64,000 nt of DNA from positions 52,204,001 to 52,268,000 of the forward strand of contig OX597816.1 in assembly GCA_951406725.2 (NCBI GenBank). Direction: 5' to 3'. This DNA comes from Octopus vulgaris. Its lineage: Eukaryota. Each line of letters begins with the position of its first letter. The stretch's first letter is position 1. Positions 1 through 64,000 of this stretch are shown here, one piece after another. The notes under the pieces were generated by a model that saw nothing but the letters and a program-made list of their open reading frames with translations, had not been told where the DNA came from and ran no database searches. Both the position numbers and the translations under genes were made by a program.

Positions 1-1404
1 ACTCTTATATAACTCATAGGGTAGACCATCCAAACCCGGCGCCTTGCCCGCGCCGCAGTCCGCCATTGCCTCAACCACCTCCTCAGGCGTGATTGGCCCT
101 TCACAGCCCTCCGCATCTCGCCCCGATAAGCGCGGCAGCCCGTCGAGTAGGTCCGTAAAGGCCCTCCTCCTATCCAGTCCGCCGCACTCACCGAAAAGCT
201 GAGCGAAGTGCTCCTGAAAGGCCTCACACATCTCCTCGGGTTCGCTTATCAACTCACCTTGTTGGTTCGTCAAAGATCGAATCGTGGCATCGTTACCATG
301 CTGAGCTTCCACCACTCGGGCCCATCTCACGGCGTTGATTCCTTCACATCCCATATGGCGGATTCTAGCCCTGACAATGCAGCCCATGTGTTTGGCCTCG
401 AGGTGCTGGTTTAACACCAGTCTCTTGGACGCCACCTGAGCCGCAGAGCCAGTTTTCATGGCTTCCTCTAATTCCTTAACTAGAGTAGTTTCCCTTCTAG
501 CCTCTCTAGCCACTACTCCTATGCTATATCTAATAGACTCAAACTTGATGGCTCGTTTGAGGGCGTACCACCATTTGTTATTAATGATGGTACCAGATAG
601 TGCCCTCTGAATTATATTCCTAATCCGGTCTTTGTACTCCTTAATCGCCAAAAGGGACGTATTAAGTTTCCAGTAACCGGATCCTCTATTTTTAACCTTA
701 TCTATGTCAAGCTTACAAGTGACCATTTTATGATCACTGTAGCTGATCGGGTAAAACTGTGGACACTTAGCTATTTTACTGTCTACTTTTCTAATTAGTA
801 TTCTATCTAAATATGACCTGGAAGATCCGTCGCTGTTTGACCATGTCCACAATGGAGCGTTCGGAAATTCCAGCCTATAAGGATCTGCTAGCTCAAAGCG
901 GCTTAGCAGTTCCATGAAGCCACTGTTGCCTTTTCTATCTGGACGCGAGCCAACACAATCTACATCCGCTTTGCAAATTGTGTTAAAGTCTCCTAGCACC
1001 ACTAATGAATGCGAAGTACCAAGAAAGTTTTCTAATTCACGAAAATAATCACTTTGCCCTGTATGGTTGGGTGCGTAAATTGCAACCAGTCTGATAACTT
1101 TACCATTACTGAACGTCAAATCCATGACGACCAGCCTACCTTCTGGATCTGCAAAAATTAACTTTTTCTCAGGAACCCGGTTTCTTTTTAATAGGACCCC
1201 ACTCCCGCCTGTAGGACTGCCAGGAGAGAAAAAACTCTCGTAGCCGTCAAACAGCGGGAGTAGACCTCTTGGCCCCTCTAACCGGGTTTCTGTAGCAACA
1301 ATAACATCTAAATTACGCGACCTGATATCATGCAGGAAGCGACCTTGCTTCCAGCCTGCTCCCAGGCCGCGCACATTCAAACAACCAACGTAAATGTAAT
1401 CCAT
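1..1404 (-). CDS. ORF2 (APE endonuclease, linker and start of RT) of an L1/Tx1-clade non-LTR retrotransposon; runs off the left edge
   Basis: Manual translation from ATG at 1404 gives MDYIYVGCLNVRGL...VIVATETR...AIYAPN...VLGDFN...SYLDRILI...YSDHKMV (APE catalytic motifs), then GYWKLNTSLL and KAPGLDGLPYELYK (RT domain 0). No stop was seen in the frame down to position 1. It is absent from the ORF track, presumably because no stop lies in the window. Confidence 0.95.
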   Translation of the reverse strand, partial: MDYIYVGCLNVRGLGAGWKQGRFLHDIRSRNLDVIVATETRLEGPRGLLPLFDGYESFFSPGSPTGGSGVLLKRNRVPEKKLIFADPEGRLVVMDLTFSNGKVIRLVAIYAPNHTGQSDYFRELENFLGTSHSLVVLGDFNTICKADVDCVGSRPDRKGNSGFMELLSRFELADPYRLEFPNAPLWTWSNSDGSSRSYLDRILIRKVDSKIAKCPQFYPISYSDHKMVTCKLDIDKVKNRGSGYWKLNTSLLAIKEYKDRIRNIIQRALSGTIINNKWWYALKRAIKFESIRYSIGVVAREARRETTLVKELEEAMKTGSAAQVASKRLVLNQHLEAKHMGCIVRARIRHMGCEGINAVRWARVVEAQHGNDATIRSLTNQQGELISEPEEMCEAFQEHFAQLFGECGGLDRRRAFTDLLDGLPRLSGRDAEGCEGPITPEEVVEAMADCGAGKAPGLDGLPYELYKS

Positions 1405-1413
1405 TACTTACCT

Positions 1414-2388
1414 TTATATCAGTGGTTCGGTTTTCTCTTGTTCTTCTAACTCTTTTTCAGGGCCTCGTGGGGGAGTCTGACGTAGGCCCTCGAATATATA
1501 TGGAGATGTCACATCCAATCTAAGTGGGCCTACGTCATGGAAGAATTCTGACTTTATCCGCCCGTAATCCTTCCGGCCTATTCTGTAAATTACAAAGTCG
1601 TTTTTTTTCACTACTTTCTCCACTTTGGCCATGGCTGCCAACACGTTTCCGAGTCTGCTATTTGCTGCCTTTACGGCCATATACGAGTTCATTGACTCTC
1701 TTTTCTTTTTTAAAATTACTCTGGGAGGGGTGGTTTCCGTTTTTCTTTTTTTTTTTCCGGTAATTTTTGCCCACCCCTCCTCATCTATCTTTTCCACGCT
1801 CTTTTTTTCCTCCGCCGCTGGTTCTGCTGTCACCGTCACCTCCACACCTTCAGTCTTCCCTTCTGGGCCGTCCGACGCTGCTTCTGGTGACACATTATCT
1901 TCTTTTTCTTTTGGCTTAGGTGCTTCCTGCGGTTTGGGTTGGGGTTGGCATTCCGCCCTTACATGACCCTTCTTGCCGCAGCCGAAGCACCTCGGCTTCC
2001 TGCCCTCCACGAAAACTGTTATTTTCTCGTCTTCACTAATCTTTACCGTTTCTGGAATTTCTTCCAGTGTTTGCACCTCCGCCTGAATGGCTATCACTAT
2101 TTTCTGCCCTTTCCAAAACTCCTCTTCCTCCACTGTGGCCTGGAGGATGTTTATTTTTTCCTCCAGGCCTACCATCACTGCTGCCACCAGACATTCTGCA
2201 TCTGCCTCTGGCGGTATGTTGTTCATTGAAATTTTCGACGTCCTTTTTCCTTTATACAATGGTAGTAAGACAATGTTTTCTGCTTTGATCGGCTCCATCG
2301 ATAGTTTTTTCGCTATCTCCTCCGTAGTAAAACGCACCTCCACTGTGCCGTATCTTTTTCCTCTGTTTATATACGTTATTTTATCCAT
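1414..2388 (-). CDS. ORF1 (gag-like, CCHC zinc knuckle) of the Tx1-like element, C-terminal portion
   Basis: 324-aa ORF with CFGCGKKGHVRAEC (CX2CX4HX4C). It stops 9 nt before the ORF2 ATG and is in the same frame. Confidence 0.9.
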   Translation of the reverse strand: MDKITYINRGKRYGTVEVRFTTEEIAKKLSMEPIKAENIVLLPLYKGKRTSKISMNNIPPEADAECLVAAVMVGLEEKINILQATVEEEEFWKGQKIVIAIQAEVQTLEEIPETVKISEDEKITVFVEGRKPRCFGCGKKGHVRAECQPQPKPQEAPKPKEKEDNVSPEAASDGPEGKTEGVEVTVTAEPAAEEKKSVEKIDEEGWAKITGKKKRKTETTPPRVILKKKRESMNSYMAVKAANSRLGNVLAAMAKVEKVVKKNDFVIYRIGRKDYGRIKSEFFHDVGPLRLDVTSPYIFEGLRQTPPRGPEKELEEQEKTEPLI

Positions 2389-2769
2389 AAAAGGTTTTAG
2401 ACAAAACTCTATTTTTTTTTTCTTCGATTTTTTGGATCATTTTTGTCGTTGTGTCGTAAGTTTTATATATTATTCTTTTTTTTCTATATCGTCATGTTTT
2501 TGTATGTTTGTGGCCACAGTCACTTCTGTGCCCTCTTTTTTTACACAGTCTGCAAATTTTTCCAAATTTTCTACATTTATTTTTTTAATCTTTTTCCCAG
2601 CCACTTCAGCGAATTTTTTCGCTGGAGTTGATGCTGGTACTGGTTTTTCCATTTTCTTGGGCGACGCCGCCTCTTTTTTCTTCGGCGACAACGCCTCTTT
2701 TTTTCTTGGCGACAACGCCGGGTATTCATCCTCGCTCGTCACGGGCGAATAAGAGATGGGGGACTCCAT
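2389..2769 (-). pseudogene. N-terminal part of the same ORF1, separated by two compensating homopolymer frameshifts
   Basis: ORF 2470-2778 (ATG at 2769) is in the same frame as 1414-2388. Adjusting the runs at 2476-2483 and 2412-2421 by one base each gives ...DIEKKRIIYKTYDTTTKMIQKIEEKKIEFCLKPFMDKITY, which aligns with the second ORF1. Confidence 0.75.
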
Positions 2770-2985
2770 CTTGAACAAATGGCTTTAACAAGCCTTTGGT
2801 AAATCCAAATTAATTGTAGTTTTCCCCCACGGAGGGGGGGAACACCAACGCGAAGGCTGACTTCGTCAGTTAGACAACAATAAACAAAACAGGTAGACAG
2901 ACAGTATAGAATAACAAAGATAACAATACGAGAGCAAAAATATATCAACTTACTAATAAACGCAAAAATAGCTTGGAGCCATGTG

Positions 2986-4749
2986 ATTTTATTATTACCC
3001 ACAAGGGGCGAACATAGAGGGGACAATACAATCGGGGAACTTAAAATAAGAAAGCGAATGACAAGAAAAGGAAAAAATAAAAGTAAAAAATGACATATGA
3101 AAGAATATTTACAATGAGATGTAAATGCCCACTCGATCCCCGGAATCGAGAGGTTACATTTTCGTCACATATATTTCACAATATTTTCTTTTTTCTCTTC
3201 TTTCTTCTCTCTCTTCTCACAGTTCTATACGTATTCCATGATAGTTTTCAATTCTCTAAAGTCCATCACTGAGCCCTCAGGCAGCCGCTCTCTCACTCGA
3301 ACACTCGTGTAAAATGTTACACTCTCACCGGCAGCTCTGAGGAACTCAGCGACTCTTTCTTCGGGGATTAGAGCAGTCTCCTGCCACTGATCGGTCATCC
3401 TGTTGACCCACACATGTCCCTCCGTATTACTTGTCAAATCCTTCATTTCAGGGCAGAAATGGAAGGTTACTAACTTGTAGAAGCAGTAATCTTGTTTCCG
3501 TCCTACGTTTTCCTTCATTTTTCTTTTCGGGCTTATTTCTTCCTTGTTCTCCTCTCTTTGTTTCTCTCTTTCTCTCTTTTTGCCTTCTTTTCTTTCTCCT
3601 TCCTTCTCTTGTCTTTTTGGTTCTTTGTCTGTTCTCTCTTTCTCTCGTGTTTTATGTTCCTTTTCTTTTTCTTTTTGTGTGCCGTCTTTTCTTTTCGTTT
3701 GATTCTGATCTCTCTCTTGTTTTTTTCCTGTTGTTTCTTTTTCCTTTTTTTTTTCCTGACTCTGTTTTGGTTCTATTTCTTTCTTTTCTTTTATTTCTTT
3801 TTCCTTCATTGACTTATTATTTCCTTTCTCTTGTTGTTTTGTTTCCTTTTCTATGTTTTCTTTTTCATTTACCGTGTTCTTCTTTTCTTCGAGTTCCTGC
3901 TCGCACTCCGCTACGAATTCGTATAACGGGCACTCTTTTTTAATGTGCCCCCTTGTCCCGCACAAGTAGCAGTTTGGCTTTCTTCCCTCTACAATTACAC
4001 TGAGGGTTTTCTCATCTTCAATTTCTATTCTGTAGGGGAACCTTTCAATGTCCTCTTTTGTGGCCATCAAACACAGTTCTACCCCATATCCTCTCCAGTT
4101 TATCGCGTTGGACTCCTTAAAGGATCCCACCTCCACTTCCTCTTCTGCTGCTCCTAGAATAGCTGTTGCCAGCCATTCTGTTTTTACTTCTGGGGGTATA
4201 TTCGGGATTTTAACCCGGACCCCTCTTCTTCCCTTGTATGAGGGCCACATTATAAATGTTTCCGCTCTTAGTACAGTGGTAGCCAGTGAGGCTGCAATTT
4301 CTTCCGTTGCACATCTCACCTCCACCGTACCAAATTTCTTGCCTCTACTCACGTAGGTCGATTTCCCCATTATGTCTCCCAGACATTTTTCGATTTCTGC
4401 TATCTCCACTCTTGCCAGTTTCTTTGTATTTTTGTCTTGTGTTCTATATGTTACAGTCTTGTTTTCTTTGTCCTCTTTTGCTTTCGCGGGGGGATTAGCT
4501 TCACGCTATCACCCTCCCTTTTGAATAGCTTTTAATATTCTTTGAGTTTACTCTTCTCAAAGAAAACATCCTTCACGATTATCGACGAATCATTATTTTT
4601 CTTTCCCGTGACCCCCGCGTAAGTCGCCATGACTAGAGGGTCAATTCACCTTCTTCGGAAGGTTTCCACACGTGGAGGCAAACGCCTCGCGCGATAATAA
4701 TCAATTTACACAACAAAATTTCACTGTCTAATCACAGATAACAACACGT
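2986..4749 (-). mobile_element. ORF1-only non-autonomous Tx1-like retroelement (HAL1-like)
   Basis: The unit has a 5'UTR, ORF1 and a ~240-nt 3'UTR ending ...gccccttgtgggtaataataaaat, with no ORF2. It is flanked by identical ATAGCTTGGAGCCATGTG at 2968-2985 and 4750-4767. Confidence 0.72.
3225..4409 (-). CDS. Second ORF1/gag-like CCHC protein with a long Lys/Glu-rich region; the true start is probably the ATG at 4630, across one stop and one frameshift
   Basis: Contains CYLCGTRGHIKKEC. TYVSRGKKFGTVEVRCATEEIA aligns with TYINRGKRYGTVEVRFTTEEIA, and VEGRKP precedes the knuckle in both ORF1s. Upstream MATYAGVTGKK...KREGDSV aligns with FAEVAGKK...KKEGTEV. Confidence 0.88.
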   Translation of the reverse strand: MEIAEIEKCLGDIMGKSTYVSRGKKFGTVEVRCATEEIAASLATTVLRAETFIMWPSYKGRRGVRVKIPNIPPEVKTEWLATAILGAAEEEVEVGSFKESNAINWRGYGVELCLMATKEDIERFPYRIEIEDEKTLSVIVEGRKPNCYLCGTRGHIKKECPLYEFVAECEQELEEKKNTVNEKENIEKETKQQEKGNNKSMKEKEIKEKKEIEPKQSQEKKKEKETTGKKQERDQNQTKRKDGTQKEKEKEHKTREKERTDKEPKRQEKEGERKEGKKREREKQREENKEEISPKRKMKENVGRKQDYCFYKLVTFHFCPEMKDLTSNTEGHVWVNRMTDQWQETALIPEERVAEFLRAAGESVTFYTSVRVRERLPEGSVMDFRELKTIMEYV

Positions 4750-5098
4750 ATAGCTTGGAGCCATGTGTTCAAATCTTCTTTTTTCTCTACATTGTATAGA
4801 CAATAGTCTTTTCTTTAATTTAATTTTTTATTATCCATCTGGACTATTCCATTCCTGCACGCTAATTTTATTTTTAATTTATTCCTATTCATGTGAAACC
4901 ACTTATTCAAGTTCAAGTCATTGATGCAATTTTATACCAATTGCTATTTTTACTTTTGTTATGGTATTTTAGTCTGATTTTAATTATTACTTACTACATA
5001 TAATTCAATTGTTATTATTATTTTTATTGTTAAAGTGAAAGTATCTGACATAAAATAGAGAAACGTTTTTGTTTCACTTTTAACACGTAATACTGAAA

Positions 5099-5443
5099 TA
5101 GTGGAGCAGATATGATATTGCTATGGGCTCGCTCTAGGAAAGAACTTGAACATTGTTTTTACCCATGAAACTACGTGGACCCTAAGTAAGGCATGTGTAA
5201 AATTTGAATGGAATTGGTTGTGTAGTTCTCGAGTTTTAGGGAATCGTAGTGGAGGAGATATGATATTGCTGTGGGCTCGCCCTAGGCAAAAAGTTAAAAA
5301 TCTTTTTTGGGCCATGAAACTACATGGACCCTAAGTAAGGCATGTGTAAAATTTGAATGAAATTGGTTGTATAGTTCTCAAGTTTTAGGGAAACACACAG
5401 ACAGACAGACAGACACACATTCTCAGTTTTATATATATAAAGA
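5099..5443 (-). mobile_element. Non-autonomous Helitron-like element, 5' end, with two ~148-bp internal tandem units
   Basis: The minus strand starts A|TCTTTATATATATAAAA, followed by (GTCT)n and ...CAACCAATTTCATTCAAATTTTACAC, as is typical of Helitron-derived repeats. The repeat units start at 5099 and 5247. Confidence 0.6.
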
Positions 5444-6347
5444 TATATATATATATATAACTTACTTGGAAAATGATGCGTGGCGTTCGATCATATAATA
5501 ATATAAATAATATATAAATATATGCATATATACATACATATATGTACATACCTACATATATATATGTATATATACATGCATATACGGGTACAGGACATCA
5601 AAAAATCGTTGAACACAATGAGAAACGAAAACATAAAAAATAAAACATAGAAACGAACTTTTTTCGAACAATGAAAAAAACAAACAGGGAAACGGGATAT
5701 ACTACATAAAGAATATTCCTCTTCTTCAGTTGTCCAAAGGCTTTTAGTTCTTATTTATAGCAATGCGGTTGCTATCCTGCACCGTCGGTCACAATTAGTG
5801 ACAACTGAATCTTTCCTTTTTGTTTTTATATTGCTTATAGCCGCCTTCGTTGTTTTAGAGATAGATAGACAGATAGAGAAAGTGAGAGAGAGAGAGAGAG
5901 ATGTGAGTATGGGGGTTAATGTGATATACAAAATTTTTGTTGTAATTCAAAATATACTTGTTAAATAGATGCGATAATTTCTACTCGTGTTTAATATTTA
6001 AGAAATGTATTTAATCAACAAAAGTATTCAAGAATGAAAATATTTCCCTTCTAATTAATGAGCGGTATTGCCGCATTTTTACATCATGAAATAAACATTA
6101 TTAATAATTAATTATTAAGAAACAAATATCAGCACTTCTATTTTATTTCTCATTTTTAAAATTAAATATTTACAACCTTATTAATTTGCATAAATTATTG
6201 CGTTCCTTATTAATTATTACAATAATACTGTTCTAATTGTTTCTTGGGCTTTTAGGAAGTAATGATAGCCTACAGTGGAAACAAGAGATAAGTTTATTAA
6301 TGAAGACAGGCTCATGATCTAGCGAAAATGAAGGAGGATAGTGAAAA

Positions 6348-6530
6348 TACTCTTTTCTACTCTAGGCACAAGGCCCGAAATTTTTTTTTTTTTTTGGCAG
6401 GGGGGCAGTCGATTAGATTGACCCCAGTACGCAACTGGTACTTAATCTATTGACTCCAAAAGGATGAAAGGCAAAGTCACCCTTGGCAGAATTTGAACTC
6501 AGAACGTAAAGAAGGCTAGCAAAACTATTA
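6348..6530 (-). mobile_element. tRNA-derived SINE family 1, tail type B
   Basis: Has the core gcctttcatcc...gtcgataaattaagtaccagt shared with many copies, and tail ...gggccttgtgcctagagtagaaaaga. Confidence 0.75.
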
Positions 6531-6936
6531 CGAAGAAACAGATATTTACTACGATATGGGCTAACGTGGCAAGGAAGGCGTATGTGTGTGTGTGTGTGTA
6601 TGCATGTATGTATGTGTACACTTTCCATATTATTTACTATATATATATGCATACATATTTGATATTATATTCTATATGCAAATCATTATACTATTTAACC
6701 AATGGCTTACACTCTAGATTTATTTTATGTCCCAAATGTTCTCTTATCTAGAGTCATTTAGTTACCCGAACAGCAGCAAAATGCAAAAGGTTGTTTAATC
6801 TCAAAACTACAGTAAATATGTGTACACTGTATTTTCATGTTTATATATAACACACACTCACACTGTATTTTCATGTTTATAAATAACACACACACACTCA
6901 CACACACATACACATGCACACATATATACATATGCA

Positions 6937-7103
6937 TATATAAGAATTTTTTGCGTAATGAAATAAAAAAAAACCAAGGATGTGTAGATATTAGAACATT
7001 TTTATAAATGTTCTAATATCTACACAGCCTTGTTTTTTTATAAATGTTCTTATATCTACACAGCCTTGGTTTTTTATCTCATTACGCAAAACATTCTTAT
7101 ATA
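6937..7103. repeat. Imperfect foldback palindrome with an internal direct duplication
   Basis: tataagaat...tgcgtaatga...aaccaagg.tgtgtagatattagaacattt is mirrored by aaatgttctaatatctacacagccttg (present twice)...tcattacgcaaaacattcttata. Confidence 0.75.
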
Positions 7104-7245
7104 CACACGCTGACATATGACCAACGTTGAACCTCTTATTCGCAAAATTACCGAACCTGGAACTTAACTATGGTCTGTCTATAGCTTATTCAGCATTACC
7201 TGACACCTTTGGGTCTCAATGACACCATTACCTCTTATAACCATA

Positions 7246-8173
<928 letters not shown>

Positions 8174-8433
8174 TTTTGGCTGACGGCCAGCTATTTCGGG
8201 AGAGAGAGTAAGTCGATTACATAGACCCCTTCCCCAGTACTCAGGTGGTACTTATTTTATCGTGCCCGAAAGGATGAAGGGCAAAGTTGACCCTGACGGT
8301 ATTTGATCTTAGTACGTAATGAGTGTTAGAAATGCCGCTAAGCGTGTAGTCCGATGCGCAAACGATCCTCCCAGCTCCCCACCATAATGATGACGGATGT
8401 ATGGATAGTATTTTCCATTCATCCGCCAATCTA

Positions 8434-8986
8434 TTGGGTTGTCTGGAAAGTTTGTAGCTTACTTTTCGACTTATTTTAGAACATGGTTGAGTCCATAAAA
8501 TAGGATTTGACTACACCTCCATTTAGAGCACAGTTTTAGCTATCTTTTCGTGGAAGAAGGTTTATGTTCTTATAACCTGTGTTAATTCTGTAACCCTTTA
8601 AATTGGAAGATAAGAAAGTTCATTTTCGGCACTTGATGCTTTGAAAACCAGACAAAAATTGCTGCAGCTCGGCTGGGATGTGTTACCGCACCCTCCATAT
8701 TCACCATATATTGCTCCTTCGGATTTCCACTTATTCAGGTCTCTGCAGAATAGTCTTAATGGTAAAATTTTCAATTCCTTAGATGACGTAAAAAGATACC
8801 TTGATGAATTCTTTGCTATGAAACCACCTCAATTCTGTGAAGAGGGTATTTTCAAGTTAAAGGAAAGATGGAGGGGCATAGGGCAACAAAATGGTTCATA
8901 TTTGGTTGATTAAGAATGTAATGGCAAATATTTATTGACCTTTTTCTTTCCTTTAAAAATCGGCACGAACTTTCCGGACAATCCAA
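8434..8986 (+). mobile_element. Internally deleted mariner element
   Basis: TA-flanked TIRs (ttgggttgtc(t/c)ggaaagtt... / aactttccggacaatccaa). Transposase N-terminus (EDKKVHFRHLML) is fused to the C-terminus (LPHPPYSPYIAPSDFHLFRSLQNSL). Confidence 0.92.
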
Positions 8987-9049
8987 TATATTCGCCACCT
9001 ACAATTCCTAAGATAGCTGTAGCCGTAGTGTCCTCAAGTGCCTCATTCA

Positions 9050-9280
9050 TGTGGTCCTGTCAGAAGCAACCGATATTTGACTTTCCGGGGAATTCTCAAG
9101 CGTGATCAACTGAGACTATGGATATTTTTCAATCATCTCGTTCTTGGTCTCATCCCTAGATCTCTTGCCGGTTAGCTCAGCTGGAAGAATCCGTCTTGCA
9201 GTTTTCTTTGCTGCACATTCTAATCACATACCCGCAATACCGGTGCCGTGACCTCTCAATGCGGATAAGTAGCGACATAA
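9050..9280 (-). mobile_element. Degenerate RTE-type LINE 3' fragment
   Basis: The minus strand gives IERSRHRYCGYVIRM...GKRSR, resembling the RTE C-terminal RLRWFGHVxRM...GKRPRGRP. Confidence 0.45.
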
Positions 9281-9966
9281 CCGGGAGAAATTCCTTTGAC
9301 CTCCGACCTACGCACAAAGCCATCTATTTCGAGGTGAGGACTAAGTCGATTACATCAACCACAATACTTTGCTGGTCATTTATTTTACTGATTCTGAGCT
9401 AATTGAAGTTAGAAAATAAGATAAATGTTCTTTCAATTCTTAGTGAAACCAGTAACAAAAAACATGCAAAAATGCAAGGCAGATGCTTCAGAAATATTGA
9501 CGGTTAAATAAAAACGAGTCAGACACTGTCCAGCGGGTCCGGGATATCATAACTGTTAAACACCGTGGATCGATGACAGGTCTTCCTCCAGAACCTTACT
9601 GCGGCTTTGTCCTCCATAGAAGTATGGCATTCGAGGAGATTATAGAGAAGTGATGGAAACAAAGCAGTTTATATCTAGCAAAATCCTGATTCATATTTTA
9701 GCTTTTTATTGAGACTGTGTGTGTGTGTGTGTGTATGTGTGTTTGTTTGCATTTGTCTGAGTGTGAAAACACGAAGTTTATTAAATGTATTTGAATACAT
9801 ATAAGTGAGGCGTTAACTATGTTTTGAATATATTTTTCCAGCAAACTGAAAATTTTGCTTTACTTTTGAACAAACGTTAGATTACTAAAACCTCCCACAC
9901 ACAAAACCCATACACACATGCACATGTACACACATGTGCAATAATTATGTGGATATATATACACAT

Positions 9967-10003
<37 letters not shown>

Positions 10004-10010
10004 CGTGTAC

Positions 10011-10044
<34 letters not shown>

Positions 10045-10617
10045 GCGTACATATCTATATGTGTGAATATAAAGATATATAGTGTGAGAGAGAGAGACAT
10101 ACACGTCTATATTCATATTTATATATACATATACAAATGTATATACATACATAAATTTTATGTATATATACACACAAAGACAAAGGCACACACTGATAAG
10201 AATGAGAGCTTATGTATAGGTGTGTATATATATTTGTAAATCTATCTAGCTTGTAAAATTCTATAGCTAGCTTTTATATAGAGCAACGGGAAATGAAAAT
10301 TCTTTTACGCCCACCAACTGCAGACAGAGTGTACAGCTGTGTAACGACGTATAAAATTTAAAATTTGTTTCGATACGATATTGCCTATTGAATAACAACT
10401 TTCGATGTAGAAGTCAATATTGGACAATAACTTTGTATCAACTGTGTTACAGCAAACTGTACAAAGCTACTTAACACTAGCAAATAAGGAAATCTCTACG
10501 AGGATTCTCGGTTTTGCTTGAAATAACAGCGAATTCAAGCATCAACTTAGTTATACCCTATCAACTATAGATAGGTCTTATTGCATATATATGTATACAC
10601 GCACACACACACACACA

Positions 10618-10665
<48 letters not shown>

Positions 10666-10842
10666 GTTTAGAGGGATATGTTATGCGAGTGGATACCGTG
10701 GTAGCTCTCAGTTGTCTTCCGGGTTACAGCTAACCGCATCGATTAATATTTAACGTTTATGCCTACTAGGAGTTATTACTGACACTATAAATTCGTACGA
10801 TGAGTAATTCTGTGTTCGCTTCACCTGATATATATATATATA

Positions 10843-11077
10843 TAAAATAAATGCGCCCTTTTAAAGCCTAGCCAGGCTCATGGGCCCGGTTTCCCGGTTT
10901 CAATGGTGTATGTGTTCCCCAGCTGGACGGGACGCCAGTCCATCCCAGCGTTACTCATTTTTGCCAGCTGAGTGGACTGGAGCACCGTGAAATGAAGTGT
11001 TTTGCTCAAGAACACACCGCGTCGCCCGGTCCAGGAATCGAAACCACAATCTTACGATCATGATGCTGACACCCTAA
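10843..11077 (-). mobile_element. tRNA-derived SINE with CORE-like and V-like segments
   Basis: Near-identical to 61690-61948. Contains tgttcttgagcaaaacacttcatttcac...ccagtccactcagctg and gatggactggcgtcccgtccag. Confidence 0.8.
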
Positions 11078-13147
11078 TGAATCCACTCCATCAATGTTGA
11101 TCTGAACAACTTGTCTTGAACAAACAAACTCATTCTCTCCAGAATCATCTATCTGGAATGTAGGAAAAATTCTTCTGAAACATTAACCAGAGTTAGTATT
11201 CTTACACTGAACTAAATAAACTGTTGGGTTTTTTAAAGTTAAGAGCAACGTCACAGATAATTAAGTTGATTACCTCCACCAGCCAGTTTCAGCTCATAAT
11301 TATTTTAACTCCAGAATTATGGGTAAAAAATTGACTTCAGCTGTATTTGAACACAGATTCAGCAAAAGCACTTATACATACACGTTTTGTCTGTTTTTAA
11401 TACCTACATACTTGTGAGTTAATGGAATCAGTAGCGTGACTAGAGGATGATAGAGGAAGTGATCGCACTCTGGAGACACATTCTTCAAATATGATACCTT
11501 TTAAATAATTTTTAACTAATTATCTGTCTTCCGAATCTCAAATTTTATTGGCATTTTATTTACTTCATTGCATAGTCTTTGCAAGAACTTACTGGACTCA
11601 TTGCTTTTATTCTACCAACATCCTGTTGTTCTAAATTGTGTGATTAACCTTCTGTGAAGCATATCAGGCCGCTGGCTCCAAGGGAACCATAACAAATCAT
11701 AATATCAGAATCTCCTCTCTGACGCTAGACGCTTTGTGGGGTTTCATCTTTTCCTATCGCTATTCACAACCCATACATATATGTATTATATATGATGACT
11801 ATATCAATGAAGCATGAAAATAATGAATGTAGGATACAGCCATGTACATTATAGCTAATGGAATATTTAGCTTAATGTAAGCGAAACAAACGTCCATTTA
11901 CGTAACTAATTTGTTGATAAACGAAAGTCAAGAATGAATTAAATATCATTCCTCAAACCAAGTTATTTCAATATATACTTATCGCACGCTGATGCTGCTT
12001 GTTGAAGCAAAAGCAAATAACTCTTTTATGAATTTCAGGTACACACATCTACCTCATAAACTACCAGCATAGAATTTATGCTCGTCTAGTAGTAAGATAT
12101 TGTCCAATATATATTGCAAAGGGAATTTTAAGTTGCGTTTTCGTTTCTTTTTATGAGATCGTTGTATCATGTCTAATGTTAAGAATGCCTAGAAGGCATC
12201 ACAGATGGCTCGCTTTTACATCTGATAAGAAATGCCTTGGAGAAAAACAATAAGAATAACCGTCTGTTTAGAACAGAAAGAAGATTAGATAAGTTACAAA
12301 GAGAGAAAAATGTATTGTCAAAATATCACAGACTGGACGCCTACTCATTATTGTCTAAGCACACAAGGCACATGCATCTGATGGAATTCTCTGAAGCGCT
12401 GCTACCTACTTTCAGCTCATGAGATTAAGACGATTCCCTAACCTGGGGTTGTTCCTAATGTAAATGCCTTTAAAAAGTTGCTAATGTCTATTTTTAGATA
12501 ATAGAGATAGTAACAATAGTCTGATTAAGGCTGCACAGTTGCCGAGGAATTGGAGCACCATGGGGATATCATTCTGTATACTATTGTGCAGTGGATGAAG
12601 ATGATATGGTCAGATTATGTACAATCAAAGACACACATGGAAAATAGCCAATAGAACTCTATTCCTGCTTTATGAAACATCTCGTACGTATCCTTATTAA
12701 GTTAGGCCCTCATCAACAAAATCTTAAAGATAATTCTGACGGTGTTTACAAAATATGAATCTAGATGATGTCTTGCAAACAACTTACATTTAAAGTAATT
12801 AAAACTTTATTCGAGAATCAAATTAATAGAGTTTGTGAAATAAATGGATACTTGCTGGTTTAATTTCCAGGTAGAAATATGCTTTCATTAGCCTGTTGGC
12901 TTTTAATAAATAGGTTGCGTGTCTGTAGGTACCCTACACTAATCTATTAAAATTACAAACAAAATTGATAAGCTTGAAACAGTAGAACATTCTAAAATAA
13001 AGGGAGACAGATATTTTCCACACTAAATTTCACTGGTTCAAAAACAGAAATGACTTTACTGGAATTGTAACAGTAAGAAAATAAAAGAGAAAAATAGAAT
13101 ACTCAGCATCCCACACTAGCCTTCTATTGTGTACTCTCTTTTCCTAA

Positions 13148-13631
13148 AGCAGCGAGCTGGCAGAAACGTTAGCGCGCCGGACGAAATGCTTAGCGGCATC
13201 TCGTCTGCCGTTACGTTCTGAGTTCAAGTTCCGCCGAAGTCGACTTTGCCTTTCATCCTTTTGGGGTCGATAAATTAAGTACCAGTTACGCACTGGGATC
13301 GATGTAATCGACTTAATCCCTTTTTCTGTCCTTGTTTGTCACCTCTATGTTTAGCCCCTTGTGGGCAGTAAAGAAATATATATTGTGTACTCTCTTTTCC
13401 TAACCTTGCAATAGGTATCTCGTCTGCCGTTACGTTCTGAGTTCAAGTTCCGCCGAAGTCGACTTTGCCTTTCATTCTTTTGGGGTCGATAAATTAAGTA
13501 CCAGTTTCGCACTGGGGTCGATGTAATCCACTTAATCCCTTTTTCTGTCCTTGTTTGTCCCCTCTATGTTTAGCCCCTTGTGGGCAGTAAAGAAATATAT
13601 ATTGTGTACTCTCTTTTCCTAACCTTGCAAT
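13148..13631 (+). mobile_element. SINE family 1, tail type A, with a local tandem duplication
   Basis: Head, body and tail A are present. The TSD tattgtgtactctcttttcctaa occurs at 13125-13147 and 13381-13403, and again after the second body. Confidence 0.9.
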
Positions 13632-14188
13632 TTTCACCCCATCAGTCATACAATATGAGCCGCCTTCTCCAATTTATTCTGCAACTTCTTCAACATGTCA
13701 CCATCACTACACCAGCTGGAAAATTCAGTCAAAAAGTTATAGTTGATTTTGCAAACAAAAAATTTGAAGTTTTATGATCATGCATGTGACTGAGTAAATC
13801 TGTTACTGAGAAAATGTCGAAATATTTCACACCAAAACATGTAATAACAAGTCATAGCAACACGCAAGCTTATGTGTTCCATTCTAGTCTGTTCCGGAGT
13901 TAACTTCACTTGCTCTTTTTATTGCAACATTTAGGTGTTTTTAGTTGAAGGGAGAAACTTTTTGGGCATTATTTGCGTTGCCCCTGCCTTCCACAACCCT
14001 CCAAAGATCACCTGGCTTATCAAGCGCAAAGCACCGACTCTTATTCTTACCCATATCATAGATGTGATTCTTTATTAAGAGAAATAGGGTCATTGCAAAG
14101 AATAAACTTTATTTTCCCCAAATTTTTCAAAAAAAGTAAAAAGATAACTAAAATATTTACCAAAGTCGTTATGATATTAATGCATTGA

Positions 14189-14392
14189 AAGGCGGCGAGC
14201 TAACAGAATCATTAGCACGCCGGACAAAATGATTAGCGGCATTTTGTCCGTCTTTACGTTCTGAGTTCAAAATCCGCCGGGGTCGGCTTTGCTTTTCATC
14301 ATTTTGAGGTCGATAAAATTAGTACTAGCTGAGTACTGGGGTTCTATATAATTTCCCAAAACTGCTGGCCTCGTGCCTAAATTTGAAACTAC
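14189..14392 (+). mobile_element. SINE family 1, tail type C
   Basis: Same head and core as other family 1 copies; tail aaactgctggcctcgtgcctaaatttgaaac. Confidence 0.8.
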
Positions 14393-14453
14393 AATTTAAG
14401 TACAGTTTTATATTTAAGTGAGAAATTATGTACATTATTTACATTATTTACAC

Positions 14454-14528
14454 GGGTATATGGCGTAGTGGTTAAGAGCGCGGGCTACTAAGCCCAAAAT
14501 TCCAAGTTCGATTTCAAGTAGTGACCTG
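14454..14528 (+). mobile_element. Short tRNA-like (A box/B box) pseudogene or mini-SINE with an (AAT)n tail
   Basis: tggcgtagtggttaagagcgcgggct...gttcgatt followed by AAT repeats. Confidence 0.55.
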
Positions 14529-15114
14529 AATAATAATAGTAATAATAATAATAATAGAGAGGATAGGAATTTCACTTGGGTGTACGCCACAAATTCTTCT
14601 TGGGTAATGTCTATTACTATATTTTATAATCACATGTTTCGACTGAGTAGACAATAATTTATCGCATTAAAGCATATGAGTTAAATTTTTTTTTAAATAA
14701 CAATATATAAAAGGAAAACTACGATTTTCGCTGCCCTACCACCACCAAGGTTCAGTCCAATTTATCAATTGAGAAATTCTCGTTTCTTTTCGTTTCATTT
14801 CACTTCAGCCATCAAGCTATGTATATCTTCTAATATATTTCTCTGTCAGCATATTTTAACCATACAATCATGCCTGTGCCTGTACGTAGCCATCTAAGTT
14901 ATATAAATTCCACATTAAATACCCTAAATCTTGAGCATTTTTACTTTGCATGTTATACTAACAAAGTAGACTTAGTAGCATACACACAGAGATCATCCAC
15001 GGTTTAGCTAAAATCATATGAGAGTTTCTTTCATTCGAAGACAAGTATAGACAGGTAATAAGCAGTAGCATTATAGTAAATTCTGGAGTCGATCAACAGA
15101 CTGTCAACAACATA

Positions 15115-15523
15115 TAGGCGTAGGAGTGGCTGTGTGGTAAGTACGTTGCTTATAAACCACATGGTTCCGGGTTCAGTCCCACTGCATGGCACCTTGGGCA
15201 AGTGTCTTCTACTATAGCCTCGAGCCGACCAAAGCCATGTGAGTGGATTTGGTAGACGGAAACTGAAAGAAACCCCTCGTATATATGTATGGGCATATAT
15301 ATGTGTGTGTTTGTGTTTCCCGCCCCCCCCCCCCAACATCGCTTGATAACCGATGCCGGTGAGTTTACGTCCCCGTAACTTAGCGGTTCGGCAAAAGAGA
15401 CCGATAGAATAAGTACTAGGCTTACAAAGAATAAGTCCTGGGATGGATTTGGTCGACTAAAGGCGGGTGCTTCAGCATGGCCAAAGTCAAATGACTGAAA
15501 CAAGTAAAAGAGTAAAAGAGTAA
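15115..15523 (+). mobile_element. SINE family 2 (~410 bp; internal microsatellite; (GTAAAAGA)n end)
   Basis: Head ggagtggctgtgtggtaag...ggttcagtccc and tail ggtgct(c/t)cagcatggcc...gactgaaacaagtaaaagag. About nine copies occur in the window. Confidence 0.88.
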
Positions 15524-16647
15524 CATACTTAAGTACATGATTTCCATTGTTATTTTTTTCCAAGTATCCTAACCTCTCCACAACGTATATGGTCTGACCT
15601 TCAAAAATAAGTAAAATTGGGGAAACATTCTGTATAGCAGGTTCGATCTACTTAAAGTCTTACTTTCGTTCTACAACCGGTAATGCCAAATTAACTGAGT
15701 TAGATTTGTTTTTCATTGAAAAGCAGTTGGCTACTAACTGAAAAAGATTATAATAAATTAATAGATAACATAACAAGATTGAAGCCAAGAGGAAAGTTGT
15801 TGCTGTTGTTGTTGTTGTTGCTGCTGCTGCTGCATTCATTTTTTTATATTCGCTTTGTTTTCTTTTTCGTATAAAATATAAAGTAATTAAATAGCACAAT
15901 GCTTTTTGTTATGTTTTGATTTTAAATACAATATAGATTTATGAATTTAATGTAAAAATATTTTTTATAGTATTTTGATTTTAAGAATATAATAACAATT
16001 ACGTACCACGTACTTACTTTAAAACTGTATTTTCCTTGTGTTTTGATTTTAAAAAGAAAATAAATACTATGTACTATGTACTACATACTTCGTCTAAAGC
16101 TATAATTTTGGTTTTGATTTTAAATACATGTAGAATCAATTTAACATTACTGGAACGTGGCCAGGCGCTTTTTTATATATGCTCGCTTCCTTTTATTTAG
16201 AATCTCGCTACACACTTGCAGCTAATGCATCAAGGCTGAATCAATTTGGTAAAGACACAAAGATTAGATAAAGTAAAACTATCTTAGTCAGATATCAAAA
16301 TTTATGTCGCATTATCTGCTCTGTTACTTTGGCATCACAATTTCAAAAGAAATATAAATGAACAAAAATATTCATTTATCCCGCGAACGTTTTGGAAATA
16401 TTAAATCAGTTGCTTAACATTATGTGGGCAGGGCTAATTTATATGAATGAGACGTCAGTCGTAACGCTCTACCTCTTAAAACTTCAAATCTGTTTCCAAT
16501 GGCCAGGTGAACGGAAATAATGATGTTGGATACCCGTCTTGCAATGATGAAGATTCGGTTGTTCGATCAAGTGAATTAACTGACCTTGAATTAACATGAA
16601 TAAGGGTGAGCATTCTACTGATGTTTGTGACGTTAAATTCCTTTGAA

Positions 16648-17665
16648 TTTTTTTCCGTCCTTGTTTTTGTAAACATTCGCTGCTTTCTTCCATAGAGTCT
16701 AATGTTCTTAAATTAGTTTTCCTTGGGGTTGGCCAGATTGGAGCAATCTCAAGTATAATCAGCCGAAATTGCGAGGATAATTTGGTGCTTGACTGAGGAA
16801 AGAAAACTTCGAATGACTTGTATCGTCTATCTGGATGTTTTGTTGTCCCATTTTTGTATCGACTAGCCGTCCTGATATTTTGAATTCTTGTCCCATTTTG
16901 TATTATATATATATAGCGGCGTACGAACAATTTGGTCTCTTATATGTAAGTATACATTTTTCTAAATCTTGTACGATTCTATTTCTGTCTATCAGCCCTT
17001 TCCCTCTTATTCGTTAATTCCACTCTTCGTTCTTTCGTTCCACCTCTCTCACATTTCTTTGCCTTCTCTTCTTGCTCACTTTCCCTCCACTTTTCACTTC
17101 ACTATGTTCCTGTCATTTTTTCTCGCCCCTCCTTAATTCTTTTGCCTCTCTGCTTCTACTTCTCTTCCCACGTGACCGGCGTTCGGCCAAGCTTGTTCTT
17201 TCTCTCTTGGTCTGCCCGTTGTCCGTGCAACATCGATATTCTTCCTCGTGTTTGTGAAATCCCGTATCCCCGCCTTAAGACTTCATTTCCACACACGCCA
17301 GCTTAATTCAATTCGTCCTTAGTCAAAAGATACCTGTTATTGTGTCCTGTTTTTATTTTTAGTGTATTTGTATTTGTGTAACATTGTCCTTTTTTCCGTC
17401 CTTGTTTTTGTATACATTCGCTGCTTTCTTCCATAGAATCTAATGTTCTTAAATTAGTTTTTCCTTGGGGTTGGCCAGATTGAAGCAATCTCAAGTATAA
17501 TCAGCCGAAATTGCAAGGATAATTTGGTGCTTGACTGAGGAAAGAAAACTTCGAATGACTCATCCTTGTTTTCTTTGTATCGTCTATCTGGATGTTTTGT
17601 TGTCCCATTTTTGTATCACCAAGCTGTCCGGATATTTTGCGTTCCTGACCAATTTGTATTATATA
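16648..17665. mobile_element. Penelope-like repeat with a direct pseudo-LTR-like duplication (16648-16910 and 17387-17665)
   Basis: A ~265-bp direct repeat. A partial inverted copy lies at 18681-18808 and a related fragment at 23440-23550. The Penelope assignment is inferred from architecture and nearby hammerheads. Confidence 0.5.
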
Positions 17666-17714
<49 letters not shown>

Positions 17715-17795
17715 CAACGCGCACACGTACATCATATACACAACACATACATACACGCACATACATACATACATAAACACACACAACCCCGCACG

Positions 17796-17842
<47 letters not shown>

Positions 17843-18025
17843 ATTAGGGCTTAGTAAAATAAATTACTTTGCCACATACTGAACTTAGTAGAAATAGCAG
17901 CCAAAAAAAAAATTTTTTAGCTATTTCTACTACTTAAAGGAAATTTCTCTCAGATAATGTTTACTCCAGACAGCTCACGAAGGTTTGGGGGTAAATACAG
18001 AAAAATATCACAAGTACATAGATCG

Positions 18026-18088
18026 TTTGAGTACGTCAACGTTTCAAGATTAGCCAAATAAAATCAGCATTTCTTTCGTCAGCTCAAA
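18026..18088 (-). ncRNA. Type I hammerhead ribozyme motif
   Basis: Minus strand reads UUUGAG-CUGACGA-AAGA...UCUU-GAAA-CG-UUGA-CG-UA-CUCAAA. This gives a 6-bp stem I, an intact core, stem II, stem III with a tetraloop, and a GUA cleavage triplet. Confidence 0.82.
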
Positions 18089-18305
18089 ATTTCTTAATTT
18101 GGATTTGGAAACACTAAAAGAAGGAACTTTACCTATCGGCGAACTTGTCGCTTCAAATGAACCAGCCCCAACTGCCAGTGCCAACAAATTCAAAATGCGC
18201 AGGCGTAAATTTCTGCACTCCTTTTCCACCCACGTGGTCTATCTAGCAAACATTATATTTTAACCGCGAGAACCGAGGCAGTATGACAGAGAGAAATGAA
18301 TTATA

Positions 18306-18608
18306 ATATCAACAATTGAGGGTAAAATTAATTAATCAATTTCACCAAGTGTTCAGTATGTAAAAGGACCATTTAAGGCGAATTCAAAATATTACATTAT
18401 ATAATTAGGGCTTAGTAAAATAAATTACTTTGCCACATACTGAACTTAGTAGAAATAGCAGCTATTTCTACTAAGTTCAGTATGTGGCAAAGTAATTTAT
18501 TTTACTAAGCCCTAATTATATAATGTAATATTTTGAATTCGCCTTAAATGGTCCTTTTACATACTGAACACTTGGTAAAATTGATTAATTAATTTTACCC
18601 TCAATTGT

Positions 18609-18614
<6 letters not shown>
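18306..18614. repeat. Near-perfect palindrome with 154-bp arms and a 1-nt spacer
   Basis: The centre agaaatagc-a-gctatttct is at 18460. One mismatch was seen between the arms. Confidence 0.93.
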
Positions 18615-18683
<69 letters not shown>

Positions 18684-18996
18684 ATACAAATTGGTCAGGA
18701 ACGCAAAATATCCGGACAGCTTGGTGATACAAAAATGGGACAACAAAACATCCAGATAGACGATACAAAGAAAACAAGGATGAGTCATTCGAAGTTTTCT
18801 TTCCTCACTTTTCGTTTCAGCACTTTACGTTTTGAGTTTAAATAACTGCAATGTTAACTTTTTTTTTTTCATTTTTCCGGGGTCAATAAAATAAAATAAC
18901 AGTTAAGTACTGAGGTCGATTCAATCGGTCGTTAGCTCTTTCACCAAATGTCTGGCTTCATGTCTATGGGGCAAACTTCTTTAATGTAGGTACAGT

Positions 18997-19054
<58 letters not shown>

Positions 19055-19109
19055 TCGGTGGTGATTTTTTTTCTTCGCCTTCCCTTCTTTGGGCCTTTTC
19101 TTTTTCTAT

Positions 19110-19144
19110 GTTTCTGACGAAGAGCTCCGCTCGAAACGTTAAAT
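19110..19144 (+). ncRNA. Minimal hammerhead motif (Penelope-type, no stem III loop)
   Basis: GUUU-CUGACGA-A-GAGC-UCC-GCUC-GAAAC-GU-U-AAAU. The palindromic AACGUU could allow a dimeric fold. Confidence 0.6.
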
Positions 19145-19257
19145 CCTCCTTTCTTTCCATTCCCGAGCGTCCAATAACACTATACTTGTTCCACGTCCTC
19201 ACGTTGTTGTGTTTTCTCTTTGTTCGTGTTTGGATTAACAATATATACATACATACA

Positions 19258-19288
<31 letters not shown>

Positions 19289-19290
19289 GT

Positions 19291-19499
19291 ATACTCTTTA
19301 ATTTGTTTCAGTCAGTTGACTGCGGCCATGCTGGAGCACCGCCTTTTGTCGAGCAACTCGACCCCGGGACTTATTCTTAGTAAGCCCAGTTCTCATTCTA
19401 TCGGTCTCTTTTTGCTGAACCGCTAAGTGACGGGGACATAAACACACCAGCATCGGTTGTCAAGCAATGCTAGGGGGACAAACACAGACACGCAAACAT

Positions 19500-19540
<41 letters not shown>
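19291..19540 (-). mobile_element. SINE family 2, 3' half
   Basis: Matches the 3' half of 15115-15523. Confidence 0.82.
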
Positions 19541-19588
<48 letters not shown>

Positions 19589-19995
19589 ATTGACCCCGGA
19601 AAAATGAAAATAAAATAAGTTAACATTGCAGTTATTTAAACTCAAAACGTCAAATGCTGGAACGAATAACGCGAGGTGTCTAGTCCTATACTCTAACCAT
19701 TCTGCCAACGTACTAATCTAATAATACTGAAAATTATCCGAAAGTATCTCTCTTCTGCTAAAAATCAAACTCACTCTCGATTATATTGCCCACATTGAAT
19801 TTTTAATTAATTTTAAATTTTCTTTTAATTAATTAAAAATTCCGTCCCCTCTACCGCCTTTTCTTCACTAGAATTGATCGTTAGGCTAATGATTTTTCTT
19901 CTTACAAATGTAATTTTAATTAATCAAATTCAAGTTAATAAATTATTATTGCCTCAACACATTAGTTATGCGGGCACCCATCATACCATATCATA

Positions 19996-20309
19996 TTGGG
20001 CTGTCCGGAAAGTTCGTGCCGATTTTTAAAGGAAAGAAAAAGGTCAATAAATACTTGCCATTACATTTTTAATCAAACAAATATGAATCATTTTGTTGCA
20101 CAATGCGTCTCTATCTTTCCTTTAACTTGAAAATACCCTCTTCCCAGAATTGAGATGGTTTCATGGCAAAGAATTCATCAAGGTATCTTTTTAAGTCAGC
20201 CAAGGAATTGAAATATTTACCATTAAGACTATTCTGCAGAGACCTGAATAAGTGGAAATCCGAAGGAGCAATATCTGGTGAATATAGAGAGTGAGGTAAC
20301 ACATCCCAG
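19996..20309 (-). mobile_element. Mariner 3' fragment (same family as 8434-8986)
   Basis: One TIR with TA, plus YSPDIAPSDFHLFRSLQNSLNGK. Confidence 0.9.
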
Positions 20310-20580
20310 ACCGCAGTTTCGATTCCCAGACCGGGCGTTGTGTGTGTTTATTGAGGGAAAACACCTAAAAGCTCCACGACGCTCCGGCAGGGGGTAGTGA
20401 CGACCCCTGTTGTACTCTTTCGCCCCAACTTTCTCTCCCTCTTTCTTCCTGTTTCTTGAGTAATGCTGCGATGGGCTGGCATCCTGTCCAAATGTGGGGA
20501 ACACATACGCCATAGAAACCGGGAAACCTGGCCCATGAGCCTGGCTAGGCTTGAAAAGGGCGTGACAATAAAAATAAATT
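20310..20580 (+). mobile_element. 5'-truncated SINE (same family as 61368-61685)
   Basis: Matches the reverse complement of 61368-61640. Confidence 0.8.
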
Positions 20581-21479
20581 ACTGCTGCTGCTATTACTGC
20601 TGCCGCTGCTTCTACTATTACTACTGTTGCTGTTGCTGCTGCTGCTGCTGTCTCTCAGCTATTCGATATATAACTTCTCTACATTTGTTGTCTTGTGCCT
20701 ATCTTACTTGCAAATTCAGTACCAGTCGAACACTGGGGTTGATATAGTCGGCATACCTTCTCCTCCGAAACTGCTCGACTTGTACGGAAATTTGAAATTA
20801 TTATGTTGTGGGCGAGCTAGCAGAATCCAGAGAACCATGAGAAAATGCTTTTCTTTTTTTGCTTTTTTTTTTTGTAAACTCAGAACGTAAAATTTGTTCC
20901 AATTTTTATACTCCCATTTCAAATGCCACCGGGTCAATTTTGCTTCTCGTCCATTTGGGGCCGATATTAAAAATCAAATCACATACTAGGGTGGTGCATA
21001 GCATCGGCTAATCTTTCTCCTTATATGATCTGCCTTGTTGTGTAAATCAAAATCTATTATCATTATTATTAGGATGATGGTTTGACAGTAATACTGGAAC
21101 GTCAGACAAGAACACCTTACACTATTTGTTTCGGCTCTTTATGCTTTGAATGCAAATTCCGCGGAGGTCAACTATGTCTTCCAGGCTTCCGAAATCGTTA
21201 AAATAAAATTATGCGTTTGATTGAGCAATTATCTTCTCCAAAATCACCTTATACCAATTTTTGAAATTATTATTATTTTAATATTTGGATATTAGAATTG
21301 TACCAAATAACTGTTATTATTTATTAGTTCAAAGTGAAAAAGTCATATGCGTATGAGTGTTTGTGCTGAGGTGCGCGAATCTCTTATGATAATAAATTTA
21401 TAAAAATATGAATACACACGTATACATTTACAGACAAACAAACAGACAGGAAGACACACAGATAGACGGGCAGATATAT

Positions 21480-21521
21480 AGATTACTAGATAGATAGATT
21501 AATAGATAGATAGATTAATAT

Positions 21522-21566
<45 letters not shown>

Positions 21567-21623
21567 CAGACAGATAGATAGATAGATAGACAGATAGATA
21601 GATAGATAGATATACAGATAGAG

Positions 21624-21692
<69 letters not shown>
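21480..21692. repeat. (GATA)n microsatellite
   Basis: Directly visible in the sequence. Confidence 0.95.
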
Positions 21693-22147
21693 TGTATGTA
21701 TTTTATGTGTCTGCGTTCATATAGAAAATAAAGAGTGGTAGAGAGGGTTACAAGATACGAGTGAGTGAGAAAGATAGAAAAAGAAAATAATTTTAAATGA
21801 CGAAAGTATAATATCCCACCACGTAGAATAATTGGAAACGTTTTCTTTTAAAGAATTTATCTGTTGACCAAGAAAGGAAATATCAGAGTAACTGTTTTGG
21901 AATATTTCTATGGGTTTCTTTTAGTTTTTATTTTTATTTTTGTTTGTTGTACTTTTGTTGTTGCGTTACTTTGATGATTTTTCTTGATTTTTTTACGAGC
22001 TATGGAGTGTGTATGGATTATATTTTATAGTCTAGCCTAAATAACAACAGAAATTCAAACAGCTATGATATCATTTCGTTTGCAAAATACAATTTCCAAC
22101 ATTATTCTAATAGTCATAGTTAGAGAGAAGTAATATATATATATGTG

Positions 22148-22233
<86 letters not shown>

Positions 22234-22241
22234 TGTATATA

Positions 22242-22310
<69 letters not shown>

Positions 22311-22393
22311 CAGACATAGAGGGAGAGAGAAAGAGTTATATGCGTGTGTGTGTTTTATATATACTTACATCTATCTATCTTACTATATATATA

Positions 22394-22427
<34 letters not shown>

Positions 22428-23706
22428 CACTCACGCACATACATCTATTTTTTATATATAGATATACATTGGACACAAAAATTGTATCTATCACTATATT
22501 GAAAGAGACGAAGACTATGAAGGATATATATAAAAATATATATAATACAAAAAACAAATGTCTAGAAATGAAAATAATTTCATGTGTACATCAAACAGAC
22601 GCCGGTGAACCTTGCGATATACTTATTTATATATTTTTATTTTATGCTGTTTTGTTTATTACTATGTTTTTTTTTTACATTGGTTTCAGTCAATTCTATG
22701 CATAAGAAAAAATGGAATTTATACCACTTCTTTTCATTTTGACTTTCTTTTCGATTTCTTTCTCATTTAATCTGTTCCTATATGTTCTGTATTTTCTATC
22801 TCTAAAGCAAAATGTACTTAAGTCTCTGGGATATCATGTTATGGAATGGTCTGGTAAAAATATGATACGTTATGTTATATTATCTTGTGTTATATTATAT
22901 TACGTGTGGTGTGCGTGACTTAGTGGTTAGGGTGCTGAGCAGTTTCAGTAGTTTTGAACCTATGATAATAACATCATACAACCTCGATTCCTGGAATTCA
23001 GTGGTTCGTTGTGCCCTAGTAGCAACTCGCATATTCCATTCCAGTTTGCTCTTGTCTATTCAGCAGAAATGAGCACTAGCCAGTTGCTGGGGCAGCCTTT
23101 TCTCCTTCTCGCAGTGATATCTTAGATATTCTGCTGGATCAAAGGTGAGAAAGCTAAGAAAGTGTCTATGTCTGCTCACGAAATCACAAGGAACTAAACA
23201 AATGAATGAATGTGTGACATACACTACCAAGTTATCACCGTTTCCAAGTGAAAAGCGTATGGTATGGCAGAATATGTTATAATCTGTTATGTTATCGCAT
23301 GAAACCGCAAGTTGTAATACGTAGTCAATGTTTTCATTTATTTAATCACTCAAAGCATCTGTGAAGCCCAAAAACAGAGTAAAAGAAACACCTAATACAT
23401 CCCATATGTGTATCCATTACATATATATATATGTATGTATGGGGCTGGCCAGATTGGAGCAATCTCAAGATTAATCAGCCGAAATTGCAAGGATGATCCG
23501 GTTCTTGACTGAAGATTGAAGGCTTCGAATGTCCCGTCCGTGTTTTTTGTGTACCACATATATGTGTACCACATGTGTGTGTGTGTGTGTACATGTGTGT
23601 GTGTGTGTCTGTGTGTGTATGTATGTATTATGTATTTATGTATATATGCATGCATATGCATACATATATATTTAAGCAAACACACATATACATACATAAA
23701 TATATG

Positions 23707-23739
<33 letters not shown>

Positions 23740-24088
23740 ACATGTGTGTGTGTGTGTATACATTTGTGTGCGTGTGTGTGTTTGTGTGTGTGTGAGTGTG
23801 TTCATATTTATGAATTTATATTAAGCACTATATTCTTGGTTATTGCATATCAGCGATCAGAAAGTTACCGCCAGTTTCGCGCTGGCTATTACTCTTGGCG
23901 ATATTGACAACTGCGAAGTGCAATAATCGCTACGAAGCCGTCAGGAAGTTTCTGACCGCTTATATACCATATTGAGGGCTAGATTGCTCGATAATATAAA
24001 AATATAACATTGTATCATCTCAATTTCTCTTTTAAAGTGTATTTCTTCCTAACTTATGGACAGTTAACCGGCAATATATGTGTGTGTG

Positions 24089-24137
<49 letters not shown>

Positions 24138-24440
24138 CGAAGGCGCATGGCTCAGTGGTTAGAGCGTAGAGTTCGATTCCCGGACCGGGCTATGTGTTGT
24201 GTTCTTGAGCAAGACACTTTATTTCACGTTGCTCCAGTTCACTCATCTGTAGAAATGAGTTGCAATGTCACTGTATTGGTCATTACTTTTCCCATGGATA
24301 TCATCAGTGGTGTGGAGAGGGGAAGCTGGTATGCATGGGCGACTGCTGGCCTTCCACAAACAATCTTCCCCTGACTTGTGCCAGCGAGGGTAACTTTCTA
24401 GGTGCAATCCCATGGCCATTCCTGACTGAAGGGGGTCTCC
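24138..24440 (+). mobile_element. tRNA-derived CORE-like SINE with a distinct tail
   Basis: Head gaaggcgcatggctcagtggttagagcg...gttcgattcc, then tgttcttgagcaagacactttatttcacgttgctccagttcactca. Confidence 0.7.
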
Positions 24441-27129
24441 TCCTCCTTTATATATATAGCATAATAACTTATGGTATATTATAGTATGATACGGTATGGT
24501 TAGGTCTTTGGAATGTTATTGTATATTATGCTATGACATTGTGTAGTTTATTACGATATATAATATGTTGTGTAGTATATTACGCTGGGGTACGCTACGT
24601 TATACTGAGGTACGTTTCTATGGCATAAGGCATATTATGGTATGTTACATCATGGTACATCATTTCATTGTATAGTATCGTATACTTTGTTATTTTATAG
24701 TACGCTAAGATGTTTGGTATATCATGGTGTGGTGTGTTTTGTTTTGGTATGACATGTTATATGTTATGGTCTGGTATAGTATTGCTATAGCAATGTTTAA
24801 GATATTTCGATGTGGATATTTGAGGACATTCATGTCGTAGTTTTTTATTCGTTCTTTATTTTTCTGTCGTTTTTTTAATGTTTTGGTGTTGTTTAATTTA
24901 TGTGAAGCACGTATCTATAAATGTATGTCAAAGAATTTCCGATCCTAACCATTCTGATCCTAACCATTTTTCGCACTCTTACTTTATCTAGTACTGCATT
25001 ATCTTACGTACTCTTCCATTTTTTAAGATCATACAGTTCATCTAAAGGAACTCTGGTTGCTATTTCTAACAGATCAAACCATCATTTAGAAACTCTTTCT
25101 GATTAGACTTTTTCATAATTTCATCAGTAACTTAATTGAATTTACCTGTCCAAGGAATTGGTTGGTAAAGGTGCCAGCCATCTCACTCTTCATAATTATC
25201 GTCTGTTTTTACACTATAGACAGATATTACATATTAAAAGGCAATAAAATTGGAAATGCGACGTTTATACCTTTTACAGACTCATTAGTGAGATAGGTAA
25301 TAGGAAATGGCTTCAAATGGAAATTAAAACTGTGTCGCATTTATTTTTTTCTTTTAATACACTTTTATGTTCCATAATTATTTCTTTCATAGCAACAAGG
25401 AGAATTCATTATTTACTAAAAAATATCGAAAATCCATTTGTTTATGTATTACTTAATATAATCAACGTTACTATGTGTAATGAAGCGCTTTCAATTTGGA
25501 ATAGAAAATAATTTCGTTGTCGATTGGCAGACATTTTATTAACGCACTTATAACATCTATTGTCAGTTGACATCACTTAATCAAATATTTCTAACTCTCG
25601 ACAGTGAATAACGTATCTGCATTGTCTTGAGACCTCAACAACTGATAGAGCCGTAGCGATACCGTTGTCAAATGCGACGTGGTTTGAGACATCAAAACTT
25701 TATCGAGACGAAACTTTTCCAAGCTTGAGCACAACTAATTTCTTCCAGAGGGAGAGAGAATATGTAAGAAAAAGACGAAGATTATAATTATCATTATTAT
25801 TATAATAATAATTATTATTATTATTTTTATTATAATTATTATTATTATCATTATTATTATTGTTATCATTATTGTTATCATTAGAAGAAGAAGAATTCTA
25901 CCAAATATTGAATTGGTACGTTATTTATCGACGTCGAAAGTAGGAAAGACAAAGTGCTCCAATTTCAAACCTCGGCTGATTTTGAACTCGGAACACAGAT
26001 AATCGAATGGATACCGCAAGACAGACTATCCAGTACTCTAACGACACCACCAGGCAGCAGACTTTATTAATATATTTAACAACATTGAAAGATAAGTAAC
26101 AAACTACACCCGCTAAATGTTACCCAACATACCTAAATCTTAATTACACCGTTTACCTGCCGCCCCTTATTGTGAATTTTAGGTATTGTACCTTCTGTAT
26201 TCCATTTCAATATAAAGGAAATATATTTGATCCTTACTGCAAAGGCATTTTCTACGCATTCTCTCCTTTTCTTCTAACCTCTTGCAAATTCACCTTTATT
26301 TATTATTTGCATACCACTGGAAGCTGAATATGCAATATTCAATGTGTGACCAAAGTAAGGTTAAGATGCTGTGAAACAGAATGCGTGACCCGATTTCAAC
26401 TCATGGCTACACCTATTATGCTGCATTGACACTGCAGCGTCTATAATTATACATTAACTTGCTCTTCTTGAATATGCAGCGAACAAAAACTTTATGCACT
26501 CTCCTGTTTTCAGAAAAAGAAAAAGTTGAAGCAATCGATATACCGTATACGCTCAAACAGTTGCTATAAATTATATTTTATTTCTCTCTCTTTTTCATAA
26601 ATCAAACGATAAAAAGTATTACTTGGGTTTGTGTTGTAAGATGAATATTGTGAAAAGATCCAACCAAAATAGGGTTGGTAAAGGTTGTTCATCATCTAAC
26701 TTTCTTTTCAAAATATTGTTTCTGGTTTCTTAAAAAAAAACGTTAGAATAATGAGGGTTTCAGTATATTCTAAAGAATAGTAAAAACAACGGACCAAAAC
26801 AGTGCCGTTACTACATAATCTTTTCTAAACAGAATCATTCCGAATCATTTCTAAAATAAATCGTTCGATACATATTACTTGGTGTGTTCTCTGTATCTCA
26901 GAAAATGTTGAACCTGAACTGGTATTTTTTCCAGTTCAAGCCGGGCGTTTCCAGTTCAGTTGTTCGATCTCTAAGTTATATTCATAATACACAATTTATA
27001 TGTTACTTATAATTGTTGTTAATACTTAAAATTATACTCAAATTGTTTTAAGGCATTCTAAACATTGTTACCCGAGCAAGAGCAGAATACATAATTCATA
27101 CAATTTCATTGTTGTTATTTCTTGAAATA

Positions 27130-27345
27130 TTAGTTTCAAAACTTTGCACAAGGCCAGTATTTTCGGGGGAGGAGTAAGCCGATTAAATTGATCCCACTGC
27201 TCAGCTGGTACTTATTTTATAGACCCGGAATGGATGAAAGGTAAAGTGGACCTTGACAGAAGTTGAACTCAGAACGCAAAGACGGACGAAATGCCACTAA
27301 AGAATTTTGCTCTGTAGGCTAGCAATTCTGCCGGCTCGCCGCCAT
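27130..27345 (-). mobile_element. SINE family 1, tail type C
   Basis: Head, core and tail C match other copies. Confidence 0.78.
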
Positions 27346-27632
27346 TAAAAAGAGAGAAAATAAGAAATATTAAGTTTTATATGTTCTCGTATGAAGTCAT
27401 TTCAGTTCACTTCCACATCTAATTGTCTTTGAAAAGTTATGTCACAAATCGTCCTTTAAATATAGAAATTATTTTGTTCTTCATTTTAAAAAAAGCTTCA
27501 TTTCATATATTCAGCAAAAATTCTATGGGGAATCATATGAATGAATCTTCTATTTCCGGCCCATATAGTATAAGGGTTTTGACCTTAGTCAAAATGAATG
27601 AGGATGTGAATAAGGTGCAAGAGTTAAAATAA

Positions 27633-28037
27633 TCCTTTCTGCCATAGGCACAAGACCTGAAAGTTTTTTTTTTGGGGGGGGGGACTAGTCGTTTACATCG
27701 ACCCGAGTGTTTCCCCGGTATTTAATATATCAATTCCGAAAGGATGAAAGGCAAAGTCGAATTTGAACGCAGAACGTAACGACGGGCGAAATACCTATGT
27801 CTTTACTGTCCACAAGGAGTTATACACAGAGGGGACAAACAAGGACAGGCAAAGGGATTAAGTCGATTACATCGACACCAGTGCGTAACTGCGTAACTGG
27901 TACTTTATTTATCCACCCCGAAAGGATGAAAGGCAAAGTCGACCTCGGCGGAATTTGAACTCAGAACGTAGCGGCAGACGAAATACTGCTAAGCATTTCA
28001 TCCGGCGTGTTAATGTTTCTGCCACCTCACCGCCTTC
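27633..28037 (-). mobile_element. SINE family 1 nested dimer (tail A copy inside a tail B copy)
   Basis: The junction is at 27795/27796. The outer TSD aagagttaaaataa lies at 27619-27632 and 28040-28053. Confidence 0.82.
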
Positions 28038-28816
28038 GGAAGAGTTAAAATAACGGAATGCAATTTACGCCGTTTAATAACTTTGGGCAAAACACTTCGT
28101 CAGAGACACATGAAATATTGACTGATCTTGGGGGAATATGGATTGAGAGGAGTGAGAGCGAAGAAAAAATTAATAGTGAAGATTAATGAGGTGGGGGGAA
28201 GAGATAACAAGTGATAATGGAAGTCAAAGTGAGGAGAAGAGAATTAGACTGCCTTCAGATTCGAAAAATATAACGGTAAAAGGTAACGACAGGGAAACGC
28301 CTTACACGCACATACACAAACATTAACACTGCGCACACATACTCATATAAATATGTGCGCGTAAACAAACGTTCTTAGTCGAGTACAGAGGAAAACATTA
28401 ATAAGACACTGAAATTTTAGCAGAAGGTGACCAAATTAAGAAGAGGGTAGTCGATTACATCGACCCCAGTACTCAACTGGTACTTATTTCATCGAATCCA
28501 AAAGGATGAAATGCAAAGTTGACCTTCAAGGAAGTCTGGCGTAAAAACCGGAAAGAAAAATATTCTGCATTTTGCTCGACACGCTAACGGATCTGCAAGC
28601 TCGCTGCCTTATGAAATCTAATAACAATGATAGAAAAATGTGGCAGTAGCTTAATTGATTTATATACAGGTATATAAATAAAGTGTGGATTTTCCTTAGG
28701 AAACGATAGAGTACTGCTTAAATACAGTTCTATATTTAAGAGATGAGGAATCATGTACTTGATTTACATTATTTATATTATTTACATTTGACGGTTATTT
28801 GTCCTCATCTTACTGT

Positions 28817-29173
28817 TTACTCTTTTTACTTGTTTCAGTCATTTGACTGTGGCCATGTTGGAGCACCGCCTTGAGTCTAATACTAGAATAATACTTATTC
28901 TATCGGTCTCTTTTGCCGAACCACTCAGTTGTCAAGTGATGCTAGGGTGACAAACACAGGCACACAAACATATACACACATACATACATACATATATATA
29001 CATATATACGAGGGGCCTCTTTCAGCTTCCGTCTACCAAATCCACTCACAAGGCTTTGGTCGGTCCGAGGCTATAGTAGAAGACACTTGCCTAAGGTGCC
29101 ACGCAGTGGGACTGAACCCGGAACCATGTGGTTCGTAACCAAGCTACTTACCACACAGCCATTCCTACGCCTA
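28817..29173 (-). mobile_element. SINE family 2 inserted into a foldback repeat
   Basis: Family 2 sequence. The flanks atttacatttgacgg.tatttgtcctcatctt and aagatgaaaacaaatatccgtcaaatgtaaat are inverted copies of each other. Confidence 0.82.
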
Positions 29174-29517
29174 CTTGTTTGTTGTTAACAACAAACAAGA
29201 TGAAAACAAATATCCGTCAAATGTAAATAATGTAAATAATGTACTGCTTAAATACTTTTATCCTTTTTTTCGTTTTGTTTATTGTTTTGATTTTATTTTG
29301 TTTTTCGTTTTTGTTGTTGTTGTTGCTGTTGTCTTTTTTTCTGTTGTCTAGCACTGTAGAAACAAAGTTTAACTCTGCAGTGATAGACAACACAAACACC
29401 ACAAGAGAAAAGGATTTACGCAGTTTACTCTTAATCTTTTTTAGAAATATCTACACATATATTTGTATGCAAATAAAAAAGATATAACTATCTCTTATTT
29501 TTCTGGTATGTGATATG

Positions 29518-29568
<51 letters not shown>

Positions 29569-29616
29569 AGTGTGCAGAATTAAGGGCGCTCAACACATTT
29601 ACTGAGAGTAACACTT

Positions 29617-29768
29617 ATGGATCAAAACATTTTGAATTTAAACTCCTTAGTACACTGAGTTGCAAGCGTCATGCTAGTTCTCGGCCATAAGAATTCCTAT
29701 GCCCGAAGACTAGCAACACGCTTGAAACTCAGAGTACTAAGAAGTTTGAATCAAACTGTTTTGATCCA
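29617..29768. repeat. Imperfect ~150-bp foldback hairpin between (AT)n tracts
   Basis: tggatcaaaaca...ttagtacactgagttgcaagcgt...gctagt is mirrored by actagc...acgcttgaaactcagagtactaa...tgttttgatcca. Confidence 0.75.
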
Positions 29769-29813
29769 CACACATACACATCCACGCACGGGCATGCACA
29801 CACACATACATAC

Positions 29814-29883
<70 letters not shown>

Positions 29884-30343
29884 AAAAAATAGGTTGAAGT
29901 CTTTATAAGAATTTATCATGGAGAAAATACTTATAAAGATTTTATCCTGATTTTAAATTATAAATTTACACGGAATATAGTCAGTGCTGAATCTTATTCT
30001 GAATAAACACATGTACCGAGATTCAATTCGAAAAGCCCGCCTTTTACATAGATATATAAGTGTGAACAATTCTATGTACTATGCTGGATACATTTGGTGT
30101 TCGTCTGGTTTGTTGATTTTTTGTTCATTTTTATGTATCTTGAATTATGCTTGCACTGAAGATTAAAAAGTGCATTTTGTGCACTAATTATCAAATCATA
30201 TGATATGCAGCTGAATTCTGTTTTTAAAATGATCACTTCGAGGGTTGCGTTCCCTCGAGTTCGGTACAATGTGTTTATTTATTTTGGTAGTTTTAACTTT
30301 TAGAGTCCCTCCTAGCGTGAGGCATTCATGTGTAGTAATGCCC

Positions 30344-30386
<43 letters not shown>

Positions 30387-31860
30387 AGTGAGAACTTTAA
30401 TCAGTGCTGTGTATAAAGGCAAATTTGTCACAAGTTCAAATATACTTCAGGCATATTGGAACCCGTAAGGAAGCCATTCAATGTACTTTGGCATGGAGAA
30501 AATTTCTCGCTGTAGACAAATAGGTGTAGAGTCAACTCACAGCGTTTCATCAGCCTTTCCGGTTTCTGTTGCCGAAAAGAAGATAGCCAACCAGAAATGC
30601 ATGCATCCAAAGTCTGGTTAGAGTGCTATATTACTTTAATATACATATCAAAATAACATAGCTGCTGTCAGTGCATTATGTCTAAGGTTCATTATCGTGT
30701 CTTACGTGAATCAGTTACTCGGTGAATAGTTAATACTTGTAGTTAAAGAATGATCGACAGTTCCAAACATTCTCCAACATCCTGACTGTTCTAAATTTAT
30801 CAAGTTTCAAAACCTACATCCTTTTCAAAAGAAATCAATATGATGATTTTTTTCCATAGCTTCGACTGAAGAGTTTAAAAGAATAAATTAGCGTTGTGAG
30901 TACTAACTAAATTTGTGCTACGTAATAATATATAGAAGAGGATAACGAAACAGAAAAAGTAAGATACCATTGCATGAAGAAATATCTACAAAGAAAAAAG
31001 AAATATGTATTTTCAACTAATCAAAAGATAAAAGGACATGAAATGCATTACAACACATTTCTGAAAATGAGAAACCGTTAAATAAAAGATATAAATTTAT
31101 AGTTTTCACAGATTATAGACTTTATACATTTTTTATAATACTTTGTTTCATTTATTTCACACCTCTTTGAAAACAAGAACCAGAAAAATTTGTAGATATA
31201 AATACGCGTTGATTAATTCGGCAAAAGAGAAGTAAGCTTAAGAAGTAATTAAACAACTGGTGTTTAATAGAAGTATAAGAATGTGAGTAAATTTAAAGAC
31301 GAAAATGCACCAGCATGCTCCTTTCGTCAAAGATAATGGCGGTTTAATTAACGATATAAATTGTTGCATCCATTCAAGATAGTGGAAGAAACCATTAATA
31401 AATGTCTTATCTAATGAAATTGCGCTTTTTATTTCACAGAAAAATATTACAATAGTTTGTAGGTGTAACGGTGCTTTGCACGTCTGTGCGACTTTTCGTA
31501 AAAACTTTTTTTATACAAACATTTGTGTGTGTGTATGTATGCTTGTTTGTGCGTATGTATGTATGATTGCTTGTGTATGTGTGTGTGAGCATGCATGTGG
31601 ACGTGCGTGTGGGCGTATGTGCGTTCGCGTGTAAGTTAATCAAATTAAATATATTCTTCCCCTTTGAAAATATTGCCTAATTATTAAATGTATATAACTT
31701 ACAAGTAATTCTGAACGAGGCCCTTGCAAAATAGATACAGTGAGGTTGTATAGTCTAAAAGCCAGAAATAGCAGAAAACACTGTAATATCGTCAAGTTTC
31801 CATGGCAGAATGTAAATGTTCTTGTGAGCCTGGAAAGATAATGAAAAAATCATTCCAAGA

Positions 31861-32193
31861 TATTTCTTTCTTTATTTGCTCACAAGGTGTTATACACAGA
31901 GGGAACAAACAAGGACAGACAAAGGGATTAAGTCGATTACATTGACCCCAGTGCGTAACTGGTACTTAATTTATCGACCCCGAAAGGATGAAAGGCAAAG
32001 TCGACCTCGGCGGAATTTGAACTCAGAACGTAGCGGCAGACGAAATACCTATTTCTTTACTACCCAGAAGGGGCTAAACATAGAGGGAACAAACAAAGAC
32101 GGACAAAGGGATTAAGTCGATTACATCGACCCCATTGCGTAACTGGTACTTTATTTATCGACCCCGAAAGGATGAAAGGCAAAGTCGACCTCG
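31861..32193 (-). mobile_element. SINE family 1 dimer (tail A plus tail A)
   Basis: The junction cgaaatacc|tatttcttt is at 32049/32050. Confidence 0.85.
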
Positions 32194-32412
32194 TTTACGA
32201 AACGAAAATAGGTAACATACTCTTTAGAATATTTGTAGTGAAAATGAAAGGAAAGCCGATCGGAGACTATTTCAACATTTAAGTATGATGTTAACTGACT
32301 TTGTATTGGACATTACTTTCTTGAAGAAATTCACGTTGTCGCTCAATTTCATTTTTAAAAATTAAGAAATCCACTATAATAGATGTCAGGTAGTACTTGT
32401 AGAATTTCTTGA

Positions 32413-32625
32413 TGAGGCGACGTGCAAGCAGAATCGATACCGCGCAGGGCAGAATGTTTAGCAGCATTTCGTCCGTCTTTTCGTTTTAAGTTCAAATTCT
32501 GCCGAGGTTTACTTTCGTCCTTTCGGAATGAATAAAATAGATACCAGTTGAGCACTAGGTTTAATGTAATCGACGTATCCACCTCTCCCGAACTTGCTGG
32601 CCTTGTGCCAAAATTTGAAACCAAT
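32413..32625 (+). mobile_element. SINE family 1, tail type C
   Basis: Head and core present; tail gaacttgctggccttgtgccaaaatttgaaacc. Confidence 0.75.
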
Positions 32626-33751
32626 TTAATAGACCTCTATACAATAAAGAGGAATAAATATAGGCAGTAAAATAAGAAATTGTGACGCATTCAATTATTT
32701 TATAGTATTTAGTTTTGTACCACTCTCCTCTCAGGTTACACGTCAGTGACATATTTTTATAACGTCGCGGCCGAAAGCATTGTAATCACCACTCAATTGT
32801 TTTTACTCGCTCCAAAACGTGATATTTCATAGAACCATAATAAAGAACAATGATTGTTTTCTTTTTCTATTTATAAAGTAATCACGAAAGTTTTGAAATT
32901 TTTTACAGGTTATACCGGTCAAATGGGTTTAAAAGGTTTTTTTGCTATAAGGTACAAAGCTGAATAAACGAAAGGAAAAACATTTTTTTCAATTTAGTCT
33001 TTGAATAATTAACAAAGGCATTTCATAGCAATAAGTTTACATCTTCAAACTCTGTTTAAATGAAAGGATTTCAACCAGGTAAACCTGTGTCTTTTTTTTA
33101 GCTCTTACATCATCAATGACCCTTACTTGACGTACTTTTAATTTATGCTTGGACAAGTGGATCCTGACGATAAAAGAGATACACGGACAGATGAGAAAAC
33201 AGTGACAAGATGGAAGCACAAGGACGACACTATTATCATTTTATCTTTTTTTTTTATTTCAGTCTTTCTTTGCTATATTATTTTTTCTAGTTTAATATGG
33301 CTGTGTTGTTGTTTTCATTGTTTTCTATTAATATTACAAAGGAAGGAATTTTATTAATCCTCAGAACAAATAGAATAGATTTCCGCCGGCTACAGAATAT
33401 ACTTAATCTCATTAAACCGCCAAGGGAGTGGAACAAGTGAATAGTAATTACAAACTGTTATTATTGTCTCTCTCTTTGCTTCATTTCTTTTATGTTCTTG
33501 TTTTTATTATTTCTACATACAAATATATACACACACAGTCTCTCCCTCTCCATTTCTCTCTCTCTTTCTCTTTCATTCATTCACTCACTCACACTTTCTT
33601 TCTCTCTCTAGCATTGCAACGTCTCTCTGTTGTCTGTTATCTGTTGTCTGTGCCAAAAGTCAAAACAGAAGAGCTAATGCTGTGCTACAAGTCGACTTCT
33701 AGTCTTTCATTTCCTCAAGGTTAATAAAACCACGACTACTACTAGCACCAA

Positions 33752-33783
<32 letters not shown>

Positions 33784-34409
33784 GCAGCGGCAGTGGTAGC
33801 AGCAACAGCGTTGGTGATAGTGGTAGTGATTACCGTGACAATCAAATATGTCGTTACTCTCAGACGACAAAAGGAATCTCATACGGTTTAAAATAAAATT
33901 AATAAATCACTATTCGGTTGTCTTAGTTTTATTTTGTAATCAAACAAACCACCACAAAAAAATTATTTCACCTTGACCCGGGGGTGTCTGTTTTATATAA
34001 TATTTTCATTTTAATTTATTTTTTATTTACACAAGTATTGTATTTTATGACATCCTGTGTGGTCATAGCCTTTTGTGAGGTAGCGACTCCAAAACGATCT
34101 CCGCGGAACACTGTATATGTATTAGCGCTAAGTCAACAGAGATACGTCCGTTTTCAGTGTTTCCCACTGTTTAAGTCAAAGGTTAGATGTACTACGGCAT
34201 GTATTACGGCATGTTCCCACACTAAAGATTAAACAGGTTTCGACATATTAGACTTGATTGACTTGGCATTGTGATATAAAACCCTGAATCAATGAGAGAA
34301 ACACTGCATTGTCGTTTTACATGTTAGAAATAACAACCAAATATTTCTCAAATTCAACCTTGCCAATTACAAAAAAAAAATTTATCTTGGGCATTTTAGT
34401 CCATAATAT

Positions 34410-34700
34410 ATCTAGTATACAAAATCCGTTCTGCCTATCAGTGTGTGTGTGTCTTCTAGGATCTCGGGCATCTTCCATCCGATTGCGCTCAAATTTGATA
34501 TGTAGATATCGACGGTATCAGGGCGTGTATAAGTCTTGAAAAAATTACAAAAATCGATTCCAGGTGAGAATGCGATCGATAAATCCGTGAGAACGTGTAT
34601 TTGTACGCGCAAGTACCTCAGCTGTTGCGATCGATACTACGCGTACGCGAGAAAAATGCACGTGCAGTTTCTCGCAAAAAAAGCCGGCTGGCTTGAAATA
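34410..34700 (+). mobile_element. Possible non-autonomous Helitron-like 5' segment
   Basis: Begins A|TCTAGTATACAAAA, then (GT)n and ccgattgcgctcaaatttgatatg, the same style as 5099-5443. Confidence 0.4.
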
Positions 34701-35114
34701 ATGCCACAAAATGCAGTATATTTAAGAGACCAAAAAAGTAAGATGCAAAAGAGATATTTTCTTCAAACTTGGCATGAAGGAAGGAAAGACTATTTGGTTT
34801 CTCAAGAAGTTTTTTTTTTTGCCTTAACTTCGTTTAACAAAATTAAAAATTTTATTGAAATAAAGGCATACTTAATTATTTTTTAATGAAAAGAAAACAC
34901 TGATTGCTTTTTATTCAGCAGATATGATTCAGTACCGTCCATTGGACGGGAGGCGTTTTGCCCGTGAATATATAATAATACATTTTGATGACGATTGCAA
35001 CGCCCTTGATCAAGGAACTGTTCGATCAGGGTTACGTGAGGCTTACACATCCAATAAAATTTATTGAATTCGTTGTTGAAGATATAGTCGATAACATAAG
35101 TATTCCAGCATATT

Positions 35115-35156
35115 TATTTCTTTATTGCCCACAAGGGGCTAAACATAGAGGGGACA
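35115..35156 (-). mobile_element. 42-bp solo tail-A retroinsertion with a 19-bp TSD
   Basis: ataagtattcc(a/t)gcatatt at 35096-35114 and 35157-35175 flanks tatttctttattgcccacaaggggctaaacatagaggggaca. Confidence 0.8.
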
Positions 35157-35572
35157 ATAAGTATTCCTGCATATTGCACTTGCATTTCTTTATTGTTAAC
35201 GCGAATGTGTTGACAGTGTGTGTGGTTAGGGCACTGCACTAACGATTTCGAGTTCGTGGTTTCAGTTCCAGAACCGGGTGGTGTGTTGTGCTCTTGGGAA
35301 AAAAAATTCATCTAACGTTGATTTGTGATCACCTTGACGCCTGACTGTTGGCGCATCTTGAAACTGTTCAGGCAACGTCTAGTTGGTGAAAGGAGAGAAA
35401 TAATGTACACTACTACAAACATTTGATCACTATAAACAAATAATTTGTGCAGGTCGTTCAACAAAGCTTGAACTCACATGCGCCGTCTTCGACAGGAGAT
35501 TCCATCATGTAAAGAGAGATAGAGAGAGAGTGAGAGAGATATGAATGTGTGTGATATATATATGTAAGTGTG

Positions 35573-35805
35573 AAGGCGACGAGCTGGCAGAAACGTTAGC
35601 ACGCCGGGCGAAATGCGTAGCCGTATTTCGTCTGTCTTTACGTTCTGAGTTCAAATTCCGCCGAGGTCGACTTTGCTTTTCATCCTTTCGGGGTCGATAA
35701 ATTAAGTACCAGTTTCGCACTGGGGTCGATGTAATCAACTTAATCCCTTTGTCTGTCCTTGTTTGTTCCCTCTATGTTTAGCCCCTTCTGGGTAGTAAAG
35801 AAATA
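35573..35805 (+). mobile_element. SINE family 1, tail A, full length
   Basis: aaggcgacgagctggcagaaacg...gccccttctgggtagtaaagaaat. Confidence 0.9.
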
Positions 35806-36046
35806 TATATGTGTAATTGTTGAGAGAGAAGGGTGAGAGAAACATGCACTTACTAAACGTATGCAACTGTCAATTCCAATAGAATTTTTTATTTACTGAT
35901 CAAATATTCAAAATTTGCTATTAAATTCGTAGGTCGGAGTATGAGACGTCAATGTAGCTTCATTTCCCAGCTGAATACCTATTTTTTTCATATTTTCTTT
36001 ACACACCCAATACTCGTGCTATCGAATCATTCGACATCAGTACTTT

Positions 36047-36268
36047 ACTCTCACTCTTTTACTCTTTTACTTGTTTCAGTCATTTGACTGTGGCCATGCT
36101 AGAGCACTGCCTTTAGTCGAGCAAATCGACCCCAGGACTTATTCTTTGTAAGCCTAGTAATTATTCTATCGGTCTCTTTTGCCAGACCGCTAAGTTACGG
36201 GGACGTAAACACACCAGCATCGGTTGTCAAGCAATGCTGGGGGGACAAACACAGACACACAAACATAC

Positions 36269-36343
<75 letters not shown>

Positions 36344-36503
36344 TACGACGGGCTTCTTTCAGTTCCCGTCTACCAAATCCACTCACAAGGCTTTGGTCGG
36401 CCCGAGGTTATAGTAGAAGACACTTGCCCAAGGTGCCATGCAGTGGGACTGAACCCAGAACCATGTGGTTCTTAAGCAAGCTACTTACCACACAGCCACT
36501 CCT
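36047..36503 (-). mobile_element. SINE family 2, full length
   Basis: Matches the reverse complement of 15115-15523. Confidence 0.88.
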
Positions 36504-37282
36504 TATGTGATTATATATAGCTCAACTATGATATTTTAGAGTTAATGTATCTACCTTTACTGTTATTAGTGATAACGTTCTACAAGCTGCTGAATGTTAG
36601 GTCGTCAGTGAAGTACCTTCTTGAAACTGGTAATCTAGAATGTCTAACTACCTCTTCCTTATTTATTTATTTATTCACATTTATTCACATTTATTTATCA
36701 AACATAACTGAAAAATCAAACCAAAGCATTTTCCCTCCTCAAGTATTTTGGAAGAAAGGGAGTTGACCTTTCAGAAGGGCGTGCTTATGAAGAAAGAAAA
36801 AAAAACGTAAAGGAAAAGCAGTAACTAATAAAAATAAAAAAAACCGACTAAGGCAACTATTAACTAAACAATAGCGATAACAACAATAGGCGGAGGCAGC
36901 GTGAACAGATTTATGTTATCTTGACCTGTTCAACGGATTCTAGCAGTGATAGAGATCCGTCATCCCACACATTTCTTGTTTCAAGCTAAAAAAAAAAAAA
37001 ATACGCAAGCATAAAAATAACAAAAGAAGGAAACAAAAATAAATATTCCTCTCCACGTGTTATGACGTAACAAGAGTATGCGTTTGTGCTGATATTTTTT
37101 TTAATGCAAACAGCATACAAAAGCAGCAACAACAACAACAATAACAACAGCTGCAATGAATGCAATTATAACATTAAGAACGACCATAGCAGGAGCCAGG
37201 CTGTCGAGATTAAGATGCCAACGTAATCTGTTCAAGGTAAAAGTCGTTAATCTCGCTCAGCAATATTACTACGGCCGTCAAT

Positions 37283-37740
37283 GCGGCGAGCTTGCAGAAT
37301 GGTTTAAGACTTCACCGTCTTTTACGTTCTGAGTTCAAATTCCACCGAAGCCGACTTTGCCATTCAAAGGGTGGCCACCTGGCAGAAGCGTCAACACGAC
37401 TTTGCTTTTCATCCTTTGGAGGTCGATAAAATAAGCAACAGTTGATTACCGAGGTCAATGTAATCGACCTACACTCCCCCCCCCCCTGAAACTGCTGGCC
37501 TTGTGCCAAAATTTGACTTCAATGTTGTTTTCTACTCTAGGCACAAGGCCCGAAATTTTGGGGGAGAGTGCCAATTGATTAGATCAATCCCAGCCTGCAA
37601 CTGGTACTTAATTTATCGACCACGAAAGGATGAAAAGTGAAGTCAACCTCAGCGGAATTTGAACTCAGAACGTAAAGACAGACGAAACACCGCTAAGCAT
37701 TTCGCCCGAGGTGCTAACGTTTCTGCCAGCTCGCTGCCTT
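37283..37740. mobile_element. Two SINE family 1 copies tail-to-tail (+ strand tail C, - strand tail B)
   Basis: 37283-37520 (+) and 37527-37740 (-). Confidence 0.8.
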
Positions 37741-37810
37741 AATTTCACATCAATATTACTACGATCCTTTGAAACCACTACTATTATTATTATTATTATT
37801 ATTATTATTA

Positions 37811-37842
<32 letters not shown>

Positions 37843-38394
37843 GTGTGAGAGCAGCGCATGCCATCAAAGTGACACTGGAGTACAAATATAAGAAGCCCAA
37901 TATACTCATCATGACTACTTGTCTGATAAGGGTACACCAGGCGCATGCATCACAAACATTTGTGCGCGACATGGTGATCTCAATTCAAGATAAAACAGTG
38001 CATGACCTTGCAGGTGGGGCCCAGCTGGAATTTTTTTCAGGTCAAGTAGACCATCCCGCTTGAAAGGTCCCTGAATAAGGGTTGTTTAAGAATGTTGAAC
38101 GAAACACCCATGTTACCAGGGATGAATTATCCAACCCCAAAGAATCCCTCTCAACACATGGCTATGATGCTCCCCCACTACTTCTGTTCGTGATTAGAGA
38201 TGTACATACCGTCAGCCACCAAGGGACATGCTCAACTGGTTAGGGTCAAACAACTGACAAGCAAATCTGTGGTATTGAGCAGAATATTTGTTGCAGCCCA
38301 TCTTTTACACCAAGACAAAATATGTACATGATAACACTTGCAATCAGTTAAGAACAGAAGCTATGAGAGCCAGTGCTCAGTATTGCATCAGGGC
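37843..38394 (-). mobile_element. Unclassified ~550-bp insertion embedded in (ATT)n
   Basis: A complex, higher-GC block with sharp borders against ATT tracts on both sides. It is single-copy in the window. Confidence 0.45.
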
Positions 38395-38421
38395 ATTTAT
38401 GACTATTATTGTCATTGTTAA

Positions 38422-38472
<51 letters not shown>

Positions 38473-38485
38473 TCTTATTATTATT

Positions 38486-38547
<62 letters not shown>

Positions 38548-38627
38548 TACTATTATTATTATTTTTATTATTATTATCATCATCATTATCATCATTATTA
38601 TCATTATTATTACTATTATTATTATTA

Positions 38628-38670
<43 letters not shown>

Positions 38671-38720
38671 TATCATCATGATCCTCATCATCATCATCAT
38701 CATCATTATTATTATTATTA

Positions 38721-38772
<52 letters not shown>

Positions 38773-38900
38773 CATCATCATCATCACCATCATCATTATT
38801 ATTACTATTATTATTATTATTATTATTATTATTAGATGAAGAAGAAGAACAGCAACAACAACAACAACAACAACAACAGCAACATCAACAACAACAACAT
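38395..38900. repeat. Long compound (ATT/ATC)n and (CAA)n microsatellite
   Basis: Directly visible; it is the source of the poly-I/L/M/Q ORFs. Confidence 0.95.
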
Positions 38901-39290
38901 GACAGTGGCCGAGAATATGGCAGTGGTAATTTCTGAATTATAATAACTTTAAAAAATATCAATTGATGTAAGTCATATTTTTGCCTAGTGGAAAATATTG
39001 ATCAAGCGAAGATTTATTCACGAGGGAATTATCTCTTTATGTTAATAAAGCTGGAGCCTTAGCCATGGGCGAATTCTAGCTAAGTAAGCAAGTATCAATG
39101 TAGATAAGTGTATAGCTTACATTCAAGTTTAATTCATATGGATTGTAGATAGGTTTTTAAAGGTTAATGATATTGTACCTGAGCAAACTTTTAAGCTTCA
39201 CTTGCCATGAAATTGGTTCAGAGTGGTGAGTGCATTTACATGCATACATACACGCATATAAATGCAGGCACAAACAGGATGTGTGTATAG

Positions 39291-39332
<42 letters not shown>

Positions 39333-39334
<2 letters not shown>

Positions 39335-39555
39335 TGGCAGATACGTTAGCCCGCCGGGCGAAATACTCTGCGGTATTTCGTCTGCCGTTACGTTCTGAGT
39401 TCAAATTCCGCCGAAGTCGACTTTGCCTTTCATCCTTTCGGGGTCGATAAATAAAGTACCAGTTTCGCACTGGGGTCGATGTAATCGACTTAATCCCTTT
39501 GTCTGTCCTTGTTTGTCCCCTCTATGTTTAGCCCCTTGTAGGCAATAGAGAAATA
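39333..39555 (+). mobile_element. SINE family 1, tail A
   Basis: Matches 35573-35805. Confidence 0.88.
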
Positions 39556-40171
39556 TATATATATATATGTGTTTATGTTTGTTTATGTTTTCCAGTTTCA
39601 GCTCTTGAGCTGTGGCCATGCTGGGGCACCGCCATGTGAATATTTTAAATTAAAATTAAAATTTAATTTAAAGTACCAATGTTCTAGAACCGGTGAATTA
39701 ACTGCTGTAATTTATTAGCTGCAGGGTTGTCTTTCCGGCACTAGCGCGCCAAAGTGAAGGCATTTGAAAAATACCACAAATATATTTTGGAGAACTGTAC
39801 ATGAGTGTTTTCTTTCGGGAAAACGTTTCTGTGTATATTTCTGTAAAATATTTTTTCAAATACGACAGACTACGCTGAAGATTTACAGATACTTGCATCT
39901 TGCATTTTGTATTAATAATGAAACGATGATACGTAGGTAATCGTTTTATGTTGTAAATTTTCATTTGCCTTGCTTATTTTTGACATTTTGGCGTTTGCTG
40001 TGGGGGTTTTTCTCTTGGGAACGCACTCTTTGTGGTAAGGCGATTTGACGTCTATTTCTACCGTATAGGATTCCACTTTAGTGCATAATTAATACGTTCA
40101 CGCATATACACACGCTGAAAAATACATCTATATATTCACATATATATTACAATTAATAAGTGGAATGACCA

Positions 40172-40710
40172 CATATATACGACGGGCTTCTTTCAGTTTC
40201 TGTCTACCAAATCCGCTCACAAGGCTTTGGTCGGCCCGATGCTATAGAAGAAGACACTTGCCCAAGGTGCCACACAGTGGGACTGAACCCGGAACCATTT
40301 GGCTGGTAAGCAAGGTACTTACCACGCAGTCACTTCTAATAATGGTTTCAAATTTTGGCACAGATCCAGCAGTTTCTGAAGGAGAGGATGAGGTCGATTA
40401 CATTGAGCTTAGTTCTCGACTGGTATTTTATCTTATCGAGCCTGAAAGGGTGAAAGGCGAATTCGAACGTAAATACCGACGATATGCCGCTAAGTATTTT
40501 GTCCGCCGTACTAACGATTCTTCTAGATCACCGCCTTTTTGTGTTCTAATAACTGAGTTCAAACAACGCCAGCAACTGTGGGAGAGGGGGCTAGTCGATT
40601 ACATATTTACCCGAATGGACGAAAGGCTAAGTCAACCTCAGCGTACAGACGGTCGAAATGCCGCTAAAGACTTTGCTCTGTGTGCTAACGATTCTGCCAG
40701 CACACCTCTT
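40172..40710 (-). mobile_element. Cluster: SINE family 2 5' half plus two degenerate family 1 copies
   Basis: Family 2 head at 40172-40335; family 1 remnants at about 40340-40520 and 40555-40710. Confidence 0.7.
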
Positions 40711-41189
40711 TTTTTGTGTAATCTAATAATTAGAAGTGTTCGCTGTTGCTGATCAATTTTCTTCTCATTAAAGTTATAATTTCAAATGATTTGAAATTTC
40801 TTCCTGTTCAAAAGGTCAACTATCTTAGGTTGCTTCTAACGTCACGTTCTTCATAAAGAAGATGCTCTTGTCTTGGTCTGATTTGTTTGGTTTTCTTTAT
40901 TCTAAGATCAATTGATGATAAACACGCGAAATCGATTTGGGGTCGAGTATCTCGATATCACCTTCATTTCGCTGAGAGGGAGCAATACCACTAAAATATT
41001 CTCAAGGTTGTCAGTATAGCTAACAAAGATCATATCTATCCCCTCCTCTGCAAAATTTCGTTACGTTTTTTTGACTATTGATACGTTAGTTCCCTGATAA
41101 TTTTTATTTACGTTTATCATTGTTCTGTCCCTTGCGATTATAACTTCCATTCATTAAAATATTTTTGTTCACCAGATTAAATATGGCAC

Positions 41190-41490
41190 TGAAGGCGCGT
41201 GGCTTAGTGGTTAGGGCATTCAAGCTCATGGTCGTAAGGTCGTGAGTTAAATTCTCGGCGACACGTTGTGTCATTTCACTTTGCTCCAGTCCTCTCAGCT
41301 GGCCAAAAATTAATAGTACCTGTATTTCAGGTCACACTTTGTGTCACGCTGAATCTCCCTGAGAACTACGTTAAGGGTACATGTTGTCTGTGGAGTGCTC
41401 AGCCACTTGTACGTAAATTTCACGAGTAAGCTGTTCCGTTGATCGTATCAGCTGGGACACTTGTCGTCGCAACCGACGGAATGCTCCCTT
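41190..41490 (+). mobile_element. tRNA-derived CORE-like SINE family 3
   Basis: Head gaaggcgcgtggcttagtggttaggg. Matches the reverse complement of 52500-52825. Confidence 0.82.
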
Positions 41491-42797
41491 TAAAAAAATA
41501 TATGGCAACATGTATTTAGCTGTATATACATGTTTACTATAAGATGCATCTTTTCGAGATTTAGTCACATGCTTGTGACTGGAGATCTAATCCTTAAGAA
41601 AGTAGTTTCAATTTACTTCGATCATTTCGAATCTAAGCCACAACGTTCTCTCGTCTACACCTGGCTTCCAGAGTCAGCAAGGTGTTATTTCTGCTCCTTT
41701 TCCTAACCTGCGAATCCACCAGAGTGGATGCTAGCGCTAATATATGATTTATAAAAACATGTGACATATTAATAAAAATCTGTAAATATAAGCCCATCAA
41801 GATTTCTGAGTACCTTATTTCTTCTAATATATTATACCTGTACATCACCTCCAAACCTTCTAATATATGTATGCTTGTATATGCAGAACTAACGACGAAA
41901 ATAACCAATGAGAAAACAAAGGAAACGGAAAGAACTATTATTAGTTTGACACGTAAGAGTGTCTTTGAAGTTTCGAGACTAAGCACTTCTTGGAAAATAG
42001 TAGAAAAGCGGGAGAAAACAGGGGTAATAGAGTAATATTTTTAGTCTGTGCCATGTCAAATAACCGGGTGTTAAGAGGGGAAGAAAGAGGTTTCATACTT
42101 TCAAGAGCAGCAAGGGAAATAACTGTGAAACTATGAACGATCATATGTGCGCGTGTATACATGTATGACCGTGTACTGTTATGGTATGCAATTAGTTTTT
42201 CTGACAACGTTGTTTCTTTCACACATTGGGAATTCTGATGACTGGATTATGTATTACAGAATGTGTATGTGCTTTGTGTGTGCGTGCATGTATGTTTTAC
42301 CTGGTGTATGGGTACCATAAGACTATGAGTGTGTGTAATGTTGTCTGATGCGGAGTATGTATATTGAGCTGATTCGTGTGTTTTGTATAAATATATGCGT
42401 CTATGCAGTGCCCTCTAGCGGGATGTACGTGTTTGGCAATGCATGTTTCGTATGTGCGTGTGTGCCTCTTAGTCTGTGTGTATATGTGTGACTGTGTTAC
42501 TTATGTCATAATGCCAATATTGTGAATTTGTTGTGGCGATATTATAAGGAGTGTGAGTATATGTGTGTGAACATAGGAACTTTCCATCAGTGTGTGTGTA
42601 TGTGTGTGTGTGCCTATAATGTCGTTATATTAGTTATGTTGCTGTGTTACGCATGGTTTTCAAAAGCCTTGTATATACGAATGAGTGTGTATTATGTACA
42701 CACACACACACATATATATTCTATTCATATATATATATATAATATTAGGGTGTATAACATATACATATATACATATATACAAATATATATACATATA

Positions 42798-42835
<38 letters not shown>

Positions 42836-42860
42836 ATATGTGTAAATATATATATACCCT

Positions 42861-42912
<52 letters not shown>

Positions 42913-42945
42913 GGGTGTATAACATATATACATATATACATATAT

Positions 42946-42989
<44 letters not shown>

Positions 42990-43031
42990 GTATATATATA
43001 TATATACACACACACACACATATATTGTTTC

Positions 43032-43071
<40 letters not shown>

Positions 43072-43240
43072 CATATTATTATATCGGAGTAGACTGTCAA
43101 CTTTAATATGGTAAACATGCGTCTATCTCCTCTAACCGACGTTTTGAGCTCTATACTAAAGTTTGTACTACGTTAAATATATTATTATCAGATTTTTACT
43201 ATTTTTACCTTACTCTCTTTTTTCTCTCTCCTATATACAT

Positions 43241-43282
<42 letters not shown>

Positions 43283-45060
43283 TTATTTATTTATGTATGT
43301 ATGTATGTATGTATGTATGTATATGTATTATATTACATTACATCATATTACATTATATATAATTGAGATTCGTGTATGTAAACAAAACGATACATTAGAC
43401 TTCTAACTCCATCCGAGTTGCATAATACCCGAATACGTACACACACTTAAATAGTTGTGTGCGTGAGAGAGAGAGATAGAGAGAGAGATAGACAGACAGA
43501 AAGAGAGAGAGGACGCATGTTTATTTATTCTCAAGCGATTCTCAGTAAAGGTATGCGCATGCGTAGCCGTTATTCGTTATTCGCTTTCTAGTTTTTATTT
43601 GCATTTTCCTTAATCAGATCATATTGAAAAACAAGAGAGTTTTCACTGGAAGATTTTGTACCATTTGTTCTTGTTTCTGCTATTGTTGTTGTGATCATTG
43701 TTGCTGCTACTGTTGATAATGATATTTTTGCATCCTATTGTTATTGTTGCTGTTTATTCTAAGCCTTCCTGCGCTATCTTTAACAACAGATTACTATAAC
43801 ATAACAGCAAAAAAAAAAAAAAAAAAAAAGATTATTAACTATATAAAACATAGACACAGACATCTTTCCAAATTCTTTGATTCATGTTTGGCATTTCCAT
43901 GACCGTTCGATTGATACTAAATATTTGACATATTCCAAATCATAATAAGAAATCGCATGCAAACAGCTAAGGTGGGCTTGCTCTCAACGATCATGGGAAA
44001 ATCATTAACTCAGCCCAACCGACAGAATAAAAAAAAATGAAATAAAATAAACAAACAAGTATGAACTTAATCTGTTGATTTAAAAATAAAAGTGAGGGTG
44101 GCAGTGGAGAAAAAGCCGCTTTTGAAGTAAATCCCAAAGAAAAAGAGAAGCGACATCTTGCTTTTCTTTTCTTTTTTTTTGTCATTAACACCATTGTAAC
44201 TATTGCCGTTTTGGTTGTTGATAATAAGGATTGCCATGTTATTGATTTATTTTGTATTTTGCTGCACGGGTCAATAAAGAAGTAGCAGGAAACATGATTA
44301 ATTCGACCGTAAGCAACCTATCTCTGTTTTGTTCCTTTACTCGGGAGACGGGGTGGTTTGTTGTTCATCACACAACGTATTTAGAACTGTGGTATCTTGT
44401 ACGTCTTTTCTTGTCACCGTTTAGTCTCGAGTTACCATTATTGAAACGTTGAATCGTGTCTACCAACACTCTTTGAGTTTCAATTTCCTAAATATATGTT
44501 CATAAAATATTTAATTGATATAACAGGTTATGTCATGCTTCAAACTTCTAGAAAGAATGAAATAGTGCTGTGCAGGATTTCCACTGACTAGAAATATTAC
44601 GAATTTTGTAATAAGAAAGCAACAAAAAATGAAACGAATATATGTATTTTATTCCTTAAATTCAAATTCAAACATCTAATCCTGCTAAATTATACGAAGA
44701 AAAAATGATCGCCCTTGTATTAACTCTTCGCTAGACGACACAACGTGTATCATGTATCTAAGACTACAGTTATTCAATGAGATTTCATTAAAATATTTCG
44801 AAGTAAACCAAAACAAGAGAAAAATAAGAAAATAAGTTTAAGTTATAATAACAGGTCAACAGATTAATACAAAACCTTTTAACCATTTCCGATTCAATTC
44901 GTTAATGATTGACCGTCTAGTGGTATAGGAAATTTCTGTATTCGCTCTTTAGAATATTCGTAATAATCGGATTAATTGTATCTTGATGGCGTAGAGATGA
45001 TCACGATACTTAAACGATAATGAACTAAGTGCATAACCGGAAACCACCTGCAGCTGCTGT

Positions 45061-45114
<54 letters not shown>

Positions 45115-45436
45115 ATTTGTTGTTGCTTCTGCTTCTCGATTACGTTGAAGGCCGCTAACTCGTTGATCAAAACGTTTTATAGCAACCAATCTTGAACTCA
45201 CACATTAACGTTTTATATGAGGAACAGTAGAGATTGTATGACGTAATTCGATATTTTTATAAAGAGACGGGATGGTTGAGGCTGGAATTTCAGGAACCAT
45301 AGATCTGCTTGATCGGACAAGACTTGGGTCTAACTAACAAGATTAGAAACACCACAACTACTCCTACAAATGCTATTGGTACTGCTGCTATTAATATCAC
45401 CGCTACAACTGCAGCTACAGCTATTACCACTATTGA

Positions 45437-45640
45437 TAATGGTTTCAAATCTTGGCACAAGGCCGTGAGTTTTGAGGGTGGGGGGCTAAGTCGCTTACAT
45501 CGACTCCAGTATTCAACTGGAACTTGTTTTATCGATCCCGAAAGGATGAAAGATGAAGTCGACCCCGGCAGAATTTGAACACAGAAATGCTGCAAGCATT
45601 TTGTCCGACGTGCTAACGATTCTGCCAGCTTACCCCCCCC
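45437..45640 (-). mobile_element. SINE family 1, tail type C
   Basis: Core and tail match other copies. Confidence 0.72.
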
Positions 45641-46429
45641 CCCTTTATAATTCTTTCTACTATAGACATAAGGTCTGGAATTTTCTCACTCTTCCTTAGA
45701 TGGAACGAAGAAAGGCCCCTGACCTTGGCAAAGTACACATACATTACTCTCCACTTCTCGCGAGCCTCTGTAATGGATTGTGGCAGACTGGCATCTGCTC
45801 TATTGCCAAGAGGCTGCCAGACTTTCGTTTGTTATTCGTGCATGCATATTGTTGTTGTAGTTGTTGTCGTTGTTGGTGGTGGTGGTTTTGGTGGTGGTGC
45901 TGCTGTGCTGCTACTGCCGCTGCCACCACCACCGTCAACTATATTATTTGTTACACTATTTTTGTTGGAGTAATAATATTTTATTATATATCCTTCCATT
46001 TTTTGTGTGTGTTTGTCTGCTTGTTTGGACAGTTATTATTTTCATGTTCTATTTTTGCGTTTGTTTTATAATTTGTTTTTTGTTGGTGATTCTTTCATTT
46101 TGTTTACAGTAATACTTTTATGATGTGGTTTATAAGAGAAAATACGAAACCATTCTTAGCCTTAGCATTAAACGGTAGAATAAAATGGAGATATTCTTTA
46201 TAAACAAGCTTGATGTCTAACCTCAACAAAGGTAGACCTTTCACAATATTCAATAAGGCTCCCAGTATGACACTGGAAATTATCTCTCTCAGTTACACTT
46301 GTAAACATTTGATTAAAATCACAGCAGAATTTTAGCATCTCATTTCTAAGTCGGAAGTAAATAATAACAACAATAATAATGATAATAACAATAATAATGA
46401 TGAGGATAATGATGATATTTTTTCTTCTC

Positions 46430-46750
46430 ATCGTCGTCGTCAGTGGCGGCCTTTTATCGTGTGCCCGATAATTTATTTAGCTTCTTCTTGACCGTTTCTT
46501 CCCCTCTGTCTGTGCTTATGCCTCTGATGACTAAAGAGGCCGACTTTTGCATGGAAGCGTTTATTGCAAAATTCATAAGGGATCTATGGTGGAGGTTTTG
46601 GTTGTTGCAGCCTCCATTTTTTCCACTGTGACAGATCATTCATTTTCTTCTATATTAGTTTTATTTGTATGTTCCATCAAGGCGAACTCGAAGTTCCTTT
46701 TTTATAAACTAGGTTTTAGCTCCATAGTGAAGAAGGTTATCTACATGTGA
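46430..46750 (-). mobile_element. RTE-type LINE 3' end remnant with a degenerate terminal C2H2-like finger
   Basis: Minus-strand frame gives PYEFCNKRFHAKVGLFSHQRHKH, like the RTE/BovB C-terminal CxxCxxxFxxxIGLxSHxRxH, followed by a short UTR and a (GAC)n tail. Confidence 0.6.
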
Positions 46751-47181
46751 CCTAAAAATGGTGAGATGCATATTTTACTATACCTGTTTTTCTGCAGGTC
46801 AGCTTTGACTGAGAAACCTATGTTCAAAGATGTTCCAGCAGTAGCAATTTCAACCTCTTATCAGATACATTATACGTAAGTCTAAATTATCTAATGACTT
46901 CTTTAAGGGCGAATTTTGAGATTTAAACTTTAAAATTTAATATTTCAAAACAAAAATTAACAATATGGCTTCCCCAATCGAGGGAAGTGACGTCTGTTGG
47001 AACTTCCATTATTACATTATTTTCTCACCACTAACTGATGCGGTCGAGAGACAAATCACAGACAATATCAACTATAACGACGAAGACAGCAACAGTAGCA
47101 ACAAAAGCAGCAGCAGCAGCAACAGTGACAACCAGGGTAAAATCAGAAACGACAAAAGCACGACCTTTACCACTGCCCCCA

Positions 47182-47545
47182 GTGTATTCAGCTGAATAAA
47201 ATTACTGCCGTTGTTTGTCAACAACAACATCCGGCGGTGTATATTTCGTTTGTCACTGTTATTTATGACATCGTTCGTGCGTTTGTACTGGTTTTAGCTT
47301 TAAGGTTTTTGGGTTAGGTTAGGGTTAGGGTTAGGGTTGGGGTTTTAGTGTTAGCGTTATGCAAAAAATGAAAATGAAGCACGAACGATTATGATGGTAC
47401 CATGAAGTAAACATGCTTCAGATACACTCGTTTATTCATACAAACGTAACTGAGATTAAATATGTCACAAATAACAGTGAACGAAATATACACCGCCGGA
47501 AGTTGTTGACAAACAACAGCAGAAATATTATTCAGCTGAATACAC
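47182..47545. mobile_element. MITE-like element with ~90-bp TIRs and internal (TTAGGG)n
   Basis: gtgtattcagctgaataa...ccggcggtgtatatttcgtt...cactgttattt is mirrored at 47460-47545. Telomere-type repeats lie at about 47312-47345. Confidence 0.78.
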
Positions 47546-48744
47546 GTCATTGAATGGTTGAAATTACCGAAATACGACAACTTTAACAAAAAATAACTTC
47601 CAAAATACAGAATTTTCTCAACAACGCCAAGAGTAAAAGATGTTTTATGTGACACATTATACCACCATACGAAGTTTGTAAGTGTTTAGTTACAAAAAAA
47701 TATTTTTTTAATCTGTCGGTCAAAAGGTAAAGATCCGAGTACTGGAGTCGAAAATAATCGACTAAGCCCCTTCCCCCAAATTTCAGGGCTTGTGCCCGCA
47801 ATACAAAGGATTATTATTATCATCACCATCATTATTATTAACCACGTCACGTCCCTGAATACTATGCTTTTAGGTTTGTTTGTGCCAATTTTCTGACAAT
47901 AACATCAATTAATTCACGTTTAAGAATTTATTCAACGGTCGGTACGACATCATAAAGTAAAACAGAGCGAGTCTGTTTTTGTTTTACGCTCGAATATGAA
48001 GAGACACTGAACCAAACATAATATGTAAGTCAATTATCTATAATTGAGGAAATTTAATAGTCACCGCACGCGTGTACTTTGGAAAATATCCAAAAAAATA
48101 TTAACTTGGTTGTAATAATTCAGTAACGAGCAAATAACAAACCATTGCTCTCTGTCGAGCTGTCACCAATATGCATATTGTACTACTACTATTACTACTA
48201 CTAGTACTATTACTACTACTGCTACTACTGCTGCTGCTGCTATTACTTCTGCTACTACGACATTTATCCCTGATTCTCCGAGCGTGCTAAATGGACAGTA
48301 CTTTTATACTGATGTAGATGATGCTATCATCGCTATTCTTACAGATATAACAATTGTACCTCATTGCTAGAATCCTATTTCAGCATTTAAAGTCCATAAG
48401 TTGTTGTTAGCGGAAGATTTTACTGCTATTTTAATCGTGGATAGCACCGATACAGAGCTTCCTCTCGTTGATGTGGGTAAATAATATTTTTTTAAAATCA
48501 TACCTTAAATCCCTAGAACCAAGCTTCTTAGGGAACTATTACTCCTCCAGTTGTCCCTACGACTGTATTAACTTGCAACATATCGTATTTAACATTTACT
48601 GTATTCAATTCTAATTAGCCATCTCGTTCATTTAAAATGCCAATTTCTAAATCTTTCGTCTGATGTGTATTAGAGTCTAGACCTACTTTATAACAGAGAT
48701 CGACAAACAATGAGCTATTCCTTGACAATAATGTTATTGGTTGG

Positions 48745-49100
48745 GTGCCAAGCTGGCAGAATCGTTAGCACACCGGGCGAAATGTTTAGCGGTATTTCGT
48801 CTGTCTTTACGTTCTGAGTTCAAATTCCGTCGAGGTCGACTTTGCCTTTCATCCTTTCGGGATCGATAAATTAAGTACCAGTTACGCACTGGGGTCGATG
48901 TAATCGACTTAATCCATTTGTCTGTCCTTGTTTGTCTCCTCTGTGTTTAGCCCCTTGTGGGTAGTAAAGAAATAGGTATTTCGTCTACCGCTACGTTCTG
49001 AGTTCAAATTCCGCCGAGGTCGACTTTGCCTTTTATCCTTTCGAGGTCGATAAATTAAGTACCAGTTACGCAATGGGGTCGATATAATCGACTTAATCCC
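48745..49100 (+). mobile_element. SINE family 1 dimer
   Basis: The junction aaagaaata|ggtatttcgtct is at 48974/48975. Confidence 0.85.
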
Positions 49101-50034
49101 TCGACCGTGATTCCGCTGCTCTAACCACTAGGCCATGTGCCTCCACTTGAAATAATGTTAGTTGGTACAAATCTTGTCTAAAACTATATTCACACCCAAA
49201 ATAACACGCAGAATGTCGATAGCATTTTGACTGTACTTATAAGACTGGGAAATTCGTAAGAATTGTAGCATATTGTTTTCAAGGTAGAACTAGGAGATAA
49301 AATTATAAATATTAGGCTTAAAAAACCCCATGGATGGAAAAAAGTCGAAGGCTATCAGTGGGACACGAACCTACTTATTTTCATTTTCTATTCGTTTTTT
49401 TTTTAAACTCACCGTTGTATACGCTGTCATGTACAACTTTATGTATACTTCGAGTTCTACCGTAAAATTTTATTGAATTTGTTTTTCTTTTTGGAAACAC
49501 CATCCCATCTCTTGAGCACTGACATTTTTTATGCCAAGAATATGATATTTGCATTGTAATTTGAGATGCCAACCATCAATTCAAAATACATTTGTAAGCA
49601 AAATATTCTATATGAAGACATACTCGAAACAGTACTGCCGTAATTTTTTTTTCATCTATCTTTGGTTTACAAACAATAAAATTCAGTATCGAAAAATAGA
49701 GTTCAAGTGTAATTTTTGGAATGCTTTCAGATGAATCAATAGTTTATATTAATACAAACAAGAAGAGAAAGAAAAGTCAAGAAATGAGATTTCTTCACTG
49801 AGTAAAAAAGCTAAAAGTATTTCTCCAGATGTCAAGCAGTAAATCTTTTCACTTTTTAAATAAATGGAACAACAGAGACTAACAGTGTCTTATACACTGT
49901 CGCAATATAGTTTACATAAACAATCGATTCTAAAAAAAAGGGGGAGGGTTACAAAAATAAATGTAGCTTTTTTCCGTTGAATAAAGCAAAGTGGCTGCTA
50001 CAGCTTTTACCTCGCGGTTGCAATAAATCGTATT

Positions 50035-50270
50035 TGTATTTATTTATTGCCCACAAGGGGCTAAACACAGAGGGGACAAAAAATGACAGACAAAGGGGAT
50101 TAAGTCGATTACATTGACTCCAGTGCGTAACTGGTACTTAATTTATCGACCCCGAAAGGATGAAAGGCAAAGTCGACCTCAGCGGAATTTGAACTCAGAA
50201 CGTAGCGGCAGACGAAATACCGCTAAGCATTTCGCCCGACGTGCTAACGTTTCTGCCAGCTCACCGCCTT
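50035..50270 (-). mobile_element. SINE family 1, tail A, full length, with an imperfect TSD
   Basis: Flanked by ttgcaat(a/c)aatc(g/c)tatt. Confidence 0.88.
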
Positions 50271-50559
50271 TTGCAATCAATCCTATTCTGCTTAATGAAA
50301 AATGTTGCAGCTCTTCTCAGCATGCTGTATCATACTCATCTTTTATACCATAAAACGTGTAACGATTCATTTACTATAAATAGTAAGGTTTAATATTTTT
50401 AATCAAGTCGTTCTCTATAGACTACAAAGAGTAAGGCTCTAATTTTTATTCGCCTTAATCCAGAAGACCTAAAATCTTTCCCAATAAGTTCCACCTGTCA
50501 AAAGTTTTCTGCACGAAGTGACACTTGAATGGCGTAAGTTTGAGACAACCATATTCCTG

Positions 50560-50930
50560 GAGGATCGAACAACTGGGGTATCGAGAGCTGTATCAGTCAC
50601 CGAACTGGACGTCACTGCGCTTTTCCACAGGTCAAAGGCCAATAGCTTCAAGAGCCAATAGATTCAACGACCAATAGCTATTCAACGCCGAGGGATCTTC
50701 ATGAGGTAGGGATAGATGTTTTCAAGAAATAACTTGACCTCTTGCTATCCAAAGTCACAGATGAACCTATATTTCGACAGGAAACACAAAACAGGCAATA
50801 GTGTCGAACTCATTCCTTCACCAAAAGCCAATCACATAAGATTGACCATTGAAAAGATGATTACACTGGAGGTGCTCCATCATGGTCATAGCCTTAAAGC
50901 TGAAACGTATAAAGGAATAGAAGAATATAA
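50560..50930 (+). mobile_element. Degenerate CR1-type LINE 3' end
   Basis: Remnant peptides HRTGRHC and GIDVFKK*LDLLLSKVTDEP resemble CR1-group ORF2 C-termini. A short 3'UTR follows. Confidence 0.6.
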
Positions 50931-51247
50931 ACTCTAACAAGTCATAATGTATAAGTGGTGGATATCTTTATTTAACCACTTGTGGTCTTTAGTCTCACGG
51001 GCGTTTAACAGCCTTTATCGTGTAATAATAATTTCAGTGGATAATAAATTATGTTTATATGTCTGCACTGATATGCATGCAACGCTTTATAGAATACAAT
51101 TTCATATTTACAAATCCTGCATAGAATTAATATGTGGTATGTTAGGCGAGTCCACAAGAGGAGTTTTCTCTGATAGCCACTTGATTCTATAAATCCACAT
51201 ATTACACTACAAGTATGTACATGCTTGTGTGCTTGTGAGAGACAATC

Positions 51248-51279
<32 letters not shown>

Positions 51280-51363
51280 CACGTGTGTGTGTGCGCACGT
51301 GTGTGTGTGCGCACGTGTGTGTGTGTCTGTCTGTGTGTACGTATATATGTATATATACACACA

Positions 51364-51706
51364 TACGAGGTGATGCTGAAAAGTTCGTAGCATTAACCCT
51401 TTGAGACCGTAACACCGGTTCACCGGTGGTTGGCTTATTTTTCTCTATACCGTAGCACCGATGGAGTGCCAGGTATATGGTGAAATGAGGTTCAGGAGGT
51501 CAGGGCTCAAAGGGTTAAGGACATCACGAAAGGCCTGGTTGGAGACCCAACCTTCCGAGTTCTTTTACAGGACCTAGAAAAACTGAAGGACCACTGCAAT
51601 AAGTGAGTGAATCTGAAAGGGGAATATGTTGAATAAAATCATGCTTAATTGATCCTCCCGTATGTTCTTTTACCGAAAGCCAAGACATTTTCAGCACTCC
51701 CTCGTA
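51364..51706 (+). mobile_element. Mariner-type MITE (second family)
   Basis: TIRs tacgagg..atgctgaaaag / ttttcagcactccctcgta; remnant C-terminus NLKGEYVE*. Confidence 0.75.
51397..51514. mobile_element. 118-bp piggyBac-like MITE nested in the mariner MITE
   Basis: TTAA|CCCTTTGAG ... CTCAAAGGG|TTAA. Confidence 0.7.
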
Positions 51707-51756
51707 TACACATGCACACGCACACACACACACATACACTACATACACATACGCAC

Positions 51757-51837
<81 letters not shown>

Positions 51838-52499
51838 AAATTTGGGATTGTCCTGAAATTGAAGTTGTGGTCCTATTAGTAAAATCCCAAATTTGTAATA
51901 ATAATATTATAATTGATACTGTTTGCTTTGCATTAGTAAAGTGTAAAATAGTAAATATCCTGACAACCTGGAATAATTATTATATCCTAATTATTATTCA
52001 TATATATATATACACACACAGTTCTATATTAATAAGATTTTTGAAAGATAGAATATGTACTCATTATCAGTTTTCTGATTGCAGACATTGATACTGTCTT
52101 ACTTTCATTAGTTTAATGGCTTCTTTTATTGGTCTTCGGCCATGCTGGGGCACTGCTTTTAAAGTGTTTTTATTTGATTTTTTAAAACTTATTTGCCGAA
52201 CTGCTACTTTTGGGGACATAAAGGGACTGGAAATAATCCAAAACTTGTGTGTATGTCTGTGCATGTTTATATCGATTTAAAAGATCACTGTAAGTATACA
52301 TACATACGTAATACACACATACATACATACATACATACATACATACATACATACATACATACATACATACATACATACATACATACATGAATACAAACAT
52401 ATATACATACATACATATACACATACACATATATGCATTCATACACACATACATATACACATATATGCATTCATACACACATGCACACATACATACATA

Positions 52500-52825
52500 G
52501 GAGCACTCCGTCGGTTACGACGACGAGGGTTCCAGCTGATACGATCAACGGAACAGCTTGCTCGCGAAATTAAAGTTGCAACTGGCTGAGCACTCCACAG
52601 ACACGTGTACCCTTAATGTAGTTCACAAGGAGATTCAGCGTGATACAGAGTGTGACAAGGCTGGCCCTTTTTGAAATACAGGTACTACTCATTTTTGCCA
52701 GCTGAGTGGACTGGAGCAACGTGAAATAAAGTGTCTTATTCAAGGACACAACGCGTCGTCGGGAATCGAACTCACAACCTTACGATCATGAGCTGAATGC
52801 CCTAACCACTAAGCCACGCACCTTC
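52500..52825 (-). mobile_element. SINE family 3
   Basis: Matches 41190-41490. Confidence 0.82.
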
Positions 52826-52942
52826 ACACATACATACACACATGCACACATACGTACATACATACACATGCACACATACATACATACATATGTATATACA
52901 CACACAGACATGCACTCATACATATATACATACATACATACA

Positions 52943-52975
<33 letters not shown>

Positions 52976-53418
52976 GCATATATACATTCATACATACGAT
53001 GAACTTCTGCGGAGTTATCATCTACCAAACATTCCAATCACAAGGTTTTATCCTACTCTAGGCTATTGTAGGAGATACTTTTCCAACTTGTTCAGGCACT
53101 GTACAGTAGACTCGAACCCAGAATTACGTGGTTGCGAAGCAAACTTTATTACTACGTGTTTTACTATATTTCGTGAGCGGAGCAAATGAACTGTTAATCG
53201 TTGTACAGAATTAAACACTTCCAGACTCAAAACATTCGTCATAACTTCCGACTTGAAAAGGCCAAACTATCTTTGTTTAAAGAATATCGATTTCTCACCC
53301 AAATTACAAGGAAGCAAGTTTTATAGACGTTACGAATAAGAATTTTTGACGTTCTTACGTTTATCAAAGTTATTGCTATCGTTCCTGTTGCTGTTGTTAG
53401 CGGTATCGTCGTCGTCGT

Positions 53419-53652
53419 AAAGGCGGCGAGCTGGCAGAAACGTTAGCGCGCCGGGCGAAATGCTTAGCTGTATTTCGTCTGTCGTTACGTTCTGAGTTCA
53501 AATTCCGCCGGGGTCGACTTTGCCTTTCATCCTCTCGGGGTCGATAAATAAAGTACCAGTTACGCACTGGGGTCGATGTAATCGACTTAATACCTATGTC
53601 TGTCCTTGTTTGTCCCCTCTATGTTTAGCCTCTTGTGGGTAATAAAGAAATA
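53419..53652 (+). mobile_element. SINE family 1, tail A, full length, with a 17-bp TSD
   Basis: ggtatcgtcgtcgtcgt occurs on both sides. Confidence 0.9.
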
Positions 53653-54004
53653 GGTATCGTCGTCGTCGTCGTCATCATTGTTGTTACTGCTTAACTCTAG
53701 ATCTAACTTAATATAGCCAAGTAAAATTGTGATCAATACGTTCCAGTTACAACCAACCCGTCATTTCAAGGGTGTGCAGGTTTCTATTAACAAAAGTCTT
53801 TGGTGGTGTAGACTTAAAACGTCATCCAGTTTAACAACACCGTATGCAACTTTAGGTGCCTTTATTGGAGTTCCCTCTGTTGTAAGCATTTTGACGAGGT
53901 CTCCAGCTTGAGGTTACCTTTCACCCTCCGTCCTAACAGTCGCAGGCGCCTTATAATGGTTCATAGGTACTGCCATCCCTCCTGGCTAAAAGATAACAAT
54001 ACTA

Positions 54005-54408
54005 TTTTACTCTTTTACTTATTTCAGTCATTTGACTGCGGCCATGCTGCAGCACCGCCTTTAATCGAGCAACTCGACCCCGGGACTTATTCTTTTGTAA
54101 GCCCAGTACTTATTCTACCGGTCTCTTTTGCCGAACCGCTAAGTAACGGGGACATAAACACACCAGCATCGGTTGTCAAGCAATGCTAGGGAGACAAACA
54201 CAGACACGCAAACACACACACGCATATATATATATATATATACGACGGGCTTCTTTCAGTTTCCGTCTACCAAATCCACTCACAAGGCTTTGGTCGGCCC
54301 GAGGCTATAGTAGAAGACACTTGCCCAAGGTGCCACGCAGTGGGACTGAACTTGGAACCATGTGGTTGGTAAACAAGCTACTTACCACACAGCCACTTCT
54401 GCGCCTAT
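54005..54408 (-). mobile_element. SINE family 2
   Basis: Full-length match to the family. Confidence 0.88.
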
Positions 54409-56646
54409 ACATCCTTTACCTTTTATGATGGTAGAGTTCTTGATTAGAGGAGGGATTACTTTTGGCTGTTATTTCTGGCGATTCGAACGGCCACCTAGGG
54501 ATTCCCACTGTCGCTGGTACTGACGTTCCTGTCATGAACACGTGACCTTTCTCTATGGCATTGCATATCTAGAACTAAATAATCCAATGTGGTTCTACGC
54601 TTTTCAAGAAATTACATGTGTTATTTTGAGTACGTTTTGGTTGTTATTTTTAGGAGGCTGAATAACAAACGTAGAGGTGCCTTCGCTGGCTTGTATTTAT
54701 CAAAGTAATTATTAATGGGGTAAAATGAAAGGAAATAATTTCAGTCGATATATTTCACCAACCATAATTTCTGTTTTTCTGTTGTTGTATTAATACTGTG
54801 TAATGCCTAATACTTCTTATATAAATGAGATGCGTGCCCGAAAAGCATACATCTAAAGGAAGGAAGAAACTTTTGTAATATAAAGACTATTAATTCTAGA
54901 AGAAAGAACCGCAGAAAATTAAAGGAGGAGAAAGTGAAAAATGAAAGACAAGCAAATATAATTTCCGCTGTGTAATAATGAGTTACATTTCAGCAAGCCA
55001 TGAATGATGTGAGATAGATAGTGTATCGTCTATGAAAAGCTGGTATATATTGCTCAATAGAAAACGAAAGCTTTGCGATCTAAATAGTTTCAACTGAAAC
55101 TCATTTAGTATTTATTTCATAGAATAAATGCTCCCAGAAGCGATGGAAAAAAAAACGGTATATTCCTAATGAATATCAACAAGTGTAGCAATCCTAGTAT
55201 TATGCGCGTATTCTCGTTTAATATGATACTCTACTTTTGAGGGTAGAGCAGGTGCGTTGATACTTCATTTTGAAAGACACGCACATATAGACACACATCC
55301 ACACACATACATGCACTCACAAATATATATATGTATGTATGTATGAATGTATTATGTATGTATGCACACACGCGCGCGAAATGCACACACAAGATTTCAT
55401 ATTTAAATGTACTTGTGTTGGAAGATGCGTGTAGGTATGTGAGGGAATGTCTAGATGTTAATTAATTTATTAAAAAAATTTTGATTTCTTAATAAATTTT
55501 CCTCAGAATATTTAATGAATATGTCTTACATTTCTCGTGTTTTTTTGGTTTTTTTGTTTTACTTTGTCTATGTCTCAATATCGTCATGTATTCGTCTGTG
55601 TGTGTCCTATCTATGTGTGGGTATATGTGTGCGTATTTTAAATATATATGAATACGTGTATGTGTGTGTGTATACATACACACACACATATACGCGCGCG
55701 AATACTTAATACGTATATAAGTATTTGCATACACAGACTGGTTAATAGATTTGTAGATATAGGTATAGATTGATAGATAGAGAGATATACACACAAAGAC
55801 TTGATTTATGTAACTTAGTTAATTAAAGATTAAACACACACACACATATATATAGGTATATATATGTATACATATACATACATATATATACCTATATATA
55901 TATATATATACACACACACATGTATATATATACATATTCATATATACATATACATATATATATATATGTATATATACATGCCAGGTTTGATCAGTAAGTA
56001 TCCGGACTGTTGCCATTGTAACGAAGCCAAAACACGCATTGTGAAGCCGCTTCACAAAGGTTGATATTTAGCTCTGCCGTGCTTGAATACTAAGTTTTAA
56101 CGTTTTAGCCACTTACACTGTTTACAACAGTGCTTCGAAGGAAGGTGTCTATCTGCTAAATATGTAATTAAACGACAAAGATATCCTACAACAAACTGGG
56201 AACAACTGATTGGTAGCTAACAGCAACAACATCAAAGACTTACTTAAGAATATATATTTCTGAAAAATCATTCACTGAAATAGCGTTTATTAGGATTTGT
56301 ATTCGTACGACTAATGTACGTATATTTCAAAATCTGCGGTTATAGTTTTGTAAACGGCCCTCTTCATTGCACAGTGTCATATTAGCCAAAGTACTTCCCT
56401 TTTTTTATCTGTATCTCTTCACCTACATATTGCTATAGATTCGCACATTACTGTTGATGCAACTTACCGTTGTAAGCTGTGGAAAGCACTGATTAATCCA
56501 AGCTTTTGTTTCCCTATCTCTTGTACTTCTAAATTGAAATCTTCCTATGAATTTCGAGAATGTGACAAATTTTTCGTTGTTTGTTTGTTTGCTTTTGATT
56601 TTTGTTTATTATTTTTTTCTCACAAGAATATTTTTCACTGGAGATC

Positions 56647-57062
56647 CTACAGAATGAGTGGCTGTGTGGTAAGTAGCTTGTTTAACAGCCATATGGTTCC
56701 GGGTTCAGTCCCACTGCGTGGCACCTTGGGCAAGTGTCTTCTACTATAGCCTTGGGCCGACCAAAGCCTTGTGAGTGGATTTGGTTGACGGAAACTGAAA
56801 GAAGCCCGTCGTATATATGTATATATGTATATATATATGGGTGTGTGTGTTTGTGTATTTGTGTTTGTCCCCGTAGCATTGCTTGACAACCGATGCTGGT
56901 GTGTTTACGTCCCCGTCACTTAGCGGTTCGGCAAAAGAGACCGATAGAATAAGCACTAGGCTTACAAAGAATAAGTCCCGGGGTCGATTTGCTCGACTAA
57001 AGGCGGTGCTCCAGCATGGCCACAGTCAAATGACTGAAACAAGGAAAAGAGTAAAAGAGTAA
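56647..57062 (+). mobile_element. SINE family 2
   Basis: Full-length match to the family. Confidence 0.88.
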
Positions 57063-57316
57063 ATCGGAAACCACTGCTAGAATGAGATCTGATGTTATTT
57101 GGTTCAACTCAAGAAGAAATTTCGCGTCGAATGAAAAATGAAAGTAAACCAAAATGGAAAAATTCGTCAATGAGAAATCGTCACATGAGGCCGTTCATGT
57201 ATGTTGAATAAACTAGGAACATTCCTCCATCTATTTCATATACATAAACATGTGTATGTGCGTGCGTGTGTGTGTGTGTGTGTGCGTGCGTGTATGTATG
57301 TATGTATGTATGTATG

Positions 57317-57348
<32 letters not shown>

Positions 57349-57827
57349 AAGTAGAGTAAAACATAGTTTCAGAGAATAGTGCAGCTATAACAGTCAGCTG
57401 CTCCTACAGTCTGGGCCATGAGACCGCTTCGTAATTAATTAAGAAGGAGTGTAATGCAATAATGCAAGATATCCGTGTAGAGGTGAACTATTGGTGTAAC
57501 CAAAATATTTTGGTGATCAGATGTGCTAACAAATTTTCTTTGTTTTAATTTTTTAATACACAATTGTTTTGGTTAATGAACAATATTATAACAAATGAGG
57601 CGAAGAGAAAATGGAATTCGCGAGATACTTTATAAATTAAAAGGATCGTTTCGACCCATCTTGCATCGAACTCTCGTAAGACATATTTACAGCGAAGGAT
57701 GTAGCACAATCAGTTGTGCAGAATCTTACACACAGGAAGCCGATGCAAGCGTGGTCGAAATATTCGTTGTGATTAATAAAGAATCTTGTGAATTGAATCT
57801 ATATTTTCTTTCTCTCATTTGTTATAT

Positions 57828-58046
57828 CTCTTTTATCCTTTACTTGTTTCAGTCATTTGACTGCGGCCATGCTGGAGCATCGCCTTTAGTCTAAAAAATC
57901 GACCCCAGGGCGTATTTTTCGTAAGCCTAGTACTTATTCTATCGGTCTCTTTTGCCGAAGCGCTAAGTTACGGGGACGTAAACATATTACCATCGGGTGT
58001 CAAGCGATGTTGGGGGAACAAACACAGACACACAAACATATATACG

Positions 58047-58082
<36 letters not shown>

Positions 58083-58245
58083 CATATTTACAACAGGCTT
58101 CTTTCAGTTTCTGTCTACCAAATCCACTCACAAGGCTTTGGTCGGCCTGAGGCTATAGTAGAAGACAGTTGCCCAAGGTGCCACGCAGTTGGACTGAACC
58201 CGGAAACATGTGGTTGGTAAGCAAGCTACTTACCACACAGCCACT
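57828..58245 (-). mobile_element. SINE family 2
   Basis: Full-length match to the family. Confidence 0.86.
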
Positions 58246-58287
58246 CACACACATACATACATATATACATATACGTATATATATATA

Positions 58288-58328
<41 letters not shown>

Positions 58329-59276
58329 GCATACGTATACATATGTCCATGTATACATATATATATATATATGCATGCATATATATATATATGCATGCAT
58401 ATATACATATGTATATTTATGTATGTATGTATGTACACTAATCTTTTTTTATGTGAAGCTATATATGCAGGCAGTTACTCAATACTTTTTAGTAAAGTAC
58501 ATGTTCGTTAAACTTTAACAAGATGAGAATGGAGCTATGTAAAATGATAATTAAGCTTTCTGTAAGTACGATTGGGGAGGAGATGTGTTGGAAATAATAT
58601 AGAAGATAGGAAGAAAGAATGAGAGTAACGTACTTGTTCATAGAAAGTTATTGTTGAATATAGAACGTTATTGTTGAATGATTTTTGGTTCGAAGTGAGA
58701 ATTGTGGTATTGTCTAGAATTCAGTCAGGCAACAAAATAATTGTATGCAGATCTGTATCGTATTTAGATGTGCCAGATTCAGATCATGAGATTCTTTGTA
58801 TAGAAAGTAGTTGATTATAATGTTTCAAGGTTCACAAAAGAATGTCTGTATATGTATTAATTGGTTAACCAGGATATTTCTGTCTGCGATTGGATCGCTG
58901 TTCCTGTAATTTAATTTCTATTCAGAAATTTCAAACTGTATAATTTGGAAAGGTAAGAAGTGAGAGACTACATTGCTTTAAGTGTTCATTGAGGTTTTCT
59001 ATTTGGTTTTTCAGGACGGTTATTTGTTTTTATATTATATCATTTAAGACAGATGCATACACGTAACTGTTCGACGTCACACATAAATCCACGTATACAC
59101 ACACACACAAACACATAGATATATTTGTACATACGTAAACACTCATATGTATGCCAAATTGTGCATGCACATTCAGTTAATTCCGAACTTGTGTATGAAC
59201 ATAGAATAACTCAAAATACCTGTATACATTTTCTTATACATAAATATAAACCTAAGGATATATACATAGACCTATA

Positions 59277-59319
<43 letters not shown>

Positions 59320-59398
59320 AAAATATCGATGTTTAAGTACCGATCTTATTAGGTGGCCAGCATGGCAATAAAAACCTTTCAAAGGTAATAATCATTGG

Positions 59399-59545
59399 AA
59401 ATTATAATTTAGGGCATGTAAGAGATATCTCTACGCTGGAATTAGCAGTCAAAACTTGACACTAGAACCACATTAAATACGGTTTTAGAGTGAAGTTTTG
59501 ACTGCTATTTCCAGCATGGAGGTATCTTTTAGATACCCTAAATTA

Positions 59546-59551
<6 letters not shown>
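59399..59551. repeat. Imperfect ~150-bp foldback hairpin next to (AT)n
   Basis: aattataatttaggg...gctggaattagcagtcaaaactt is mirrored by aagttttgactgctatttccagc...ccctaaattataatt. Confidence 0.8.
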
Positions 59552-59593
<42 letters not shown>

Positions 59594-59800
59594 CGTCTGA
59601 GGAGAATAATTCTGTTTTAATGCCTTGTATATATATTCATTCCCTTAGATGTGTGTATGCTCACGCAGATACACACGCATATGCATATACATATATATAT
59701 ATATGCTCATAAACTCTCATAGGCTTACATATTAACAGATACGGACACCATTCGAGTATCTCTCATTCTATTTCCTTTCATACATACATACATACATACA

Positions 59801-59833
<33 letters not shown>

Positions 59834-60550
59834 GTGTCTATGTCTGTGTGTGCGAGAGAGACAGAGAGAGAGAGAGAGAGAAGACAGTTTGATGGTGACA
59901 AGTAAGCTGCAACTTCGAAGTTACTTAATACCAACTCTTTCTTTGTAAGAATAAATAAATAGGATACATATGGTATTTTACTGAAAAAAAAAACAGACAG
60001 GCAGACAGACAGGCGTACAGACAGACTGACATAGATAGATAGGATGTACCATAGCGTAACTAGTCGTCACGGTGATGGACTCACGACAGAAAATTCGAGG
60101 TTTCGATTCAAAGAACTCGTTGTATACTGTATTCTTGAACAAGGGACTTCATTTCACTTTGATCTACGTGATCGCCACATAAACTTACATTATACCATAG
60201 TTATTGCTGTTGTTCTGATGTTTAATTTTCTCCAACCAAATATAATCCTTCTGAACCATTCACATTATAAGGCGTTTGAAAGCAGCGAGCTGGCAGAATC
60301 GTTACCACGCCGGAAAAAAGACTTAGCAGTATTTCGCCTATCTTTATGTGCTGTGTTCGAATTCCGCCGAGATTGACTTTATATTTCATCGTTTCGGGGT
60401 TGATAAAATAAGTACCAGTTGAATACTGAGATCTATGTAATCGATTTACTCCCTTCTTCGAATTTACTGACCTTATACCAAAAATTTGAAATTATATAAA
60501 GCGTTTGAAGGAAGCGAGCTGGGAGAATCGTTGCCATGCTGGACAAATTA

Positions 60551-61118
60551 TTGGGTTGTCCGGAAAGTTCGTGCCGATTTATAGTAGTTTACCTATCGAC
60601 TTATTTTAGAACACGGTTGAGTCCATGAAATATGATTTCGACTACACTTCTATTTAGAGCACAGTTTAAGCTATATTTCCGTGGAAGAAGATTTATGTTC
60701 CTTATAACCCGTGATAATTCTGTAACCCTTTAAAGTGGAAGATACGAAACTTCCTTTTCGGCACTTGACGATTTGGGAACCAGACAAAAATTGCTGCAGC
60801 TTGGCTGGGATGTGTTACCCCACCCTCCGTATTCACCAGATATTGCTCCTCGGATTTCCACTTATTCAGGTCTCTGCAGAATAGTCTTAATGGTAAAAAT
60901 TTCAATTCCTTGGATGGCGTAAAAAGATATCTTGATGAACTCTTTGCCATGAAACCACCTCAATTCTGGGAAGAGGGTATTTTCAAGTTACAGGAAAGAT
61001 GGAGACGCATTGTGCAACAAAATGGTTCATATTTGGTTGATTAAAAATGTAATAGCGAGTATTTATTGAACTTTTTCTTTCCTTTAAAAATTTGGCACAA
61101 ACCTTCCGGACAACCCAA
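60551..61118 (+). mobile_element. Internally deleted mariner (same family as 8434-8986) inserted into a SINE family 1 copy
   Basis: TA-flanked TIRs. The SINE head lies at about 60508-60548 and its body resumes at 61121. Confidence 0.9.
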
Positions 61119-61367
61119 TACTTATCGGTATGTCGTCTATCTTTTACATTCTAAGTTCCAATTCCGTTCAGGTTAACTTTACCTTTCTTCCTTTCACAAC
61201 TGATAAAATAAGTATCAGTCGATGAAACTGACTAGCCGTCGACTCCAGAATTTTAGGTTTTGTGCATATAGTAGAAAAGATCATCATAAAAGCCGTTCCT
61301 GTCGTGACCATGCTACTCTATTATTACAAAGAACATTACCTCTGCAACTACATTATCTAACATGTGT

Positions 61368-61685
61368 TTTTATTTATTTATGTGCCCTTTTCATGCCTAG
61401 CCAGGCTTATGAGCCCGGTTTTCCCGGTTTCTGTGGCGTATGTGCTCCCCCCAGCTGGACGGGACGCCAGTCCATCGCAGCGTTACCCAAGAAACAGGAA
61501 GAAAGAGTGAGAGAAAGTTGGGGCGAAATAGTACAACAGGGGTCGCCACCACCCCCTGCCGGAGCCTCGTGGAGCTTTAGGTGTTTTCGCTCAATAAACA
61601 TACACAATTCCCGGTCTGGGAATCGAAACCGCGATCCTCCGACCGTGAGTCCGTTGCCCTAATCACTGGGCCATTGCGCCTCCAC
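61368..61685 (-). mobile_element. tRNA-derived SINE with a V-like segment
   Basis: Head gtggaggcgcaatggcccagtg...ggtttcgattccc; gctgcgatggactggcgtcccgtccag; tail shared with 61690-61948. Confidence 0.82.
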
Positions 61686-61689
61686 AAAA

Positions 61690-61948
61690 TAATAAATGCG
61701 CCCCTTTAAAGTCTAGCCAGGCTCATGGGCCCGGTTTCCCAGTTTCCATTGCGTATGTGTTGTTCCCCAGCTGGATGGGACGCCAATCCCTCGCAGCGTT
61801 ACTCATTGTTGCCAGCTGAGTGGACTAGAGCAACGTGAAATGAAGTGTTTTGCTCAAGAACACAACGCGTCGCTCGGTCCAGAAATCGAAACTACAATCT
61901 TACGATCGTGATGCTGACACCCTAACCACTAAGCCACGCGCTTCCACT
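61690..61948 (-). mobile_element. tRNA-derived SINE with CORE-like and V-like segments
   Basis: Matches 10843-11077. Confidence 0.82.
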
Positions 61949-62503
61949 ATGTAACATGTAGTGTGCTTCAATTGCTTTTTATTTCTTTATTAATTCGTTA
62001 TAGAACGGACGGGTTGTAATTTAGGCGTTATTTTCTCGCGGGTAGAAAATTACGTAATACATTTCCTCTTTGACTCGAATATTGCATAAACGGTGCAGTT
62101 GGCTGTACATCAGTCTGAGAATCACGATACGTCTCTCTATTCAATATGCATATTTTTGATGAGTGCATTCATAAAACAAAAAAGAAATAATAAAATGTAA
62201 TTCAAATATAATTTCAAACACTCCAGACGTTATAAACGATCTTCATCAGTAATTATAATCGCGAGAATCTAGTGTAATTCGATTTTCAAAATGAATCTTA
62301 AAAATTAAAATTCCATGACTTTGTGTGTATGTTTTGTGTTGTTTTAGATATTTTTTTTCATGAATTATTTCATTTCATCAATTTTCTGAAGTTTATTGAT
62401 GTAATTCATGTTCTCTGCACTACATGACAACGCTCTCATCCTTCCCCTATACACTGTCAGTGTAATATATATATACGTACATACATATATATGTATGTAT
62501 GTG

Positions 62504-62562
<59 letters not shown>

Positions 62563-62571
62563 GTGTGTATG

Positions 62572-62636
<65 letters not shown>

Positions 62637-63493
62637 CGTACATACATACGCACATTTATATATAAGTATAGACACACATGTTTGTGGGTATGTCTACGTA
62701 TGTACATGTAAATGTGTGTGTGTGTCTGTGAGTTTGTTTGTATCTGTGTGTATGTATGTATGCATATGTATATACATATACATATATACATATATACATA
62801 TATACATATGTATATATATATATATATGCACCCGCATAAGCACACATATACACACACTCATACTCACACACACACACACATGTGTGTGTGCCTGTTTTTT
62901 CAGTTTGTATGTGTATGAGTATTTATGTATATGTATGTATGTATGTTTATACATATATATACATAAATGTATATCACACTTTCCTATGATTACTTACTGT
63001 GATTACTTTTTGAATTTACGCAGGTATGTGTTTGATGCTTTATTTGACTTCTTGTCTCTTTCCATCTGAGCATATGTCTAAACAGATGACATATACGTGT
63101 GAACCAAAAGTACGTGGATATTACATCTGTGTGCGCATCTGTGCGGGTTTGTATGTGTATGTCTATGTGTCTCTCCCTGTGTGTGTGTGGCCTAGAATCA
63201 TTTCTCCATCTATTTCATATATATATAAACGTGTGTGTGTGTGTGTCTGTGTTGAGGCTATTTACTTATATGTATATATTTTATGTATCAAATCAACTTG
63301 TATTACTCCAAATTCACACACTGAAATCAAATGTGGTCACATTATCCATAGGTGTGTTTGTTTGCTTGCGTGTGTGTGTGTGGTTGTTTGTGTGTGTGTG
63401 TGTGTGTGTGTTTACTTATATATGTGCGTATGAATGAATAAACTTTTCTCTGCAACCGAGAAACAAGCGTGGTCAGTACATTAACGATTACAG

Positions 63494-63531
<38 letters not shown>

Positions 63532-63646
63532 ACACACATCTCGATAACTATACGGATAAAAGGATAGATAAACTGCTAAATGGACAGACATTGCAAGACG
63601 AAGGCTCATGTACTGGATCCTTATACAGAGATTTGCTAACCAAGTA

Positions 63647-63860
63647 CATAGGCGCGGGAGTGGCTGTGTGGCAAGTAGCTTGCTTACCAACCACATGGTT
63701 CCGGGTTTAGTCCCACTGACTAGCATCTTGTGCAAGTGTCTTCTACTATAGCCTCGGTCTGACCAAAACCTTGTGAATGGATTCGGTAGACGGAAACTCA
63801 AAGAAGCCCGTCGTATATATGTATATGTCTGTGTGTCTGTGTTTGTACCCCACCCCTAAC
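63647..63860 (+). mobile_element. SINE family 2, 5' half, interrupted
   Basis: Family 2 head. It is cut off by a different sequence starting with aagttagttaagttaagtt. Confidence 0.8.
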
Positions 63861-63865
63861 ATGAC

Positions 63866-64000
63866 TTAGTTAAGTTAGTTAAGTTAAGTTAATTTTTTGG
63901 CTCAAAAAGCAAAAAGCAAGGCCATGTAGGGGGACATGGAGTTATGTACAGGGAGAGTGTTCAGGCAAAGAGTTCAGGCCATTTCTGGTCATGAGAGACT
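63866..64000 (-). mobile_element. Possible LINE 3' end with a short-repeat tail, continuing beyond the window
   Basis: A (TAACT/TAAC)n-like tail on the minus strand next to higher-GC sequence. No coding evidence lies in the window. Confidence 0.3.

Follow-up and report, generated by a model that had tools for sequence, protein, structure and literature searches.

Does an ORF1 gene that has no ORF2 and lies at the 5' end of a LINE belong to a retrotransposon of its own, or is it a part of something larger? The question is raised by a locus of Octopus vulgaris, which was analysed within a stretch of 64 kb (the window). Unit A, a minus-strand segment of 1764 bp (window 2986-4749), lies between exact 18-bp direct repeats. 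Read on the minus strand, the order is an AT-rich flank, the 18-mer (4767-4750), unit A (4749-2986), the 18-mer again (2985-2968), and element B, an L1/Tx1-like LINE that adjoins unit A in the same orientation and runs off the window edge. Unit A is probably an ORF1-only non-autonomous LINE of the HAL1, HeT-A and Ag-Sponge design, derived from a Tx1-like lineage. Because it has an ORF1, no copying enzyme, a tail in common with a SINE and an exact 18-base duplication, it is likely to be a parasitic half-retrotransposon. The features of the locus are:

4750..4767, minus strand: 18-bp direct repeat, 5' copy, exact match, likely target-site duplication
4631..4749, minus strand: 5'UTR of unit A, 119 nt
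3225..4630, minus strand: ORF1a of unit A; ATG at 4630, stop at 4534, frame change near 4490-4505, open frame 4505-3225 (426 codons)
3984..4457, minus strand: two predicted RRM-like domains of ORF1a (AlphaFold, Foldseek, VIA), limits approximate
3930..3971, minus strand: CCHC zinc knuckle of ORF1a (Pfam PF00098, zf-CCHC, 23.1 bits, cut-off 20.8)
3504..3914, minus strand: K/E-rich low-complexity linker of ORF1a, from the sequence
3228..3503, minus strand: C-terminal domain of ORF1a, about 92 aa, the most variable part among the copies
2986..3224, minus strand: 3'UTR of unit A, 239 nt, T-rich, without ORF2 remnant
2986..3031, minus strand: 46-nt 3' tail of unit A, 83% identical to one SINE tail type
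2968..2985, minus strand: 18-bp direct repeat, 3' copy, between the tail and the 5'UTR of element B without a gap
2770..2967, minus strand: 5'UTR of element B, reaching to the 3' copy of the 18-mer, 5' limit tentative
1414..2769, minus strand: ORF1b of element B, with two compensating frame changes in A-runs near 2480-2415
1..1407, minus strand: ORF2 of element B, APE-type endonuclease and linker, open to the window edge

Boundaries of unit A

The 18-mer reads CACATGGCTCCAAGCTAT on the minus strand and has two exact occurrences in the window (4750-4767 and 2968-2985). When four mismatches were tolerated, the window gave one extra match, which was unrelated. It is the sole exact 18-bp repeat within 2701-5049 and lies 0 nt from either end of unit A; any exact 18-mer repeat appeared in 5 of 1000 order-3 Markov simulations of this region. 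A preliminary description of the locus had proposed a unit bounded by such a repeat and composed of a 5'UTR, an ORF1 homologue, a CCHC knuckle, a K/E-rich region and its own 3' end, and all of these parts were found where it had placed them. Its statement that the unit has no ORF2 also held, and no ORF2 remnant was detected in unit A by tblastn with 120 ORF2 homologues (10 matches, best E 1.9). This copy therefore shows the properties of an ORF1-present non-autonomous LINE, which are ORF1 without ORF2, an own 3' end and a duplication.

The 5'UTRs of unit A and element B share a weak 20-nt likeness, the score of which was equalled in 33 of 1000 shuffles. The 3'UTR of unit A folded no better than shuffled sequence (z -0.24). 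Rfam gave no match at the 18-mer or inside unit A, so an snRNA, tRNA or rRNA target was not found; ARAGORN predicted 0 tRNAs, and prokaryote contigs contained 0 matches to the 18-mer or to a tail pattern. Just upstream of unit A (5099-5460) lies a pair of tandem 149-bp units that are 88% alike, and behind them a (CAGA)n tract and a TA run; no second copy of this element is present in the window. It is presumably akin to a Helentron-type non-autonomous element, and could be a host repeat that contained the 18-mer. Farther away, a 99-codon frame at 8614-8913 reads by eye like the C-terminal part of a mariner transposase.

The same boundaries bear on an unlikely alternative, in which ORF1a is the ORF1 of a further autonomous L1/Tx1 family and the copy described here arose once, by an internal deletion that removed ORF2 and left the 3' tail in place. 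The junction carries no ORF2 remnant, and the 239-nt 3'UTR is ordinary-looking. Moreover, ORF1a is annotated at 25 other accessions, whereas the ORF2-linked ORF1b of the window was not retrieved; this weakly suggests that ORF1a escapes LINE masking, though four sister ORF1b models are annotated. On the other side, the ORF2 genes of this group are unannotated in the protein sets searched and could lie unseen behind other ORF1a models. Also in its favour, 80 L1-Tx1 consensus families, 13 of them recently active, are described from O. vulgaris (PMC13282606).

ORF1a and its predicted protein

The ORF1a of this copy is broken near its start by a premature stop at 4534 and then a frame change, through mutation or assembly error. 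The N-terminal frame, read through with X, aligns to the N-terminus of an intact B-type ORF1 (score reached by 15 of 2000 shuffles) and less well to that of the window's own element B (87 of 2000). ORF1a and ORF1b are 39% identical over 155 aa (E 2e-39), and their C-terminal domains have no detectable similarity (HHalign probability 0.2%), in line with the earlier description of a diverged ORF1 with a different C-terminal domain. Because the break lies upstream of the predicted RRM1 and the first in-frame Met (residue 46) falls inside it, this copy has no capacity for a whole ORF1p. The proposal that the unit supplies its own RNP chaperone hence fails for this copy as sequenced, although for the family as a whole it is plausible.

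The first 193 residues of the ORF1a long frame were modelled with AlphaFold (9-sequence alignment, mean pLDDT 65), and the model has two alpha/beta domains. The top Foldseek matches are tandem-RRM proteins (E 1e-4; 8 matches at E <=0.001) with a TM of only about 0.3; VIA gave Z of 7-8 to RRM/ACT-type folds, a range that it rates as common. The L1 ORF1p is absent among the fold matches listed, which excludes nothing.

The C-terminal domain had no credible relative beyond its own family in a phmmer search of 1.84 billion proteins, where four long multi-stretch matches besides the family were treated as repeat noise. Its single-sequence model is poor (pLDDT 50) and had no Foldseek match at E 0.001, and ESM Atlas returned no usable match for it.

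Element B and its probable relation to the Tx1 clade

The ORF2 of element B contains a PF03372 endonuclease, with human L1 ORF2p as its best PDB match (E 2e-22), and its closest homologues among the matches listed are EN-RT(-zf-RVT) proteins. The name 'TX1' is carried by 2 of the 120 ORF2 homologues listed, both distant and fungal. ORF1s with RRM and CCHC from non-mammalian animals have been linked to the Tx1 clade (PMC5203782). Two marks of this clade were found here, namely the RRM (predicted) plus CCHC in ORF1, and, in element B, an APE endonuclease of the L1 group in ORF2. The probable Tx1 membership rests on this ORF1 type and the L1-group endonuclease. The RT domain and the 3' end of element B lie beyond the window edge. 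Thus the earlier claim that the unit is docked on a full, autonomous Tx1-like LINE stands for the abutment, the orientation, the ORF1 and the endonuclease; whereas 'full' and 'autonomous' say more than a window that ends before the RT can carry.

The frame changes of ORF1b look like slippage or assembly error. Alignment of the element B ORF2 gave 14 distant GC-rich loci in metagenome contigs and 0 loci in viral contigs. When protein sets were searched with ORF1b and ORF2, neither the element B proteins of the window itself nor any named octopus ORF2 were recovered. Since element B was not retrieved even where it adjoins unit A, the missing element B gene models beside ORF1a clusters prove little. 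In O. vulgaris, a sister subfamily of ORF1b has four annotated models. Proteins P0035-P0040 fall into two B-type ORF1 subfamilies, the cores of which are about 78% identical; each of the two is present in O. vulgaris and in O. sinensis. Two of the O. vulgaris accessions of B-type models are consecutive, and two models are named 'EPM2A-interacting 1-like'.

The 3' tail and the SINE copies of the window

The tail of unit A is predicted to form a 4-bp stem with a 5-nt loop and an A-rich end. The stem-loop is kept in most of 11 sequences, with compensatory changes in 0 of 4 pairs. A SINE query had 33 BLAST matches in the window, among them the tail of unit A. Unit A matches only the end of one SINE tail, and the SINE body is absent from it. 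The same SINE body occurs in the window with at least three different 3' tails, as would be expected if the tails are swappable LINE-recognition modules. The tail of unit A could come from another LINE clade, or could have been acquired from a SINE.

Ten SINE stretches have the tail type of unit A. Flanking repeats of 17-23 bp follow directly after the tail in six of these (two are low-complexity); one is a tandem-copy junction, and three have no flanking repeat. The 18-mer agrees with the SINE duplications in position and size range, and unit A is therefore most easily understood as the product of a single target-primed insertion. The target sites of the tail-bearing SINE copies are unrelated to the 18-mer and to one another, which argues against strict 18-mer specificity. 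The evidence on a target preference is divided: the abutment and the clustering of copies favour it, whereas the unrelated SINE target sites are against it.

SINEs make up 11.6% of the O. vulgaris genome (PMC13282606). Copies in the window are located at 13155-13597, 27794-28027, 31867-32193, 35582-35805, 39333-39555, 48751-49099, 50037-50261, 53429-53654 and elsewhere; the SINE is presumably of the octopus 'OK' type. In several cases two copies stand in tandem, the tail of one being fused to an internal position of the next that is the same each time. A tail-only insertion of 43 bp with its own 19-bp duplication (1 mismatch) was observed at 35115-35157, and it starts at about the point where the likeness to the unit A tail begins.

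The ORF1a family in Octopus vulgaris

The search with the ORF1a core gave 8 protein clusters, and all the named ones are from Octopus vulgaris. They hold 30 members, 22 with ORF1a sequence (one being the window's own) and 8 with a different 89-aa ORF only. The 21 other ORF1a proteins correspond to 25 accessions, which are spread over 8 chromosome-scale contigs and one scaffold; the ORF1a family is thus multi-copy at the protein level. These about 25 'hypothetical protein' accessions of O. vulgaris are probably copies of the unit A mobile element. The copies are intronless, and several have apparent frame changes (P0002, P0012). An intact full-length ORF1a was not seen among them, and the gene-model starts are uninformative here; the model of the window's own ORF1a starts at an internal Met of the open frame. 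No close orthologue from other species was present among the 8 ORF1a core matches, and ORF1a had no loci in metagenome or prokaryote contigs. At least half of the sampled words of unit A were held by 20 of the 24 sequencing runs listed (10 studies, 3 organism labels; one run may be the source sample), and no RNA runs holding such words were among the runs listed.

In the core tree (14 rows, 4 of them short), unit A and its diverged subfamilies were separated from both B subfamilies by a split with 100/100 support. A separate ORF1a clade with its own subfamilies means that unit A is not a fresh deletion of element B, and the long-independent lineage suspected earlier is thereby supported. Compared with three diverged copies, unit A has an identity of 42/48 to 45/51 (86-88%) in the core and of 54/135 to 85/137 (40-62%) in the linker; the better conservation of the core across subfamilies suggests past purifying selection on it. 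In an alignment of 14 close copies, variation affected 1 of the 51 core columns, 13 of the 137 linker columns and 19 of the 92 columns of the C-terminal domain. The difference between C-terminal domain and linker has a Fisher p of 0.02, the copies being non-independent. The close copies are also mosaic, with haplotype blocks in mixed combinations; together with the C-terminal variability this suggests diversifying selection or recombination.

The ORF1a accessions are clustered: 9 of 20 lie within 2 numbers of another, compared with 0.05 expected if random, on the assumption that accession order reflects genome position. The null was a uniform placement over an assumed 29,200 numbers, and 9 was never reached in 20,000 draws. 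The count leaves out three accessions of identical sequence (possible isoforms) and two of another series, themselves consecutive. Such clusters might be A-A or A-B arrays, or they might be built of an autonomous family whose ORF2 is masked.

The neighbours of ORF1a vary, with a LINE downstream in the window and an unrelated-looking 89-aa ORF joined upstream in four gene models (P0003, P0016, P0026, P0027). The 89-aa ORF is absent from the window. It also occurs alone (P0014, P0015, P0023-P0025, P0028-P0030), one sequence being found on 9 contigs. A different ORF1 may have it as its C-terminal domain, or it may be an additional ORF of a LINE. Its similarity to the C-terminal domain of ORF1a is borderline. 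A common fold for the C-terminal domains of ORF1a and ORF1b and the 89-aa ORF was considered and not demonstrated (HHalign probability 0.2-0.3%; comparison scores reached by 11 to 496 of 2000 shuffles over 9 variants, and by 70 of 980 in the HMM version).

These neighbours also bear on whether unit A and element B now form one long LINE with two ORF1 genes, or a read-through array, with the internal tail and the 18-mer as relics. The exact abutment in the same orientation is consistent with this. The ORF1a clusters could then be arrays of fused units, element B being unannotated, and the four gene models that contain both the 89-aa ORF and ORF1a would suit head-to-tail arrays, provided that this ORF lies in the 3' part of the LINE. 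However, the tail is complete and the 5' flank is repeated exactly and immediately behind it, which is the mark of a separate insertion; four O. vulgaris accessions of the sister ORF1b have no listed ORF1a accession adjoining, and a literature search on LINEs with two ORF1 genes gave nothing relevant. The fused arrangement is accordingly judged quite unlikely, and the simpler form of it that the preliminary description had kept as its alternative, a single LINE carrying two ORF1 genes, fits poorly with the tail and the exact duplication between the two genes.

The clustered, near-identical gene models and their mosaic haplotypes would also suit a domesticated and tandemly amplified host gene family (L1TD1-like), of which this copy would be a retrocopy made through a SINE-tail transcript end. 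The tail-only SINE fragment with its 19-bp duplication (35115-35157) indicates that such fragments do insert alone. Nevertheless, this origin seems very improbable: intronless copies, several with apparent frame changes, are spread over 8 chromosomes, the 8 matches include no close orthologue from another species, and this copy is broken and adjoins a LINE.

Proposed mode of mobilization

For unit A as an ORF1-only element, a scheme can be drawn up from its anatomy and known LINE biology; the identity of the partner and the lack of ORF2 in the other copies are likewise presumed. A master copy of the family would be transcribed from its own 5' end, and the ORF1p of the family (two RRMs and CCHC) would coat its own RNA. 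The ORF2p of a full L1/Tx1-type LINE, as partner, would then bind the stem-loop tail, nick the target and reverse-transcribe from the tail; staggered cleavage at the target would create the duplication of about 18 bp. This copy might have entered a related LINE within its 5' end or right at it. Element B, by kinship and position, would be the obvious candidate for the partner. The clustering of copies likely arose through insertion beside related elements and/or unequal recombination.

A wider reading is conceivable but doubtful. Several ORF1-only Tx1 derivatives of the octopus (the unit A family, its subfamilies and the family of the 89-aa ORF) would dock head-to-tail with autonomous Tx1-like LINEs by means of an 18-bp target that is recreated at each insertion. 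If this were true, the arrays would be interstitial, mixed and HeT-A/TART-like, the C-terminal domain of their ORF1 would be fast-evolving, and the common tail would reveal that a major octopus SINE subfamily is driven by a Tx1-type LINE.

Comparison with known systems

HeT-A, HAL1 and Ag-Sponge are ORF1-present non-autonomous LINEs of the Jockey, L1 and CR1 clades, respectively (PMC5786205). A Tx1-type case from a mollusc would add a fourth origin of ORF1-only LINEs to these three. It would also allow a test of why such parasites retain an ORF1 of their own while SINEs manage without one, and the common tail offers a direct route to the LINE that mobilises part of an octopus SINE family. The literature searched contained neither an ORF1-only Tx1 element nor such an element from octopus; Repbase, Dfam and the PMC13282606 TE library may contain one. 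A term search of the text and supplement of PMC13282606 found neither HAL1 nor ORF1 in use; PMC4758252 and PMC3747384 served as background only. The design is already known from mammals and insects.

Unit A would resemble HeT-A of Drosophila and Ag-Sponge of Anopheles in that an ORF1-only element is paired with a relative that is autonomous. In the case of HeT-A, the two are found mixed in head-to-tail arrays, and telomeric arrays follow an orientation rule. Unit A is different from both in its LINE clade and in having a target-site duplication, and from HeT-A also in that its 5' end points toward ordinary DNA, opposite to a telomeric array. A telomeric array at this locus was rejected on this orientation, the 5' end of unit A facing 59 kb of ordinary DNA.

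Tx1 elements have target preferences, and in crocodilians the Tx1-mobilised SINEU-3 forms tandem copies that sandwich a TSD (PMC4494074). The SINEU-3/Tx1-Mar system and unit A are alike as non-autonomous copies in tandem with a TSD between. They differ in that SINEU-3 encodes no protein and that the target Mariner-N4_AMi is established for SINEU, whereas none was identified for unit A.

The closest parallel is HAL1 (half-L1) of mammals (Smit 1999; Bao and Jurka 2010; as cited in PMC5753468, PMC5786205 and PMC3627910). Both are non-autonomous LINE derivatives with a 5'UTR, ORF1 only and a 3' end, and a long-lived coding capacity and a need of ORF2p in trans would be common to both, as is presumed for unit A. 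The earlier designation of the unit as HAL1-like is supported by its own 3' end, its duplication and its multi-copy family; whereas a HAL1 in the strict sense, a derivative of the mammalian L1, is not at hand, as the CCHC is present and relatives were found only in Octopus. The mammalian L1 ORF1p is not known to have a CCHC knuckle. Unit A further differs from HAL1 in its mollusc host, in an ORF1 of the RRM plus CCHC type instead of the mammalian L1 type, in a sequence-defined tail common to a SINE, and in clustered copies, one of which adjoins a related LINE. Judged by its anatomy, unit A would work like HAL1, yet it is not a mammalian HAL1.

What the first reader, a model, noticed from the sequence alone, without database searches (positions are those of the whole stretch)
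2986..3030. 3' end of the Tx1-like unit equals tail A of the dominant SINE
Seen: the minus-strand end ttgtcccctctatgttcgccccttgtgggtaataataaaat nearly matches SINE tail A, ttgtcccctctatgtttagccccttgtggg(c/t)a(a/g)taaagaaat (copies at 13.3k, 13.6k, 35.8k, 39.5k, 48.9k, 50.0k, 53.6k). TSD lengths also agree, at about 17-23 bp. Known: SINEs share 3' ends with stringent partner LINEs, usually CR1, L2 or RTE, whereas mammalian L1 relies on poly(A). Inference: a three-tier system of autonomous Tx1, ORF1-only derivative and SINE, all using one ~45-nt recognition signal.
Basis: partly seen in the sequence, partly recalled or inferred. Interest (0 to 1): 0.75.

Follow-up and report, generated by a model that had tools for sequence, protein, structure and literature searches.

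The report
Octopus half-LINE and SINE share tail
In an octopus genome, a multi-copy jumping gene that encodes only its RNA-binding protein ends in nearly the same 46 letters as a young, abundant short repeat (SINE), so both likely borrow the copying enzyme of a Tx1-type retrotransposon, although that element's own end could not be read.

Summary
The match is real. The last 46 nt of the unit at 4767-2986 (minus strand) are 83-89% identical to nine SINE tails (local score 64; 200 shuffles, max 30). The host is an octopus. The unit is an ORF1-only element of a young family, with 20 gene models on at least 8 scaffolds. It is bounded by an exact 18-bp repeat and abuts an L1/Tx1-type element with ORF1 and ORF2. 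The tail has no duplication of its own, holds the only AATAAA of the 3' UTR, and carries three states seen in 0 of 11 SINE tails, so it probably belongs to the element. Tail A marks a young SINE subfamily with 16-23-bp target duplications.

The decisive test could not be run: the 3' ends of the autonomous element and of other ORF1-only copies were not seen. Best reading (0.55): tail-sharing half-LINE and SINE, both mobilised by a Tx1-type enzyme. This is a new variant of a known kind.

The parts
2986..3031 (-). 46-nt 3' terminus of the ORF1-only unit, homologous to SINE tail A; small predicted hairpin followed by AATAAA
2986..4767 (-). ORF1-only (half-LINE) unit, 1782 bp including the 5' 18-mer; 239-nt 3' UTR; no ORF2
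3225..4630 (-). ORF1 of the ORF1-only unit. Likely start ATG at 4630; two frame changes near 4535-4490 in this copy; long open frame 4505-3225; CCHC knuckle
4750..4767 (-). 18-bp direct repeat, 5' copy (TSD or conserved 5' end)
2968..2985 (-). 18-bp direct repeat, second copy; also the first 18 nt of the autonomous-type element
1414..2769 (-). ORF1 of the neighbouring two-ORF element (one frameshift near 2470-2430); 39% identical to the unit's ORF1 over 155 aa
1..1407 (-). ORF2 (APE-type endonuclease and start of the RT region), runs off the window; L1/Tx1 group
13147..13597 (+). Tail-A SINE with 23-bp TSD, followed by a second unit (body, tail A and copied flank)
27687..28036 (-). Tail-A SINE followed by a tail-B part; 16-bp flanking repeat around the composite
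31867..32193 (-). Two tandem tail-A SINE parts; no TSD found
35115..35157 (-). Tail-only SINE-type insertion (43 nt) with its own 19-bp TSD
35572..35805 (+). Full tail-A SINE
39333..39555 (+). Tail-A SINE in (AT)n
48751..49101 (+). Tail-A SINE followed by a second partial unit; no TSD found
50037..50271 (-). Full tail-A SINE, 17-bp TSD with 2 mismatches
53420..53652 (+). Full tail-A SINE, 17-bp TSD

Best explanation
The 46 nt at 3031-2986 end an ORF1-only L1/Tx1-type element of a multi-copy octopus family and match the tail of a young SINE subfamily, and both RNAs are likely copied into the genome by the reverse transcriptase of an autonomous Tx1-type LINE that would end in the same sequence. 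Shown: the match, the anatomy, the multi-copy ORF1 family, the 16-23-bp flanking repeats, and an old (tail B) and a young (tail A) version of one SINE body. Inferred: the SINE gained tail A by a tail swap from a LINE-side 3' end; the enzyme binds the small GCCC/GGGY hairpin and starts target-primed reverse transcription at the A-rich end; the ORF1-only element supplies its own RNA-binding protein, as proposed for HAL1, HeT-A and Ag-Sponge; sequential insertion at one site, or a template jump between two RNAs, made the head-to-tail junction at 2985/2986.
For: Match far above chance. The tail lies inside the 18-bp repeat that bounds the whole unit and has no repeat of its own (longest upstream/downstream match 6 nt). 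It holds the only AATAAA in the 239-nt 3' UTR (sequence printed). Three states (a substitution and a 1-nt deletion in the bulge, and a substitution 3' of the stem) occur in 0 of 11 SINE tails, and all three lie outside the predicted pairs. A 1-nt insertion at the 5' edge is also absent from the SINE rows. 90.6% of 96 cells pair in the 8-pair hairpin, against 35-57% when slid. ORF1 family: 20 O. vulgaris-type gene models on 8 scaffolds, 19 of 20 with the same C-terminus. ORF2 next door is closest to human L1 ORF2p among solved structures, and database relatives are named 'Transposon TX1'. TSDs of 16-23 bp exceed the 7-15 bp given for RTE and fit or exceed the 7-18 bp given for L1 (PMC6007223, passage); SINEU-3/Tx1-Mar has a 16-bp TSD (PMC4494074, passage). 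Tail-A bodies differ by 8.5% (21 pairs) and tail-B bodies by 27% (36 pairs). O. vulgaris has 13 recently active L1-Tx1 families (PMC13282606, Table 1).
Against: No autonomous 3' end and no second ORF1-only 3' end was seen. There is no compensatory change (0 of 8 pairs; 0 of 4), and folding is no better than shuffles (z from -1.5 to +0.2 for 8 sequences). The 90.6% pairing is expected in part because the structure was taken from these sequences. The unit's tail differs from the SINE majority at 6 of 42 columns while SINE copies differ at 0-12, so divergence alone does not separate it from a SINE copy. A tail-only SINE insertion with nearly the same 5' boundary exists at 35.1k. Long TSDs are not exclusive to tail A: 1 of 14 other copies examined has 15 bp, and the 27.8k composite ends in tail B. 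Four of 11 tail-A ends abut GGTAT, while the unit abuts CACAT, so a common target preference is not evident. The neighbour's ORF1 is only 39% identical, so it need not be the partner. None of 80 distant L1/Tx1 loci carries the tail (best score 26; opposite-strand control max 29).
Confidence: 0.55

Rival explanations
1. The tail is family-wide in the ORF1-only element but was captured from the SINE or from a LINE of another clade (RTE, CR1, Dong-R4). Both non-autonomous elements then parasitise that other enzyme, or a relaxed L1/Tx1 enzyme that needs no specific tail, and autonomous Tx1 elements do not carry it.
For: RTE, Dong-R4 and CR1 each cover more of the O. vulgaris genome than L1-Tx1 (PMC13282606 supplement). 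Most known SINE/LINE pairs involve CR1 or RTE, and only 3 of 58 have L1-clade tails (PMC3472496 part 1; PMC3747384 section 7). No covariation. The autonomous 3' end is unseen.
Against: TSDs of 16-23 bp are longer than the RTE range. The unit's ORF1 is homologous to that of the L1/Tx1-type neighbour (E 2e-39), and the two sit joined without a spacer.
Confidence: 0.22
2. One-off chimera: the reverse transcriptase began on a SINE RNA, copied about 46 nt and switched to the ORF1-only RNA, or a tail-only SINE landed at the junction. Other copies would end differently.
For: A tail-only SINE insertion with nearly the same 5' boundary exists at 35115-35157. Tail-A SINEs are abundant and young. A template switch would also give one TSD around the whole unit.
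Against: No TSD around the tail alone. Three private states are absent from 11 SINE tails. Without the tail the unit would have no AATAAA.
Confidence: 0.18
3. The tail is the remnant of a target: the element homes into the SINE just before its tail.
For: Tx1-clade elements often target other repeats (PMC4494074 passages; PMC1919474 passage). Notes on other genomes raise the same idea (unchecked).
Against: No SINE head or body lies upstream of the unit (score 18; 212 of 300 shuffles as high; no hit). The 18-bp repeat encloses the tail.
Confidence: 0.05

Closest known systems
L1-clade SINE/LINE tail pairs: maize ZmSINE2/ZmSINE3 with LINE1-1_ZM; Chlamydomonas SINEX-3_CR with L1-1_CR (Ohshima 2012, PMC3472496, part 1 of 3 read; PMC3747384, passages and section 7)
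   Same: About 45-50 nt shared 3' end between a tRNA-type SINE and an L1-group element, with a predicted hairpin.
   Different: Those are plant and algal and the autonomous partner was seen, with compensatory changes. Here the host is an animal, the match is to an ORF1-only element, there is no poly(A) and no covariation was found.
SINEU with Tx1-Mar in crocodilians (Kojima 2015, PMC4494074, passages and section 16 read)
   Same: SINE proposed to ride on Tx1-clade machinery; 16-bp TSD; tandem insertions sandwiching one TSD.
   Different: That link rests on a shared target and shared 5' heads; the paper found no LINE sharing the SINEU-1 3' end. Here the link is the 3' end and a shared target is not evident.
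ORF1-only non-autonomous LINEs: HAL1 (L1), HeT-A (Jockey), Ag-Sponge (CR1) (PMC5786205, one passage; PMC5753468, passages)
   Same: Encodes ORF1p only, multi-copy, needs another element's ORF2.
   Different: The passage names L1, Jockey and CR1 origins, not Tx1. Here ORF1 has a CCHC knuckle and is only 39% identical to its neighbour's, and the element shares its end with a SINE.
Tail replacement in SINE superfamilies, e.g. MetaSINEs (PMC4824008, passages)
   Same: One SINE head and body found with different tails of different ages (tail B old, tail A young), read as a change of partner.
   Different: Partners identified there are L2 and CR1, or unknown.

Membership tests
Stringent SINE/LINE tail pair | SINE 3' end homologous to the 3' end of a LINE-type element | tested here: met
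   83-89% over 40-47 nt to the ORF1-only unit
Stringent SINE/LINE tail pair | The same 3' end on an autonomous, ORF2-bearing LINE | not testable with these tools
   Off the window; no genome held; tail pattern found 0 times in three collections; no close relative fetched
Stringent SINE/LINE tail pair | Conserved stem-loop with compensatory changes | tested here: inconclusive
   Hairpin can form in 90.6% of 96 cells, but 0 of 8 pairs change on both sides, and only 12 close sequences were available
Stringent SINE/LINE tail pair | Tail required for trans-mobilisation | not testable with these tools
   Needs a retrotransposition assay
ORF1-only non-autonomous LINE (HAL1-like) | ORF1 present, no ORF2 before the 3' end | tested here: met
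   239 nt from the stop codon to the end
ORF1-only non-autonomous LINE (HAL1-like) | Multi-copy family | tested here: met
   20 ORF1 gene models on 8 scaffolds
ORF1-only non-autonomous LINE (HAL1-like) | Other copies also lack ORF2 | tested here: inconclusive
   Runs of consecutive gene accessions suggest arrays of ORF1-only units, but the DNA was not seen and RT genes may be masked in the annotation
ORF1-only non-autonomous LINE (HAL1-like) | Derived from the adjacent autonomous element by deletion | tested here: not met
   ORF1 39% identical over 155 aa, C-terminal halves unrelated
Tx1 clade (as against other L1-group clades) | APE endonuclease and RT of the L1/Tx1 group | tested here: met
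   Pfam Exo_endo_phos; best solved match human L1 ORF2p, 388 bits against 134 for R2
Tx1 clade (as against other L1-group clades) | RT phylogeny groups with named Tx1 elements | not testable with these tools
   No named Tx1 references were available; only automatic names 'Transposon TX1' on distant hits
Tx1 clade (as against other L1-group clades) | ORF1 with RRM-type domains and a CCHC knuckle (criterion recalled, from no call) | tested here: inconclusive
   CCHC passes the Pfam cut-off in the unit's ORF1. Atlas look-alikes for the O. sinensis relative P0181 are CCHC/RRM/ZCCHC3-like at 0.89-0.92. The model of P0181 is poor (pLDDT 47), with no Foldseek hit at E<=0.001
Tx1 clade (as against other L1-group clades) | Target-site preference | tested here: inconclusive
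   Head-to-tail junction with an 18-bp repeat and likely arrays; the target was not identified
tRNA-derived SINE | Pol III A and B boxes, short length, TSDs, many copies | tested here: met
   Box-like motifs visible in alignment (box consensus recalled); about 235 bp; 31 hits besides the unit's tail. ARAGORN and Rfam named no tRNA among the rows shown

The most novel reading that the evidence does not exclude
An animal Tx1-clade retrotransposon uses stringent 3'-end recognition, and one 46-nt signal serves three tiers in octopus: autonomous Tx1 elements, a separate long-diverged lineage of ORF1-only elements that stack head-to-tail with them, and a young SINE subfamily that expanded after swapping its old tail for this one.
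Probability: 0.5. Interest if true: 0.62.

Novelty: new variant of a known kind. Interest (0 to 1): 0.46.

Why it matters
SINE partners in the L1 group are rare: 3 of 58 pairs in Ohshima's survey, all in plants or algae. The one Tx1-SINE link I found in print rests on shared targets, not tails. A tail-sharing Tx1 pair in an animal would support the idea that stringent recognition is ancestral in the L1/Tx1 group. It would also name a candidate driver for part of the octopus SINE expansion (SINEs are 11.7% of the O. vulgaris genome, PMC13282606) and give a 46-nt signal to test in a trans-mobilisation assay. If the autonomous element lacks the tail, it is an ordinary half-LINE with a borrowed end.

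Tried and rejected
No whole genome is held. Tail patterns gave 0 hits in metagenome, viral and prokaryote collections. An unnamed ORF2 that is 51% identical (P0017, on a 3091-bp contig) could not be located as DNA. A metagenome scan gave 80 distant loci (23-35% identical), none with the tail. A 13-nt match to the 18-mer in L048/L049 lies inside ORF2 and was rejected as chance.

Sequencing runs: 20 of 24 listed hold the stretch or part of it, and no RNA holder was listed. No read or contig pile-up was obtained, so the ends of other copies stay unread. A phmmer search with the 60-aa frame across the tail found 0 proteins, and none of 186 stored proteins holds a 6-aa tail peptide. Neither blank is informative.

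A first pair count used a misregistered structure and was replaced. The idea that the 89-aa exon spliced onto some gene models is a paralogous ORF1 C-terminus failed: 243 of the 498 shuffles reported scored as high. 5' UTR homology beyond the 18-mer was not significant (38 of 500 shuffles). A 3-mismatch hit of the 18-mer in the head of the other SINE family (54348-54364) has different flanks and was not pursued. Homing into the SINE was rejected. The ORF1 structure model was too poor to use.

Earlier-scan look-ups by place, sequence and a first word set were empty. Ten paper searches showed no report of a Tx1 element sharing a tail with an octopus SINE. Repbase, Dfam, the Zenodo library of PMC13282606, SINEBase sequences and Ohshima and Okada 1994 could not be seen and may already hold this pair.

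Full report
Setting. ORF1 hits are named Octopus vulgaris, the top six at 84-100% identity, so the window is octopus DNA. On the minus strand two elements lie head to tail. The first, 4767-2986 (1782 bp), has a 137-nt leader, an ORF1 with a CCHC knuckle and a 239-nt 3' UTR, and no ORF2. The second starts at 2985 and has ORF1 (2769-1414) and an ORF2 with an APE-type endonuclease that runs off the window. ORF2 is closest to human L1 ORF2p among solved structures (profile 388 bits against 134 for R2), and distant relatives carry the automatic name 'Transposon TX1'. L1/Tx1 group is shown; Tx1 proper is likely but was not tested by a tree. Both ORF1s have small frameshifts in this copy.

The observation. 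The last 46 nt of the first unit match nine SINE tails at 83-89%. A 16-nt probe finds 11 sites against 0.04 expected. The local score is 64 against a maximum of 30 in 200 shuffles. Homology stops at about 3031; the SINE body against the rest of the UTR scores 24, reached by 25 of 500 shuffles. Seven of nine tail-A insertion sites have flanking repeats of 16-23 bp, one of them uninformative because it lies in (AT)n; two have none. At random positions such scores arise in about 2% of 300 trials. The unit itself is bounded by an exact 18-bp repeat found only twice in the window.

Does the tail belong to the element? It lies inside the 18-bp repeat and has no repeat of its own (longest match 6 nt). 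It holds the only AATAAA of the UTR (sequence). Three states are absent from all 11 SINE tails, and all three fall outside the predicted pairs. No SINE body lies upstream of the unit, so it is not the remnant of a SINE target. Against this, a tail-only SINE insertion with its own 19-bp TSD and nearly the same 5' edge exists at 35.1k. The unit's 6 differences from the SINE majority also lie within the 0-12 seen among SINE copies. A template switch would give the same picture at one locus. I put a one-off chimera at 0.18.

The ORF1-only family. Twenty gene models carry this ORF1 on 8 scaffolds of different length, and 19 of 20 share its C-terminus. Six of seven consecutive accessions on the largest scaffold encode it in five distinct sequences of two subtypes, and four shorter runs exist. 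I infer head-to-tail arrays; the DNA was not seen. The unit is not a deletion product of its neighbour. The ORF1s are 39% identical over 155 aa with unrelated C-terminal halves, and the leaders do not align past 18 nt. The neighbour's ORF1 has its own relatives in O. vulgaris and O. sinensis at 56-88%. The 18-mer is either a target duplicated by sequential insertion, as for tandem SINEU-3 copies sandwiching a TSD (PMC4494074, passage), or a conserved 5' end with the junction made by a template jump. Either way the tail came in with the unit.

The SINE. One head and body of about 175 nt occurs with two tails. Seven tail-A bodies differ by 8.5% on average and nine tail-B bodies by 27%, so tail A marks a young subfamily, probably formed by a tail swap as described for MetaSINEs (PMC4824008, passages). 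Long TSDs are commoner with tail A but not exclusive: 1 of 14 other copies has 15 bp, and a composite ending in tail B has 16 bp. Lengths of 16-23 bp exceed the 7-15 bp given for RTE and fit or exceed the 7-18 bp given for L1 (PMC6007223, passage).

Structure. A hairpin GCCC/GGGY with a 5-nt loop and a lower TGTT/AATA-type stem can form in 90.6% of 96 cells, against 35-57% when slid. However, 0 of 8 pairs change on both sides and the shuffle control is not exceeded; RNAalifold gives 4 pairs with none compensatory. Folding z-scores run from -1.5 to +0.2. The structure is plausible and unproven.

What could not be shown. The autonomous 3' end lies outside the window and no genome is held. Collection scans found no tail, no locus for the 51%-identical ORF2 P0017 and only distant loci without the tail. 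No read pile-up was obtained. The claims that autonomous copies and other ORF1-only copies end in tail A therefore remain untested.

Mechanism. Most likely both RNAs present the same hairpin and A-rich end to the ORF2 protein of an octopus Tx1-type LINE, which nicks the target with a 16-23-bp stagger and reverse transcribes in place (0.55). Rivals are a family-wide tail captured from the SINE or another LINE clade and absent from autonomous Tx1 (0.22), a one-off chimera (0.18) and SINE homing (0.05). One point against a single enzyme: 4 of 11 SINE ends abut GGTAT while the unit abuts CACAT.

Comparison with print. Ohshima found L1-clade tails in only 3 of 58 SINE/LINE pairs, in maize and Chlamydomonas (PMC3472496, part 1 of 3; PMC3747384, passages and section 7). 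In the review all 5 occurrences of 'Tx1' lie outside the pair table and 'octopus' does not occur. SINEU was tied to Tx1-Mar by target and 5' heads, with no LINE sharing the SINEU-1 3' end (PMC4494074, passages and section 16). ORF1-only LINEs are known from the L1, Jockey and CR1 clades (PMC5786205, one passage; PMC5753468, passages). The 2026 O. vulgaris annotation lists 80 L1-Tx1 families, 13 recently active, and gives no SINE partner in the two of three parts and the supplement that I read (PMC13282606). I saw passages only of PMC4758252, PMC8967140, PMC3531059, PMC5804259, PMC1919474 and PMC9004415; none names this pair. Ten searches are listed under Tried and rejected. Repbase, Dfam and the Zenodo library were not visible and may already contain it. 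Earlier scan notes on other genomes (unchecked) raised the SINE-homing rival and one similar protist candidate.

Verdict. Observation confirmed; interpretation partly supported. This is a new variant of a known kind, interest 0.46, rising to about 0.62 if autonomous Tx1 copies prove to end in tail A (probability about 0.5).

Noticed in passing
O. vulgaris gene models: The ORF1-only family occurs as runs of consecutive accessions (CAI9715245-249 and 251; CAI9739099-101; CAI9729052-053; CAI9719596-597; CAJ1099379-380). The first run mixes two sequence subtypes, which suggests head-to-tail arrays built by repeated insertion.
   Followed up: partly
P0164, P0167 and fused models P0166, P0170, P0171, P0005, P0007: An unrelated multi-copy 89-aa ORF is spliced by gene callers onto this ORF1 at five loci, and its variants appear to track the ORF1 subtypes. 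It is absent from the window and has no convincing Pfam or Atlas match. It may be another unit of the arrays or part of a longer element.
   Followed up: partly
window 27793, 32047, 48977, 53652: Four of 11 tail-A ends are followed by A plus GGTAT. Three continue into a second SINE unit that starts at the same internal position, and the fourth sits in non-SINE DNA with the same TTAGC-GGTAT context. This points to a preferred site or to priming by RNA-DNA complementarity.
   Followed up: partly
window 13147-13630: The second SINE unit carries a copy of the first unit's TSD and 3' flank, as if a read-through RNA had re-inserted at its own locus, or a local duplication began at the same internal site.
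   Followed up: no
window 35115-35157: Tail-only insertion of 43 nt with a 19-bp TSD, starting within about 4 nt of the 5' edge of the SINE/half-LINE homology.
   Followed up: partly
window 8.3k, 14.2k, 27.3k, 28.6k, 32.4k, 37.7k, 40.5k, 45.6k, 60.3k: Older copies of the same SINE body with a different tail (B); bodies 27% apart, against 8.5% for tail A. The partner of tail B is unknown.
   Followed up: partly
window 4750-4767 and 2968-2985: The 18-mer contains a YY1-like motif (consensus recalled, from no call), as at the 5' end of mammalian L1, so it may be a conserved promoter end and not a TSD.
   Followed up: no
window 15.1-15.5k, 19.3k, 28.8-29.2k, 36.1-36.5k, 40.2k, 52.9k, 54.0-54.4k, 56.6-57.1k, 57.8-58.2k, 63.7k: A second SINE-like family of about 450 bp with an internal microsatellite, 11 BLAST hits at 10 places.
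   Followed up: no
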